Assembly (NCBI GenBank): GCA_963750165.1
Contig: CAVVPN010000011.1
Span: forward strand, 320,001 to 384,000
Direction: 5' to 3'
From: an uncultured Gemmataceae bacterium
GTDB lineage: Bacteria > Planctomycetota > Planctomycetia > Gemmatales > Gemmataceae
Length of the DNA stretch: 64,000 nucleotides
Part shown: positions 1-64,000 of the stretch, piece by piece
Layout: every line of letters starts with the position of its first letter
Numbering within the stretch: the stretch's first letter is position 1
Made by a program: the position numbers and the translations under genes
The notes under the pieces: model-generated
Told to the model about the DNA's origin: nothing
What the model saw: only the letters and a program-made list of their open reading frames with translations
Databases searched by the model: none

Positions 1-531
1 GAAGGCGAGCGTGCGGTTGCGCTTGCCGCCCTTCGTGTAATATTCGCCGCGCAACCCCGCTTTGCCTTCGGCCTCCTTGAGCGGCCGCAGCGCGGTGCCG
101 GTCGAAAAGCCGCCGATCAAATCGGCGCTGGCCTGGCGGTACTCGGTGACGGTGAGCCGGGCGAACGCGACGCGCGGGGCCTTGATGCGGGCCTGGGCGG
201 CCGGCGAATAGAAGGCGTCAAAAAGGTACGCGGCCACCTTCTCGGCATCGGCGCCGGTCAGGGTGCCGGGGTCGTCCTCCGGCATCGTGCGAGCGATGTA
301 CTTGGCCAGCTGGGCCAGCGAGCGGTTGCCGATGAGCTGCTGCGGATGGGCCTTGGTGCCCTCGCCGCCCTTGCCGTGACAGCGGGCGCATTTCTGCTGG
401 TAGATGGCGGCGCCGGGCGGTTCGCCGGCGCCGGCGCCGTGGACTGAGAGGAACATGACCGCGAGCGCCGCCAGCGCCCCAATGGGGACAGGGCGGCGAC
501 GACACGAAGTAGCGCATGGGCGGAAATGCAC
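1..531 (-). CDS. Secreted c-type cytochrome / DUF1587-like / PA14-like domain protein (5' part only; runs off the window start)
   Basis: Frame not in the ORF track. GTG at 531, signal-like IGALAALAVMFLSVHGAGA, heme motif CARCH, RLTVTEYRQASADLIG (DUF1587-like), GLRGEYY (PA14-like). Confidence 0.75.
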   Translation of the reverse strand, partial: MHFRPCATSCRRRPVPIGALAALAVMFLSVHGAGAGEPPGAAIYQQKCARCHGKGGEGTKAHPQQLIGNRSLAQLAKYIARTMPEDDPGTLTGADAEKVAAYLFDAFYSPAAQARIKAPRVAFARLTVTEYRQASADLIGGFSTGTALRPLKEAEGKAGLRGEYYTKGGKRNRTLAF

Positions 532-809
532 AATAAATCGCACGGAAGCAGCCCTCACAACGGCGACCCACTCTTTTTTGTGCCCGACCTGGGGGTTGGA
601 GTGGTTTTCCGAATTCTATCCAGAGTAAAGAATGCGGCGGAAGTTGCAAGTTTTTCTTGGGGAGCGGCGGCGCCCGCGGCGCGCGGGATAGTGGACGCCG
701 CCGGTTTTTTTTGCCGCGCTTCTCTGCAAGCCGGTCCCCTGGACGGCCGACGTTGGGTAAACTAACGGTGATCGATTGCGAGCACGGCCGCCGCCCAAAG
801 GGGATTGTC

Positions 810-1700
810 ATGGGATTGCTTCCCGATCACGAAATTGAGCGGATCATCAAGATCGAACCGCTGGCCGAAGGGCTCTCCCGGCCCGGGACCATTTCGTATG
901 GCCTGACCAGTTACGGCTACGACGTGCGCGTTGGCCGGCGCTTCAAGGTCTTCGAGCCGTACCACGAAATCAAGAGCATGAAGGACGTGGCCGCCGCCTG
1001 GCTGGCGGGCCTCATCGACGGCGAAGGGCATCTGCGCGACGACCCGGGGGAGGGAGTCAAACTGACGGTCACCAATACCGATCGCTCCATGCTGGAACTG
1101 GCGCACAATCTCACCGGGGTTGGACAAATCTACACGACGAATCACGCCAACCCCAACCACAAGACGCGCCACGACTGGGTAGTTTCGCGCAGCCGGCACG
1201 TCCAGGAAATCCTGGTGCGCGTCCTCCCCTACATGGTCGGCAAGCGCGAGCGGGCCTTGCAGCTGATCGGCAAGACGTTCAAGCGGGAAGGCGTCGCCAT
1301 GCCGATCGTGGACCCCAAGCACTTCCCCACGGACGCCTTCGTGGACATTGAGGCCGATTTTTGCATCATTCCGCCGAACAGCTTCGCCCTGGCTGAAACC
1401 GTGGAGACGTTCGAGATTCCAAGGGATGTGCTCGCGATCTGTTTGGGGAAAAGCACGATCGCGAGATGCGGGATCATCGTGAATGTGACGCCCCTGGAGC
1501 CGGAATGGCGCGGCAAGATCACGATTGAAATCTCCAACACAACGCCCTTGCCAGCAAAGATTTATGCCAATGAAGGTATCGCGCAAATCCTCTTCCTGCG
1601 CGCCGACGCCGTGTGCCGCGTCAGTTACGCGGACAAGCGCGGCAAATACCAGGACCAAAAAGGCCTGATGCTGCCCTTCGTCAAAACAGACGAACAGTAG
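810..1700 (+). CDS. dcd: dCTP deaminase with an in-frame LAGLIDADG endonuclease domain insertion
   Basis: [78 protein letters not shown]. 296 aa because of an insert of about 110 aa. Confidence 0.95.
954..1304 (+). mobile_element. Single-motif LAGLIDADG homing endonuclease domain inserted in frame in dcd, with no intein splicing domain
   Basis: [10 protein letters not shown] at 999-1028, followed by LTVTNTD, GVGQIY, DWVVS and [11 protein letters not shown], which are typical of the LAGLIDADG fold. Confidence 0.85.
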
Positions 1701-1729
1701 TTGACACCTGTTTACGATCTTGATACAAT
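1701..1729 (+). promoter_or_regulatory. Sigma-70-type promoter for nrdJ
   Basis: TTGACA (1701-1706), 17 bp spacer, TACAAT (1724-1729), immediately after the dcd stop. Confidence 0.75.
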
Positions 1730-1781
1730 TACTCCCCCCAATCACTTCCGGGGAGTGTTCCGAGCTATTACGAGACGTACC

Positions 1782-4700
1782 ATGCAGATTACCCGTCGTT
1801 ACACCGTTGCCGGCCAGGATCCGTTCGCATCCTTCACGTTCGTGCCACGGACGTCGCGCATCGCCAATCCCGACGGATCGGTGGTGTTTGAGATGAAGGG
1901 GCTGCTGGCGCCGGAGGGCTGGTCGCAGGTGGCCGTGGACGTGCTCGCCCAGAAGTACTTCCGTCGAGCGGGGGTGCCGGCGCAGACCGAGCCCGTGACG
2001 GAGGCGGGTGTACCGGAGTGGTTGCAGCGGCGGCGGCCGGCGGCTGGGGCGGCTCTCGACCACGAGACGGATGCGCGGCAGGTGTTTCGGCGGCTGGCGG
2101 GCTGCTGGACGTACTGGGGCTGGAAGGGCGGCTACTTTTCCAGCGTGGCGGACGCGCGCGCCTTCTTCGATGAGTCGTGCCACATGCTGGCGGCGCAGCT
2201 GGCGGCGCCAAACAGTCCGCAGTGGTTCAACACCGGTCTGCACTGGGCCTACGGCATCGAAGGACCGCCGCAGGGCCATTACTACGTCGAGCCGGCCACG
2301 GGACAGATGACGCAGGCCACATCGGCGTATGAACATGTGACTCCCCACGCATGCTTCATCCAGCAGGTGCGCGACGACCTCGTCAACGAGGGCGGCATCA
2401 TGGACCTGTGGGTCCGTGAGGCGCGCATTTTTAAATACGGCAGTGGTACGGGATCAAATTTCTCCGCGCTCCGCGGTGAAGGCGAACCGCTCTCGGGCGG
2501 CGGTAAGTCGAGTGGCCTCATGAGCTTCCTGAAAATTGGAGACCGGGCGGCAGGGGCTATAAAATCGGGGGGGACCACGCGCAGGGCTGCAAAAATGACT
2601 ATTCTGGATCTTGATCATCCAGATATTGAGAAGTTCATCCTCTGGAAGGTGGTCGAGGAGCAGAAAGTCGCTTCGTTGGTGACGGGTTCGCGGTTGCTGA
2701 ATCGCCACTTGAACGCCGTCATGAAGGCAGCCCACCAGTGGCCGCAGGAGAGCGAGCGCTTCGACCGCGCCCGAAACAAGAACCTGCGCAAAGCCATCCA
2801 ACAGGCCCAGGAAGTGCTGGTGCCGGCCAATTACATCGAGCGCGTCTTACAACTCGCCCGTCAAGGCTTCACGGGGCTGGAGTTCGCGGAGTTCGCGGAG
2901 TACGACACCGACTGGAACTCGGAGGCGTACTTTACCGTCTCGGGCCAGAACAGCAACAACTCCGTGCGCGTGGACAACGCCTTCATGGACGCGGTCGCCA
3001 ACGACGGGCCGTGGCACCTCTACTGGCGCACCGAGAAGGAGCGGGCGAAGGCTCAGGGCCGGCCGCCGAAGCCGCGCCAGACGATGAAGGCGCGCGACCT
3101 GTGGGAGCAGATCGCCTACGCGGCGTGGGCATGCGCCGACCCGGGCGTGCAGTTCGACACCACCGTCAACGAGTGGCACACCTGCTCGGTGGACGGACGG
3201 ATTAACGCCAGCAATCCCTGCAGCGAGTACATGTTCCTCGATAATACAGCATGCAATCTCGCAAGTCTAAACCTTATCAGGTTTTACGACACGAAGACCG
3301 TCCGCTTCGACATCGACTCATTCCGGCACGCGACCCGGCTGTGGACGCTGATCCTGGAGATCTCCGTCTACATGGCCCAGTTCCCCAGCAAGGAGGTGGC
3401 GCAGAAGTCCTACGACTTCCGCACGCTCGGCCTGGGGTACGCCAACATGGGCTCGCTGCTCATGGTGCAGGGCCTGCCCTACGACTCCGAGGCTGGCCGC
3501 GCCCAGTGCGGCGCCATCTCGGCGCTGATGCACGCCGTCGCCTACGCCACGTCCGCCGAGATCGCCGCCGAGGTCGGGCCGTTCGTGCGCTTCGCTGTCA
3601 ACCGCGAGCCGATGCTGCGCGTCGTCCGCAACCACCGCCTGGCCGCCTACAACGTCCCGCGCGAGCAGTACGAGGGCCTGACCATCCCGCCGGTCGGCAT
3701 CCACCCGCAGCACTGCCCGGCGTATCTGCTGGAGGCCGCCCGCCGCGAGAGCGACCGCATGGTCGAACTCGGCGAACGGCACGGCTTCCGCAACGCCCAG
3801 GTCACCTGCATCGCGCCGACGGGCACGATTTCTCTCATCATGGACTGCGACACCACCGGCGTTGAGCCGGACTTCGCCCTGGTCAAGTTCAAGAAGTTGG
3901 CCGGCGGCGGCTACTTCAAGATCATCAACCAGAGCGTGCCGCCGGCGCTGGAGCGGCTCGGCTACACCCCGCAGCAAATCGACGACATTGTCCGCTACTG
4001 TCGCGGCGCCGCCACGCTGCAGGGCTGCCCGCACGTCCACCGCGCCAGCCTCAAGGCAAAGGGCTTCACTGACGAGGTGCTCGACCGCATCGAGTCGCAG
4101 TTGCCCGGCGCCTTCGAGATGTCGTTCGTGTTCAACCGCTGGACCGTCGGCGACGACGTGTTGCGCGATCAGTTGAAGATCAGCAAGGAGCGCTTCGAGG
4201 CGCCCGGCTTCGACCTGTTGCACGCGCTCGGCTACACCACCGAGCAGATCGCGGAGGCCAACGGCTACGTCTGCGGCACCATGACCATTGAGGGGGCGCC
4301 GCACCTCAGGCCGGAGCACTACCCCGTCTTCGACTGTGCCAACAAGTGCGGCAAGACCGGCCAGCGCTTCCTGTCCGCGGAGGCGCACATCCGCATGATG
4401 GCCGCGGCGCAGCCGTTCGTCTCGGGCGCGATCTCGAAAACCATCAATATGCCCTACGAGGCCACCATTGAGGACGTGAAGCAGGCGTACCTGCTCAGCT
4501 GGCAGCTGATGCTCAAGGCCAACGCCCTGTACCGCGACGGCTCCAAGCTTAGCCAACCGCTCAACACCATCGCCGACGCCCCGGCCGCGGAAGCCATCGA
4601 GGCCGAGCCGGAAAAGGAAGCGCACGCCAACCCGGCCGAGCCGGTGCGCATCGCGGAGAAGATCGTCCACCGCTACATCCGCCGCCGTCGTCGGCTGCCG

Positions 4701-5405
4701 GACCGCCGCGCCGGCTACACGCAGAAAGCGCGCATCGGCAACCACAAGATTTACCTGCGCACCGGCGAGTACGAGGACGGCACCCTCGGTGAAATCTTCG
4801 TGGACATGCACAAGGAAGGGGCGGCGTTCCGAAGCATGACCAATTGTTTCGCCATTGCCATCTCGCTGGGCCTGCAGCACGGCGTACCGCTCGACGAGTT
4901 CGTGGACGCCTTCCTGTTCACGCGCTTCGAGCCGAACGGCATCGTGCAGGGCAACCCGTACATCAAGATGACGACCTCGATCATCGACTACATCTTCCGC
5001 GAACTGGCCATCACCTACCTGGGCCGGCACGACCTCGCGCACGTGCGGCCGGACGACCTGCGCGGCGACGCCCTGCACCGCCACGAGGACGAGCCGGAGT
5101 TTGAATCTGAAGAGGTGGTCGAGGAGCGCGTGCTGGAGCCCAGGCCGATTTCCAAGGCGTTCGCCACGCCGCGCTCCGAGCACCTGCACCCGCTGCCGGA
5201 GAGCGCCGTCAACGGCCACCCCCCCGCCGCCGCGTCCGTTCCCGCCGCCGCCGCCGCGCCGGCCACCCGGGAGAGCAAGGTGCGCCTGGCCCGCCTCAAG
5301 GGGTATGAGGGCGACCCTTGTCCCGAGTGTGGCCAGCTGACGCTGGTGCGCAGCGGTTCGTGCTGCAAGTGCGACAGCTGCGGCGCCACCTCTGGGTGCA
5401 GCTGA
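1782..5405 (+). CDS. nrdJ: Class II (adenosylcobalamin-dependent) ribonucleotide reductase with C-terminal TSCPD domain and Zn ribbon
   Basis: [78 protein letters not shown]...CDSCG. Confidence 0.97.
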
Positions 5406-5460
5406 AGGGAGGAAGGATGAAAAAAGACTGCGGATGGTCTTTTTTCATCCTTCCTCCTTC
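5404..5460. terminator. Long inverted repeat / probable terminator after nrdJ
   Basis: GGAGGAAGGATGAAAAAAGAC-N8-GTCTTTTTTCATCCTTCCTCC. Confidence 0.7.
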
Positions 5461-5512
5461 CGGTTCATCGGGGTTGGCGGGAAAAAATTTGCCGAGAAAT
5501 CGGGTTCGTCTG

Positions 5513-5541
5513 TTGCAGTCGCGAAGTAGGCTTGGTATAGA
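5513..5541 (+). promoter_or_regulatory. Putative sigma-70 promoter
   Basis: TTGCAG, 17 bp spacer, TATAGA with an extended -10 TG. Confidence 0.5.
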
Positions 5542-5698
5542 CGAGAAGAAGGTTGGACGTTCTTCGCCGGCGGAGCCAAGGGGACGGTTCCCGAAGACGC
5601 CCCGAATGTTTCTCACCAAAGGGTTCGGTTCCGAAAGCCCGGAGGCAGGGAGGCGCCAGACGTTCCCGAACTGAACGCGCGCGAAAGGAGAAGTCGCC

Positions 5699-5839
5699 AT
5701 GATCTATGGCGAGCCAGAAACATCCCGGTTTCTGGCCGCGGTGCAGCGCCTCAAACGGCTGCAGCGCCGCAAGGAGCGTCAAACCCGTCAGGCCAAGCAA
5801 CGTGTGCGGCTTGCGCTGCGCAAGATGCGCGAGTGCTGA
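5699..5839 (+). CDS. Small basic 46-aa protein (not in the ORF track)
   Basis: RBS AAAGGAG, MIYGEPETSRFLAAVQRLKRLQRRKERQTRQAKQRVRLALRKMREC, upstream promoter and downstream hairpin. Confidence 0.6.
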   Translation: MIYGEPETSRFLAAVQRLKRLQRRKERQTRQAKQRVRLALRKMREC

Positions 5840-5865
5840 CGGCCGCCGCACCACGATTCACCACC

Positions 5866-5894
5866 AACACCCGGCCCCTGCGGCCGGGTGTTGG
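5866..5894 (+). terminator. Hairpin after the small ORF
   Basis: CAACACCCGGCC-N5-GGCCGGGTGTTG. Confidence 0.5.
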
Positions 5895-5986
5895 CGTTTC
5901 TACCGCGTGCGTCAACTGCAGTCCCGATTGCTCGCCGGGCCACGGTTGCCGTGGAATCCGTTTGCCCCAAACCGAAGGAGGGCCTC

Positions 5987-6592
5987 ATGAGCAGCCCCAC
6001 CACCACCCCCGTTACCTACGGCCTGGATGCCTCGATCCCGCGCTGGTCGGTCGCCCGCTATCAGAAAATGATCGAAGCGGGCATTCTCACGTCGGAGGAC
6101 AAGGTCGAATTACTCGAAAACTATGTGGTCCTGAAAATGCCGCACAACCCGCCCCACGACGGGACGATTGACCTCGTCAAAGCCGCTCTGCCACCTTGCG
6201 TCCCTGCCGGATGGCTCTTGCGCATTCAGCAGACGGTCGCCCTGGCGGACAGCCAACCCGAACCGGACTTTGCCATCGTTCGGGGATCGCCAAGGTCGTA
6301 TCTTCAGCGTCACCCCGGCGCGACGGACACCGGTTTGATTGTGGAGATGGCCAACTCGTCGTTGCTGCGCGACCAGCGCGACAAGGTGCGCATCTACGCC
6401 CGTGCCGGTATCCCCTGCTACTGGATCGTCAACCTCGTCGATCAGCGCGTCGAGGTCCACGCACAGCCGTCCGGGCCTACCGCCGCACCCGCTTACAGTG
6501 CCCTTCAGACTTATCGACCCGGCGATACCGTGCCGCTCGTCCTGGATGGCGTCACCGTGGCGAACGTGGCGGTGGTGGACCTGCTGCCCTGA
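5987..6592 (+). CDS. Uma2 (DUF820) family PD-(D/E)XK endonuclease
   Basis: RWSVARYQKMIEAGIL, VELLEN, SQPEPDFAIV, LIVEMANSSL, KVRIYARAGIPCYWIVNL; RBS GAAGGAG. Confidence 0.9.
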   Translation: MSSPTTTPVTYGLDASIPRWSVARYQKMIEAGILTSEDKVELLENYVVLKMPHNPPHDGTIDLVKAALPPCVPAGWLLRIQQTVALADSQPEPDFAIVRGSPRSYLQRHPGATDTGLIVEMANSSLLRDQRDKVRIYARAGIPCYWIVNLVDQRVEVHAQPSGPTAAPAYSALQTYRPGDTVPLVLDGVTVANVAVVDLLP

Positions 6593-6622
6593 AGCGGGAA
6601 GCGCCGTGCGAATGCCGGAATG

Positions 6623-6832
6623 TCACCGCCCCTCATTGCTGGCCTTGTCAAGCTTGTACAGCAATGCCAGGCACTTCCGACACGTCACCGCGGCGCGGTC
6701 ATCCGTGGCGATGCCTTCCATTTGAGCCCGGTGAGCGGCTTCCTTGTCGCGAGGATTGCACAGCACCATGCCGTCCGTATTGAGGGCGTGCAGGTCGCGT
6801 TTCTGTCTTTTGTCCCTGGACATTGGCGTCAT
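6623..6832 (-). CDS. Small hypothetical protein, possible His/Cys metal-binding
   Basis: LHA...VLC...VTCRKC spacing; ATG at 6832 or 6823. Confidence 0.5.
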   Translation of the reverse strand: MTPMSRDKRQKRDLHALNTDGMVLCNPRDKEAAHRAQMEGIATDDRAAVTCRKCLALLYKLDKASNEGR

Positions 6833-7106
6833 TCCGAACGAAGGCGTGCCTTTGCTTCCCGCGGCTACTCCGTGTCGCGGCCCAGGTAACTGGTCCTGGC
6901 CAGGAACAGGCATCGGGCGAACGCCACTCAACTCGGCTCGGGCGGGAAGCGGGTGGGGAATCTGCGCGTCCCCTGGGGCAATCAGGGGGGTGTGTGAAAT
7001 GAAAGGAGACGAAACCTTCCCTGGCCACCTATTGATGTTATACCGCCCAGTCCGCTTCCGGGGAACGCCCTGCGCAGGAGTGGTCGGAGCGCCCCACGCC
7101 GACCGC

Positions 7107-10100
7107 CTACTTGCTCAAATCCCACACCCGCACCCTCTGGTCGTAGCCCACAGACACCGCCTGCCGCGCGTCCGCCGTCAGCGCCACGCCCGTGATTAGC
7201 TCGCCGTGCCCGTCCCAGCGCCGCAGCGGCCTGCCGTCTGCCGCGTCCCACAGCCGCAGCGTCCGGTCGCGCCCGCCCGACAGCAATCGCTTGCCGTCCG
7301 CCGACACCGCCACCGCCGTGACCTCGCCGGCGTGCCCGGTCAACTTCCGCTTCAGCGCGCCGGTCTTCACGTCCCACTGCCGAATCACGCCGTCCAGCCC
7401 CGCCGACCACAGCATCCGGCCGTCCGCCGACAGCGCCAGCGCGTTGACCTTCCCGAACTGGTCCTTGTCCTTGTACTGGCGCACCTCCGCGCCGCTGTCC
7501 ACGTTCCACAGCCGCACCGTGCCGTCGTCGGCCGCCGACACCGCCTGCTTGCCGCCTGGCAGGAACGCCACCGCCGTCACCGTGTCGCCGTGGCCGACGA
7601 ATTCGCGCACTGTCTGCCCGCTGTCCAGATCCCACAGACGCAGCTTGCGTTCCAGCCCGCCGGTCAGGGCGTGGCGGCCGTCCGGCGCGAACGCCACCGC
7701 CGTCACCCGGCCGTTGTGGGGCAGCTTCTTCAGCTCCTTGCCGCGCGGCACGTCCCATAACCGAGCCGTTTTGTCCCAGCTGCCCGACAGCGCCTGCTGG
7801 CCGTCGCCGCTCACCGCGACGCACAGTACGCCCTCCTCGTGGCCCAGGAACGTCCACAGCACCTTGCCCGTGTTCAGGTCCCACTGCCGCACGGTTTTGT
7901 CCAGGCTCGCCGTCAACGCCCGCTGTCCCTGGCCCATCAACACCACCGCTTCCACCGGCCCCTCGTGGCCCTCGCACTGGCGGACCTGCTTCACCGGCTG
8001 CTCGACGGGCGGCGGCTTCACCTCCTGCTTCGGGCCCTTCTTGGGATCGATCTTTTTCGGCGGCGGGTCGTAAATCGCGCCGGGCACGCCCCACAGCCGC
8101 ACTGTCTTGTCGGCGCCGGCGGAGACGAACCAGCGGCCATCCGGTGCAAACGCCACACCGGAGACGGCGCCCTTGTGGCCGTCGTAGGTCCGCAGTTGTT
8201 TGTGGGTCGTCATGTCCCACAGGCGGATGCTCTGGTCCGCGCCCGACGACAGCAGTCGCACCCCTTCGGGCGAGTAGGACAGGGCGTAGACGGCGCTGCC
8301 GTGGCCGGACAGGTTGAACAGCAGCGCTCCCTGGGCCACGTCGTACACGCGCACCAGCCGATCCGTGCAGCCGGTCACCAGTTGTCTGCCATCCGGCGAG
8401 AACGTCACCGTGGTCACCTTGTCGGGGTGCGGCAGCGCCTTCAGCTCCACGCCGCCCGGCAACTCCCAGAGCCGGGCCGTGTTGTCCCAGCCCGCCGTCG
8501 CCGCCAACTTGCCGTCCGGGGAGATCGCCACCCAGTTGATCGCCTTGCGGTGGCCGATCAACTCCCGCACCTGCTCGCCCGTGTCCACGTCCCACAACCG
8601 GGCCACGTTGTCCTCGCCGCCCGAGAGCAGATACTTGCCGTCCGGCGTGAAGGCCACGCCCCAGACCGGCTTCATGTGCTTCGTCAGCACGTGCCGGGCC
8701 GCGCCGTTTTGCAGATCCCAGATCCGCACCGTCGCGTCCGCGCCGCAGGTCGCTCCGGTGCGGCCATCCGGTGAGATCGCCACGCCGTACAGTTTGCTCG
8801 TGTGGCCGCGCAACTCCCGCACCTGGTAGCCGCCAAACACGTCCCACAACCGGGCGGAGTTGTCGTGGCCGACCGACAGCGCCTGCCGGCCGTCCGGGCT
8901 GTAGGCGACGCGATCGACGTGCTGTGTGTGGCCCTTCAGCTGACGAATCTCGCCGGCCGGGCACAGGGCGGTGTAGCCGGGCAGGTTCCACACCCGCACC
9001 GTCCGGTCGTGGCCGCCCGAGACGAGCCGCTGGCCGTCCGGCGTGAAGGCCAGGCCGGCGACCGCGCCCGTGTGGCCGGTGAACACGTGCAGCGTCCGGT
9101 TGCGCTCCAGGTCCCACAGCCGAATGGTCTGGTCCTGGCCGCCGGACGCGGCGAAGCGGCCGCAGGGCGACACCGCCACGATGTAGACTCTGTCGGTGTG
9201 GCCGGTGTGGGTCCACACCGTCTTGCCGCTGTCCACGTCCCAGAGCCGCACTGATTTATCCTGACTGCCTGAGAGGAATTGCTTGCCGCCCGGCAGCACC
9301 GCCACCGTGGACACGCTGGCCTTGTGGCCCTTGTAGCGGCGCAGTTCGGCGCCGGTCTGGGCGTTCCAGAGGATCAGCGTGTTGTCCCAGCTGGCCGTCA
9401 CGAACCGTTTGCCGTCCGGCAGCCAGGCGGCGCTGTTGATCGCCTTGTCGTGGCCGGTGAAGGTGCGGATCGGCACGCCCGTCTCGGCGTCCCACAGGCG
9501 GGCGAGATTGTCCATGCCGGCGGTCAGCACCTGCTTCTGATCGGGCGAGAACAGGGCAACCCACAGGGCGTCGTCACCCGTGAAGGTCCGCAGCAGCTTG
9601 CCGTCGTTGGCGTTCCACAGCTTGGCGGTCCTGTCCTTGCTGGAGCTGAGGAAGCGGCGGCTGTCGGCGGCGAACTGCACGAAGGTCACGGAATTGTTGT
9701 GGGCCTTGATGACCCGGCCGGCTTTGGGATGCGGCCACAGCTCCCAGACGCGCACGGTGTTGTCCTTGTCCATGCCGGCCGACAGCACGCGCCGGCCGTC
9801 GGGCGAAACCGCAATGCGGTCGATGCCGGCCGTGTGACCCTGGAGCCGGGCGGCCTCGCCGACCAGCGGGCAGGCCAGGTACGTCGGCAGCCGCCAGCGC
9901 CGCAGGGTGGCGTCGTCGGACGCGGACACCAGATAGCGGCCGTCACCCCCGCAGACGACCGCCCGAACCGCCTGGGTGTGGCCCGCGAAGCGCTGCAGTT
10001 CGCGGCCGCTGGCGGTCTCCCACAGGCGCACGAGGCGGTCACCGGCCGCGGTGAAGACGAAGCGACCGTCCGGCGAGTATGCTACCCCGGCGATTTCGCC

Positions 10101-12272
10101 CTGGATGCCGAGGAAGGGGCGAATTTGCTTGCCGGTGTCCACGTCCCACAGCCAGACCACGTTGTCCTCGCCGCCCGAGAGGACCGTGCGGCCGTCGGGC
10201 GCGAACGCCACGGCGTTGACGGCCCCACGGTGCCCCTGCAGTACGTGGGAGGGTTTGCCGGTGTCCACGTCCCAGAGGCGCACCGTGCCGTCACGGCCGC
10301 CCGAGACAGCGCGCCGGCCGTAAGGCGCGAACGCCACGGTGAGCACGTCGCCGACGTGGCCGGTGAGCCGGCGGATTTCCTTGCCGGTGGACAGGTCCCA
10401 CAGGATCAGTTCGCGGTTATTGCCGCCGGACAGGGCGCGGCGGCCGTCCGACGCGAACGACACCGCCTGCACCTTGTCGCTGTGGCCGCGCAACTCGTGG
10501 ACCAACGCGCCGGTGCTCAGGTTCCAGAGGCATACGCTTTTGTCCCAGCCGGCGGACAGGGCCCGTGAGCCGTCCGGCGAGACGGCGACATCGTGGACGC
10601 GCTCCTTGTGGGCGGCGAGCGTGTGGAGTTCCTTGCCGGTCGGCAGGTCCCAGACGCGGACGGTGCCGTCGGCGCCGCCGGAGACGGCGCGAAGGCCGTT
10701 GGGCGTCAGGGCGACAGCGTCCACCGGGCCGGTGTGGCCGGTGAAGGTCGCCACGGCCTGGATCGGGTTGACGCGCTCGGCGGCGGCTGGGCCGCCAGGC
10801 CCCGGGGGCGGCGCGAGGTCGCGCGCCACCGACCACCAGATCAGCGCCCCGTAGGCACTCGTGACCAGCAGGCAGCACAGGCCGACGGTCACCCAGATGG
10901 GCCAGGTGCTGGCGGCCAGGGTGAGGTTGCGGCGGCGGTCGGCGCGCAGCTCGGGGCCGGAGCGCGGCTCGGGCCGATGCCAGATCTTGGACTCGGTGGC
11001 GTAGCCGGGCTCGTCGGCAGTCCGGCGGCCGCGGCCGGGGACCGGTGTGCGCGGCCGGTCGCTGCCGGGGGCGCCCGCACTGCTCGGCGGCTTGAGCGAC
11101 TGCATGGTCGGCATCGAGCTGAGCGACGGTCCTGCCGCGTCCACCCGGGTGGGCTGCCGGCTGTTCCCGGCGCTGCTGGGGGCGACGCCGGACAGGTCGA
11201 GGCGCGGCATCTCGACACTGGTGGGCGGCGGCACTGGCAGTTGCGTCCAGGGGCTGAGGGCGGCGACGACCTCCAGCGGCGTCTGGTAGCGCTGGTTGGG
11301 GTCCTTGGCGATCATCTTGTTCATGACCGCGACCAGTTCCTCGGGCACGTCCTGGCGCACCTCGCGGAGGGGCCGGGGCTGCCGGACCTGGTGCCAGATG
11401 AGTTTCTGGGCGACCGTGCCCTCCTCGAAGGGGCTCTTGCCGGCCAGCAGGAAATAGAAGGTGATGCCGAGGCTGTACACGTCGGCGCGGATGTCCACCC
11501 CGTGGCTGTCCAGCGCCTGCTCGGGGGCGAGGTAGTCCGCCGTGCCCAGAACGCTGGTGGCGTCGTACTGTTTGGTCAGTTCGTCGCGGTCGTCCTTGAA
11601 GAAGCGGGCCAGGCCCATGTCGAGCACCTTGACGATGCCGCCGCGATCAACGATCAGGTTGCCGGGCTTGATGTCGCGGTGGACCAGGCCCGCTTCGTGG
11701 GCGTGCTGCAGGCCGAGCGCCGCCTGGGCGATGTAATGGGCGGCCCGGTTCACCTCCAGCGCGCCGTTGCGCTTGACGACCTCCTGCAGACTGCTGCCAT
11801 CGACGTATTCCATGACGAGGAAGTGCAGTTTGTCCTCGCGGTCGATGTCGTGGGCGCGGACGATGTTGGGGTGGTCGAGGGCGGCGACGGCGCGGGCCTC
11901 GCGCTCGAAGCGCTCGACAGCGGCGGGGTCGCTGGACTGCGAGATCGGCAGCACCTTGAGCGCCACCTTGCGGCGCATGCGAATGTGTTCACATAAATAG
12001 ACGCTGCCCATGCCGCCGGCGCCGACGCGGGTCAGCAGCCGATACTTGCCGGCAATGATGAAGCCGCGCCACTTGCCCTGCAGCAGGTGATCGGCCTGGA
12101 ACTTGGTCAGCAGGCCGTCGCGGATCATGGCCTCGGCCAACTCCTTCGGCGACTGCGGCACCTTGCCGGCGGTTTCCAGGCGCTTCCAGTAATCGGCGAA
12201 GGCGTCCTTGCTCAGCACGCCACTCTTGTAGGTCAGGTCCAGAAATTCGTCGATGACGGTCGGCGCTGCCAT
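7107..12272 (-). CDS. Ser/Thr protein kinase with a transmembrane segment and about four WD40 beta-propellers
   Basis: [59 protein letters not shown]; many GH...WD repeats. Confidence 0.95.
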
Positions 12273-12593
12273 TGGCCCTACCTTTTCAAGGACGCGAAAA
12301 AAGGGGGGTAAACGACCGCGGGGAGGCGGCCGATTAAAGAACGATGAATAGCGGGCGAAAGAACCAATCTACCTTCAGGATACATCGTGAACAGTGAGTT
12401 GTCACCTGGATTTGTGTGCGCAATGGGATGCCCATCGGAAGCGGGCGCATTCAAACTGCGGCGGCTGTTGCCGAACGCGGGTCAGGGATCTCCGACGGCA
12501 GCGACCAGACCACTGGCCCCGTTCGCTCCAGCGCCACCAGCAGCGGCCCGCCGGCGATGTCGGTTGGCACGGCGGGACGCTCGATGGCGTGGG

Positions 12594-12663
12594 TTGCCCC
12601 AACAAGAACGCCAAGAACGCCAAGGACGCCAACTTTTTTACACGTCGAGATTCGGCGCCCTGG
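12594..12663 (+). repeat. Dispersed ~70-bp repeat, copy 1
   Basis: (CAAGRACGC)x3 + CAACTTTTTTACACGTCGAGATTCGGCG; related copies at 57053-57120 and 57162-57230 on the minus strand. Confidence 0.85.
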
Positions 12664-12812
12664 CGACGAAGTGCAATTTTCCCCTCGCCAAGCTGTGCGG
12701 CGGTGCTTTATAATCTCCCATACAACCAACCCCGCCCGGCCGAACGTGCTGCCACCCTCGGCCGCAAGCCGCTTGCCCGCGTCCCGCCGTGACCTCACCA
12801 GAGGAACTGTCG

Positions 12813-15290
12813 ATGTCTGCCGCACTCCGTCTGTGCCTGCTGGGCAGTCTGCTGGCCCTGCCCGGGATCGCCGCCGCGCAAACGCCCGCCCCGGCCAACA
12901 TCGTCCGCCTCAGCGCCGCGCCCGCCGCGGTCGTCCTGACGCACGCCGACGACCGCCAGCAAATCCTGGTCACCGCCCACTGCGCCGACCAGACCGAGCG
13001 CGACGCCACCCACGCCGTCCAGTACACCGTCGCCAACCCCGCCGTCGCCAGCGTCAGTGCGCAGGGCGTGGTGCGGGCGAAGGGCGTCGGCCATACCGTC
13101 GTGCAGATCAGCGGCCCCGGCGGCAAGGCGGAGGTGCGGGTGAAGGTCACCGAGGCGGTGGAACGGCCGGTCAGTTTCGCCAACGATGTGATGCCGATCC
13201 TGGCCCGTGCCGGCTGCAACAGCGGCGCCTGCCACGGCTCCGCGTCCGGGAAGAAGGGTTTCAAGGTGTCGCTGCGCGGCTACAACCCGGCGACCGATTA
13301 CATCACGTTGACCCGCGGCGGCAACGGCCGGCGCCTCAACCGCAACGACCCCGACCGCAGTCTGCTGCTGCTCAAGCCGACCGGCAGAGTACCGCACGAG
13401 GGCGGCAAGCGCTTCGACGCCGACAGCGCTTACGCCCGCACCCTGCAGCGCTGGCTTGCGGAGGGGGCCGGCAACGACCTGGCCGCGGCGCCGAAGCTGG
13501 TACGTGTGGAGGTGGCGCCGTCGTCCCGCACGCTGCCAGCGGTCGGGCTGCGGCAGCAGTTGCGCGTCACCGCCCACTACAGCAACGGCAGCGCGCGCGA
13601 TGTAACCGCGGACGCCCGCTACAGTTCCAGCAACGAGGTGGTCGCCACGGTCGATGAGGCGGGCCTGGTCCGGCTGCCCGGCAAGGGCGAGGCGGCCATC
13701 ATGGTGCGCTACGGCCACGTCATGGCGGTCAGCAACCTGGCGGCGCTGGAGCACGACCCCAGGTTCGTCTGGTCGAACCCGCCCGAAACCAATTACATCG
13801 ACCGCCACGTCAACGCCAAGCTGAAGAAGATGCAATTCCTGCCGTCGGACCTGTGTTCCGATGAGGTGTTCCTGCGCCGCGTCCATTATGACGTGCTCGG
13901 CCTACCGCCGACGCCGAAGGAAATCCGTGCCTTCCTCGCGGACCAGCGCCCCGACAAGCGCGCCCGAGTCATCGATGCGCTGCTGGAGCGGCCGGAGCAC
14001 GCGGACTTCTGGGCGCTGAAGTGGGGCGATCTGCTCAAGGTGCGCTTCGACCTGATGCGCGACAAGGGCACCTGGGGCATGCACCGCTGGCTACGCGACG
14101 GCATCGCCGCCAACAAGCCGTATGACCAGTTCGTCCGCGCGATCGTCACCGCCGAGGGCAGCTGTGCCGAGAACCCGCCCGCCAACTTCTGGCGCGTCCA
14201 CGCCAGCGCCGACGAGGCGTCCGAGGCGACGGTGCAGGTGTTTTTCGGCGTCCGGTTGCTTTGCGCCCGTTGCCATGACCACCCGTTCGAGAAGTGGGTG
14301 CAGACGGACTATTACGGCATGACGGCGTTCTTCACGCAGGTCGGCCGCAAGGCCGGCAAGCGTCGCGATGACCAGATCATCTTTTTCCGGGAGGCCGCCC
14401 CGCAGGCCCGCCACTCGACCACCGGCGCCACCGTGCTGGCGAAATTCCTGGACGCCCCGACGCCGAAACTGACGCCGCAGCAAGACGCCCGCGCTGCCCT
14501 GGCGGCGTGGATGACGCGCAAGGACAACCCGTTCTTCGCCCGCGCCGCGGTCAACCGCTACTGGAGTTACCTGTTCGGCCGCGGCATCATCGACCCGGTG
14601 GACGACCTCCGCAGCAGCAACCCACCCAGCAACGGCCCGCTGCTCGACGCGCTGACGAAGGATTTCGTCGATCACGACTTCGACGTGCGCCACCTGCTGC
14701 GGACCATCCTGAACTCGCGGACGTATCAGCTGTCGGCCAAAACGAACCCGTGGAACCGCGATGACAAACTGCTCTTTTCACACGCGCTGCCGCGACGGCT
14801 GTCGGCAGAGCAGTTGCTGGACACGCTCAGCCAGGCGACGGGCCTCCGCGAGAATTTCGTCGGCCGTATCCCGGGTTCCGGCACGGTGGCGCTGCCGGTC
14901 GGCGGTCTGCGTGCCGGCCAGTTGCCGGATCGCCAGTTGACCGCGGAGATGCTGGACCTGTTCGGCCGGCCGCGCGGCGATACGTCGTGTTCCTGTGAGC
15001 GGCACGACGAGGCGAGCATGACGCAGGCGCTGCACCTGATTAACGGCAAGAGCCTGGCGCGGCGGCTCGCGGACCCGAATTGCAGCGTCAACAAGCTCGT
15101 GAAACAACCGAAGATCACGGACGAGCAGATCATTGAGGAATTGTACCTGAGCGTGCTGTGCCGGCGGCCGCGGCCGGAGGAGCGTGAGCTGATGCTGCGC
15201 CACTTCCGCGTTAGTCCCAACCGCCAGCAGGCCGCCCAGGACGCGCTGTGGGTGCTGTTCAACACCAAGGAACTGCTGTTTAATTACTGA
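12813..15290 (+). CDS. DUF1549/DUF1553 domain protein with Ig-like (Big_2) domains
   Basis: SFANDVMPILARAGCNSGACHG, NYIDRHV, FLRRVHYDVLGLPPT, CARCHDHPFEKW, VNRYWSYLFGRGI, SMTQALHLING. Confidence 0.92.
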   Translation: MSAALRLCLLGSLLALPGIAAAQTPAPANIVRLSAAPAAVVLTHADDRQQILVTAHCADQTERDATHAVQYTVANPAVASVSAQGVVRAKGVGHTVVQISGPGGKAEVRVKVTEAVERPVSFANDVMPILARAGCNSGACHGSASGKKGFKVSLRGYNPATDYITLTRGGNGRRLNRNDPDRSLLLLKPTGRVPHEGGKRFDADSAYARTLQRWLAEGAGNDLAAAPKLVRVEVAPSSRTLPAVGLRQQLRVTAHYSNGSARDVTADARYSSSNEVVATVDEAGLVRLPGKGEAAIMVRYGHVMAVSNLAALEHDPRFVWSNPPETNYIDRHVNAKLKKMQFLPSDLCSDEVFLRRVHYDVLGLPPTPKEIRAFLADQRPDKRARVIDALLERPEHADFWALKWGDLLKVRFDLMRDKGTWGMHRWLRDGIAANKPYDQFVRAIVTAEGSCAENPPANFWRVHASADEASEATVQVFFGVRLLCARCHDHPFEKWVQTDYYGMTAFFTQVGRKAGKRRDDQIIFFREAAPQARHSTTGATVLAKFLDAPTPKLTPQQDARAALAAWMTRKDNPFFARAAVNRYWSYLFGRGIIDPVDDLRSSNPPSNGPLLDALTKDFVDHDFDVRHLLRTILNSRTYQLSAKTNPWNRDDKLLFSHALPRRLSAEQLLDTLSQATGLRENFVGRIPGSGTVALPVGGLRAGQLPDRQLTAEMLDLFGRPRGDTSCSCERHDEASMTQALHLINGKSLARRLADPNCSVNKLVKQPKITDEQIIEELYLSVLCRRPRPEERELMLRHFRVSPNRQQAAQDALWVLFNTKELLFNY

Positions 15291-15405
15291 GTCATTAGTC
15301 ATCAGTCATCAGTCATTAGTCATCTGAGTGCCCGTTCAAAGCCTAACTTTTGCTCCTGGCAGGGACCCAGATTACTAATGACTAATGACTGATGACCAAT
15401 GACTC
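15290..15405. repeat. Inverted pair of tandem heptamer arrays (AGTCATY / RATGACT)
   Basis: AGTCATTAGTCATCAGTCATCAGTCATTAGTCAT ... AATGACTAATGACTGATGACCAATGACT. Confidence 0.85.
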
Positions 15406-15432
15406 TTCGGATGCACCAGGAGTCCGCTGACC

Positions 15433-16935
15433 ATGCTGCGATCGCGCTGCTGTTACTGTGTCCTCTGTTCGCTGCTCGGGCTGTTGCTGACGCTGCTGCT
15501 GCTCAGCACGCCCAGCGCCGCCCGCGCCCAGGGCCCCGCCAAGAAAAGCTCCATCAGCTTCATCAACGACGTGGCCCCCATCCTGAAAGAGAACTGCTTC
15601 GCCTGCCACGACGCCAAGAAGCGCAAGGGCAAACTCGACATGACCACCTACGAGAACCTGCGCAAGGGCGGCATCAATGAGGATCCCATCACGCCCGGTA
15701 ACCCGCGCGATAGCAAGATTTACGAGGTGCTGACCAGCAAGGGCGCCGACCGCATGCCGCCCAGGGAGGCCGGTGATGCGCTGGCGAAGGAGAAAATCGC
15801 CGTCATCGAGCAGTGGATCAAGGAAGGCGCCAAGCTCGACAAGGAAGTGACCGCCAAGGCGGACCTGATGCGCGAATTGCGCGTCCGCTGGCAGCCGCCG
15901 GCGCCGCCGGCCGCGTACAAGTTCCCGGTCAACGTCAACGCCCTGGCGTTCACGCCGGACGGCAAACAACTGGTCGTCGGCGGCTATCATGAGTTGACGG
16001 TGTGGAACATCGCCGACGGCAAACTGCTCAAGCGCGTCCGCACGCGGGCGGAGCGCGCTTACGGCATGGTGTTCCTGCCCGACGGTAAACTGGTCGTCGC
16101 CGGCGGCCGGCCCGGTCAGGAGGGCGACGTGCGCGTCTACGATCTCGGTCCGCGCGGCAAGGAGGTCAACGGCATCGCGACCCTTGACGGCGTGTACGAC
16201 AAGCAGGTGTTGGTGCGGGAACTGGCCGAGACGGACGACTCCATCCTGGCGCTGGCGCTGAGCACCGACGGCAAGAAGCTGGCTGCCGCGGGTTGCGACC
16301 GCCTGGTGCGCGTCTGGGACGTGAGCGGCGGCATCGTCAACGCCAAAATGGACCCGCCCATTGAGAACCACGCGGACTGGGTGTTCGGCCTGGCATTCTC
16401 CCCGGACGGCAAGTATCTGCTGACCGCCAGCCGAGACAAGACGGCCAAGGTGTGGGACCTGACCGCGAAGGAATCGGTGCTGACGTTCCCGGATCACCAG
16501 CAGGGCGTTTATGGCGTCGCCATCACGGGCGACGGCAAGATCGGCATCTCCGTGGCCGACGACGGCAATGTGCGCTTCTGGCAGGCGACGGACGACAAAA
16601 AGCAGATCGGCAAGCAGACGAAGATCGGCGGCGGCCACAGCAAGGGCGTCTTCAAGATCGCTTATCGCAACGATCCGAAGAAGCCGTTGCTGGCGACCTG
16701 CGGCCAGGACGGCACGGTGCGGCTGTGGAACCCGATGACGGGCGCGGCCATCAAGACGTTGACCGGCCACACGGACTGGGTGTTCGCGGTGGCGCTGAGC
16801 CCCGACGGCAGCCTGGTCGCGTCCGGCAGCTGGAACGGCGAGGTCAGGGTCTGGAAAACCAGCGACGGCAGCCTGGTGCAGTCGTTCAACGCCTCGCCCG
16901 GCTACGCGGCGCCCAAGGTCGAGGCGAAGAAGTAA
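15433..16935 (+). CDS. Planctomycete cytochrome c (PSCyt1) plus WD40 repeat protein
   Basis: SFINDVAPILKENCFACH, RMPP, WIKEGA, then WD40 repeats. Confidence 0.9.
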   Translation: MLRSRCCYCVLCSLLGLLLTLLLLSTPSAARAQGPAKKSSISFINDVAPILKENCFACHDAKKRKGKLDMTTYENLRKGGINEDPITPGNPRDSKIYEVLTSKGADRMPPREAGDALAKEKIAVIEQWIKEGAKLDKEVTAKADLMRELRVRWQPPAPPAAYKFPVNVNALAFTPDGKQLVVGGYHELTVWNIADGKLLKRVRTRAERAYGMVFLPDGKLVVAGGRPGQEGDVRVYDLGPRGKEVNGIATLDGVYDKQVLVRELAETDDSILALALSTDGKKLAAAGCDRLVRVWDVSGGIVNAKMDPPIENHADWVFGLAFSPDGKYLLTASRDKTAKVWDLTAKESVLTFPDHQQGVYGVAITGDGKIGISVADDGNVRFWQATDDKKQIGKQTKIGGGHSKGVFKIAYRNDPKKPLLATCGQDGTVRLWNPMTGAAIKTLTGHTDWVFAVALSPDGSLVASGSWNGEVRVWKTSDGSLVQSFNASPGYAAPKVEAKK

Positions 16936-16942
16936 ACCAAAC

Positions 16943-17290
16943 GTGGGGCAGACAATCCTGTCTCCCTCTGCAGTGGCTCTGTTGTGGCCCGGTCTCCGCT
17001 CTGTTGTGGCCCGGTCTCCGGACCGGGCCACGCGGCAGACTCCTCCTCTGTTGTGGCCCGGTCTCCGGACCGGGCCACGCGGCAGGACCGAAGGTCTCCC
17101 CACATTCACGCGAATTGAAGAGGAGACCTTCGGTCGGGGCCGGTGGCCTGGTCAGGAGACCAGGCCACAACGCTGGAGGTCGGGGCCGGTGGCCTGGTCA
17201 GGAGACCAGGCCACAACGCTGGAGACCAAGCCACAACGCTGGAGACCAGGCCACAACGCTGAAGACCAAGCTACAACGCTGAACCACAAC
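16943..17290. repeat. REP-like palindrome cluster followed by a 20-bp tandem array
   Basis: GTTGTGGCCCGGTCTCCGGACCGGGCCAC copies facing GTGGCCTGGTCAGGAGACCAGGCCACAAC copies; GGAGACCAGGCCACAACGCT-like units x4.5 at 17201-17290. Confidence 0.9.
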
Positions 17291-17309
17291 CCATCCCACG
17301 GTCACCTCG

Positions 17310-18528
17310 ATGAACAACGCAGCGACCTTCGACGCACTGCAATCCCTGCTCGAAACCCAGGGCGCGGCCCCGGCCATCGACCAGCTGTGCCACGTCCTGG
17401 AGGAGCGGCACGATTACCCCAATCTCTTTTACGCGCTGCTGCTGAAAAAGCGGTTCGAGCTGGGCGTCTCGCCGATCCCGACGGCGCCCGCATCGGAACT
17501 GCCGGCGGAGTACCACGCCGCCTACGAGGAAGCCATCCGCAACGCCGGCCATCACGTCGGCGCGCTGGCCCTGCGCGACGGCCGCATCCCCGACGCCTGG
17601 GTCTTCTACCGCATGCTCGGCGAGAAGGAGCCGGTCGTCAAGGCCATCGAGAACGTCAAGCTGCTCGACGGCGAGGACTGCAACGATCTCATCAACATCG
17701 CCTTTCACGAGGGCGTCCACCCGCGCAAGGGTTTCGACCTGTTGCTCGATCGCTACGGCCTGTGCAGCGCCATCACCACGCTCGGTGGCCAGGATTTCCG
17801 CAACGACACCGACACGCGCGACTACTGCCTCAAGCGCCTGGTGCGGGCGCTGTACGACGAACTGGTGGGCCGGCTGACGGCGGAGATCGAACACCAGGAG
17901 GGCAAGAAGCCTGAGTCGCGCAACGTGGCGGAGTTGATCGCCGGCCGTGACTGGCTGTTCGGCGATGACTTCTATTGCATCGACACCTCGCACCTCAGCT
18001 CCGTGGTGCAGATGAGTATGTATCTGCCGCGCGGCCCCGAACTGCAAATGGTCCGCGACATGTGCCAGTACGGCCAGAAGCTGTCGCCGCGCTTCCAGTA
18101 CCCGGGGGCGCCGCCGTTCGAGGACCAGTACAGGGATTACGCCGTCTACTTCGCCATCCTGGCGGGCGAGAACGTCGAGGTTGGACTGGCGCACTTCCGG
18201 GCCAAGGTGGAGCAGGCGGGCCCGCCGGCGCCCGTCGAGCGCCGAGGACGCGGCGGCCGCGGCGGAGATGGGCGTCGAGATGGAGAGCAGTGACACCTAC
18301 CCGGCGGAGGTGCTGGTCAACCTGCTGCTGCGGCTGGAGCGGCCGCAGGAGGCGCTGGCGGTCGCCCGACAATACCTGGCCGGCGCTGACGAACGCCGCA
18401 TTCGCTGTCCGGGCATCGTGGACCTGTGCCAGCGTGTGCAGGACTTCCGCACCCTGGCGGAGGTGGCCCGGGAGCAGAACAACCCCGTGCATTTCGTCGC
18501 GGGACTGATCGCCGCGGCGAAGAAGTGA
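17310..18528 (+). CDS. Hypothetical alpha-helical protein with one frameshift near 18240
   Basis: ORF 17310-18293 continues in another frame (AEDAAAAAEMG...VAGLIAAAKK) to 18528 with coding-type codon usage. Confidence 0.75.
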
Positions 18529-18686
18529 CCTGTCGTGCCGGCAAGCGCTTTCTGGCACGCCGGCCGCGTCCCGGACGCAAGCGCAATCGCTGGATCTTCT
18601 CCCTGTGGGCGCTTTTTCCTCAAAAAGCTGATCGTCACGGATTGTGCGGCGAGGGGTTATCTCGCCCCTTCGGGGCGAAGCAGGCC

Positions 18687-19673
18687 TCACGTCGTTTCCA
18701 ACACCGGCACCGAATCCACCACCTCGCGCACCACCTGCGCCGCCGTCTTGCCCTCGACCTCCGACTCCGGTCGAATGATGAGCCGATGGCCCAGCACGCC
18801 CAGCGCCACGGCCTGCACGTCCTCGTGCGTGAAGTAATGGCGGCCCGCCAGCAGCGCCCGGGCGCAGGCGCAGCGCAGCAGACATAGCGACGCCCGCGGA
18901 CTCGCGCCGAGCGCCACGTCGCGGTGTTCCCGGCTCGACTCCGCCAGATCGACGATGTAGTTCAGCAAGTCGTCACGGCCGTAGACCTGCGCCAACTGCT
19001 GCTGCATCTCCAGAATCAGGTCCGGCGAGAACAGCTCCTGTACCTCCTGCACCGGGGCGCTGTGCAACCGCAGCATTGCCACCTCCTGCTTCGGCGGCGG
19101 ATAGCCCATCTCGACGCGCAGCAGAAAGCGGTCCAGCTGCGCTTCCGGCAGGCGGTAGACGCCCTCCTGCTCGATCGGGTTCTGCGTCGCCAGCACCATG
19201 AACGGCAGCGGCAGCGGCAGCGTCGTGCCCTCGATGGTCACCTGCTGCTCCTGCATCGCTTCGAGCAGCGCCGCCTGCGTCTTGGCGGGCGCACGGTTCA
19301 CCTCGTCGGCCAGCAGCACCTGACAGAACAGCGGCCCCTTGCGCAGCACGAAGTCGTTCGTCTTGCGGTCGAAGATGTAGGTGCCGGTCACGTCCGAGGG
19401 CAGCAGGTCCGGCGTGAACTGCAATCGCTGATACTGGATGCCGAGGATGCGCGCGAACGTCTTCGACAGGGTGGTCTTGGCGACGCCGGGCACGCCCTCG
19501 AGCAACACATGACCGCCGGCCAAAAGCGCGATCAGGAACTGGTGTGTCACGTGTTCCATGCCGACGACGACGCGACCGACCTCGCGGATTGTCTGTTCGC
19601 CCAGCGTGCGGATGCGCGCGGCCCAGTGCTGGATGTCGCTCGTGCTGGCGTCGAGGTTGAGCCCGGGTGTCAT
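18687..19673 (-). CDS. MoxR family AAA+ ATPase
   Basis: HVLLEGVPGVAKT, RLQFTPDLLPSDVTG, LLADEVNRAPAKTQAALLEAMQE, ATQNPIEQEGVYRLPEAQLDRF. Confidence 0.95.
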   Translation of the reverse strand: MTPGLNLDASTSDIQHWAARIRTLGEQTIREVGRVVVGMEHVTHQFLIALLAGGHVLLEGVPGVAKTTLSKTFARILGIQYQRLQFTPDLLPSDVTGTYIFDRKTNDFVLRKGPLFCQVLLADEVNRAPAKTQAALLEAMQEQQVTIEGTTLPLPLPFMVLATQNPIEQEGVYRLPEAQLDRFLLRVEMGYPPPKQEVAMLRLHSAPVQEVQELFSPDLILEMQQQLAQVYGRDDLLNYIVDLAESSREHRDVALGASPRASLCLLRCACARALLAGRHYFTHEDVQAVALGVLGHRLIIRPESEVEGKTAAQVVREVVDSVPVLETT

Positions 19674-19686
19674 GGCTGGCGCGGTC

Positions 19687-21135
19687 TCAGGGGTTACCCG
19701 CAGCCGAGGCGGCCGGCCGCGGTGGTTGAGGACGGTCGGAACGGGGCGGCGCCGCGGCCCAGGGCAGCAACTCGCCGGCGGCCAGGGCAGTCTGCACGCG
19801 GGTCAGCGCCTGCAGCAGTGCGGTGAACTGCGGCAGGCGCACCGTCTGCGGCGGCCCATACGCCAGCTGCCACAACAACCCCACCAGCGTGTTCAACCGG
19901 CTGCGCTCGGCGGCGCGGCCGCGTGCCGCCACGGGCGGCGCCGCCGGCCGCCGCAGAGCGTCTCCCTCGAAGCACTGGCGGGCCAGCGTTCGCGCTGCTT
20001 CCCAGAGGTTGCCGTGAGCCAGCACGGCCTGGCGGCGCTGCGCGATCAGCGGCGGCGCTGATTGCAGGTCGGTCACGCGTCGCCGCAGCAGCGGTCCCAG
20101 CGGCAACGGCAGCTTGCCGCGCAGCAGCCGTGCCAGGCCGAGCACTAGCAACAGCACGAAGCCGCCGCCCAGCACCCAGCGCAGAATGCGGTCCTTCGGC
20201 AGGGACTCGATCAGCCAGCGGTTGAAGAGGTTGTCCTCCTCGATAGCGCGCAGCAGCTGGTTGATGAACCGCACCGGCGGGATGGGCAGCGGCGCCAGCG
20301 GCAGTTTCAGATCAGTCACGACCTTGCCGTCCACGATGAACAGGACGTGCTTGCGCTGGCCGTCGTCCGTCAGCCAGCGGACGCAGTTCTTGGCGAACAG
20401 GAAATTGTCGCAGTCGCGCCCCGGCTTGTCGAGCTGGGCTACCAGGCCGTTCATGAACAGGCTGTGGCCGGGGATGATGAGCACGCGCTGGTCCGGCCGC
20501 GAGTCGGCTTTGGTGCCGGCGATGTACGGCGCGTCCCACAACGGACCCATCCCGGTCGGCCAGCGGTAATGCCCATCCGGGTACTTGCACAACACCTGGA
20601 AGGCACAATCGGGCGCCAGCCACAGCGGGCAGGGGTAGTGGGCCGCCAGACCGCGGGACAGGCCCGCGAAGATCGGGTGCGGCGGGGCCTTATCAGTCTT
20701 GATGTACAGAAAGCGCGGGTCGCCGCGATAGGCGTTCGCCAGGCCCCATTGGCTGCACTCGTACCATTCCGGGCCGACACGGACCTTGAGGTCTGCCAGC
20801 CGGCCGCGGTCATTGCGGTCCACGGCGATCAGCAGTGCCCCGCCGTTCTCCCGGAACCAATTCAGGCCACCGATCTCCCGCGTCACTACGTCCAACCCTT
20901 TGGGGTCGCCGAAGACGATGACCACCGTGTCTTTCCACCTGTCGCGGGTGAGGTCGCTGGCGCGCGTCAGGGGTTGCAAGCCGAAGACCTTGGCGAGCAT
21001 GTTGCTGAAGATTTGCGTTCCCTTGAAGGGCACCTTCGTCGGGGGCAGTTGGGCGTGAGCGGGCGCGGCGGCCAGCCAGGCGACGCACAGGCCGGCGAGC
21101 AGACCGACGCGGGCTATCCGGAGGCGGCCGCTCAT
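19687..21135 (-). CDS. Membrane-anchored protein of the MoxR cluster (DUF4350-like)
   Basis: Signal peptide, SLFMNG...DNFLFA motif, C-terminal TM segment; ATGA overlap with the upstream gene. Confidence 0.65.
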   Translation of the reverse strand: MSGRLRIARVGLLAGLCVAWLAAAPAHAQLPPTKVPFKGTQIFSNMLAKVFGLQPLTRASDLTRDRWKDTVVIVFGDPKGLDVVTREIGGLNWFRENGGALLIAVDRNDRGRLADLKVRVGPEWYECSQWGLANAYRGDPRFLYIKTDKAPPHPIFAGLSRGLAAHYPCPLWLAPDCAFQVLCKYPDGHYRWPTGMGPLWDAPYIAGTKADSRPDQRVLIIPGHSLFMNGLVAQLDKPGRDCDNFLFAKNCVRWLTDDGQRKHVLFIVDGKVVTDLKLPLAPLPIPPVRFINQLLRAIEEDNLFNRWLIESLPKDRILRWVLGGGFVLLLVLGLARLLRGKLPLPLGPLLRRRVTDLQSAPPLIAQRRQAVLAHGNLWEAARTLARQCFEGDALRRPAAPPVAARGRAAERSRLNTLVGLLWQLAYGPPQTVRLPQFTALLQALTRVQTALAAGELLPWAAAPPRSDRPQPPRPAASAAGNP

Positions 21136-22419
21136 GCGTGACTCACTCCGGCCAGCAGACACAGGTCGCGGCGGGCGGCGGCCACGGCGTCGGGGGACAG
21201 CGGTTCATCGTCCGGCGTGTAGCGGGCCTGCTCGTACAGCGCCGCCAGCTCGTCGGCGGCCTGCCGGCGCTCGGCGCGGCCTCCGGGTTGCCGATCGCAG
21301 CGGCGATGTTCTTGTGGTTCCAGGCACGCGCCGCCGACCCCAGCAGCAGCAGCGCCAGATACTCGAAGGCAGCGACCAGTTCGGCGCGGGTGCTGACGCG
21401 GCCGGGCGGCAGCGGCCAGCCCGCCGGGCTCGACGCCGCTGCCCGATGACGACCGCCCAGCAGCGGCACGCCGCGCATCCGCAGGACGATGAGCACCGCC
21501 GCGACCACGACGACGAGACCGACCACCCACAGCAGGCCGTGGCCGAACCCCGAGAAGCCGGCGCCCGGCAGTTGCGCTGCGGGCGCCGCCCGCGGCCCGA
21601 GCCATCCACCGGGGTTGGCCGGCATCAGGTTGGGCCGTCCCAGCGACGGCGGGGTGTCGCCGTTCCGCAGCCGCAACGACCGCCCCAGGGACTTGCTCGG
21701 TACAAATTGCTCCAGCTTCCGCCGCATTTGCTCCAGCTGGGTGTTGCTCAGGCGCAGACCGTCGAAGTTGGACTTGCGCAGCGCCGCCTCGAAGTTGGTG
21801 ACGCTCTTCTGGAACCCATCGGACTGGAGCACCCTGGCGGCGAAGTCCGTCTTCTCCAGGCGCTGGACCGCCCCTTCCAACAACCGGGACAGCGGATCTT
21901 CCTGGTCGCGCGGCGGTTCGGTCTGCAACGGTTTGGGGATTTCGGGCCGCTTGTTGTTGTCCGGGTTGTTGGGCAGCTGGTCGAAGGGCTTCCTGTCCGG
22001 CGGCTGCGGTTCGTCGGGCCGCGGTCGCTTCCCCTCGATGAGGTCGTCCCGGGGCTGCGCCCGGTCCTTGAAGGCATCGCGAATGGCCTGCTTCTCGTCC
22101 TCGGGCATGTTCTTGATGATGTCCGCGACGTGCTGGTTCTTCGCCAACTTGTCCTTGACGGCCGGGTCGTTGATGTTGAACTTGTCGAGCAGTGTTTTGT
22201 ACTTGTCGGGGTGCTTTTTAAAGTCGTCCAGAATGTGGTGGAAGGCTTTCTCCAGGCTGCCGGCGTTTTTCAGGCGCTCGTTGAGCACGGCAGGGTCGGA
22301 CTCGAACTGAAACTCGGCATAGGGCGGCGGCGGGTCGTCGTTCTTCTGCGCCCAGCGCGCGGCGTCAAACCGCCCAGGGCGAGCGCTGCCAACACCGGCC
22401 ACCAGCAGGTCCGTTTCAT
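21132..22419 (-). CDS. DUF4129-like membrane protein with two frameshifts (near 22357 and 21277)
   Basis: Signal MKRTCWWPVLAALALGG, TM segment, ELVAAFEYLALL, ELAALYEQARY; ORF track shows three pieces. Confidence 0.7.
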
Positions 22420-22542
22420 GTCCGTTAATCCCCGCACGCCAGCGTCTGCGGTTCGAGAAGGCACCTGCGCATTCTAAGGCCGCTCCGGAGCGATTGCAAG
22501 CCGCCGCAAGCCGCCGCCAGCGCGGCCAGCCGTGGTAAAAAA

Positions 22543-23041
22543 TCACCCCGGCTTCTCCTCGCCGCGACGGCGCAACACCTCGTTCTCCAGCGCCGTGATG
22601 CGCTCGTGCAGGTGCCGCACCTCGTCGCGCAACTGCGCGACCTGCTCGGACTGATCCACCAGTCGCTCGTACTCCTCCGCGGCGCTGCGCACGGCCGCTT
22701 CCAGTTCCTCCGGCTGCCACGGCTTCTTCAGGAATTGAAAGATGTGCCCCTGATTGATCGCCGCGATGATCGACTCCAGGTCCGCGTAGCCGGTGAACAA
22801 CATGCGCACCGCCCGGGGATGGCCGCGCCGCACCTTCGTCAGCAGTTCCACGCCCGTGATCTGCGGCATCCGCTGGTCCGTCATGATGATGTGGACCTCG
22901 TTATCGCGCAGCAGCTGGTAGCCCTCCTGGGCGCTGCGCCTTGAGCACGTTGAACTCGCGCCGCAACAGGTCATGGACCGAGTCGCAAACATCCGGCTCG
23001 TCGTCGATGACCAGCAGCGTGTGTTTCGGTTTCGCCTTCAT
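22543..23041 (-). CDS. Response regulator (receiver plus coiled coil), frameshift near 22937
   Basis: MKAKPKHTLLVIDDEPD ... IMTDQRMP ... LFTGY ... FLKKPW; ATGA overlap with the kinase stop. Confidence 0.85.
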
Positions 23042-25920
23042 ACCGTGTCCTCCCGTCCGCTGTGCCGCGGCAGGTAAATGCGGAACGTCGTCCCCCGGCC
23101 CGGTTCGCTATCCACCTCAATGCGGCCGTCGTGGGCCGTCACGATGTTGTGCGAGATCGACAGCCCCAGCCCCGTTCCCTCGCCCACGTCCTTGGTCGTG
23201 AAGAACGGATCGAACAGCCGCGACAGGTGCGCCGGGTCGATGCCGCAACCGTTGTCCGACACCTCAATCCTTAGCTCATCATTCTCCCAGCGGGTTCGCA
23301 CGCCGAGTCGATTGCCCTCCGACCGGCCCGTCGCCTCGATGGCCTGCAGGCCGTTGACCAGCAGGTTGAGCAGCACCTGGCTCAGCTGCGTACTCACGCA
23401 GCGCACGCGCGAATTCGGGTCGTAGTCCAGCTCGACCTGGACGCTCTTGCGCCGCAGCCGGCCGCGGATGATTTCCAAACTGTTCTCCACCAGGTCCGGG
23501 ATGCTCGTGTCCTGGCGGTGCGGCGAATCGGTGCGGGCCAGGCCGCGCAGGCTGTGAACGATGCGCGTTACACGGTCCACACCGTCGCGCGTCCGCGCCA
23601 GCAGCCGCGGCAGGTTGTTGCGGATGTACGGCAGGTCGATCTCCTCGGTCAGCTCCGTGACCTGCGCGGCCAGCGTCGCGTCGAGTTGCGGCAGCCGTTC
23701 GCCCAGGCCGCCGTACAGCTCGAGCAACTGCAGCAGCCCCTTGCAGTCGCGCTCCAGCACGGCGAGGTTGTTGCCGACGAACGCCAGCGGGTTGTTGATT
23801 TCGTGGGCCACGCCCGCCGACAGCAAACCGATGGACGCCATCTTCTCATTCTGCACCAGGCGCAGGCGGATACGGTTGCGTTCCGTCAAATCGCGGATGG
23901 CTCCCAGGAACTGCAGCGCCGAGCCGTCGCCCTCGATGACGCTCAGCGCGATTTCCATTGGGAAAACACTGCCGTCCTTGCGCCGGCCGTGCATCTCCAT
24001 TGGCCGGCCGATGATGGTCGAGCGCCGCGTCGCCAGGTAGCGCGCGAAGCCGTGGTCGTGCTTCTCGCGGTACTGCGGCGGCACCAGCAGCGTCACTGGC
24101 TGGCCGATGGCCTCGGCGGCGCTGTAGCCGAACAGCCGCTCCGCCGCCGGGTTGAAGAGCATGATAACGCCCTGGTGGTCCGCCAGCACGATCGCGTCCA
24201 GGGTGGACTCGGTCAACTGACGATAGCGGTGCTCGGACGCCTGCAAGACCTCCTCGGCCCGCTTGCGCGGCGTCACGTCCCAGAACATGCCCTGTGTGCC
24301 GACCGTCTCACCCTGGCTGTTGACCACTGAGGTCTTGATAACCTGCACGTAAATCCGCTCGCCCGACGGCAGCAGGTGTTCCTCGACCGTCTCCAGCGGC
24401 TGGCCGGTCTGCATCACCCGGTCGTCGTCGGCCCGGTACTTGGCCGCCAGCGCCACCGGAAACAGGTCGTAGTCGGTCATGCCGACCAGATGTTGCAGGT
24501 CGGTCCTGAGCGTGTTGCAGTAACGCTGGTTGCCGAAGAGGACGCGGCCCTCGCGATCCTTGCGGAACAGGTTGAGCGGCAGGCTCTCTACCAGCGACTG
24601 GTAAAACGCCTCGGAGTCGTGCAGCGCCTGCGTGACGCGCTGGCGGTCGAGCACCTGGCCGATCTGGTCGCCCAGCGCGGCCATCAGCGCCAGCAGGGCG
24701 GGTTCGGGTTCGTCCGGCGTGGTGTTGTACGTCTCGATGACGCCGAGGACGGCACCGCTTGAGCGGATCGGGAAGGCGAAGCCCTGCCGCAGTCCCTCGC
24801 GGCGAGCGGTGTCCACGCGCGGAAAATTCGGGCTCGTCGCGGCCTCGGTGAGGCGAGCCGGCTGCCCCGTCTCCCAGACGACGCCCGGCAGTCCGGTGCC
24901 GGGCGGGAGAACCGCGTGGCGCGTCAAGGTGACGAACTCCGGCACGGCCAGGCCGGGGTGGCTCCAGACCGCCAGGCAGCGCAGGCGGTGTTTTTTGCCC
25001 CGCAGCACCCACAGGGCGCTGACATCCCAGCCCAGGCCCTCGCAGATTTCGCGCAGCAGGCCGTCGGCCGCCTCCTCGATGCCGGTGGCTTCGGCCAGAA
25101 CGCGCGTGACGGCGAACTGCGTGGCCTGGCGCTGCTCGCTGGTTTTGCGGCGAGTGATGTCGCGGGCCACGAGGATGCCGCCGCGCACCTGGCCGTTGTC
25201 GTCGCGCAGCGGCCGGCCGGTGAGGCTGGCCCAGCGACCCTGCGGCGCCTGCGCGTGTCGCAGGAACAGCTCGTACTGGTCGAACGACTCGCCGCGCAGC
25301 GTCCGCTCCAGGGGCAGCTGGTCGCGCGGGCAGCGCGTGACGCGGTCGGGCAGGTAGGCGCCGAAGGGTGGCGGCATGGACTGGAAGCCGAAGTCCTCGT
25401 CGGGCAGGCCGTAGAGCCGGCGGGCGGCGGCGTTGCACACCAGGAAGCGGCCAGCGGAATCGGCGACAATGACGGCGTCGCCCATGTTGGCCAGGACCGA
25501 CTGGAAGAGAGTGGATTGTTGTTGCAGGGCCAGTTCCGACTGTTTGCGCTGGGTGATGTCGCGCATGACGGCGAGCACGGCTGGCCGGCCGTCGATGACG
25601 ATGGCGGAGGTGTTGATGTCCACGGGGATGGTGCGGCCGTCCCTGGTGCGGTGCAGCCCCTCGACGCGCAGGTGGCCGCCGGCGAGCTGCGCCTGCAGAC
25701 GGTTGGAGAAGCCGGCGGCGAACTCGGGGGCGTCGATGTCGCGCGTGGTCATGGTGAGCAGTTCGGCGCGTGTGTAGCCGAGGCGCTCGCAGGCGGCGGG
25801 GTTGGCGTCGAGGATGTGGCCGTCGAGGTCGTGGACGAAGACGGCGTCGTCGATGCCCTCGAAGAGAGCGCGTGCCCAGCCCTCGGTTCGGGCCGGCGCG
25901 GTGTGTTCGACTGTGCTCAC
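23038..25920 (-). CDS. Multi-PAS/GAF sensor histidine kinase
   Basis: Several PAS/PAC repeats, a GAF region, AGVAHEINNPL, QVLLNLLVNG, DNGCGI, FFTTKDVGEGTGLGL. Confidence 0.95.
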   Translation of the reverse strand: MSTVEHTAPARTEGWARALFEGIDDAVFVHDLDGHILDANPAACERLGYTRAELLTMTTRDIDAPEFAAGFSNRLQAQLAGGHLRVEGLHRTRDGRTIPVDINTSAIVIDGRPAVLAVMRDITQRKQSELALQQQSTLFQSVLANMGDAVIVADSAGRFLVCNAAARRLYGLPDEDFGFQSMPPPFGAYLPDRVTRCPRDQLPLERTLRGESFDQYELFLRHAQAPQGRWASLTGRPLRDDNGQVRGGILVARDITRRKTSEQRQATQFAVTRVLAEATGIEEAADGLLREICEGLGWDVSALWVLRGKKHRLRCLAVWSHPGLAVPEFVTLTRHAVLPPGTGLPGVVWETGQPARLTEAATSPNFPRVDTARREGLRQGFAFPIRSSGAVLGVIETYNTTPDEPEPALLALMAALGDQIGQVLDRQRVTQALHDSEAFYQSLVESLPLNLFRKDREGRVLFGNQRYCNTLRTDLQHLVGMTDYDLFPVALAAKYRADDDRVMQTGQPLETVEEHLLPSGERIYVQVIKTSVVNSQGETVGTQGMFWDVTPRKRAEEVLQASEHRYRQLTESTLDAIVLADHQGVIMLFNPAAERLFGYSAAEAIGQPVTLLVPPQYREKHDHGFARYLATRRSTIIGRPMEMHGRRKDGSVFPMEIALSVIEGDGSALQFLGAIRDLTERNRIRLRLVQNEKMASIGLLSAGVAHEINNPLAFVGNNLAVLERDCKGLLQLLELYGGLGERLPQLDATLAAQVTELTEEIDLPYIRNNLPRLLARTRDGVDRVTRIVHSLRGLARTDSPHRQDTSIPDLVENSLEIIRGRLRRKSVQVELDYDPNSRVRCVSTQLSQVLLNLLVNGLQAIEATGRSEGNRLGVRTRWENDELRIEVSDNGCGIDPAHLSRLFDPFFTTKDVGEGTGLGLSISHNIVTAHDGRIEVDSEPGRGTTFRIYLPRHSGREDTV

Positions 25921-25952
25921 GGACGGAACCCTCCTTCGCTTGCGGGCTCTCG

Positions 25953-26001
25953 TTCTGCCGCTTGCGGCTTAGCGCTCCCCGCCAGGCCACAAGCGGCAGA
26001 A
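25953..26001. repeat. REP-like palindrome, GCCGCTTGCGGCTTAGCG family
   Basis: TTCTGCCGCTTGCGGCTT...AGGCCACAAGCGGCAGAA; relatives at 29488-29588 and, degenerate, near 44812-44835 and 57291-57315. Confidence 0.75.
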
Positions 26002-26010
26002 AGAAGGGCT

Positions 26011-28083
26011 TTAGCCAACCACCACCCGCGGCTGCCGTTCCGGCCGGGGCTCCGACCGCAGCAGCAGCTCGCGCACCTTCCAAGGCACGTTGCCTTCGCC
26101 GAAGGCCAGATAGCTCCAGCTCGCTTCCAGCAGGTCCAACTCCGACCAGCCGAAATGCACGCCGGGCGGCCGGCTCGACTTCGACATCTCCAGCGCCACC
26201 GCCGCGATGGCGTGCGCCACCGAAACGCAGTGCGTCACCTTGATGACGAAACGTCGTTCCTCGCGGATCACCTCGATTAACAGTTTTTGATAGAAGTTAC
26301 TCGGGTCATCGACCTCCACCTCCAGGAACACAATGTCCACATCCGGCGCCAGCTGGTGGTCCTGGCGGATGCACTGTTCCTTCAGGTCGCGCTCGTGGCG
26401 GCCGGGCCGGTGCGGCACCAGGATGGGGAAGTCGGCGCAGCACAGGCTGTCCCAGAGGAATTTCGACGTATCGTCCTTGAACTCGAAGCCGAGCGTGCGC
26501 AGCTCATCAACGCGCAGGGCACGGGCGCTGATCGATGAGGCGAGAATGGTGCCGACGAACAGTGCCGCGATCAACAAACCGCTGCTGGACTGCACGATCA
26601 CCGCGAAGGTGGTGGCGACGAAGACGACAGCAATCACGGTGAAGCCCAGGGGCCGCTGGAGCAGCCGGCGCTTGCCGGGCTCGCGGCGGCTGGCGACAGC
26701 GGCGATGACGGCGCCGTCGGACAGCAGCACCAGTACCGCTGTGGCGTAGGCGGCGCGCTGGTCATTCACGTCGGCGCGGAAGTAGACCGTCACCGCCAGG
26801 TTGACCAGCGCGAACAGCGCCAGCAGCACGCCCCAGCGGTGCGACCAGCGCAATTCCATACCGAAGCGCAGCAAGAACTGCGGCAGCAGTCCCGCCAGCG
26901 CCGTCATGACGCTGGTGCCAGCCAGCGACAGCAGGCAAATCGTGGTCACGTCGTAGAGGGTGCCGAAGGGCCGGCCGCACCACGGCAGCAGCCGCGCCGG
27001 CCCGGCGCCGTCGGCCAGACGGCCGCCGTGCGCCAGGTAGGCCAGGGCGCGGTTGTGGGCCGCTCCGTCCGTGGCGAACGCCTCCGCCGGCACCAGCAGC
27101 GTCGTCACCAGCACCGAGCCGAGCAGGTACACGCTCATGATGAGGGCAGCGACGACGAGCAGCTTGCGTGTGTTGCGAATGCGGCCGCGCGGCCGGGCCG
27201 GGTCGTCGTCCGGGTCGCCCTGGACCTGCGGCATCAGAATCAGGCTCATCTCGAAGCCGGAGAAGCCCAGCGACAACTCTGGCAGCAGCAGCAGGCACAG
27301 GATCGCGATGCCGCCCCAGCCGCTGAAGGCCGAGGGCGCCCGCAATTGCCAGTCACCGGTGCCCAGCTGGTCCAGCCAGCGCTGCACATGCTCGGGGTGC
27401 CCGGCCAGGTAGCCGAGGCCACCGCCGATGACCAGGGCGTTCAGTAGCAGGTACACGACGACGATGGGCGCCGCCAGAACCAGGACGTTCTTGTTGAAGC
27501 CATTGCGCAGCACCCACCAGAAGACGAAGCCGACAATGCTCAGCGCGATGGTGAGCACGAGTTGTTCGTTGATGTAATCGGCGCAGAAGTCGCCGGCGAA
27601 TTCGCGCACGGTTTCGCGGGCGGTGATGACAGATTCGTTGGCGGCGACGTAAGCCTGCGGCCGCTCTTCCTCGACGTAGCGATTTTTGGCCAGGTGCGTG
27701 GCGGCGTCGGCCAGCGAGATCGTTTTGAGCATCACGAAGTCGGTGGCAGCGAAGCCGAGCAGGATGAGGACCAGCGTCTTGCCGCGCCAGCCGTGCAGAT
27801 ACCGTTCGAGCAGGGCGATGGAGCCCTGGCCGTGGGCGGAACGGCCGGCGATGAACCAGTAGACCGGCACGGCGCCGAAGAGCGTGAGCAGCACGACCAG
27901 GACGGTCGCCAGCGGCGCCAGGCGGCCGGCAAGCTGGAAGCTGAGCGAGGGCTGGTAGGCGAGGGTGCTGAAGTAATCGACGCCGAGCAGGCACAGCACC
28001 CACGGCCACCACGCCGGCGGCGCCGGCCGGGCGGCAGGCGTGTCAGGCAACGGCTCCGAGGCGGCGGTCATGTTATGGTCCAA
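26011..28083 (-). CDS. APC-superfamily-like amino acid transporter
   Basis: CLLGVDYFSTLAYQP, HGQGSIALL, GFAATDF, LGFSGFE, NRALAYLAHG; many TM segments. Confidence 0.8.
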   Translation of the reverse strand: MDHNMTAASEPLPDTPAARPAPPAWWPWVLCLLGVDYFSTLAYQPSLSFQLAGRLAPLATVLVVLLTLFGAVPVYWFIAGRSAHGQGSIALLERYLHGWRGKTLVLILLGFAATDFVMLKTISLADAATHLAKNRYVEEERPQAYVAANESVITARETVREFAGDFCADYINEQLVLTIALSIVGFVFWWVLRNGFNKNVLVLAAPIVVVYLLLNALVIGGGLGYLAGHPEHVQRWLDQLGTGDWQLRAPSAFSGWGGIAILCLLLLPELSLGFSGFEMSLILMPQVQGDPDDDPARPRGRIRNTRKLLVVAALIMSVYLLGSVLVTTLLVPAEAFATDGAAHNRALAYLAHGGRLADGAGPARLLPWCGRPFGTLYDVTTICLLSLAGTSVMTALAGLLPQFLLRFGMELRWSHRWGVLLALFALVNLAVTVYFRADVNDQRAAYATAVLVLLSDGAVIAAVASRREPGKRRLLQRPLGFTVIAVVFVATTFAVIVQSSSGLLIAALFVGTILASSISARALRVDELRTLGFEFKDDTSKFLWDSLCCADFPILVPHRPGRHERDLKEQCIRQDHQLAPDVDIVFLEVEVDDPSNFYQKLLIEVIREERRFVIKVTHCVSVAHAIAAVALEMSKSSRPPGVHFGWSELDLLEASWSYLAFGEGNVPWKVRELLLRSEPRPERQPRVVVG

Positions 28084-28087
28084 ACGG

Positions 28088-28187
28088 ATTCACCACAAAG
28101 ACACAAAGGACACAAAGGACAGACAACCGGGCGGAATGCAATTTAGTTCTTGTTCTTCTTTGTGTCCTTTGTGTCTTTGTGGTGAAT
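28088..28187. repeat. Perfect 30-bp inverted repeat built from nonamer units
   Basis: ATTCACCACAAAGACACAAAGGACACAAAG-N40-CTTTGTGTCCTTTGTGTCTTTGTGGTGAAT. Confidence 0.9.
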
Positions 28188-28287
28188 GCTCTTCCAATCC
28201 CCGGCCCCTTTAAAACCAGGGGGTTTCTGCATATCATGCCATTTTCGCCCCGAAACGCAACCCTCGCCCCTTTCAGGGACTCCTGCC

Positions 28288-29487
28288 ATGGCGGATGACT
28301 TGGCCTTTGACGCACCCCGGGCTGTGGACCGCCTGCTGCGCTTCCTCGACATTCCCGGCGTCACCGGCGAGGAGGAGGCCATCGGCCGGGCGGTCGCGCA
28401 GGCGCTGCGCGAAGCCGGCGTGCCGCCCCGGGACATCGTCTTCGACAACGCCAACCGCGACATCCCGCTGCCGACGCAGACCGGCAACCTCATCGTCCAG
28501 TTGCCTGGCACGCGCAAGGGGCCGCGCCGGCTGTTCATGACGCACCTCGACACGGTGCCGCTGTGCGCCGGTTGCAAACCGGTGCGCAAGGCCCAGCGCA
28601 TCGTGTCGGTGGCGCCGACGGCCCTGGGCGGCGACAACCGCACCGGCGTCGGCGTCCTGGTAACGCTGGCCACGACGCTGTTGCAGCGCCGGCTGGAGTA
28701 CGGCCCGCTCACGTTGCTGTTCACGGTGCGCGAGGAGAGCGGTTTGTGGGGGGCGCGCTTCGTCAACAAGGCCCTGCTGGGCGAACCGGTGATGGGCTTC
28801 AACGTCGATGGCAGCTCCGCGCGGCAGATCACCGTCGGGGCGGTCGGGGCGGAGCGCTGGCAGGCGGAGATCGAGGGGCGGGCGGCCCACGCGGGCGTCC
28901 ACCCGGAGCGCGGCGTGTCGGCGACGCTGGTGGCGGCGCTGGCGCTGGCGGAAATCCACAAGGACGGCTGGTTCGGCAAGGTGACGCGCAACGGCCACGA
29001 GGGCACGTCGAACGTCGGCAGCGTCGCCGGCCGCGGCGGCAAGAGCGCCGGCGAGGCGACCAACGTCGTCACCGACTACGCCGAGGTGCGCGGCGAATGC
29101 CGCAGTCACGACGCGCAGTTCGCCAGCGCCATCACCAAGGCATATCGTGACGCCTTCGCCGCGGCGGCCAAGCGCGTGGCGGACGACCGCGGCCGCAGCG
29201 CCCGGGTGCGCTTCCAGGCGCGGCGCGACTATTATCCGTTCCGGCTCAAGGACAACAGCCCGGTAGTCAAGCAGGCGGTGGCGGCCGCGGCGGTCGCGGG
29301 CTGGGAGCCGACGTTGCGCGTCACCAACGGCGGCCTCGACGCCAACTGGCTGGTGCGCCACAAGGTGCCGACCATCACGTTCGGCGCCGGTCAGAATAAC
29401 GTCCACACCGTTGAGGAGTTCGTGGAGATCGCGGACTACCTCGAAGGCTGCCGCTACGCGCTGGCGCTGGCGACGCAGGGCGGTTAG
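28288..29487 (+). CDS. M20 family metallopeptidase (peptidase T-like)
   Basis: THLDTV, LGGDNRTG, FTVREESGL, GRAAHAG, GGLDAN, NVHTVEE. Confidence 0.9.
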   Translation: MADDLAFDAPRAVDRLLRFLDIPGVTGEEEAIGRAVAQALREAGVPPRDIVFDNANRDIPLPTQTGNLIVQLPGTRKGPRRLFMTHLDTVPLCAGCKPVRKAQRIVSVAPTALGGDNRTGVGVLVTLATTLLQRRLEYGPLTLLFTVREESGLWGARFVNKALLGEPVMGFNVDGSSARQITVGAVGAERWQAEIEGRAAHAGVHPERGVSATLVAALALAEIHKDGWFGKVTRNGHEGTSNVGSVAGRGGKSAGEATNVVTDYAEVRGECRSHDAQFASAITKAYRDAFAAAAKRVADDRGRSARVRFQARRDYYPFRLKDNSPVVKQAVAAAAVAGWEPTLRVTNGGLDANWLVRHKVPTITFGAGQNNVHTVEEFVEIADYLEGCRYALALATQGG

Positions 29488-29588
29488 TTCTGCCGCTTGC
29501 GGCTTAGCGCGCTGCGTCCCTCCCGCCGCCAACCCCTATCTTCTCAGCGCCGGGAGGGTGTCGGAGCGCTAAGCCGCAAGCGGCGGAA
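29488..29588. repeat. REP-like inverted pair
   Basis: GCCGCTTGCGGCTTAGCGC ... GCGCTAAGCCGCAAGCGGC. Confidence 0.85.
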
Positions 29589-29607
29589 AGAAGAGGGGAA
29601 GCGGCAC

Positions 29608-30951
29608 ATGAAAACCGTGCGCGTCGGCAATGGCTGCGGCTTCTGGGGCGACAACCTCGACGCCCCCGTGCTGCTGGCGCGCGACGGCCGCCTCGACTAC
29701 CTGACACTCGAATACCTCGCCGAACTCACCATGTCCATCCTGGCGCTGCAAAAGCAGCGCGACCCGCAGGCCGGCTTTGCCACCGATTTTTTGGATGTGC
29801 TGGAGCGCTTGTGTCCGCTGCTGGCGCAGCAGCCCGGCCTGAAAATCGTCACCAACGCCGGCGGCATGAACCCCACCGCTTGCGCCGCGAAGGCCCGCGC
29901 CATCCTCGACGAGCACGGTTTGCAAGCGCGGCGTATCGGCGTCGTCCGCGGCGATGATCTGCTGCCGCGCATCGATGAACTGCTGGCGGCCGGCCAACCG
30001 CTACTGAACCTGGACACGGGGCAACCGCTGGCCACCGTGCGGCCGCGGCTGGTGAGCGCCAACGCCTACCTCGGCTCGGAGCCGATCGCGGCGGCGCTGC
30101 GGGGCGGCGCTGCCATCGTCATCACGGGGCGGGTGGCGGACGCGGCACTGACCGTCGGGCCGCTGGCGCACGAGTTCGGCTGGTCGTGGCAGGACTGGGA
30201 CCGGCTCAGCGCCGCGTCGGTGGCGGGGCACCTGATCGAGTGCGGCGCCCAGGCGACCGGCGGCCTCTGGTGTAACTGGCAGGAGGCGCCGGACCTGGCG
30301 AACGTCGGCTATCCGATCGCGGAGGTGGACGACACCGGCGCCATGCGCATCACCAAGCCGGCGGGCAGCGGCGGTGCGGTCAACGTCGAGACGGTGGCGG
30401 AGCAACTGCTGTACGAGGTCGGCGATCCGGCCGCGTACTTGACGCCGGACGTGACCGCCGATTTCACGTCCGTGACGCTGCGCCAGGAGGGGCCGGAGGT
30501 TGTCGCCATCAGCGGTGCGAAGGGCCGGCCGGCGACGGACACGTACAAGGTGTCGGCGGCGTACCGCGATGGCTACACCGCCAGCGGCACCCTGGTCATC
30601 GCCGGCCCCGACGCGCCGGCCAAGGCCCGCCGCTGCGGCGAGATGATTCTGGAGCGCCTGCGCCGCGCCGGCGTCGAGGTGGAGCAACGTTTGATCGAGT
30701 GTCTGGGGACGGGCGACAGCGTGCCAGGCGTGCTGCCGCGGGCGGTGCCGCCGGAGGTGGTGCTGCGTGTGGCGGTGCGCGACAGCCGGCACGCGGCGGT
30801 GGAGCGCTTCAGCAAGGAGTTTGCGCCGCTGGTCACGTCGGGGCCGCCGGGGGTGACGGGCTACACGACGGGGCGGCCACAGGTGCGCGAGGTGTTCGCG
30901 TACTGGCCGGCGCTGCTGGCCAAGGCCGCGGTGACGCCGGTGGTAGAATGA
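29608..30951 (+). CDS. Acyclic terpene utilization AtuA family protein (DUF1446)
   Basis: RVGNGCGFWGD, LEYLAELTM, VTNAGGMNP, SANAYLG, GHLIECGAQATGG, EQLLYEVGDPAAYLTPDV. Confidence 0.9.
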   Translation: MKTVRVGNGCGFWGDNLDAPVLLARDGRLDYLTLEYLAELTMSILALQKQRDPQAGFATDFLDVLERLCPLLAQQPGLKIVTNAGGMNPTACAAKARAILDEHGLQARRIGVVRGDDLLPRIDELLAAGQPLLNLDTGQPLATVRPRLVSANAYLGSEPIAAALRGGAAIVITGRVADAALTVGPLAHEFGWSWQDWDRLSAASVAGHLIECGAQATGGLWCNWQEAPDLANVGYPIAEVDDTGAMRITKPAGSGGAVNVETVAEQLLYEVGDPAAYLTPDVTADFTSVTLRQEGPEVVAISGAKGRPATDTYKVSAAYRDGYTASGTLVIAGPDAPAKARRCGEMILERLRRAGVEVEQRLIECLGTGDSVPGVLPRAVPPEVVLRVAVRDSRHAAVERFSKEFAPLVTSGPPGVTGYTTGRPQVREVFAYWPALLAKAAVTPVVE

Positions 30952-31005
30952 TGTGAAGCTGCTCCTGCGAGCGTCTCTCAAAGCCTTCCCGCTTTTGAAA
31001 CGGAA

Positions 31006-32085
31006 TTGGCCGGGCTTGACGTGGACCAGACGGAGGCACGTTTCCGCACGAGGTATGTCGAGGAACAGCAGGCCGTTGAACGGCTTACTAACCTGGGGAG
31101 GGCACGGATCGGGAAAGGCGCCGCAGACAATCTGAAACTGGTGAAGGACGTAGCCGAAAGCGGGCTTGAGAAAATACTTCGACGGCGACGGCAATCCTCC
31201 CGTGAAGAAACCTGGGAACTCGTGCGAGAATTCATCCTGTACGGTGCGAAAGCCGTTTTGTTGACTGGGTCGCAACGCGGCGGCGACTTCTTGAACAATC
31301 AACTCCGCGGCCAGTGGGCCGAACGAGTTGCCCTGTCCATGTCCGTTGAGGGCTTACACTTTGTCGAATTCGGCCCGTCCGGGGCGGCAATGCCGGGGGA
31401 GCAAGATCACCGAAAGGTAATTATGACTTTCAAGGAGATTCAACTTCTCGAAGGCAAGCGACCCGACCTGCTGGCTTTTGACCAGTCCGTTTGGCGCAGC
31501 TTGGCTGAAGCCGAGCGCAATCTGGTCACGACGTGGCCGCAGAGGCGGCTCGAACGGGCGGATGAGGCGGTGATTAAGAAAGCTCGATGCGGCGTCGAGG
31601 TAAAAAATAGTACCTGGCATTACCAGACGCGCCGAGAAGCCGGTGGTGGGCCGCTGTCCACTACGGTGAAGCAGGAAGAGGTTTCTGAGATCCAGAACTG
31701 GGCAAACAAGACGGGGTTGCCCGTCCTGTTTGTGCAGATTCTATTCGATGAACTATACTGCATGAGTTTCCGACGGATGACGGCTGCAATGCAGCGCGGG
31801 TATTTGTACGAGCAGGGAGACTACGAACGGGACAAGCAGACCGGGGCAGGGGGGAAAATCTATCACAAGTTTTACATCACCCCTCCGCGGCACCTTTGCG
31901 GCAGGGTCATTTTTCCCTCCGAGTCAACTGCCGACGTTCGCATTCTGCACGACGGCAACGTCATCCCCTACATCCTCCTCAAGCCAGCGAAGGCTGTTGA
32001 CGTCCGCTCTGCGGTGGTGCTTGGCGAAATCGCTTACGTCGAGCCAGCTACGCCCCCTGCGACTCCGCCGACCCCGTCCCCTTGA
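31006..32085 (+). CDS. AccI-family type II restriction endonuclease (start codon uncertain)
   Basis: FLNNQLRGQWAE, GKRPDLL, GVEVKNS, TTVKQEE, VQILFD; atypical, less GC-biased codon usage; adjacent to a DNA MTase. Confidence 0.75.
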   Translation: MAGLDVDQTEARFRTRYVEEQQAVERLTNLGRARIGKGAADNLKLVKDVAESGLEKILRRRRQSSREETWELVREFILYGAKAVLLTGSQRGGDFLNNQLRGQWAERVALSMSVEGLHFVEFGPSGAAMPGEQDHRKVIMTFKEIQLLEGKRPDLLAFDQSVWRSLAEAERNLVTTWPQRRLERADEAVIKKARCGVEVKNSTWHYQTRREAGGGPLSTTVKQEEVSEIQNWANKTGLPVLFVQILFDELYCMSFRRMTAAMQRGYLYEQGDYERDKQTGAGGKIYHKFYITPPRHLCGRVIFPSESTADVRILHDGNVIPYILLKPAKAVDVRSAVVLGEIAYVEPATPPATPPTPSP

Positions 32086-33328
32086 TGTCCCGAACGCTGA
32101 CGGTGCCCGCTTGCTGAAGTTGAATCACCCGGGCGCGGGAGGCGCCATTCCGACGCTGTTCTTTCCTGGTGTAGTTGATGGCGATGGCGAACTCGGCAGG
32201 TAAGGGGGCGGAAACAGGCTTTTGCCTGCCACGCGGCGCCAACAGGGCTTGCCGCAAGCACCGACCGAGCACCTCGCCAAAAACCACAGGCACGGCGTTG
32301 CCGATTTGCCGGAACTGACTGGCCCGGCCGCCGACAAACTGCCACGCTGCGGGAAACCCCTGCAGGGCCGCACACTCCCGCCAGGTTAAGCGTCGGAACG
32401 CCCCGTCCGGAAGGCGAACCCAGTCCTGGCTCGCCGAGGCGGTGACGGTTCGCGCGGGCAGCGACAAATCGGCGATGAAGGTCCCCTGCCTGTACCCCCA
32501 ATGACCTCCGGGCCGGGTGGTTTCCCTGGCCCCGGCGCTGCGCAGCCCGGTACCCTCGGAGAGGGCCTGTAGCTGAACGGCCAGCGTTGCTGAGGGACGA
32601 ACCACGTCTGCCGGTGCTGGTTCCGGCTGGGAGGCCAGGAAGTCGCGCAAACAAACCCAGGGCCGCCGCGGATCAAACAGGCTCGGTTCGGGGTGTTCGG
32701 CATGGGTGGGTTCGGGGAACGGCGGGACGGCCACGTCCCGCGCGGCCATCATGAAGCAGCGGACGCGGCGCTGGGGACAACCGTAGTCCGCGGCGTTGAG
32801 CAGGGCGAACCGAGTGGCGTAACCGATCCCTTCAAAAGCCTGCTTGACCATGAACAGGGCCTCGCCTGGTTCGCCCCGCAGCCCGCGCGCTGTGACCAGT
32901 CCGCGGACGTTCTCGAAGAGGATCAACCGCGGCTGGAGCAAGCCGGCCAAGCGAACGAAGTATTCAAACAACCGGCCACGGGGGTCGGTGACGGAGCGTA
33001 AATCGCCTGAACTGCTGAACGGCTGGCAAGGCGGCCCACCCGCCATTAAATCGGGTGTCCAGCGGCTGCCCACTCCTGCCGGCCGCAAGTCTTCCGGATT
33101 GATTTGCTCGACGTACCTGGGAACAATTGTCATGTGCTCGAGGTATCTTCGCCTTCCCAGGCCCGGAATGGGAATTTTCGCCTCTCGGTTGCCCACCAGA
33201 GTGGCGACGCAATCCTCGTTGCATTCGGCCGCGGCGACCGTCAGAAACCCGGCCTGTTCCAGTCCCACGTCCAGGCCGCCGGCTCCCGTGAAGAGTGAGA
33301 CGACGGTCGGTCTGGCATCACCCCTCAT
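32048..33328 (-). CDS. DNA (cytosine-5) methyltransferase
   Basis: Motif I FTGAGG, IV GGPPCQPFS, VI ENV, VIII QRRVR, IX RECAALQGFP, X QIGNAVP. Confidence 0.95.
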   Translation of the reverse strand: MRGDARPTVVSLFTGAGGLDVGLEQAGFLTVAAAECNEDCVATLVGNREAKIPIPGLGRRRYLEHMTIVPRYVEQINPEDLRPAGVGSRWTPDLMAGGPPCQPFSSSGDLRSVTDPRGRLFEYFVRLAGLLQPRLILFENVRGLVTARGLRGEPGEALFMVKQAFEGIGYATRFALLNAADYGCPQRRVRCFMMAARDVAVPPFPEPTHAEHPEPSLFDPRRPWVCLRDFLASQPEPAPADVVRPSATLAVQLQALSEGTGLRSAGARETTRPGGHWGYRQGTFIADLSLPARTVTASASQDWVRLPDGAFRRLTWRECAALQGFPAAWQFVGGRASQFRQIGNAVPVVFGEVLGRCLRQALLAPRGRQKPVSAPLPAEFAIAINYTRKEQRRNGASRARVIQLQQAGTVSVRDIKGTGSAESQGA

Positions 33329-33576
33329 AATTCCCTCTCACCCGCAAGTTCACCGGGTTGATTGACCGCCTCTCAGCATACCATGTCGAGAACGCTTTCA
33401 AGACAGAGCAGGCTCGTCAGGGTTAGCAATAGCTCCAGGAATCCACCTCGGAAAGCGATTTCTTCGCTACTTTTCATTCCTTTGCCAGCCGGCGCCCCGG
33501 CCCAGCGTTTCCCTACAATACCCCCCAGGTGCCGGGAGTGGCCCGGCCCGCCGTCCTGACGACGAAGGAGAATGCC

Positions 33577-34071
33577 ATGAAGGCGACCGACGCGGTCAAG
33601 CTCGCCCTGACCTCCACGCGCGAACTGTGCAACTGGTATCTCAGCGACCTGTCCGACGCCGACCTGCTCATGCGGCCGGTCCCCACGGCGAACCACATCG
33701 CCTGGCAGATGGGCCACCTCATCAGCTCCGAGGCGCACCTCGTCCACGAGGAACTGCCAACCGCGCCCTTCCCCGAACTGCCCGCCGGCTTCAACGACCG
33801 CCACGCCAACCAGAACGCCGGCGTCGAAGCCACCCAGGGCTTTGGCACCAAGGCGGAGTACCTCGCTCTGTTCACCCGCACCCGGGACGCCACCATCGCC
33901 GCCCTGGAGAAACTCAGCGACGCCGACCTCGACCGGCCCACCAAGGGGGGCATGGCCAAGTTCGCGCCGAACCTCGGTGCGCTGTTCCAGCTGCTGGCCA
34001 ACCATACCCTCATGCACGCCGGCCAGTTCTCCGTCGTCCGCCGCAAACTCGGCAAGCCGGTGTTGTTCTGA
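33577..34071 (+). CDS. DinB family protein
   Basis: NHIAWQMGHL ... NHTLMHAGQ ... RRKLG; RBS GAAGGAG. Confidence 0.88.
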   Translation: MKATDAVKLALTSTRELCNWYLSDLSDADLLMRPVPTANHIAWQMGHLISSEAHLVHEELPTAPFPELPAGFNDRHANQNAGVEATQGFGTKAEYLALFTRTRDATIAALEKLSDADLDRPTKGGMAKFAPNLGALFQLLANHTLMHAGQFSVVRRKLGKPVLF

Positions 34072-34210
34072 GCACCATCATCGCTGGCGGCGTAGCGACA
34101 GGACGCTGCGCCGCCAGCGGCAGCCCTGAAAGCGCTCTTGGCAACACTCGCACCTGCCCGTTACAATGGTGGAGGTATTACGAAGTATTCCCCGCCAGCG
34201 AGGTGCGAAC

Positions 34211-35224
34211 ATGGTGGAGCGGCGCGAAGACCACGGCCAATCTTCCGATCCGGTGCTTGCCAAGGGGCGTGGTCGGATTGTAACGGTGGTGTTGGCGCTG
34301 GCGGTGGGCGTGGCGCTGGGGCTGGGCGGCTGCGGCAAGGCGGAGGATCCGTGGGAAAAAGTGCCCGGCGGTGAGCCGCGGGTGCTGGTTTCCTTTCCGC
34401 CGCTGTACTGCTTCGCCAAGAGTGTCGCCGGCGACGAGGTGGCGGTGCTCAGCCTGCTGACCACCGTGGGGCCGCACGACCACCAGCCGGACAACAAGGA
34501 CGCCCTGGCGGTGCGCAAGGCTCGCATCTATTTCGCCAATGGCCTGACCCTGGACGACTCGCTCACCAAGTTGATCGCCAGCGCCGCCGACCCGTCGCTC
34601 AGGTCGGTGGCGGTCGGCAACCTCGGCGTGCCGAGCGACAACCGCATCCGCACCGGCGAAATCAAGCACGGCAACCACACGCACCCGGCCGGCGCCGATC
34701 CGCACGTCTGGCTCGGCATCGACGAGGCCGTCGGCATGGTCAACGTTATCCGCGACACCCTCAAGGAGGTGGACCCGCCGCGCGCCGACGGCTACGACCG
34801 GCGCGCCGCCGCCTACGTCGAGCGGCTGAAAAAGCTGCACGCCGACGGCCTGGCCCTGCTGAAGGACAAAAAGAATCGCAACCTGGTCACCAACCATGAG
34901 TCGCTCGCCTACTTCGCGCGGTCGTTCCAGTTGAACATCGTCGGTTACATCCAGACGCAGCCGGGTGTCAGCGTGGACGGCAAGCACCTGGCGGAACTGG
35001 TGGACCTCTGCCAGAAGCGCGACGTTGGCGTCATCGCCGTGGAGCCGCAGTACAACCGCGCTTCCGCCGACCAGCTGCGCGACGAACTCAAGCGCAACAG
35101 CGTGGACGCAGCGGTCATCGAGATCGACCCGATAGAAACCGCAGAGCCCGACGAGCTGGACGCGGGTTACTACGAACGTGTGATGCGTCGGAACGTGGAA
35201 ACCCTGGCGAAACACTTGAAATGA
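34211..35224 (+). CDS. Zn/Mn ABC transporter substrate-binding lipoprotein (ZnuA/TroA family)
   Basis: Lipobox LGGC, GPHDHQP, ANGLTLD, DPHVWL, NHESLAYFA. Confidence 0.92.
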   Translation: MVERREDHGQSSDPVLAKGRGRIVTVVLALAVGVALGLGGCGKAEDPWEKVPGGEPRVLVSFPPLYCFAKSVAGDEVAVLSLLTTVGPHDHQPDNKDALAVRKARIYFANGLTLDDSLTKLIASAADPSLRSVAVGNLGVPSDNRIRTGEIKHGNHTHPAGADPHVWLGIDEAVGMVNVIRDTLKEVDPPRADGYDRRAAAYVERLKKLHADGLALLKDKKNRNLVTNHESLAYFARSFQLNIVGYIQTQPGVSVDGKHLAELVDLCQKRDVGVIAVEPQYNRASADQLRDELKRNSVDAAVIEIDPIETAEPDELDAGYYERVMRRNVETLAKHLK

Positions 35225-36003
35225 CCGATGCACTGGTGAGCCTGTCCCATGTGGGCGTGCGCCTGGGCGGCAAGGACGTTCTGCATGACCTGACCACGAA
35301 CGTGCCGCGCGGCCGCATTACCGCCGTGATGGGTTTGAACGGCTCCGGCAAGACCACGCTGCTGCGCGCGGTCCTGAAGGAAATCCTGTACACCGGGGAT
35401 ATTCGCTTCCACTGCGGTCACGACCACCGGCGGCCGGCGCCGCAGCACGTCGGCTATGTGCCGCAGAAATTGACCATTGACGCCAACCTGCCGCTGACGG
35501 TGCGCGATCTGATGGCCCTGGCGCTGCAGCGGCGGCCGCTGTTTCTGGGCGTCAGCCGTCGGGTCGAGCGCACCATGCTCCACATCCTGACGGGCGTCGG
35601 CGTTCCGAAGCCGGCGCAGATGCTGGACAGCCCGGTCGCCAAAATTTCCGGCGGTGAGCTGCAGCGCGTGCTCATGGGGCTGGCGCTTCACCCGCAGCCG
35701 GAACTGCTGCTGCTGGACGAGCCCGCGGCTGGCATCGATTTCAAGGACCAGGAGAAATTTTACCAGCTGATCCGGCGCGTCAACCAGGAGCACGGCGTCA
35801 CGATCCTGCTGGTGTCGCATGACGTGAGCGTGGTGAGCAAGCTGGTGCATCATGTCATTTGCCTGAGCGACGGGCGCTGTCAGTGCGAGGGGCCGCCGCA
35901 GGAGACGTTGACCGACGCCATGCGGGCGCGGATCTTCGGCGGTGACATGGGGTTATACGTCCACGACCACGCGCACGGCGCCGCGGTGACGAAAAACGAT
36001 TAG
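35221..36003 (+). CDS. Metal ABC transporter ATP-binding protein (ZnuC-like)
   Basis: GLNGSGKT, GYVPQ, ISGGELQR, LLLLDEP, VSHD, His-rich tail; ATGA coupling to the upstream gene. Confidence 0.92.
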   Translation: MTDALVSLSHVGVRLGGKDVLHDLTTNVPRGRITAVMGLNGSGKTTLLRAVLKEILYTGDIRFHCGHDHRRPAPQHVGYVPQKLTIDANLPLTVRDLMALALQRRPLFLGVSRRVERTMLHILTGVGVPKPAQMLDSPVAKISGGELQRVLMGLALHPQPELLLLDEPAAGIDFKDQEKFYQLIRRVNQEHGVTILLVSHDVSVVSKLVHHVICLSDGRCQCEGPPQETLTDAMRARIFGGDMGLYVHDHAHGAAVTKND

Positions 36004-36021
36004 CGGCCGCCGGGCCAAACG

Positions 36022-36070
36022 AGAACCCGTTTACGTTTCGCGCGGACTCGGCGAAACGTAAACGGGTTCT
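36022..36070. terminator. Palindrome between convergent genes; same family as 47774-47815
   Basis: AGAACCCGTTTACGTTTCGC-N9-GCGAAACGTAAACGGGTTCT. Confidence 0.75.
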
Positions 36071-36095
36071 GGTGTTGTGCGACGACGGCGCACCG

Positions 36096-36305
36096 TTAAC
36101 TGACAGTCTGGGTGGCCTCGGACAGCGGCGGCCATTCTTTTTCGAGGCCCTCATCCTCAATCTGACGCAGTTGCGCGTCGGTGATTTCAAACTTCTCGGT
36201 GACGAGTTGGTACGACTTACGCACGTTGCCGACGGTGTCCTGGGTGGTCACCAACGTGTGAAAGATTTCCTGGCGTTGCTGAGATGTCAAACGTTTGGCC
36301 CGCAC
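36096..36305 (-). CDS. Small hypothetical protein (69 aa)
   Basis: RBS AAGGAG plus GTG start; RQEIFHTLVTTQD...LRQIEDEGLEKEWPPL. Confidence 0.75.
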   Translation of the reverse strand: MRAKRLTSQQRQEIFHTLVTTQDTVGNVRKSYQLVTEKFEITDAQLRQIEDEGLEKEWPPLSEATQTVS

Positions 36306-36705
36306 GATGGTTCTCCTTCGGAAGTGAACTGGCGCCAGGGTGGGGTCACCCGGGAGCGCAACCTCGGCACAATCCTTGTGGATGGTTTCCGCAGAATCGA
36401 GTTCCAGGGGAGTGGTGGATTGCTCAGAGGTGGGTCTGAGGAATCGGCAGTCGCGTATATTCCCGCGACGCCACTCTGGCCACACAGGGCACCTGGAGGG
36501 AAAGGCGACTCCTCCCTTACCGCGGAGGTGGATTCTCACACCTCACGTTTTTAAGTATACTCAAACCCGCGACGGAACGTATGCAAAAATCCGGGAATTT
36601 TCCGTGCAGGTCGCCGGTGCAGCCTGTACCTTGGGCAAATCAGCCGTTGGTGGTGGTGGCACCGCTCGCGTGCCGAGGTTCGCCCCCGGAAAAGGAACGA
36701 AGATC

Positions 36706-38076
36706 ATGCAACGCACGTTTGTCTGCCTGGGCCTGGCGCTGGCCGCCTGGGCCCTGTCGGCCGCGCCCGTCACCTCCGACCCCGCCGCGCAACCCCCTGC
36801 CGGCAAAGACACCTGGGCGCCGCGGGTGCAGCGCATCAACCAGATCATCGATAAGGAACTGCCCGCCCTGGAGCAGCTGTACAAGCAGCTGCACGCCAAC
36901 CCCGAACTGGCCTTTGAGGAGACGAAGACGGCAGCCCGGCTGGCGAAGGAGCTGAAGGCCCTCGGCTTCGAGGTGACGACCGGCGTCGGCGGCACCGGGG
37001 TCGTCGGCGTGCTCAAGAACGGCAAGGGGCCGACGGTGCTGGTGCGCACGGACATGGACGCACTGCCGGTGACGGAGACGACAGGGCTGTCGTATGCCAG
37101 CAAGCGGCGGCAGCGCGACAAGGAAGGCAAGGACGTGGGCCTGATGCACGCCTGCGGCCACGACATGCACATGACCTGCTGGGTGGGCACGGCCCGCACG
37201 TTGGTGGCGCTGAAGCAGCAGTGGCGCGGCACCCTGGTGTTCATCGGTCAGCCGGCGGAGGAGGTCGGTGGCGGGGCGCGGCGGATGCTCAAGGACGGTC
37301 TGTTCGAGCGCTTCCCACGGCCGGACTTCTGCCTGGCGCTGCACTGCGACGGCCGCCATGCTCACGGCCAGCTGTCGTACTCCGAGGGGCTGCTCATGGC
37401 CAACGTCGATACCATCGACATCACCGTCAAGGGCAAGGGCGGCCACGGCTCGGCGCCGCACACGACCATTGACCCCATCGTGCTGGCGGCCAAAATCATC
37501 CTCGATTTGCAGACCATCGTGAGCCGTGAGGTCAACCCGACCGAGTCCGCGGTGGTGACGGTCGGCTCGATCCACGGCGGCACCAAGCACAACATTATCG
37601 GCAGTGAGGTAAAGTTGCAGCTGACGGTGCGCACGCTCAAGGACTCCGTGCGCAAGCAGGTGCTGGACGCGATCGTGCGCATCACCAGGGCGGCGGCGGT
37701 CGGGGCGCGGGCGCCGGAGCCGGCGATCAAGCTCAACCTGGACGACTACACGCCAGCGGTGTTCAACAACGCGGCGCTGGCAAAGAAGACAACCGCGGTG
37801 TTTCGCGAGGTGTTCGGCAAGGACCGCGTTCACGAACAGGGGCCGGTGATGGGCGGTGAGGACTTTGGGTTGCTCGGCCGGGCGGGCGTGCCGATCTTCT
37901 TTTACTTCCTGGGCACGGTGGCGCCGGAGAAGGTCGCGGCGGCGGCGAAGGGTGGCGAACCGCTGCCATCGTTGCACTCGGACAAGTATTATCCGGTGTA
38001 CGAGCCGTCAATCCGCACCGGCGTGCTGAGCATGAGCGTGGCGGTGCTGAATTTGCTGGACCGCAAGGAACCGTGA
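36706..38076 (+). CDS. Secreted M20D amidohydrolase
   Basis: HANPELAFEE, RTDMDALP, MHACGHD, QPAEE, GGHGSAPH, GGEDF. Confidence 0.93.
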   Translation: MQRTFVCLGLALAAWALSAAPVTSDPAAQPPAGKDTWAPRVQRINQIIDKELPALEQLYKQLHANPELAFEETKTAARLAKELKALGFEVTTGVGGTGVVGVLKNGKGPTVLVRTDMDALPVTETTGLSYASKRRQRDKEGKDVGLMHACGHDMHMTCWVGTARTLVALKQQWRGTLVFIGQPAEEVGGGARRMLKDGLFERFPRPDFCLALHCDGRHAHGQLSYSEGLLMANVDTIDITVKGKGGHGSAPHTTIDPIVLAAKIILDLQTIVSREVNPTESAVVTVGSIHGGTKHNIIGSEVKLQLTVRTLKDSVRKQVLDAIVRITRAAAVGARAPEPAIKLNLDDYTPAVFNNAALAKKTTAVFREVFGKDRVHEQGPVMGGEDFGLLGRAGVPIFFYFLGTVAPEKVAAAAKGGEPLPSLHSDKYYPVYEPSIRTGVLSMSVAVLNLLDRKEP

Positions 38077-38312
38077 GGGTAGGGGCTCTGTTACTCGTTC
38101 CGCCGCTGGCGGCCAGGCCGCCAGCGGCGGGACGATGCGGAGGCGCGTCAACCCGCTTTTTCCACCGCTGGCGTCTTCGCGCTCTGCGTCCCTCCTGCCG
38201 CCGCCTGTTAAAATAACTGCACCACGAACCTGGCGCCCGGAATGGATGTGTCCCGCGAACGGGATTTCGTCGTGGGCTGGTGCAGTCCCCACACGCGCAG
38301 CGAGGGTTCGCC

Positions 38313-39815
38313 ATGAACCGCAGTATCCTGATCCAGCTCACCATCCCGGCGGTGGTGGGTGGCCTGCTCATCTCCAGCCTGTGCCTGGTCGGCGCCTGGC
38401 ACGTGCAGCAGCTGCAGCAGAACCTCGTCGATATCCTGGCCGAAAACGTCGCCAGCATGCGCGCCGCCCAGCAGCTGGAGGTGAGCGTCCGCCGGCTCCG
38501 CTTCCACTGCCTCTTCTACCTGATCGACCCCAACCCCGAGTCGCTGGAGGCCATCCACGCTGACCAGCTGGCCTTCGAACACTGGCTCCGCCGCGCCGAC
38601 GAGTTGGGCACCACGGCGGAGGAGCGCGACTACGTCCGAAACATGCGCGCGGGCTACGAGCGTTACCTGCGCGAGTTCGAGCAACTCCGCAAGGAGCTGG
38701 ACCGCACCGGGCTGCGCCGCGACTTCCGCAGGTTGGCCGCCGACGAGGATCCCATCCGCCATGTCATCGACCCGTCCCGGGAATACCAGCGCGTCAACGA
38801 GGAGTTGATGAGCCACACCGCCCAGGAGAGCAACCGCATTGGTCAGCAGCTTCGCCTGGCGATGTTCCTGCTTGGCGTGGGCGGCCCGCTCGGCGGTCTG
38901 CTGGGCGGCTACGGCATCGCCCTGGGGCTGCGCCGCCGCCTGCACCGCCTCAGCGTCCGCATCCACGATGTCACCAGCCGGCTCGACCAGGACGTGGCCA
39001 CCGTCAGCCTGAGTCCCGACGGCGACCTGGGCAATCTCGACCGTCAGTTGCAGCACGTCGTTCAGCTGGTCAGCGACGTGACCGACCGCGCCCAGCGCCA
39101 GCAGCGCGACCTGCTCCGCGCCCAGCAACTGGCCGCCGTCGGCCAGCTCGCCGCCAGCGTGGCCCACGAGATCCGCAACCCGCTCACCTCCATCAAGCTG
39201 CTGGTCGAGGCGGCCCTGCGCGATCAGAAGCCGCGGCCGTTCACCCCCGAGAACCTCAAGGTGGTCCACGCCGAAATCCTCCGTCTGGAACAGACCGTGC
39301 AGCACTTCCTCGACCTGGCCCGGCCGCCGGCCCTGCAGCGCCGGCCCGACGACCTGCGCGAGGTCGTCGCCCGGGCGGTCGAACTGGTCCACGGCCGCGC
39401 CCGCCAGCAGCACGTGGAGGTGGCCGTCCATTGCCCCGACGCCGCGGTGACCGGCGCGGTGGACGCCAATCAGCTGTGTACGGTCCTGGTCAACCTCTTC
39501 CTGAACGCGCTGGACGCCATGCCGGGTGGCGGCCGTCTGGAGGTGTGTCTGGAGCCGGTGCCGGCCGGCGCCCGCGTCACGGTGACCGACACCGGCCCCG
39601 GCATCAGCCCGGCGATGGCCGGCCGGCTGTTCACGCCGTTCGCCAGCACCAAACCGACTGGCAGCGGCCTGGGCCTGAGCGTGTCGCGCCGCATCGTCGA
39701 GGAACACGGCGGCCGCATCACCGCCGCCGACCGCCCGACCAGCGGCGCCTGTTTCATTATCACCCTGCCCGCGCCCGTGACCGAGGAACGCCATGTCAAC
39801 CTTGCTGGTCATTGA
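38313..39815 (+). CDS. Membrane sensor histidine kinase
   Basis: Two TM segments, AASVAHEIRNPL, NLFLNALDAM, DTGPGI, GSGLGL. Confidence 0.93.
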   Translation: MNRSILIQLTIPAVVGGLLISSLCLVGAWHVQQLQQNLVDILAENVASMRAAQQLEVSVRRLRFHCLFYLIDPNPESLEAIHADQLAFEHWLRRADELGTTAEERDYVRNMRAGYERYLREFEQLRKELDRTGLRRDFRRLAADEDPIRHVIDPSREYQRVNEELMSHTAQESNRIGQQLRLAMFLLGVGGPLGGLLGGYGIALGLRRRLHRLSVRIHDVTSRLDQDVATVSLSPDGDLGNLDRQLQHVVQLVSDVTDRAQRQQRDLLRAQQLAAVGQLAASVAHEIRNPLTSIKLLVEAALRDQKPRPFTPENLKVVHAEILRLEQTVQHFLDLARPPALQRRPDDLREVVARAVELVHGRARQQHVEVAVHCPDAAVTGAVDANQLCTVLVNLFLNALDAMPGGGRLEVCLEPVPAGARVTVTDTGPGISPAMAGRLFTPFASTKPTGSGLGLSVSRRIVEEHGGRITAADRPTSGACFIITLPAPVTEERHVNLAGH

Positions 39816-41244
39816 CGATGAGGAGAGCGTCCGTTACTCCTTCCGCTACGTCTTCGAGGAGGACGGCGTGCAGGTGCTGACCGCGGGCACCGGGGCCGAG
39901 GGCCTGGAACTGGTCCGCGCCCACAGCCCGGACGTCGTGGTGCTGGACATCCAGCTGCCGGATCGCTCCGGCCTGGAGGTCTTCCAGGATCTGCAGGCGC
40001 TGGACTGCAAGCGGCCGGTGATCTTCATCACGGCACACGGCACCACCGAGACGGCCATCGAGGCCATGAAGCAGGGTGCCTTCGACTACCTGGTCAAGCC
40101 CGTGGATCTCGACCGCCTGAGCCAGCTCCTGGCCCGCGCTTTCGAGGCGGCCCGGCTGATGCGGGTGCCGGCGCTGCTGCCGGTCGAGGAGCGCGGCGAC
40201 CGCATCGTTGGCCACAGTCCGGTCATGCAGGAGATGTGCAAGGCCATTGGCCGCGTGGCGCCGCAGGATGTGAACGTGCTCATCCTGGGCGAGAGTGGCA
40301 CCGGCAAGGAACTGGTCGCCCGCGCTCTGTACCACCATAGCCGCCGCGCCGACCGGCCCTTCCTGGCGATCAACTGTGCCGCCATCCCCGAGGCGCTGCT
40401 GGAGAGCGAACTGTTCGGCCACGAGCAGGGAGCGTTCACCGGCGCCAGCCGCCGCCGCATCGGTAAGTTCGAGCAGTGCGACGGCGGCACGCTGTTCCTC
40501 GACGAGATCGGTGACATGGTGCCGGCACTGCAAGCGAAGATTCTGCGCGTGCTGCAGGAGCAGCGCTTCGAGCGGCTGGGCGGCAACGAGGTCGTGCAGA
40601 CGCACGTGCGCGTGTTGGCGGCCACCAACCAGTCGCTGGAAGAGGCCGTGGCGGCGAGCCGGTTCCGCAACGATCTGTATTACCGGCTCAAGGGCGTGAC
40701 CATCCGCGTGCCGCCGCTGCGCGAGCGCCTGGAGGACGTGCCCCAGCTGGCGGAGTATTTTCTGTTCCGATTCCAGCGCGACCTGGGCATGGACCTGCGC
40801 AGCTTCGCGCCGGAGGCGCTGGAGCTACTCCAGGCGTATCCCTGGCCCGGCAACGTCCGCGAATTGCAGGGGGTGGTGCGCGAGGCCATGTTCCGCGCCA
40901 GCGGGCATGTGGTGCTGGCGGAGTTCTTGCCACCGGAGTTGCACCAGCCGAAGCCCGTCGGCCCCGGCCCCGCCGCTCCTGCCGCCCTGGGCTTCGACCT
41001 GATCGGCCTGGTTGAAGGGTTGCTCGCGCGCGGCGAGAAGGACATTTACTCCCAAATGGTAGCGGCTCTCGACCGGCTGGTGCTGCCCCGGGTGCTGCGG
41101 CACACTCAGGGCCACCAGACGCAGGCGAGCGAGCGGCTCGGCCTCAGCCGCAACACGCTGCGGCAGAAGTTAAGGGGCCTCGGCCTGGCCGTGGACCGGG
41201 TGTTGACCGAAAGCGCCAGTGAGGACACGACCGGCGAGGGGTAA
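39793..41244 (+). CDS. Sigma-54-dependent response regulator (NtrC family)
   Basis: Receiver domain, GESGTGKE, ESELFGHEQGAFTGA, LFLDEIG, WPGNVREL, Fis-type HTH. Confidence 0.96.
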   Translation: MSTLLVIDDEESVRYSFRYVFEEDGVQVLTAGTGAEGLELVRAHSPDVVVLDIQLPDRSGLEVFQDLQALDCKRPVIFITAHGTTETAIEAMKQGAFDYLVKPVDLDRLSQLLARAFEAARLMRVPALLPVEERGDRIVGHSPVMQEMCKAIGRVAPQDVNVLILGESGTGKELVARALYHHSRRADRPFLAINCAAIPEALLESELFGHEQGAFTGASRRRIGKFEQCDGGTLFLDEIGDMVPALQAKILRVLQEQRFERLGGNEVVQTHVRVLAATNQSLEEAVAASRFRNDLYYRLKGVTIRVPPLRERLEDVPQLAEYFLFRFQRDLGMDLRSFAPEALELLQAYPWPGNVRELQGVVREAMFRASGHVVLAEFLPPELHQPKPVGPGPAAPAALGFDLIGLVEGLLARGEKDIYSQMVAALDRLVLPRVLRHTQGHQTQASERLGLSRNTLRQKLRGLGLAVDRVLTESASEDTTGEG

Positions 41245-41471
41245 TCCGGATCAGACCCAGGCCACTTGCTAGACCTGACCAGAATATGCCCGAACCGAAG
41301 AGCCTGGTGAGGATATTTTTTCACCCGCAATGGTCATTCCTTCATCGAATGGGAAAAAAGTGACCGTTTCCCCGGCTGTTCCAGAGTCAATCATTTCGGT
41401 GGCAAACTGGTCATTCGCCTTATCACCAATCTCATTAATAACTTGTGAGGACAAGTTTTTTTGAGTGGTCG

Positions 41472-41487
41472 TGGCACATTGATTGCT
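41472..41487 (+). promoter_or_regulatory. Sigma-54 (-24/-12) promoter upstream of the DUF1559 gene
   Basis: TGGCAC-ATTGA-TTGCT, a consensus match, in AT-rich DNA next to a sigma-54 activator gene. Confidence 0.8.
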
Positions 41488-41660
41488 CAGGTTCTCACAA
41501 CTTTCATTAATTCTTTCTAACTGGGTGTTAATCCTCCTCTCATCAAAAAGAGGACCTGTCCGGGGTGCTGCCTCCGACAAGGGTTGCGGTTCCCCTGAGC
41601 GACTGTCCGCGGTGCGCTTCGCGGACGGCCACGCTGAGATTGCGTCCGTTCAACTGAGTT

Positions 41661-41819
41661 GGCACAGGCTAAAGCCTGCGGCTGTGGGGCAATAAAGGAC
41701 CGCACCCTTTCGTCGCAGGTCGGTGCAGGCGCAGGTTCCGACCTGCGGCCGCGGAGCACAAAGGACCGCACCCTTTCGTCAACCGCAGGCTCCAGTAGCC
41801 GCAGACTTTAGCCTGTGCC
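41661..41819. repeat. Composite structured element: terminal inverted repeat enclosing two 21-bp direct repeats and a hairpin
   Basis: GGCACAGGCTAAAGCCTGCGGCT...AGCCGCAGACTTTAGCCTGTGCC; AAAGGACCGCACCCTTTCGTC at 41694 and 41760. Confidence 0.8.
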
Positions 41820-41972
41820 CGGTTCGGGGCCGACGCTGGAAACCAACCGCGAACACGCACTCCGTGTGCGTGTTGACGATTGTCAAAACCCCACACCATC
41901 CGTGCATCGGCCGCGGACGGCCCGTACGTCGTCCGCCGGTTGTTTTATTCATCCTGTTCAAGGGAGGTTCTC

Positions 41973-42842
41973 ATGCTGCGCCGCCGAGTTTCTCAGAACC
42001 GTGCGTTTACCTTGATTGAGTTGCTGGTGGTGATCGCCATCATTGCGATTCTGATCGGGCTGCTCCTGCCCGCCGTCCAGAAGGTCCGGGAAGCTGCGGC
42101 CCGGACCCAGACGATCAACTTCCTGACCCAACTGGGCAAGGCGACCCACAACTTCGCCGGCACCTACGGCACCAAGCTGCCCTACAACGGCACGCCGATC
42201 AACAGTATGCCGCTCAACGGCAAGAGCGTCAGCATCTTCTACCACCTGTTGCCGTTCGTGGAGCAGCAGAATACCTACAATCTGGGCCTGCTCACCGTGC
42301 CCGTGCCAGCGTACTCCACGCCGCAGGACTTCACCGCCTCCGGCACCGGCCTGACCACTACCAACCTCGGCATCGTCAGCTTCGCGGGCAACGCGGCCCT
42401 GTTCAACAGCGGCACCGTCCAGCGCCTGCCCGCCGGCTTCCAGCCGGCCGGCACCTCCAATGTCGTCATGTTCGGCACCGTCTGGGCCGTTTGTGGCAGC
42501 ACGCAGCGGGCCTGGAGCACGCTGTCCGCGTTCACGGCCGTGGGCACCAACAGCCTGGTGAACGGCACCGTCACCTGTTACCAGAGTTCCAACACCGCCT
42601 ACACAATTGTCACCGCCGCCGCCATTACTCCGAACGTGCGGGTGATGCTGCCGCAGGCCAGCAACACGCCGACCGCCTCGTGCAGCCCGACAATGTTGCA
42701 GGCGTTCAGCGCCGGCGCCGCGAACGTGACCATGGGCGACGGTAGCGTCCGCAGCGTCACTTCCTCGGTGACCCAGTTCACCTGGTCGGTGGTCAACAGC
42801 CCGCGGTCCACCGTGCCGCCACCCTCCAACTGGATCGAGTAA
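41973..42842 (+). CDS. Prepilin-type N-terminal cleavage/methylation DUF1559 protein
   Basis: [49 protein letters not shown]. Confidence 0.95.
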
Positions 42843-42863
42843 GGAGGCACGGAGCAAGCAATA

Positions 42864-42920
42864 CCAGAACCCGATGACTCAGTTCGCGCGGCCCGCGCGA
42901 ACCGAGCCATCGGGTTCTGG
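42864..42920. terminator. Long hairpin between convergent genes
   Basis: CCAGAACCCGATG...TTCGCGCGG-C-CCGCGCGAA...CATCGGGTTCTGG. Confidence 0.7.
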
Positions 42921-43643
42921 TTATTCGGCAACCGCCTTGATGATGACCTGAAAGCCGAAGTCCTTCTTGATGGCTCCGTGGAAGGGCTCCCAGTAGCTGA
43001 TCCAGAGCGGGTCCAGCGCCGGGTCCGGGGCGAACTCGGCCGACGCCGCCTTGCAGGGCAGCAGACAGTGCGGGTGGCGCACCGCCACGTGAAACACCTG
43101 GTGCAGCGTGAACTTGCCCGGCAGCACCGGTATCACGACCGGCCCTTGCTGGTCGTTGACCGACAGGCTCTGGCCCTGGCTCACCGCATGGGCCGGCGCC
43201 GGCAGCGTGGCCAGCGCCACCGGGCCGCTGCTGACGGTGACGCTGCCGAACTCCTCGGCGACACCGCGGCTGTGCGGTTGGCTGCGCAGCAGGCCGATCA
43301 CCCGCGCCGCCATCACCAGCTTGAGTTTTCTGCCCTCCGGCTTCTCAAGGCCGACCGCGAAGCACTGTGTCAGGTCGAAGTCCTGGGCGGCGATGGAATC
43401 CTTGCAGGGGTGGGCGCCAGCCACCGCGACGCCGGTCATGGTGACGATGAGCGTGTCCGGGGCGGCAATGACCACGTCGATGTTGCCGCCGCCGGTGTGG
43501 TTGAAGCCGTGGCGCGTCGGCACCACCTGACTCTGCCGCTCGAACAGCGAAATGGTCGGCCCGGGCGCGGCGGCCGGCGGTTGGGCCTGGACACTCCCCA
43601 GCGGCAGCGCCAGGGCAAATGCCAGGGCCAGGTATCGTTTCAT
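42921..43643 (-). CDS. Secreted hypothetical protein
   Basis: RBS AGGAGG, signal MKRYLALAFALALPLGSVQA, coding-type codon usage. Confidence 0.8.
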   Translation of the reverse strand: MKRYLALAFALALPLGSVQAQPPAAAPGPTISLFERQSQVVPTRHGFNHTGGGNIDVVIAAPDTLIVTMTGVAVAGAHPCKDSIAAQDFDLTQCFAVGLEKPEGRKLKLVMAARVIGLLRSQPHSRGVAEEFGSVTVSSGPVALATLPAPAHAVSQGQSLSVNDQQGPVVIPVLPGKFTLHQVFHVAVRHPHCLLPCKAASAEFAPDPALDPLWISYWEPFHGAIKKDFGFQVIIKAVAE

Positions 43644-43980
43644 ATCCCATTCCTCCTGAATTCGGCAGTCGGGGATGGCGGCGCGTTGAAGGCGGGCGGC
43701 CGGGCGCGCCGCTTCGGCGCCTGGGGGGCTTCCGCGCCTCGGCCAGCGCATCGGGGGGCGATTCCTGTGGCGCGATTGGCGGTTGGGTATAGTGATGATC
43801 GGCACTTCGGATTTGCCGATTCAGCAAACTTGACCGGATCGTGCGTCGGCAACGCCGGTTTGCAAAATGCAATCTCCGGACGTGCAAAATGCCGGGTTCT
43901 GCTCGCTTTGGTCAAGCACTGATAAACCTGCTGACGTGCAAGTGTCTGCCTGGGGGCGGGTTATGACCGACTCGCCTGGA

Positions 43981-43996
43981 CGGCATGTTGCTTGCA
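43981..43996 (+). promoter_or_regulatory. Putative sigma-54 promoter with no downstream + strand CDS
   Basis: CGGCAT-GTTGC-TTGCA; TGCAAAATGC direct repeats at 43861 and 43883. Confidence 0.55.
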
Positions 43997-44006
43997 TAAA
44001 GGCGGG

Positions 44007-44103
44007 CGGTCTTCCCAATGGAGGGAAGGAGAGAGCGTCCCGTCCGAGGAGAATCGTGGCGGTTGGGCGACGCCTGAGGATCCGAGGGCGGGACGTTTTT
44101 TTC
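44007..44103 (+). ncRNA. Candidate small RNA (GGA-rich, ending in a stem plus U-tract)
   Basis: CTTCCC-AATGGA-GGGAAG hairpin, further GGA motifs, CGTCCCGTCC/GGGCGGGACG stem followed by T7. Confidence 0.35.
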
Positions 44104-44117
44104 CTGGCGTGATGTGG

Positions 44118-44708
44118 TCACCCCTGCTCCGCTGGCCGCTGCACCGCCTTGGTCGCGGCATTGATCTGACCATTGCCACCCTCGGTGTGCGGCACCGGCA
44201 CGTGCAGGCCGGATAGTTTCGTCGCCGCCTCCTTGCGCTTCTGCTCCAGGAACATCATGAACTCGGCCTGTTCCAGCGTCGTCTTGTGGAAGATGAACGT
44301 CCAGAACGGGAAGCTGAAGGTGAAGTAGGTGATCGCCGTGCCGATCATGCGCGCCAGGAAGGGTAGCGCCCAGTGCCGGTCCTCGCTGAAGCCCAATTCC
44401 GTCACCAGGAGGTGGAACAGCAGGATGTTGATGACGAACGCCCAGGTCTCCACGTAGAGGAAGCGCAGCCCCTGGCGGACGACCTGCTTGGAGTGGTCCT
44501 CGAAGGCGAAATACTTGTTGCCGAAGAACATGAACACCAGCCCGGGGATCAGGCTGGGGATGTTGGCGATCTTCTCGGGCACGTGGAACACCAGCATGAG
44601 CACGCCCAGGGTGCTCAGGTCGCAGGCCGTGGCCAGCACGCCGACCAGGCTGCTGCGCATCAAGATCCAGAGCTTTTCCCGCAGTGGAAGTTGGCTGCTG
44701 TCTGCCAT
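44118..44708 (-). CDS. GtrA family membrane protein
   Basis: VGVLATACDL, NKYFAF, four TM segments. Confidence 0.8.
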   Translation of the reverse strand: MADSSQLPLREKLWILMRSSLVGVLATACDLSTLGVLMLVFHVPEKIANIPSLIPGLVFMFFGNKYFAFEDHSKQVVRQGLRFLYVETWAFVINILLFHLLVTELGFSEDRHWALPFLARMIGTAITYFTFSFPFWTFIFHKTTLEQAEFMMFLEQKRKEAATKLSGLHVPVPHTEGGNGQINAATKAVQRPAEQG

Positions 44709-44785
44709 CCCGGTGTCATCCTAAATAGGAGGTAGCCCTGCGCAGCGGGCGGATGTCGGTTTCGTGGGGGGTATTATATGAGCAT

Positions 44786-44870
44786 AGGTCAGAAGTCAGA
44801 AGTCAGAAGTCAGCGCCAGGCCGAAAGCGGCAGAAAAGACAGATTGACTCCTGACTCCTGACTTCTGACT
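44786..44870. repeat. Inverted pair of heptamer arrays (AGTCAGA / TCTGACT)
   Basis: AGGTCAGAAGTCAGAAGTCAGAAGTCAG ... TGACTCCTGACTCCTGACTTCTGACT. Confidence 0.8.
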
Positions 44871-46634
44871 CAGCGTTTGATGACGCAGACGACGCGGAAG
44901 CCGTTGTCGTGGAAACTGCTGGTGGGCGGATTGCTAATGCGATAGGCCGCCCGGCACTCCGTCGGGGTGCTCAGGAAGGAGCCGCCGTGGTGGACGCGGC
45001 TGGTGCCGTTGGCCGGGCCGGGCGGGTCCTGCTTCGGACTCTGGTTGTAGTAGTTGGCGTCGTACCAGTCCTCGCACCACTCCCAGACGTTGCCGTGCAT
45101 GTCATACAGCCCCCAGGCGTTCGCTTTGTACGAGCCGACCTTTGTCGGCCGGCCCAGGCCGCTCATGGAGATGTTGGCGTCGGTGCCGGTGAGGTTGGCG
45201 CCGGTCAGGTACGGCTCCTTGCGGCCCGCCCGACAAGCGTATTCCCACTCCGCCTCGGTCGGCAGCCGGTAGACGCGGCGCGCCTGCTTCTCCGCCGGCA
45301 GCTCCGACAGCCGTTCGCAAAAAGCCCTGGCGTCCTGCCAGGTGACCTTCTCGACCGGCCATTCGTTGGTGTTCATACCGTTGAGGTTGCGGTGCTGGCT
45401 GGGATTGTTGCCCATGACTTTTTCGTACTGGGCCTGGGTGACCTCGTGAGCGCCCATGAAGAACGGCCGGGTGATCGCCACCTCGTGCTGCGGCCCCTCA
45501 TCAACACGGAAGCCCGGCTCGGTGTTGGCCGCCCCCATCAGGAACTTGCCGGCCGGAATCGGCACCAACCGCATGCCCACCGAGTTGGTCAGCACGCCCA
45601 TCTGCTTCGCCAGTTCCGCCTCGAGCTGCTTGCCCAGCTCCTCGTGCCGCTTGGCCACGCGCAGCCTGGTCACTCCCGTCAGCCTGCGGCAGCGCCTTGT
45701 CATACCAGTAATACGCCCGCCGCTGCAACTGGCGCTGCGGCAGTTGCTTCTGCTCGCCGGCCACCCGGTCCCAGGCGTCGGCGAGGGCCACCTGCTGCTT
45801 GACATCCTTCGGCCCGGCCAGATCCTTGGCGGCCAGCGCTTTCAACGTGGCGTCCGTGCCGCGAGTCAGCAACGGCAGACCACGGTCGAAGTTGCCCTTG
45901 ATGACAACCAGGTAACGGCCCAGTTCCAGGTTGGCCTCGGCGTCGTTCTTGTCCTTCTTGAGCCGGTCCACGAACGGCGCCATCCGGCCGAACTCCTTGC
46001 GGGCGGCCTCGACCTCGGTGGCGCGTTTCTTGATGCGGCCCGCCAGTGCGATCTGCCCCTCCTTGACGTGGACGGTTGCCTTCTCCGCTGCGGCCACGAC
46101 CGCCGCTGCCGGAGCGTAGTTGTCCTGGGCAATCATCTCGTCCATGAAGATGAACGCCGCCTCAATCAGCGTCAGTGCCTCCTCGGACGATTTGACGTGA
46201 TCCCCGGCCGTCGCCAGCGTCGCGCCCTTGAGGTCCACGGCATCCACCCGGTAGCGTTTCGCCAGTTCGGTGAGGGCTTCCAGGGCGAGGTGGACATTGC
46301 CGGCGCGGGCCGCCAGCTGGCGGGCGTGCGTGTAAGCCACGAATTGCAGGGCCGGGTCGTCTGTGGTCGCCCGGGCCTCGTCCAGCAGGGAGAGCGCCAG
46401 GGCGGTCGCGGCCGCGGGGTCGTCCCTGGCCTTGTCGTACTTCGCCTTGAACAGGTTGCGGATGAGTGTTTCCGCCTTGCCCTGGGCAGCCTTGTCGGGC
46501 TCGGCGGCGCGCTCCTGCGGGGCCGCGTTGCCCTGGGCGAGCGCCCACAGACCGGGGCCGAGCAGCAGAACCGCCCCCAGCAACAGGAGCGGGACACGGG
46601 ACGGACGCGGGCGGAGATGTTCATCGGGCTGCAT
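44870..46634 (-). CDS. Secreted helical-repeat protein with C-terminal FGE-sulfatase (SUMF1-like) domain; frameshift near 45683
   Basis: TNSVGMRLVPIPAGKFLMG, EVTQAQY, RLPTEAEWEYACRAG, GLYDMHGNVWEW, GFRVV. Confidence 0.85.
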
Positions 46635-46732
46635 GATTACCTCGTCGAGGGCGGAACGCGACGGCGACTCTCACGTCCGATGTTACCCCACCGAGGGACG
46701 GTTGCAAGGGTTTTTCCAGCGCGAAGCGGTGC

Positions 46733-47611
46733 CTACACCGGCGCCGGGCTGGCCGCGTCCGACGTCGCCTGGCCCTGCTGCCGGCGGCGCTCGCGCTCGG
46801 CGATCTCCTCCGGGAACAGCGACCGCACCTTGCGTTTGGCGATGCGATCCGCCAGACGCGGCAAGAAGCGGCTGACCAGCACCATCAGCTTGCCTTTCAG
46901 CGTCAGGCAGATTTCGTGCTTGCCTTTCTCGATGGCCCGCAGCGTCGCTGCCGCCACGTCCTCGGAGGTCATGCCGCGCAGGTGGTCGAGCTGCACCTTC
47001 GCCTTCTGTTCCAGCATGTTTTTGGAAAAGTTGGTCTGCGTCAGCCCCGGGCAGACAACGATCACATCCACGCCATCCTTGGCCAGCTCCGCCCGCAGCG
47101 CTTCGCTGAAGCCCTGCACCGCGAACTTGCTCGCCGAGTATTCGCTCCGCGCCGGGATGCCACGCTTGCCCGCAATCGACGAAATGTTAACCACCGCCGG
47201 CCTGGTGCCGCGCTTCAGCAGCGGCAGGAAGATGCGCGTCGTCTCGGTCAGACCGAAGAAGTTGACTTCCATGATCGTGCGCAGCCGCTCGGCGCTCACG
47301 TCGGCGAAGTGGCCCGTGGCGCCGATGCCGGCGTTGTTGACGAGGATGTCGAGGCCGCCGAAGTGTCGCTCGGCCGCCTCGACCATGCGCCGCCGGTCGT
47401 CCGGACTGGTCACGTCGGCGACGACGGTTTCGAGGACGCCGCCCGCGGCCTTCGCTTCGTCGGCCAGCTCGCGCAGCAGATCTTCTTGCCGCGCCGCCGC
47501 CAGGACGCGGCCGCCACGCCGCGCCGCCAGCAGCGCCAGCGCCCGGCCGATGCCCTGCGAGGCGCCCGTGATCAGAATGCGCCCCCCCTGAATGTTGCGA
47601 CGCTGGCCCAT
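46733..47611 (-). CDS. Short-chain dehydrogenase/reductase (SDR)
   Basis: TGASQGIG, NNAG, YSASK. Confidence 0.95.
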   Translation of the reverse strand: MGQRRNIQGGRILITGASQGIGRALALLAARRGGRVLAAARQEDLLRELADEAKAAGGVLETVVADVTSPDDRRRMVEAAERHFGGLDILVNNAGIGATGHFADVSAERLRTIMEVNFFGLTETTRIFLPLLKRGTRPAVVNISSIAGKRGIPARSEYSASKFAVQGFSEALRAELAKDGVDVIVVCPGLTQTNFSKNMLEQKAKVQLDHLRGMTSEDVAAATLRAIEKGKHEICLTLKGKLMVLVSRFLPRLADRIAKRKVRSLFPEEIAERERRRQQGQATSDAASPAPV

Positions 47612-47773
47612 GACGGCAATCTCCCCGTGGCGGTGTGACAGGTGACCGATTTTTACTTTATCCGGCGGCCGCGTTGCGTGGGAGTTGGACTTGCGGAAAA
47701 CCTGGGAGAAATGGGCAAGGACGGGTGCAAGACCCGCATTGCAAGGGGATTGACGGGCGTAGCGGGGAAACCT

Positions 47774-47815
47774 CGTTTACGTTTCGCGCAGTTGCGCGTG
47801 CGCGAAACGTAAACG
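47774..47815. repeat. Palindrome of the CGTTTACGTTTCGC family
   Basis: CGTTTACGTTTCGCGCA...TGCGCGAAACGTAAACG. Confidence 0.75.
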
Positions 47816-47839
47816 GCGTGCGGGAGGCCCCTACGTGGG

Positions 47840-48133
47840 TTAGCAGCAGTCGCAGTCCTTCGCGTGGGCCTTGAGTTTCTGCTGGCGCTCGTCCTCGTCG
47901 GCGGGCGTGGCGAAGTTGTCCTTGAGGATGTCCTTGAGCAGCAGCGAGCCGGTCCAGACGCCGAGCCAGCCGGCGACGGCGCTGGCCTCGCGATCCTGGG
48001 CGAACACCGCATCCGTGTGTTGCAGGCGCTCCGGGACGGCCATTTCGTGACCCGGTGAGTGGACGGGTTGCTCCACCACGATCACCGCCTGCTTTTGCTG
48101 GGCGTGGCTGAGGGCTGCCAGGGCTTCGATCAT
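47840..48133 (-). CDS. Small hypothetical protein ending in CDCC
   Basis: AGGAG upstream, coding-type codon usage, hydrophobic VAGWLGVWTGSLLL segment. Confidence 0.55.
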   Translation of the reverse strand: MIEALAALSHAQQKQAVIVVEQPVHSPGHEMAVPERLQHTDAVFAQDREASAVAGWLGVWTGSLLLKDILKDNFATPADEDERQQKLKAHAKDCDCC

Positions 48134-48237
48134 CTCTTCCACGGCTCCGCTCCTCATTCCAGGGGACGACGCTTCCATTACCATTCTATCCCAGCATAAG
48201 GCGTCAGTCGGCGCCTCGCCAGGCGGAATTTTCGATT

Positions 48238-49777
48238 TGTCATGGAACAATAGAAATGTCCGCATTTTGGGAACAATAAAAATGTCCGCTGTCACAGGGT
48301 TGTCACTTTTGCTTTTTGAACGGCTGCCGCCAGGGGTGATCTTCGGCTGGACCGCGGCGCCGCTTCGGGGTATCTTCCCCCGCGCCGTCGGGAGGATAGG
48401 GCTCCGCAGGAGTGCGACCCGAGCGCCCGCCGGTCGGCTGCATGCCAGTCGGCTCGGCCCCCTCACCCGGGGCCGGGCTTTCTTCTTCCCCATTGGCATC
48501 GGCCGCCAAGGCGTTAAACTCCGGGGGTCTGAGGGCAGAGCCCCCAGGGCGGCACCCCGCTGGGACCTCCCGGTACTTCAGATAGCGGCCGCCGAAGCGG
48601 ATCGCCAGCTCCCCATCCAGCCGCAGTTCGATCACCACTTTGCCGCCGCGCTGCCCCGGGTAGATCGGCTTGAGCAACTGATAGCAGCGGTTGCGGAAGC
48701 GGATCGTGTAGTCGTTGGCGACCACGCGCTCCTCCTGGAGCGACAGGATCGCCGCCAGGTCGTGCGCCGGCCCCAGCGGCCGGTGCGCGTCGCCGACGTG
48801 CCGCGCCGCCTGGGTGAAGCGGCGGTTGTGCGCGGGCAACAGCCGCTCCAGCACCGCATTGGCCTGCGCAGGTGGTCACCCCCGCCAGGCGCAGTTCCTT
48901 GACCCACCGATCCTGGGCGGTGCCGAACGAGCGCTCGAGCCGCCCCTTGGCCTGCGGGCTGTGGGCGCGGATCAGGCCGATGCCCAGCTCGCGCAGCGCC
49001 CGGCCGAACTGGGTCTCGGCGTCCGGCAAGGCCTTGCCCTTGTCCTGGGGCGCGAAGATGCTGTGCCGGTCGGTGTACAACTCCAACGGCCGGCCGAACC
49101 GGCGCAGCCAGCGGCCCAGCAGGTCCAGGTGCGTCTCGGTCGTGGCCGCCGGGTAGAAGCGCGCCAGCACGCGGCTGGTGGCGTCGTCGATCAAGCTGAT
49201 CAAGACCACCTCCTCGCCGCGCCCCTCGAGCCAGTCGTGGATCGAGGCGTCCATCTGGACCAGCTCGCCGAAGCAGGCGCGCCGAGGCCGGCGGCTGCGG
49301 TGTTGCTCGCGGCGGCGCTGGCGCTGCCACAGGCCGGCGGCCAGCAGCCAGCGGCGCAGCGTCTGCGGGCAGACCACCAGCCCCTCCTGGGCCAGCTTCT
49401 CGCTGGCGAAGGGGGGGCCGAAGTCGGCGTAGCGCTAGCGGTAGGCCCGCAGGACGGCGTGCCGGAGGGCGGCGTCGGCCTGGTGGTTGGAAGGCTGGCC
49501 GCGCAGCCCGTGGACCAGGGCGTCGTCGCCGTGCGCTTCGAGTTTGCGCTGCAGGCGGCGGACCTGGCGGGTGCTGAGGTCGAGCAACCGAGCGGCCTCG
49601 GCCTGGGTGCGCTCGCCGCGCAGGACGCCGTGCATGACCTTGAGGACATCGCGTTCCTTCTGGCTCATGGCGATCCGGTCTGTGGGAAGCACGTCGATAG
49701 GCATGGCTCCTCCTTGGCCTGGGCAAGGAGGACATTTCTATCGCGTTAAGACCGGACATTTCTATTGTCGTTCAACA
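48238..49777 (-). mobile_element. IS1202/ISNCY-type insertion sequence, 1540 bp
   Basis: TGT...ACA ends, each with two ACAATAGAAATGTCC-like subterminal repeats; flanks CGATT/GGATT (imperfect 5-bp TSD). Confidence 0.9.
48303..49704 (-). pseudogene. ISNCY family DDE transposase with an in-frame TAG (49435-49437) and a frameshift near 48868
   Basis: HTH LSTRQVRRL, GELVQMDAS.HDWLEGR, IDDATS, YTDRHSIF, TQFGRAL, SPQAKGRLERSF. Confidence 0.9.
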
Positions 49778-49956
49778 GGATTATTTAGCTACTGTGACAG
49801 GAAATCAGGGAACGTATCATCGCCTGCTCGCGGGAGAACGGCATCGGCGTTCCTGCAAGCCGTGTCCGCCGGACACGTCCGGTTCGGTGGCAGGCGGGGC
49901 TTGTGCAGCCGGCGCCACAGCCCCTGACAGGAGAACGGGCAGCACCGCCCCGTAGC

Positions 49957-51465
49957 TCAAATCCCGTACAGCGGCGCGTACTTCTGCCGCAGATAATTCA
50001 GCAGCGGCCGATGGTCCAGGGCCGCCCCGGTCACGCGCCGGCACAGTTCCTGCGACCGGTATACCTGCCCCGGGCGGTGGACCTGCTCGTTCAGCCACGC
50101 CTTCAGCCGGCCGAATTCGCCGCGGCGGAAGTCGTCCTCCAGCCCCGGCAGGTCCTGCCGCGCCCGCTCCATGAACTGCGCCGCGTACAGGTTGCCAAGC
50201 GTGTACGTCGGGAAGTAGCCGATGCCGCCACTCGACCAGTGTACGTCCTGCAAGCAGCCCAGCGCGTCCGCTGGTGGCGTCATGCCGAAGGATTGCTGGA
50301 ACTTCTCGTTCCACGCCGCCGGCACGTCCCGGACGGCCAGGTCGCCGCTCACCAGCGCCTGCTCCAGCTCGAAGCGCAAAATGATGTGCAGGTTGTAGGT
50401 CGCCTCGTCCGCCTCGACGCGGATGAACGATGGCCGCACGTCGTTGATCGCGAACAGGAAGTCCTCCAGCGCCACATCGTGCAGCGCCTCCACGAACGTC
50501 TGCCGGGCGCGCGGGAAGAAGTGCTCCCAGAACGGCCGGCCGCGGCCGACCTGGTTCTCCCACAACCGCGACTGTGACTCGTGAATGCCCAGCGACGCGG
50601 CACTGCCGGCCGGCGTGCCATAATACTCCGGCTTCAGCCCCTGCTCGTAAATGCCGTGGCCCGCTTCGTGCAGGATGCCGAAAAAGCCCTCATTGAAGTG
50701 GCGAGCGCTGTAGCGCGTCGTCAGCCGGCAGTCGCCGGGGCCGGTGCCGCTGCAAAACGGGTGTGCCGTCACGTCCAGCCGGCCCGCCGTGAAGTCGAAG
50801 CCAATCGCCGCCGCCGCGGACTGGCCGAACAGCTGCTGCCGCTCCACCGGATATTCACGCTCCAGAATCTCCATCCGCGGCCGCTTGCCGCCGGCCACGA
50901 TGGCTCCGATCAATGGCGTCAGTTCCGCTCGCAGCTGGGCGAACAACTGCGTGATCTCCGCGGTGGTCGCCCCCGGCTCGTACTCGTCGAGCAGTGCGTC
51001 GTAGGGCGCCGCCCGGTAGCCGACCGCCTGCGCCTCGCGCCGCTTCAGCGCCACGATCTTCTCCAGCCACGGTGCGAACGCGGCGAAGTCGTTGGCCTTG
51101 CGGGCCGCGCGCCAGACCTGCTGCGCGCGCGTCGCGGTGCGGGCCAGCTCCGCCACCAGATCGGCCGGCAGCTTCACTGCCCGGTCGTAAGCGCGGCGGA
51201 TTTCGCGCAAGTTGCCGGCCGCCACCGCGTCCTTGTCCGGCAGCGTCTCCGCCGTGGCGAGCAGTTCGCCCAGCGCGGGCGCGGTCAACTGCTCGTGCGT
51301 CAGCCGCGCCAGCAATGCCATCTGCTCGGCGCGGTGGGCGGAGCCCTTCGGCGGCATGTACGTCTGCTCGTCCCAGCCGAGTACCTCGGCGCAGGAGCCG
51401 AGCAGCCGCGCCTCCTTGACGCGCTCCAGCAGTTGCGCGTATGCCTGTTCGGCCGTTCGTGACAT
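49957..51465 (-). CDS. Carboxypeptidase Taq (M32 family)
   Basis: HPF, ILHEAGHGIYEQG, GIHESQSRLWEN, IRVEADE, GCLQDVHW, GYFPTYTLG. Confidence 0.96.
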   Translation of the reverse strand: MSRTAEQAYAQLLERVKEARLLGSCAEVLGWDEQTYMPPKGSAHRAEQMALLARLTHEQLTAPALGELLATAETLPDKDAVAAGNLREIRRAYDRAVKLPADLVAELARTATRAQQVWRAARKANDFAAFAPWLEKIVALKRREAQAVGYRAAPYDALLDEYEPGATTAEITQLFAQLRAELTPLIGAIVAGGKRPRMEILEREYPVERQQLFGQSAAAAIGFDFTAGRLDVTAHPFCSGTGPGDCRLTTRYSARHFNEGFFGILHEAGHGIYEQGLKPEYYGTPAGSAASLGIHESQSRLWENQVGRGRPFWEHFFPRARQTFVEALHDVALEDFLFAINDVRPSFIRVEADEATYNLHIILRFELEQALVSGDLAVRDVPAAWNEKFQQSFGMTPPADALGCLQDVHWSSGGIGYFPTYTLGNLYAAQFMERARQDLPGLEDDFRRGEFGRLKAWLNEQVHRPGQVYRSQELCRRVTGAALDHRPLLNYLRQKYAPLYGI

Positions 51466-51541
51466 CGCTGCCTCCTGGTAATCGGGCGACGGTCCCGCAG
51501 GTATTGTTTCAGGCGCGCGGCGGCGTGTCCACGGGGTCGCT

Positions 51542-51571
51542 TTGTGGGACGGCTCTCCAGAGCCGTCCCAC
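51542..51571. repeat. REP-like palindrome
   Basis: GTGGGACGGCTCTCCAGAGCCGTCCCAC; the same core recurs at 56932-56982. Confidence 0.75.
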
Positions 51572-51627
51572 GAAGGTGATTCGCTGCCCCTACCACTACC
51601 GGGATGCACCCTGTCCACGGTATCGGG

Positions 51628-51657
51628 TTGACTTCGGCCCGTCAGGGAGCGTATAGT
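51628..51657 (+). promoter_or_regulatory. Putative sigma-70 promoter
   Basis: TTGACT, 18 bp spacer, TATAGT. Confidence 0.55.
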
Positions 51658-51784
51658 TTGAGTGGACGATGATGAAGAAAACACAGGAGCGGCCGGAAAT
51701 CCCAACCGGTGGCTCCTGTTTTTTCGCGCGCCGGCAGACGCGGTTCCGGCGCGTCTCATGCCAACCTTACCAGGGGAGGTCGTC

Positions 51785-52054
51785 ATGTCGGAGAACATCC
51801 GGTCCTGCGAAATCTGCGGTCAGCCCATCGACCCCGAGCGGTTGGAGGCGGTCCCCGAAACCCGGCTGTGCATCGAGCACGCTCGTCAGATCGAAAAGCA
51901 CGGCAATGAGTTTTCCCGGAAAGTCGGGTTGGAACGGACCTCCAAGGAAGGCAGCCTCAAAAAGAACTACGGCGGCATCCACACAAGCAAGACGCGCAAC
52001 CACCAGGCCATGCGGAAACTGCGGGAAGAATACCTCCGCGGACAGAGCGAGTGA
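51785..52054 (+). CDS. TraR/DksA-type zinc finger protein
   Basis: CEICGQPIDPERLEAVPETRLCIEH; RBS GGGGAGG. Confidence 0.85.
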   Translation: MSENIRSCEICGQPIDPERLEAVPETRLCIEHARQIEKHGNEFSRKVGLERTSKEGSLKKNYGGIHTSKTRNHQAMRKLREEYLRGQSE

Positions 52055-52160
52055 TCGCGACGGCGCAGCAAGAAGACCCAGGCAAGACACGCTCCCTCGG
52101 GCTACAATAACCGGAACGCTCGCCCATTGCGCCGGCGGCCTGGAGCCCGAGGGAGGTCTC

Positions 52161-55100
52161 ATGAACATGCGTGGTGTCTGGCTGCTGGGACTGGTCGCCT
52201 TTGGCGGGCTGCTGACGTTCGTCTCCGCCACCCAGGCTCCCGCTGACCGGCAGCCTGAGCAGGCTGTCGCCGAACCACCGCACGACCTCATCCTGACCGT
52301 GGACGTGTCGCTCAGCATGATTATGGACTGGACCGAAGGCACGCGCACCTTTCCCGCCAGCGACCGCGAGGGCATGCGCTGGGATGGCTTGCAGTTCGCG
52401 GTGGACGTGGCCCGGCCGCAGGACCGCGTCGCTCTCGTGCTCTACCGCGCCGAGAACATCATCCTCAGCAAATTCATCGACGACACCGGCTTCGTCGGCC
52501 TGGCGCAGAAGTATCCGAAGTTCGGCAACCGCACCGGCCGCGAACTGCTGACTGCGCTCATCACAGAGATGCAGCAGCAGGAGGACAGCTGGGGCAAAAA
52601 GCTCAAGCAACTGCGCGACGCCAACCAGCCCATCACGAAGGACACCTTCAGCACGCTCACCTTCGCCTTGCTGAAGGACGGGCCGGGCGCCTCCGTCAGC
52701 CTGCCGCACGGCACCGCGTCGCTGCTGGCCCTGAAGACGGTCGAGAAGGACCTGTTGCCGCAGGTGCGGCCGGGGGCGCAGGCGTGGACGTTCCTGTTCA
52801 CCGATGGCGTCGAGGTCGGCCCGAATCGACCCGGCCAGCGGTTCCCGGCCGCGGCCTACGCCTACATCAAGGAGCGCGAGGGCCTGAGCGGGCCAAGGCT
52901 GCGGCACTGGGTCGATCCGTGGGTGAAGCAGTTCCGGGCGCGCGGCGCGCCCGTGTTCACCTTCGCCCTGGGCGACGACTGCGACCGGCCGCTGCTGCGT
53001 GCCCTCGCCCAGCAATCGAGCACCGCCGGGCCGCAGGGTCGCGCCGCCGCCAGCTACGAACTGCAGAACAACGTCCAGCTGCTTGGCACGCTACAGCACA
53101 TCCTCTGGGAACTGCGCGAATACTGGATGCGGCCGCTGGAGCCCGACCGTCGCGACCAGCGCCAGGAATTATTTTCGACGCCCAGGGTGCAAATCTGGCA
53201 CGACCTGGGCGTCCTGCTCTACCGCCAGGCGGCCGACGGCCGCGCTCGCGCCCCGCTCGACGCCGACATGCGGCCGCCGCGCCTCGGCGACCGCGAACTG
53301 GACGGGCTACGGCCGCTGAAAAGCCGGTCGCACTGGTATTACCACCTTTCGCCCTCGGCGAAGGACGCGAAGCAGGCGGGGCTGGCGGGCGAACTGGAAT
53401 TCGAGGTGCGGCATTCGGCGAAGGGCGAGAAGTATGTCACCCGCGCCGTGGCCGCGTTTCGCACACAGCAGTCGCTGTTCCACTTCCGCGCGCCAGCGGC
53501 CGGCGGCAAGCCCTACACGCCGCGCGACGCCATCCCCTTTGTGGTCGAGTTCACGCCCTATGCGGTCATGGACGGCGACAAGCGTGCGGTGCCGTTCCAG
53601 GTTGCCGACTTCGACGTGGAGGCGACCTTCGCGCCGGCGGCCAGGCCGGGGGCCAAGGCACGCACCTTCAAGCTGTCGCTGCAACCGTTGGCCGACCCAC
53701 CAGACGACGCCCGGCTGGCGCCGCGACAGTTCCGCGCCGAACTGATCCTGGACAGCAACGCAAAATCCGCCGGGCGGCCGGGCCTGACCGGCGCGTATGA
53801 CGTGGACGTGCTCATCACGGGCATCAAGGGGCCGCTCGCCGGTGCCCGGCGGCAGCTGCTGCGGCGGACGCTGGAGGTCGCGCCCTACCCGACGCTGACG
53901 GTCCCCCAAAAAATCGTCCTGACCAACGACGGGCCAGACACGGCGCGGGCGGTCGTGCCGCTGACGTTTGACCAGCGCACCGACCCAGCCGGCGTCGTCA
54001 CGGACGTGACGGTCGAACTGACGCGCGGGCCGATTGCCCGCAAGGATGAGGTCAAGCCGGGGTTGTTTCAACTCGGGCCGCGGTCGCTGCAGGTGCAGGG
54101 CAAACAAGGGAAATTCACCCTGGAACTGGCCGCCGCGGCCTGGGCAAAGCTACCGCGCGCGAGTTCAAGAACGGTACGCTGGAGTTCCGCGTCCCCTGGC
54201 AGAGCGAGCCCCTCATCACGGAAGTGATCGTCCGCAAATCGCTCTACAAGCTCAGTGCCACGCCGGACGTGATCCGCCTGGACCTGTCCGCCCACGGCGC
54301 CGAACGGGCGCCCAAGGAAATCCAGGTGGTGCTGCAAACGCGCCTGGCCACGGCGGAGCCCGTCTGGCTCAGCGCTACCGATGGCGCCGACCGCGAACAG
54401 CCCGAGCAGCTCACCTTCACACAGGTGGCCGATGACAGGGGCGTGCCGATCAAGGGCACTGGCAAGGCGGTCAAGTTCCGCTGCGAGGGCCTGGGCAAGC
54501 CGCAGGCGGTCAAGGGTAGCGGCCAGCCCGACCGGGCGGCCCTCAGCTTCGTCCTGAGCCACGACGGGCCGCTGGCGGCGGGCGTATATCAACGGCAGCT
54601 CTACCTCGTGGGCGACAGTGTGATTGCGACACCGGTGACGGTACACGTTGTCGCCAACCTGGTCACGGTGCGTTCGGACCGCGCCGCCGTGCCGCTCGAT
54701 GAGGTGTACTTGCTCGGCCTGGCCGGCGCGGACGTGCGGCAGACGCTCCAGTTGCAAACGGGCCTCGGGGCGAAGGTCAAGGCCGTGCGCGCCGTCGGGG
54801 ACTGGCCGCGGCTGAAGAACATCTCGGCCGGCGGCTGGGACGAGTTGACGCTGACCGGCTCCGCCAACCCGGACGCGCCCGACCAGCTGACCGTGGGCCT
54901 GAAAGTGCCGCTGTGTGTCCAGGAAGGCCGCTACCGCGGGACGGTGCAGTTGCAGGTCAACGCGGCGGAGGCAGGCCAGGCGGAGCGGCCCTTGCTGGTC
55001 AGTCTGCCGGTGTACCTGGAGGTGCGGCACACGGGCGTGCGCTTCCAGCGCGGCGGCCTTGACTTCAAGGAACCGCTGCGGCTGGCGTCCGAGCCGGGTG

Positions 55101-56802
55101 ATGCGTGCGCCCCGTTCGTCACCGCGGATTTCCAGCTGGTCACCGATGCGCAGAAGGCGCCGGTGCGCTGGCGGGTTGAGCGAGTGGCGCCGGCGGCCGG
55201 ATTCGGGAAGGCGCTGCCGGCCGACGACGGCCGCGTGGACGTACTGTTCAAGGACCGCTCTGTGCTCGGCAAGGCGGCCAGCGAACCGATCCGCCACGAC
55301 CACCCCGCGTCGCTGACGGTCAAGGTGTCGCGCCACGGATTGGAACCGGGCTGGTATCGAACCGTGCTGCGCTTCCACTCGGGCGAGGATCACGCGAAGG
55401 CGGCGGAGGGAGCGCCGATTGATTTGCCCCTGGAAATCCTGATGCCCGGCCGCGTGCTGGTCAACGCGATGCTCAAGGGTCCGACACCGCTCGGCAGCGA
55501 GTGCGAGTTGCAATGCACCCTCCTGTGTTATGGCTGCGACCCCGCGCCGGGCGCAGTGACGCTGACCAGCGCCGCGGAAGCCCCGCTCGCCAAACCACTC
55601 GCCGTCGGTGAACCGCTCCGCTCCGAGGCCGACAAACACGTTCCCGGCCTGGTGCGGCACCACTACCGCGTCGCCGTGAAGCCGCCGCGTCCCGGCAAGA
55701 ACCACTACGAACTGTCCTGGCCCTCCCTCTGCCCCGGTCGGCCCGCGACCACGCTCACCGTCGCCGTCGAAACCCTGAGCCGCCTGGATGTCAGCCCGAC
55801 CACCCCGTTCGTCGATGAGGAGGTGACCCTCCGCGCCCACGTCGATCCGGCGCTGGCCCCGGAGTCAGGCCGGCCGCTGATCCTGCGCGCGTGCCGCGCG
55901 GTGACAATGGGCTGTCACCATTCGACATCGAACTGTTCGACGACGGCCATGTGGACCATGCCGACGTGCAGGCCGGCGACGGCGTGTACTCCGGCCGGCA
56001 CCGCTTCAAGCAAGCGGGCGCGTATGACCTGTACTTCCCCGCGGCCGGTGGCGGCGCGGCGGTCAAGCCGGTGCCGATCCGTGTCGGCTTCGAGTTCCAC
56101 TGCCCCGAGAAGTTCGGCCCGATCGAGTACGGCGGCGGTCAGCTGCAACAGTGGTTTTACCTGACCGAAGCGCTGTCCGAGCCGCAGGCGATCCACCTGG
56201 CCAACCGCGAGCCGTTCACGTGCCGCTGGCGAGCGCGGCTGCTGTTCCCGCTTGCACCTGGAGCCCGCGCTAGCCCCACCGACCCGACCGCCGATCCGCA
56301 AAAACACCTGGACGTGCGTCTGACCGGCCCGACCGCGGCGAACGCGGATGGTTGGCTCAGCGGCACGCTGCGGCCCGATGAGGAGCTGGACCTGGGGCTG
56401 GACGGCGGACTGTCCGAGGCGGCGCGCGCGGCCGTGGCAACGGGCGGCGACCACCCGACGCTGGGCCAGGACAACGGCATGATCCTGGAAATGGAACTGG
56501 TGTGGGTCGATGAGGGGGGCAACATCCAGGGCCGCCGCGAGCTACGGATGCCGGTCACGGTGGCGACGCGCTACTGGGTCTGGAACGCCAAGCCGTGGCT
56601 GGCCGGCAGCGTGGTGCTGATCGGGGCAATCATCGGTTGGCGCGGCCTGGCCCGGTGGCGGCGCCGCCGGCGCATGCGCCGCGCCCTGCCCCCACCGCCC
56701 GCCACGGCAGCACCGGTCCCAGAGGCGCCACGGCGCCGGGAGCCGGCCGCGCCGCCCGTGATTGCGGATGATGACGACCTGTTACCGGAGCCTTACCGCT
56801 AG
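52161..56802 (+). CDS. Large membrane-anchored vWA-domain surface protein; frameshifts near 54157 and 55890
   Basis: Signal peptide, MIDAS DVSLSM...FTDG, LFDDG...AGDGVYSG (choice-of-anchor X-like), C-terminal TM plus RRRRR; three consecutive ORF pieces. Confidence 0.8.
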
Positions 56803-57022
56803 CGCGGTTCGCAGTTGGGTGTAGCGGAAGTCGCCAGACTTCCGTCCGGTGCTGCTCGGAAGTCTGGCGACTTCCGCTACACCCATTCGCAATCTGCAAT
56901 AGTGGTGCGTCACTCCTCCAGTTTCGGGTGGCACGGCTCTCCAGAGCCGTGGCCGACACGGCTCTGGAGAGCCTTGCCACCCGAAAACCAAGCGGTGACT
57001 GACCACTAGCGCGGTTCGCAGT
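56799..57022. repeat. Composite REP cluster bounded by a 17-bp direct repeat
   Basis: CTAGCGCGGTTCGCAGT at 56799 and 57006, enclosing GGGTGTAGCGGAAGTCGCCAGACTTCCG and ACGGCTCTCCAGAGCCGT inverted pairs. Confidence 0.8.
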
Positions 57023-57052
57023 GGCGTGACCACGAACGGCAGGCCGGCGCTG

Positions 57053-57230
57053 CCAGGCGCCGCTTCTCGACGTATGAAAAAGTTGGCGTCCTTGGCGTCC
57101 TTGGCGTCCTTGCTGTGGCAACCGCCGCCGGTGGTGGTCGCGCCGTGCCACCCCTACGGAACCAGGACGCCGAATCTCGACGTGTGAAAAAGTTGGCCCC
57201 CTTGGCCTCCTTGGCCCCCTTGCTGTGGCA
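57053..57230 (-). repeat. Dispersed ~70-bp repeat, copies 2 and 3
   Basis: Reverse complement reads TGCCACAG(CAAGGRSGC)x3CAACTTTTTCAYACGTCGAGA. Confidence 0.85.
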
Positions 57231-57447
57231 GTGCAGGCCGCTGGTGGTCAGCCCGTGCCCGCCCCCCTCGTGTGCAAACCGTGCGTGAAACGCTCTGGAC
57301 CGCAAGCGGCAGAAAGACGGGAGGACGCGCCCCAACTGCTACTCTGTCGCTCACGGCCTGGCGCACAAAAACCCTCCCGCGACTCGCAATTTTGCGAGCG
57401 CCGGGAGGGTTGCGGTGCGCCAAACCGCCAGCGGCGGGACTGCAAAT

Positions 57448-60021
57448 TCACTTCGTCACGTTGACCGTGAGCTTCGACTCCTGCGTGACGGGCATGCCGC
57501 CGATCATCGTCGTGGCACGCACGCTGGCGTTGATCGTCCCGGCGCTGGCCTGGGGCGTCGCAGTCACGACCAGCACCGCCTCATTCTGCCCGGCGGCCAC
57601 GCGGACCGGCTCGGCCCGCACGCCCTTGGCCTCCTTCGGCAGCACCAGCTCCAGCTTGTATTCGCCGCCGAGGTCGCTGGTCCGCGCCAGTTTGATCTTG
57701 ACCTCCGCCTTCTGGCCAGCCTTGACCTTCACGTTCTGCGATGACAGCCCCATCTTCAGAATCTGCTTCGGCAGCACGATGATGGTGATCGGCGTCGCCG
57801 GCTGCACGATGGTCAGCGCCTTCTTGACGTTCGGCATGCTCTTGGTCGGCGTCAACTGTACCTGGCCGCGCAACACCACCGTGTAGACGCCCGGCTGCGT
57901 GTTGTTCTTGACGCCCAGGGTGGCCACGGCGGTGTCCTTGCCGGCGGGGATGCTCACGTTGGTGAACGTCACCGGTTGCTGCTGTTGCTGCTGCGGCGTC
58001 AAGCCGGTGTTCACCTGCACCGCCCCGGTCAGCTCCGGCCAAAAGCGCTGCAACTTCAGCGACACCTTCAGCTGTTCACCGGCCCGGGCGACGAATTTGC
58101 TTTTCGCCACCTGCAGGTTGAACGGTCCGCGCTCGCGCACCGCCAGCACCAGCTCGCGGTCCATGCGGCTCAGACTCGGGATGTTCTGCACGTTCGCCGG
58201 CAGCGCCCATGTGGCCGTCGCCGGCCGCACCTCCTGCGTCACCTGCCGGCCGTCCACTTTCGCGCTCGCCAGCAGCCGGATCGCGCCGGTCCACAGCGGC
58301 GCGTCGTCGGCGGCGCTGACGACCACGACGCTCAGCTTGCTGCCGGCCGGCAGCACCTGCGGCGGCAGCGTCACACCCGCCGGCAGGTTGTCGCCAGTGA
58401 CGGTGATGTCGCCGTCCCAGCCGTCCAACCGCCAGATGTAGAGCGTGAACGCCTGCTGGCCGCTGCGGCGCACGATGGCCGCGTCGGGGCTGGCGCCGCC
58501 GGGCGGCACCGCCACGACGTGGAAGCCGTGCTGCTCCGGCGTCAGCCGTAGCCGGTAGTAGTACCGCGGCCCCGCCTGCAGGTAGGCGTCGCGGCTGGTG
58601 ACCAGCACCCGATAGTCGCCGTCTGCCGGGGCCACGAAACGGTAGCGCGGCGGGTCGTCGGTGCGCGAGTAGAAGTGGTTGCTCATCACCTCCGGCGTGT
58701 CGTCCAGATCCACCACAGTCCCGCCGCTGGCGCTGCGCACCGCCAGCGACAGGTCGTGCGGCGCCCCGAGACGGTCGCCGTAGAGTTCGATCATGACGAC
58801 CTGGCCCTTCTTCGCGCTGAAGGCGTACCAGTCGCGGTCGCCCTTCTTCTCGATGTGGCCGGCGACCTCACACGGCAGCGTCAGCCGTTGGGCGGTCAGT
58901 GCCGTGTCGTTGGCCTCGTTGTCGAGCACCACCGGGGCGCGGGCGTAGGTCAGCAGGAACGGGTTCGACGAGCCGGAAGCGTTGCGCAGCCGCACCTCGA
59001 AGCCGTCGAGCATGGAGGCGTTGGGCGGCAAATGGCCGCTGAAGGCGAGGCGGCTGGTCTGCTTCGGGTCGGCCGGCGGCGTGACGCGGTAGGTGACGCG
59101 GTCCAGCACGCGGCCGTCCACGACCGCTTTCGGGTCCGGTTGGCCGCCGGGCAGGTTGCGGCCATAAACCGTCACGTCGGTCGCCTTGCCGGGTTCGACC
59201 ACGCACGGGTGGATGGCGTCGATCCACGGCGCCGTGCTGACAGTCAGCCGGTAGAAGTGGTCCGGCCCCGACTGCGTGTAACCGAAGCTGCACACGCGCA
59301 CGTCGTAGTCGCCGTCGGCTGGCAGCAGCACGTCGCACAGGGCGTCGTTATGGAAATAGTTGCGGTTGGCCGCCAGTTCCTTGTCGCCGTGGAAGACCCG
59401 CACGGACGCCGGCAGCCGGCTGTCGATGCTGGTGGTCAGGCAGCTGACAACGACGCGCTGGCCGCGTTTGCCGGCGAAGCGGAAGTAGTCCACGTCGGTC
59501 GGCGACGCGATGATGCCGCTGACCGAACTGTTCAACTCGATGCGCTGGGCAGAAATCACGTCGTTGTTGGGCTCTTTCTCGACGGCCTCCTTGCCATCGC
59601 CGACGACAAAGGCCCGCGGATTGCTGACGCCGTATTTGGTGACGACGCGCACGTCCTGAATGCCCGGCGGCGCCGCGGCGGGCAGTGTGACCTTGAAGCG
59701 GAAGCTGTTGGCCGCCGGTGCCTGCATGCCGCCCTTCTTCTTCTTCGGGTTGGGGTTAATCATCGGTCCGGTGGCGGCTCCGAGCGGTTCGACGCGGACG
59801 CCGGGGAAGTTGAAGTGCAGTGTCTGCGGCTCATCGAGTTCCTGGCCGGTGACGACGACTTCTTGCGTGGCGCCCTGCTGGCCGCCGCAGGGCAGGACCA
59901 GCAGCAGGCGCGGCGCCGGTAGGCCGGGCGGGGCCGGCGGTTGGGCGGGCAGGGCCGTGGGCGTCAGCAGCAGGACAAGGCCCGCGAGCAAAACCAGGGG
60001 CGGCGAAAGGTGGGAACGCAT
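57448..60021 (-). CDS. Secreted PPC (pre-peptidase C-terminal) domain repeat protein
   Basis: Signal peptide, EKEPNN, DVDYFRFAGKRGQ, GDRDWYAFSAKKGQ. Confidence 0.85.
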   Translation of the reverse strand: MRSHLSPPLVLLAGLVLLLTPTALPAQPPAPPGLPAPRLLLVLPCGGQQGATQEVVVTGQELDEPQTLHFNFPGVRVEPLGAATGPMINPNPKKKKGGMQAPAANSFRFKVTLPAAAPPGIQDVRVVTKYGVSNPRAFVVGDGKEAVEKEPNNDVISAQRIELNSSVSGIIASPTDVDYFRFAGKRGQRVVVSCLTTSIDSRLPASVRVFHGDKELAANRNYFHNDALCDVLLPADGDYDVRVCSFGYTQSGPDHFYRLTVSTAPWIDAIHPCVVEPGKATDVTVYGRNLPGGQPDPKAVVDGRVLDRVTYRVTPPADPKQTSRLAFSGHLPPNASMLDGFEVRLRNASGSSNPFLLTYARAPVVLDNEANDTALTAQRLTLPCEVAGHIEKKGDRDWYAFSAKKGQVVMIELYGDRLGAPHDLSLAVRSASGGTVVDLDDTPEVMSNHFYSRTDDPPRYRFVAPADGDYRVLVTSRDAYLQAGPRYYYRLRLTPEQHGFHVVAVPPGGASPDAAIVRRSGQQAFTLYIWRLDGWDGDITVTGDNLPAGVTLPPQVLPAGSKLSVVVVSAADDAPLWTGAIRLLASAKVDGRQVTQEVRPATATWALPANVQNIPSLSRMDRELVLAVRERGPFNLQVAKSKFVARAGEQLKVSLKLQRFWPELTGAVQVNTGLTPQQQQQQPVTFTNVSIPAGKDTAVATLGVKNNTQPGVYTVVLRGQVQLTPTKSMPNVKKALTIVQPATPITIIVLPKQILKMGLSSQNVKVKAGQKAEVKIKLARTSDLGGEYKLELVLPKEAKGVRAEPVRVAAGQNEAVLVVTATPQASAGTINASVRATTMIGGMPVTQESKLTVNVTK

Positions 60022-60414
60022 GGAGACCCCCCGAAACAAGGCGTGATGGAAAGCGGTTATACCCCCCAGGGTAGCGGAGGCAGCGCTGCCGCGGCAAGGA
60101 CAAAAACGCCAGCGGTGCCGCAATCGGTCTTTCTGCCTCTTCTTCGTGGGGCAGACATTCCTGTCTGCTGCTTCGGGCCGCTCGGCGCCACCGCCGTCGG
60201 CCCGAACTCGATCTTCCAGGTCCAGGCCGCCTGCAGCGTGCGCATGGTCACCAGCAGCGTGAGCCCGACCACCTGGTGGTACGCCTGCACGCCCGCCGGC
60301 CGCTCTTGTCGCGCCCCACCCACCTCATAAGATCAATTGCATCAGCCGTTCTCGTCCCGTCCGCTCCTTTTCGGCTACCCGCGTCCCGGGCGACGCATCT
60401 CCCAGGAGGAACCC

Positions 60415-61572
60415 ATGACGCCGCTACGCTACACGTTACCGCTACTGGGGCTGTGCCTGGCGGCGCTGCTGCCGGCCGGCTGCGGCCCGCACGACCAGCA
60501 CGACGACGCCCGCGACGCCCTCCGCGTCACCGTCGCCGCGCCGCTCGTGCAAGAGGTGCCCAACTACCAGTACTACACCGGCAACACCAAGGCGGTCAAC
60601 AGTGTGGACATCCGCGCCCGGGTTAGCGGTTACCTCGACAAGGTGTTTATCAAGGAGGGTCAGCTGGTCGAGGAGGGCCAGAAGCTCTTCGAGATCGACC
60701 GCCGGCCCTACCAGGCGCTGTTCGACAAGGCCGACGCCGAGCTCACCCGCACCAGGGCGTCGGACAACACCGCCAGGCTCACGCTGGCCCGCGAAGAAAA
60801 ACTCATGGCCACCAAGGGCGCCACCAGCAAGAAGGATTACGACGACGCCGTCGGCCGCAAGGGCGAGGCCGCCGCCGCCGTCGGGGCCGCCGAGGCGTCC
60901 CTGCGCGAGGCCAAGCTCAACCTCGACTTCACCATCGTCCTCTCGCCCATCAAGGGCCGCATGCGCCTGTACGCCACCACCCAGGGCAACCTGGTCGAGA
61001 AGGACAAAACCGTCCTGACGACCATCGTGTCCTACGACCCCATGTACGCTTACTTCCCCATCGACGAGAACTCGATGCTGTACGTCAAGAAGCTGATTAG
61101 CGAGGGCAAGTTCAAGGGGACGACCGATGGCGGCGTCGTGCCGGTCGAGATGCAACTGGCCGACCAGCACAACTACCCCTATAAGGGCGTCCTCAACTTC
61201 GTGGACCCGGAACTCGATCCCAAGACCGGCACGCTGCAGCTGCGCGGCCGCTTCGATAACAAAAACGGGGCGCTGCAACCGGGCCTGTTCTGCAAGGTGC
61301 GCTGCTCCCTGGGCGAGCCGGCCAAAAAGTTCCTGGTGAGCGATCGGGCGCTGGTGTCGCAGCAGGGCAAGAAATACCTGTACATTGTCGATAAGAGCAA
61401 CCTCGTGCAGAGTCTGCCCGTGGTCGTGGGCACGCTGGTCAATGGCCTGCGCGTCATCGAGGAAGGGGTGACCGGCGACGAGCGTGTCATCGTCAACGGC
61501 CTTCAGATGGTGCGCCCCGGCCTGACCGTCGATCCCGTGCCGGGCAAGATGGAGCGCGAACCGGGGCAGTAG
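60415..61572 (+). CDS. RND efflux periplasmic adaptor (MFP) lipoprotein
   Basis: Lipobox PAGC, VDIRARVSGYL, LFEIDRRPY, SPIKG, TGTLQLRG, LQPGLF. Confidence 0.95.
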   Translation: MTPLRYTLPLLGLCLAALLPAGCGPHDQHDDARDALRVTVAAPLVQEVPNYQYYTGNTKAVNSVDIRARVSGYLDKVFIKEGQLVEEGQKLFEIDRRPYQALFDKADAELTRTRASDNTARLTLAREEKLMATKGATSKKDYDDAVGRKGEAAAAVGAAEASLREAKLNLDFTIVLSPIKGRMRLYATTQGNLVEKDKTVLTTIVSYDPMYAYFPIDENSMLYVKKLISEGKFKGTTDGGVVPVEMQLADQHNYPYKGVLNFVDPELDPKTGTLQLRGRFDNKNGALQPGLFCKVRCSLGEPAKKFLVSDRALVSQQGKKYLYIVDKSNLVQSLPVVVGTLVNGLRVIEEGVTGDERVIVNGLQMVRPGLTVDPVPGKMEREPGQ

Positions 61573-61646
61573 GTCGCCCTGTTCACCGCCCGCGCCCTTC
61601 TGTCCGCGGCTTGCCGCTTCACGCTTCCCCCTGGAGGACCGCCGCC

Positions 61647-64000
61647 GTGCTCGCGCGCTTTTTCATCGACCGGCCCATTTTCGCCTGGGTCATTTCCATC
61701 GTCATCGTCCTGGCCGGCCTCATCGCCTACCTCATCCTGCCGATTGCCCAGTATCCGAACATCACGCCGCCCACCGTCCAGGTCACCTGCAACTTCCCTG
61801 GCGCCAACTCGCAGGTGGTCGCCGACACCGTGGCCGCACCCATCGAGCAGCAGGTCAACGGCGTCGAGAACATGCTCTACATGTCCTCCACCAGTGCCAA
61901 TGACGGCACCTACACACTGGTCGTTACGTTCGAGCTGGGCACCGACCTGAACATGGCCCAGGTGCTCGTGCAGAACCGCGTCTCGCAGGCGCTGCCCAAG
62001 TTGCCGTCGGAGGTCCAGAACACCGGCGTCACCGTCAAGAAGCAGTCGCCTGCCATCCTCCTGGTCGTCAACCTGTACTCGGAGGACAACCAGGTCACCG
62101 GCAAGCCGTACCACGAACAGCTCGACCTGAGCAACTACGCCACCATCCAGGTCAAGGACGAACTGGCCCGCCTCAAGGGCGTCGGCGACATCAGCCTGCT
62201 CGGCCAGCAGGACTACAGCATGCGCGTCTGGCTCGACCCGGAACGCCTGGCCAAACTCGACCTGACGGCCGGCGAGGTCATCTCGGCACTACGCGAGCAG
62301 AACGTGCAGGTGGCCGCCGGCCAAATCGGTCAGCAGCCCGTGCCGAAGGGCCAGGATTTTCAATATTCCATGAGCACCCTGGGCCGTCTGCTGGAAGAAC
62401 AGCAGTTCGCCGACATCATCATCAAGACCGGCAACGACGGCCGCATCACCCGTCTCAAGGACGTGACCGGGGATCCGACGCTCAAGAACAAGAAGGCGAG
62501 CATCGAACTGGGGGCGCAGAGCATGAACACGCGCTGCCGGCTGGACGGCAAGCCGTCGGTCGGCCTGGCGGTCTTCCAGCTGCCCGGCTCCAACGCCCTG
62601 CAGACTGGCGACCGCATCAAGAAACGCATGAAGGAGCTGGCGCCGAGCTTCCCCGAGGGCATGAAGTACACCATCGTCTACGACACCACGCCGTTCATCG
62701 AGGAGTCGGTGCATGAGGTGCTCAAGACGTTGGGCGAGGCCATCGTGCTGGTGGTGATCGTGGTGCTGTTCTTCCTGCAGGACTGGAAGGCGGTCATTCT
62801 GCCAACGATCGACGTGATCGTATCGCTGGTCGGCACGCTGGCGGTCATGCTCGTGATGGGCTTTTCGCTGAACAACCTGACGCTGTTCGGCCTGGTATTA
62901 GCCATCGGTATTGTCGTCGATGACGCCATCGTCGTGCTGGAGAACATCGAGCGCTGGATCGCCAAGGGGCTGAAGGTGCGCGACGCCACCATTCACGCCA
63001 TGGCCGAAATCACCGGGCCGATCATCGCCATCACGCTGGTGCTGTCGTCGGTGTTCCTGCCGAGCGCCTTCCTGGGCGGCATCACTGGTCAGTTCTACCG
63101 GCAGTTTGCGCTGACGATTTCCGTGTCGATGCTGATCTCGGCCATCAACGCCATGACCATGACGCCCGCCCGCGCCGGCAGCATCTTCAAGGACCCCAAA
63201 CCCGGTGAGCACGCCCACCACGCGAAGGAGGCGCTGCCCTGGTGGATCTTCGGCGTACCGGGCGGCATGCTGACGAACTGGCTGCTGGGGCAGGCGTTCG
63301 GTGAGGCACTCGGGCTGCCCACCGGTGAGCACGCCGAGAAGGCGGCCTCGCTGGCCGAGGGCCTGCGCCGTGGTGCCGTCAACGTGGCGCTGTTCCTGCC
63401 CGGGGCGGTGGTCGGGGCCGGCATCGGTTACGTCATCATCCGGCCGGTGAACTACGTGCTCGGCGTCTTTTTCCGGGGCTTCAACTGGATCTTCGACCGC
63501 ATCACCGACGCTTACGGCATGCTGATCGGGCGGTTGGTGCGGCTCAGCTTCATGGTGCTGTTCGTCTACGTCGGCTTGCTGGCGCTGACCGGCTGGAGCT
63601 TCACGCAGGTGCCGACCGGCTTCATCCCCATGCAGGATCAGGGCTACCTGGTGGTGGACATGCAGCTGCCCGACTCGGCGTCGCTGGAGCGCACGGTCGA
63701 GCTGACCGAGAAGATTGAGAAGATCGCGCGGGAGACAGAGGGGGTAGCCCACACCGTAGCGGTGCCGGGGCAGACGTTCGTGCTCAATGCCATCAGCTCG
63801 AACTACGGCGGCATGTTCATCGTGCTCAAGCCGTTTCACGAGCGCCTCCACGGCCCCAGCGCGGACGAGGTGATGACGCAGATTCGGCGGCGCGTCAAGC
63901 GGGAGATTCAGGAGGGCCGGGTGTCGGTGTTCGGGGCGCCGCCGATCCAGGGCCTGGGCAACACGGGCGGCTACAAACTGATGGTGGAGGACCGCAGCGA
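61647..64000 (+). CDS. RND efflux transporter permease subunit (AcrB/MexF-like; runs off the window end)
   Basis: GTG start with GGAGG RBS; FFIDRPIFAWVI, QYPNITPP, GVENMLYM, LAIGIVVDDAIVVLENIER. Confidence 0.96.
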   Translation, partial: MLARFFIDRPIFAWVISIVIVLAGLIAYLILPIAQYPNITPPTVQVTCNFPGANSQVVADTVAAPIEQQVNGVENMLYMSSTSANDGTYTLVVTFELGTDLNMAQVLVQNRVSQALPKLPSEVQNTGVTVKKQSPAILLVVNLYSEDNQVTGKPYHEQLDLSNYATIQVKDELARLKGVGDISLLGQQDYSMRVWLDPERLAKLDLTAGEVISALREQNVQVAAGQIGQQPVPKGQDFQYSMSTLGRLLEEQQFADIIIKTGNDGRITRLKDVTGDPTLKNKKASIELGAQSMNTRCRLDGKPSVGLAVFQLPGSNALQTGDRIKKRMKELAPSFPEGMKYTIVYDTTPFIEESVHEVLKTLGEAIVLVVIVVLFFLQDWKAVILPTIDVIVSLVGTLAVMLVMGFSLNNLTLFGLVLAIGIVVDDAIVVLENIERWIAKGLKVRDATIHAMAEITGPIIAITLVLSSVFLPSAFLGGITGQFYRQFALTISVSMLISAINAMTMTPARAGSIFKDPKPGEHAHHAKEALPWWIFGVPGGMLTNWLLGQAFGEALGLPTGEHAEKAASLAEGLRRGAVNVALFLPGAVVGAGIGYVIIRPVNYVLGVFFRGFNWIFDRITDAYGMLIGRLVRLSFMVLFVYVGLLALTGWSFTQVPTGFIPMQDQGYLVVDMQLPDSASLERTVELTEKIEKIARETEGVAHTVAVPGQTFVLNAISSNYGGMFIVLKPFHERLHGPSADEVMTQIRRRVKREIQEGRVSVFGAPPIQGLGNTGGYKLMVEDRS

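Follow-up and report, generated by a model that had tools for sequence, protein, structure and literature searches.

The window analysed here, a stretch of 64,000 nucleotides from the genome of an uncultured Gemmataceae bacterium, carries near its beginning two adjacent genes on the forward strand, dcd (dCTP deaminase, positions 810..1700) and, directly 3' of it, nrdJ (1782..5405). The open reading frame of nrdJ spans 1701-5405, but relatives align from the ATG at 1782, which marks the true start; GC3 is 0.869 across 1234 codons. Judging by its domains, the 1207-residue product is a class II (B12-dependent) ribonucleotide reductase, with the barrel domain (PF02867, Ribonuc_red_lgC, E=2.4e-124), the class II N-terminal domain (PF08471, Ribonuc_red_2_N, E=3.2e-36) and TSCPD (PF12637, E=7.9e-11), and its sequence includes the NPCSE and ACNL motifs. 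In agreement with the preliminary description of this DNA, nrdJ contains no intein: the NrdJ protein had no Pfam match to intein or endonuclease families, a scan of the whole genome with PF14890 gave no match in nrdJ, and residues 1-1207 are colinear with intein-less homologs. The dcd product matches both Pfam DCD and LAGLIDADG_3; the LAGLIDADG domain, of about 105 amino acids (approximately 954-1265), is in frame and has no recognisable intein splicing blocks. It is the sole LAGLIDADG domain nearby, and any endonuclease activity of it would be hypothetical. The GC3 of dcd is host-like, and the true intein site of this gene, CLGK|STI, which is occupied in a relative (G013), is empty here, with 3/10 A/T-ending codons.

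Within nrdJ, short islands consist largely of codons that end in A or T. The counts originally given for the three main ones were exact (8/11 at 2427-2459, 19/32 at 2532-2627 and 10/15 at 3240-3284), and two smaller patches listed along with them do contain A/T-ending codons, but these are weaker and their coordinates were slightly out of frame: the YEHVTPHAC patch was corrected to 2328-2354 (5/9 A/T-ending) and the TGTISLI patch to 3819-3839 (2/7). The intein insertion sites of nrdJ were mapped with the help of 120 multi-intein NrdJ homologs and the DNA of relatives, which reduced 279 junctions in the homologs to 11 sites. Island B (2427..2459, 8/11) is centred on the empty site GSG|TGS (junction 2447|2448), which is occupied in 7/120 homologs and in the relatives L041, L046, L209 and L253, and at which 6/10 codons within five codons of the junction are A/T-ending (P=6e-5). 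Island C1 (2532..2564, 7/11), almost all codons of which depart from the majority codon of the clade, ends at the empty site AIK|SGG (2564|2565; occupied in 9/120 homologs; 4/10 A/T-ending, P=0.007). Island C2 (2586..2627, 12/14) begins three codons 3' of the empty site GGT|TRR (2576|2577), occupied in 8/120 homologs and in L208, L210 and L253. The strongest local excess (7/10, P=3e-6) is at the empty site NTA|CNL (3251|3252; 35/120 homologs), spanned by island D (3240..3284, 10/15), and a small island, CGA .. AAT|TGT .. ATT (4830..4856), lies on the rare site MTN|CFA (4844|4845; 1/120 homologs; 4/10, P=0.007). All these islands are on the forward strand, as are the weaker features that follow.

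The remaining sites are less clear-cut. The weak island A' (YEHVTPHAC, 2328..2354, 5/9) ends at the empty site PHA|CFIQ (2351|2352), which is occupied in 38/120 homologs and in L033, L036, L196, L203 and other relatives; here, only 2/10 codons around it are A/T-ending, an excess that is not significant, and in the closest relative, L002, 9/10 A/T-ending codons are centred on this junction. Two A/T-ending codons, ATT TCT (3828..3833), lie just 3' of the empty site PTG|TIS (3824|3825; 2/10, P=0.21, not significant), the most often occupied of all, with about 88 junction calls in the 120 homologs. The NP|CSE site (3218|3219), occupied in about 43/120 homologs and located 21 nt upstream of island D, is not recoded (1/10). 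The preliminary description, which listed GxG|TG and NP|CxE as known insertion sites and noted that the third main island comes right after NPCSE, needs correction here: island D falls on NTA|CNL rather than on NP|CSE. Alleles with young NP|CSE inteins (L197, L202, L213) also have A/T-ending D-D-T-A codons at the position of island D.

Altogether, five nrdJ sites bear islands (GSG|TGS, AIK|SGG, GGT|TRR, NTA|CNL and MTN|CFA), and these lie on the junctions or at most three codons away. Among the codons up to five positions from the nrdJ sites, 31/95 (33%) are A/T-ending, compared with 10% outside, an excess that was reached in 0/20,000 label permutations and in 0.08% of circular shifts. The overlap between islands and mapped sites is therefore far above chance, and it stays so when conservation is controlled: 115 control positions of equal conservation had a mean of 0.95 A/T-ending codons per 10, compared with 3.0 at the sites, and in 23 GC-rich relatives, conserved NrdJ columns normally contain fewer A/T-ending codons, not more (rho -0.30). 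Given that equally conserved intein-free motifs show no excess, the pattern at the sites is not an effect of conservation. The nrdJ islands thus exceed chance. The original interpretation is partly supported: its core, that the islands mark intein or homing-endonuclease sites, holds, given the overlap with mapped sites and the presence of relatives' inteins there, but the placement on NP|CSE and a proposed link to dcd do not.

The same tendency is seen in other genes of this genome, at sites chosen as those occupied in relatives or homologs. Empty sites with A/T-ending codons include RESG|SIEQ in dnaB (6/10), HGV|MVYQ (5/10) and GFNK|SHS (4/10) in dnaE, DIN|CGV in rtcB (5/10) and GGS|CFP in ugd (3/10). 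When 20 sites in 6 genes were pooled, 60/200 codons were A/T-ending, compared with a random-position mean of 26.4 (sd 6.2), a value reached in 0/20,000 simulations. Ten of the 20 known sites have no excess, including those most often occupied (PTG|TIS, NP|CSE, PHA|CF and GK|TS of dnaB). In a further comparison, for which 40 loci were retrieved and most were left out as they did not map to an unsplit ortholog in this genome, an epimerase site, RIFN|TYG, had 4/10 A/T-ending codons, and the SNF2 and gyrB intein sites showed no excess. With ten sites in five genes involved, a single endonuclease would be insufficient as the cause of the islands, and the proposed connection to the LAGLIDADG domain in dcd is unsupported, the insert being lineage-specific and missing from dcd at 15 relatives' loci.

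Islands are not confined to known intein sites. Crude calls of open reading frames yielded many false islands, through wrong frames and over-extended 5' ends, so that only a strict scan and homology-anchored tests were used. The strict genome-wide scan, which demanded at least 8/11 A/T-ending codons and a GC3 of at least 0.8 in both 25-codon flanks, identified 26 islands in 5590 crudely called ORFs, and some of these lie on conserved motifs of dnaX, ftsH, clpB, phoH, spoVR, dxs and asnB (all but dnaX identified by Pfam). In dnaX and ftsH, the motif is Walker B, and another island lies on a methyltransferase motif. The possibility, raised at the outset as a challenge to the intein connection, that equally strong islands occur in genes that are not intein hosts is therefore partly borne out. 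No dnaX gene split by an intein was found in 41 genomes, and the retrieved portion of a preprint on a dnaX intein (10.64898/2026.09.14.751524) does not state the insertion site. The islands of dnaX, ftsH, phoH and spoVR remain unaccounted for by mapped intein sites.

Such islands, whose motifs in dnaX, ftsH, clpB, phoH and spoVR include Walker motifs, together with the location of the nrdJ islands on catalytic motifs, would suit a function unrelated to inteins, in which rare codons at catalytic motifs slow translation for the sake of folding or cofactor loading, or in which the islands serve as internal promoters or other nucleic-acid signals. Two weak sigma-70-like matches (9/12) lie inside islands C1 and D; we took these to be a by-product of A/T-richness and rejected them as promoters. 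We consider a function of this kind very improbable: equally conserved nrdJ motifs without intein sites are not recoded, and the pattern itself is not conserved. The 23 GC-rich relatives have only weak bumps at the island positions, and in 48 GC-rich NrdJ genes from other phyla, there is no excess at the sites (0.097 compared with 0.119), so the A/T-ending pattern is specific to this lineage. Furthermore, the sister recodes partly different sites. In L002, 29% of the codons near sites are A/T-ending, compared with 3% in controls, but the positions only partly coincide with those seen here; this genome and its sister have 29-33% A/T-ending codons near sites despite 81% amino-acid identity, and the identity of their third positions is 0.54 near sites and 0.74 far from them, which indicates that turnover is ongoing.

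Alleles that still contain inteins illustrate the origin of such flanks. Among 31 distinct occupied nrdJ junctions, the A/T-ending excess of the flanks grows with the difference in GC3 between extein and intein (rho 0.48, p 0.007): inteins with a GC3 of 0.57-0.73 have 2-8/16 A/T-ending flanking codons (5-8 in 10/12 cases), whereas inteins with a GC3 of at least 0.9 have 0-1/16 in 7/8 cases, the other being L200 with 4/16. Particular haplotypes also recur. The occupied GSG|TGS allele of L253 reads TTT AAA .. GGT | .. GGA .. AAT, the same five codons as in island B, and among 20 other relatives, GGA is found at the respective codon in 0/20 and GGT in 2/20. The empty RESG|SIEQ site of dnaB begins with AGT ATA, like the occupied allele of G016 (intein GC3 0.63), and the other alleles have TCN ATC. 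Occupied GGT|TRR and NP|CSE alleles show a G/C-ending stretch followed by A/T-ending codons, a layout like that of islands C2 and D; the occupied GGT|TRR allele of L210, for example, has G/C-ending codons at the junction and then GTT, CTT, GAT and GAT at +8 to +13, as in C2. Finally, a metagenomic NrdJ (P0003, 79% identical) contains inteins at GSG|TGS, GGT|TRR and NTA|CNL, that is, at three island sites including the two most significant ones; a search of 250 genomes of the family for close homologs of its NTA|CNL intein recovered only inteins of other sites, about 30% identical. Relatives do carry inteins where this genome has islands.

The best explanation of these observations is that the nrdJ islands, on their empty insertion sites, are probably left over from exteins of lower-GC donors, copied in by co-conversion during the invasion of inteins that have since been lost; we give it an even chance of being correct. 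Under this scenario, homing inteins would have invaded the sites, and flanking extein DNA would have been copied in from donor alleles of presumably lower GC content; the lineage would formerly have carried inteins at the island sites and would then have lost them precisely. Loss could, for instance, have come about when the gene recombined with a strand lacking the intein, if mismatch repair put back the resident flanks but the large loop went unrepaired. As a side effect, endonucleases adapted to the GC-rich clade consensus may now recognise the recoded sites less well. The two mechanisms put forward in the preliminary description were co-conversion and synonymous escape; the data lean to the former without settling the choice.

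Several findings count against co-conversion. In the share of A/T-ending codons, the islands (up to 8/11 and 12/14) match or surpass every occupied flank seen (maximum 8/16), which is odd for old relics. The codons of island C are nearly all off the clade majority, including G-ending ones (GGG GGG), and this "anything but consensus" pattern fits escape as well. Co-conversion would moreover need precise intein loss, itself conjectural, at about 10 sites, half of the known sites lack an excess, and third positions near the sites are still turning over. At multi-fold codons that are A/T-ending both here and in occupied flanks, the choice between A and T was the same in 4 cases and different in 9 (8 and 8, respectively, for L002), so that there is no general identity by descent between islands and occupied flanks. 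Nor was a foreign donor found among phages, other phyla, species representatives or metagenomes, which likewise weighs against co-conversion. In blastn searches of 50,697 phage records, islands B+C and D produced only approximately 70-76% matches to phage nrdJ; the amino-acid motif of island C2 with T-I, searched as a degenerate pattern, had 0 matches in other genomes among 185,579 species representatives; and metagenome contigs contained no exact 24-mer of island D or C2. The closest agreement at third positions in 80 NrdJ loci from other phyla, 12/14, came from a very A/T-rich genome and is compatible with chance, and identity to the islands peaked at 73-79% in a set of 40 relatives.

Some of these findings also fit selected synonymous escape, whereby recoding, in single steps or through patch conversion, would have been favoured since alleles unlike the GC-rich consensus that circulating intein endonucleases recognise are cut and invaded less. 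The islands are 30-50 nt long, about the size of a homing endonuclease footprint; approximately 27/33 codons of island C are off the clade majority, C-to-G changes among them; the A/T-ending density of empty sites equals or exceeds that of occupied flanks; both sisters keep the near-site excess even as third positions change faster there; and endonucleases tolerate single synonymous changes (PMC3024317), so that many would be needed. The recoded patches in essential genes would then be endonuclease-immune alleles that selection keeps or renews, in a silent-site arms race with inteins. We regard escape as unlikely, although it is the main rival, and hold the same view of the arms race that it implies. 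Many substitutions would be required, each of small benefit. The haplotype of island B occurs with an intein in L253, and AGT ATA, with which the empty dnaB site begins, adjoins an intein in G016; such sequences, accordingly, do not exclude invasion and may even stem from it. Furthermore, the most invaded sites (PTG|TIS, NP|CSE and GK|TS of dnaB) are not recoded here.

The islands could also have arisen by mutagenesis during break repair, that is, through repeated endonuclease cuts followed by error-prone repair, with purifying selection and GC-to-AT bias leaving A/T-ending codons. A GC-to-AT mutation bias is universal, the islands are centred on or adjoin cleavage or insertion sites, and synonymous turnover is higher near the sites; raised exon diversity at mobile-intron boundaries has been published (PMC5378118). 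Nevertheless, this origin appears improbable: point mutation is not expected to yield switches between serine codon families (TCN to AGT) or codon sets in common with occupied alleles, no strand-mirrored pattern of A and T around the junctions was apparent in codon tables judged by eye, and about 40% of the multi-fold changes in island C are C to G rather than to A/T. Least probable of all, to the point that we barely entertain it, is an artefact of assembly or polishing through which conserved motifs took on the sequence of foreign reads. In its favour, no public sequencing run contains raw reads of this organism, but relatives whose genomes were assembled independently (G012, G009, G013 and G018) have similar islands at sites of this class, the islands preserve both the frame and clade-specific residues (for instance, the D-N of island D common to the sister), and the A/T- and G/C-ending versions appear to have no long exact words in common that would allow mis-mapping of reads. 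Four public runs contained only fragments of relatives, 82-95% alike and with G/C at the island positions, and provided no verification of the assembly.

Among known systems, phage T4 offers a parallel in its free-standing endonucleases (SegG, mobE), which bring about intronless homing and marker exclusion. There, as proposed here, a short donor patch replaces that of the recipient after a cut in a conserved gene, with no insertion, but intronless homing requires the donor to carry a free-standing endonuclease gene in linkage, and none was identified here. The group I intron of the mitochondrial cox1 gene of angiosperms provides a case of rare putative intron loss in which the co-conversion tract is fully retained as a footprint (PMC3192709). 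As described in that report, the tract is short, adjoins the insertion site of a homing element and consists of clustered, mostly third-position synonymous differences, all of which resembles the islands (PMC3192709). Unlike cox1, the present case concerns an intein, which excludes removal through an RNA copy, in a bacterial chromosome, with tracts on both sides that reach 30-60 nt, a contrast in codon composition (A/T-ending codons in a gene with a GC3 of 0.87), and numerous affected sites spread over several genes of the same genome. The MCM inteins of haloarchaea bring flanking extein codons along when they enter a new genome, and empty sites can differ from occupied ones, affecting invasion (PMC10643990). 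That system differs in that the resistant allele is non-synonymous (a proline at +1, which prevents splicing) and in that co-conversion covers one to a few codons; the retrieved portion of that report describes no empty sites with runs of synonymous recoding (PMC10643990). In mobile mitochondrial introns as well, the element at the insertion site locally shapes the diversity of the host gene, but the account available in PMC5378118 concerns a gradient of within-species polymorphism in fungal mitochondria, with the introns present, rather than empty intein sites of bacteria. Our search of the literature turned up no account of empty intein sites marked by islands of differing codon composition; the closest case was the co-conversion tract of the plant mitochondrial cox1 intron.

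On the prevailing view, inteins survive by repeated rounds of invasion, decay, loss and re-invasion. To our knowledge, there is almost no direct evidence of the loss step in bacteria, because an empty site usually resembles one that no intein ever entered. Should the islands be relics of co-conversion, the compositional contrast in GC-rich genomes would record former intein occupancy from sequence alone, and precise intein loss would be frequent, with some ten cases, distributed over five or six essential genes, in this genome alone. If they are escape alleles instead, they would be the first sign of hosts fighting inteins at silent sites, and as immune alleles, islands across the genome would map past or present homing pressure, even on targets of unknown endonucleases, such as the motifs in dnaX, ftsH, phoH and spoVR. 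Under either reading, the pattern could be used to locate homing sites, perhaps including unknown endonuclease targets, in genomes that are now without the element.

The nrdJ gene, which encodes a class II ribonucleotide reductase (ORF 1701-5405, plus strand, with the real start at ATG 1782; Pfam Ribonuc_red_lgC, Ribonuc_red_2_N and TSCPD), has a GC3 of 0.87 and belongs to a 9.6 Mb genome of 66% GC in 12 contigs. The islands of A/T-ending codons in this gene were confirmed, with exactly the counts that the preliminary description had given: 8 of 11 codons in island B (2427-2459), 19 of 32 in island C (2532-2627) and 10 of 15 in island D (3240-3284), all on the plus strand. Two smaller patches from the same description are present but weak (plus strand, 2328-2354 and 3819-3839, with 5 of 9 and 2 of 7 A/T-ending codons, respectively), and, as also stated there, no intein was found in the gene. 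In 23 GC-rich relatives, A/T-ending codons are rarer in conserved than in variable NrdJ columns (rho -0.30), so that the nrdJ islands oppose the usual trend. Weak sigma-70-like matches (9/12) within island D (3269-3241, minus strand) and the first part of island C (2537-2565, plus strand) are probably a by-product of the local A/T-richness.

A search for much longer NrdJ homologs yielded 203 proteins of at least 2114 residues; intein and endonuclease Pfam families are present in all 120 of these that were listed, from which the site counts were derived. Split BLAST alignments gave 279 junctions and, once calls displaced slightly during refinement (by a few residues) were merged, 11 sites, with the following counts among the 120 listed homologs: PHA|CF (junction 2351|2352; 38), GSG|TGS (2447|2448; 7), AIK|SGG (2564|2565; 9), GGT|TRR (2576|2577; 8), AWA|CAD (2), NP|CSE (about 43), NPC|SE (6), NTA|CNL (3251|3252; 35), PTG|TIS (3824|3825; about 88), ISK|TIN (about 34) and MTN|CFA (4844|4845; 1). 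Occupied PHA|CF, NP|CSE, PTG|TIS, GSG|TGS and GGT|TRR sites were seen in the nrdJ DNA of relatives, and a metagenomic NrdJ that is 79% identical carries inteins exactly at GSG|TGS, GGT|TRR and NTA|CNL. The nrdJ of another relative (locus L035, G004:C3:96000-103000) is split over several ORFs, with breaks at residues ~222-234, the GSG|TGS site, and ~480, and stop codons beyond; possibly, a multi-intein gene has fractured or is decaying here.

Of the 95 codons that lie no more than 5 codons from one of the 11 sites, 31 (33%) end in A or T, compared to 10% elsewhere, a value reached by none of 20,000 label permutations and by 0.08% of circular shifts, which preserve clustering. Because intein sites are conserved motifs, the sites were also compared with 115 nrdJ positions of equal or higher conservation, each 15 or more codons away from every site. 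The overlap proposed in the preliminary description is far above chance under this control as well, with 3.0 A/T-ending codons per 10 at the sites vs 0.95 in the controls (Mann-Whitney p 7e-5; p 5e-4 against 21 non-overlapping controls); among the control windows, only the distal end of the second part of island C (the part at 2586-2627) is strong. Island D, previously assigned to NP|CSE, actually falls on NTA|CNL, NP|CSE itself having only 1 of 10 A/T-ending codons.

In the closest relative (G012; 81% amino acid identity, GC3 0.92), 29% of the codons near the sites are A/T-ending vs 3% in conserved controls, and a 9/10 island is centered on PHA|CF, which is weak in the genome studied here. 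More broadly, A/T-ending codons are more frequent near sites than in controls in 15 of 22 relatives (Wilcoxon p 0.015, the relatives being kin rather than independent samples). The two sister genomes share 14 A/T-ending positions vs 9.4 expected, a slight excess, and, at identical residues, their third-position identity is 0.54 near sites vs 0.74 far from them; silent change is thus concentrated at the sites in both lineages. Mutagenesis during the repair of breaks is a less likely cause of the islands, and so is an artefact of assembly. Among the matches listed, 48 GC-rich NrdJ genes of other phyla, drawn from 80 fetched loci, show no enrichment (0.097 near sites vs 0.119 elsewhere; higher near sites in 11 of 48) and no island on any site, which makes a general translational or structural reason unlikely; a translational role of the islands is, likewise, among the less likely explanations.

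The same pattern was observed at intein sites of other genes. The dnaB island (PRLSDLRESG|SIE, 10/13) falls on RESG|SIEQ, to which 65 junction calls were assigned in a set of 120 longer DnaB homologs; recoding is absent from the other main site, GK|TS (57 calls). In dnaE, there are just two islands, on HGV|MVYQ (17) and GFNK|SHS (25), with no recoding at three rarer sites. In a reverse test, the intein splicing family was searched in 41 and then 251 relatives, 58 loci were fetched, and each intein was mapped onto the unsplit ortholog, with gene names assigned by Pfam. This yielded six further sites, namely, rtcB DIN|CGV (5 of 10 codons A/T-ending), an epimerase/dehydratase RIFN|TYG (4), ugd GGS|CFP and dcd LGK|STI (3 each), a SNF2 helicase GLGK|TPQ (1) and gyrB VIL|TDAD (0). 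When the 20 sites known at the time of the test are pooled, 60 of 200 codons end in A or T, whereas random positions average 26.4 (sd 6.2); none of 20,000 simulations reached 60. Ten of these sites are individually at P <=0.053; the other ten, the most often occupied ones among them, lack an excess. The genome itself harbors three resident inteins, all of near-host GC3, with hosts named from translation: in a UvrD/PcrA-like helicase (C1:~355881-356105, minus strand), where 6 of the 15 codons at the start of the C-extein are A/T-ending, in a PrkA-like kinase, with a LAGLIDADG (C11:~2171895-2173058, minus strand), and in a radical-SAM fusion protein (C11:~2128048-2128197, plus strand).

Islands on intein sites are not the whole set. 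A strict scan of 5590 crudely called ORFs (8 or more A/T-ending codons in 11, both 25-codon flanks with GC3 >=0.8) found 26 islands genome-wide, including island D and the dnaB island; islands B and C fall outside solely through the flank rule, each neighboring the other. Looser scans, swamped by wrong-frame and over-extended ORFs, were not used for counts. Islands of similar strength, which the preliminary description had regarded as evidence against homing scars when found in non-intein genes, do lie on other conserved motifs, in dnaX (Walker B; C4:504583-506370; 11/14), ftsH (C4:483851-485968; 10/14), clpB (C3:3477047-3479704; 7/9), phoH (C3:364703-365674; 11/19), spoVR (C11:2167322-2168872; 11/14), dxs (C3:2632634-2634625; 6/7) and asnB (C1:13467-15353; 10/15), and on the SAM motif of a methyltransferase (C1:277700-282931). 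No dnaX intein was found, the gene being unsplit in 41 of 41 genomes searched. These islands may be targets of unsampled homing elements or have another cause, and in part they speak against homing scars in the terms of that description.

The neighboring dcd gene (810-1700) contains an in-frame LAGLIDADG_3 insert of ~105 amino acids (~954-1265, plus strand) with host-like GC3 and no recognizable intein splicing blocks. The dcd gene adjoins nrdJ in relatives too, and the insert is missing in all 15 alignable dcd loci; it could be what is left of a decayed intein or an endonuclease that inserted in frame, and its suggested possible link to the nrdJ islands is unsupported. Elsewhere in the genome, two unrelated genes (C11:465339-466256, presumably hisF-like by its motifs, and C4:1103656-1106385) share with each other a similar in-frame A/T-ending insert; it encodes SEVRE..KSE...LTSD.CPL.S, its DNA appears palindromic (tcagaagtcag / tctgacttctgac), and it looks like a small in-frame repeat element.

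Overall, some causal link between the islands and intein homing sites is strongly supported, and, to this extent, the preliminary description of the islands as homing scars holds; as to mechanism, the evidence leans to co-conversion rather than synonymous escape. Across the 31 distinct occupied junctions in the nrdJ of relatives, the A/T-ending excess in the flanks (8+8 extein codons) grows as intein GC3 falls further below extein GC3 (rho 0.48, p 0.007): inteins of GC3 0.57-0.73 are flanked by 2-8 A/T-ending codons of 16 (5-8 in 10 of 12 cases), and those of GC3 >=0.9 by 0-1 in 7 of 8 cases (4 in locus L200). Such a trend is expected if donor flanks were co-converted along with a lower-GC intein and both then ameliorated together. 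The occupied GSG|TGS allele of relative G445 (TTT AAA tac ggg agc GGT | acc GGA tcc AAT) shares five identical A/T-ending codons with island B, where, among 20 other relatives, GGA occurs in none and GGT in two. The empty dnaB site opens with AGT ATA, like the occupied allele of relative G016 (intein GC3 0.63), other alleles having TCN ATC. Occupied GGT|TRR (G647) and NP|CSE (G496, G523, G472) alleles have the layout of the second part of island C and of island D, with G/C-ending codons beside the junction giving way to A/T-ending ones 7-13 codons further along.

The closest described case is the tract co-converted next to the cox1 group I intron in the mitochondria of flowering plants, for which a rare, putative intron loss with the tract wholly kept is reported (PMC3192709). 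One or a few extein codons are co-converted with haloarchaeal MCM inteins, for which a non-synonymous resistant allele is also described (PMC10643990), and intein endonucleases tolerate single synonymous changes (PMC3024317). A full-text literature search, confined to main texts, turned up no description of islands of deviating codon composition at empty intein sites.

The main rival is that the islands are selected escape from homing endonucleases, and several observations favor it while weighing against relics. A foreign donor, for which the preliminary description had proposed a search, was not found in phages, 80 NrdJ loci of other phyla, species representatives searched by motif or metagenome contigs; multi-fold codons compared with those of occupied flanks (4 same vs 9 different) indicate no general identity by descent; and no occupied flank exceeds the islands in A/T-richness. 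Furthermore, nearly every codon of island C, including G-ending ones, differs from the majority codon of the clade, silent turnover near sites is ongoing, and about ten precise losses would be required. However, island haplotypes occur with inteins in place (G445 nrdJ, G016 dnaB), and the most invaded sites are not recoded, so that we consider escape rather improbable.

We put roughly even credence in the nrdJ islands being co-conversion relics at empty intein sites. What the data show directly is the intein-site overlap, the correlation of flank composition with intein GC3, and codons in common with occupied alleles. Homing inteins would have invaded these sites from lower-GC alleles, bringing 30-60 nt of donor extein, and would have been lost later with the donor flanks retained. 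Loss could plausibly proceed by integration of an intein-free strand from a relative, with repair restoring the resident sequence at point mismatches but passing over the kilobase loop, a route suggested by the general properties of mismatch repair. We infer, according to this scheme, that the lineage of this genome formerly carried inteins at these sites, acquired from such donors, and may have lost them precisely.
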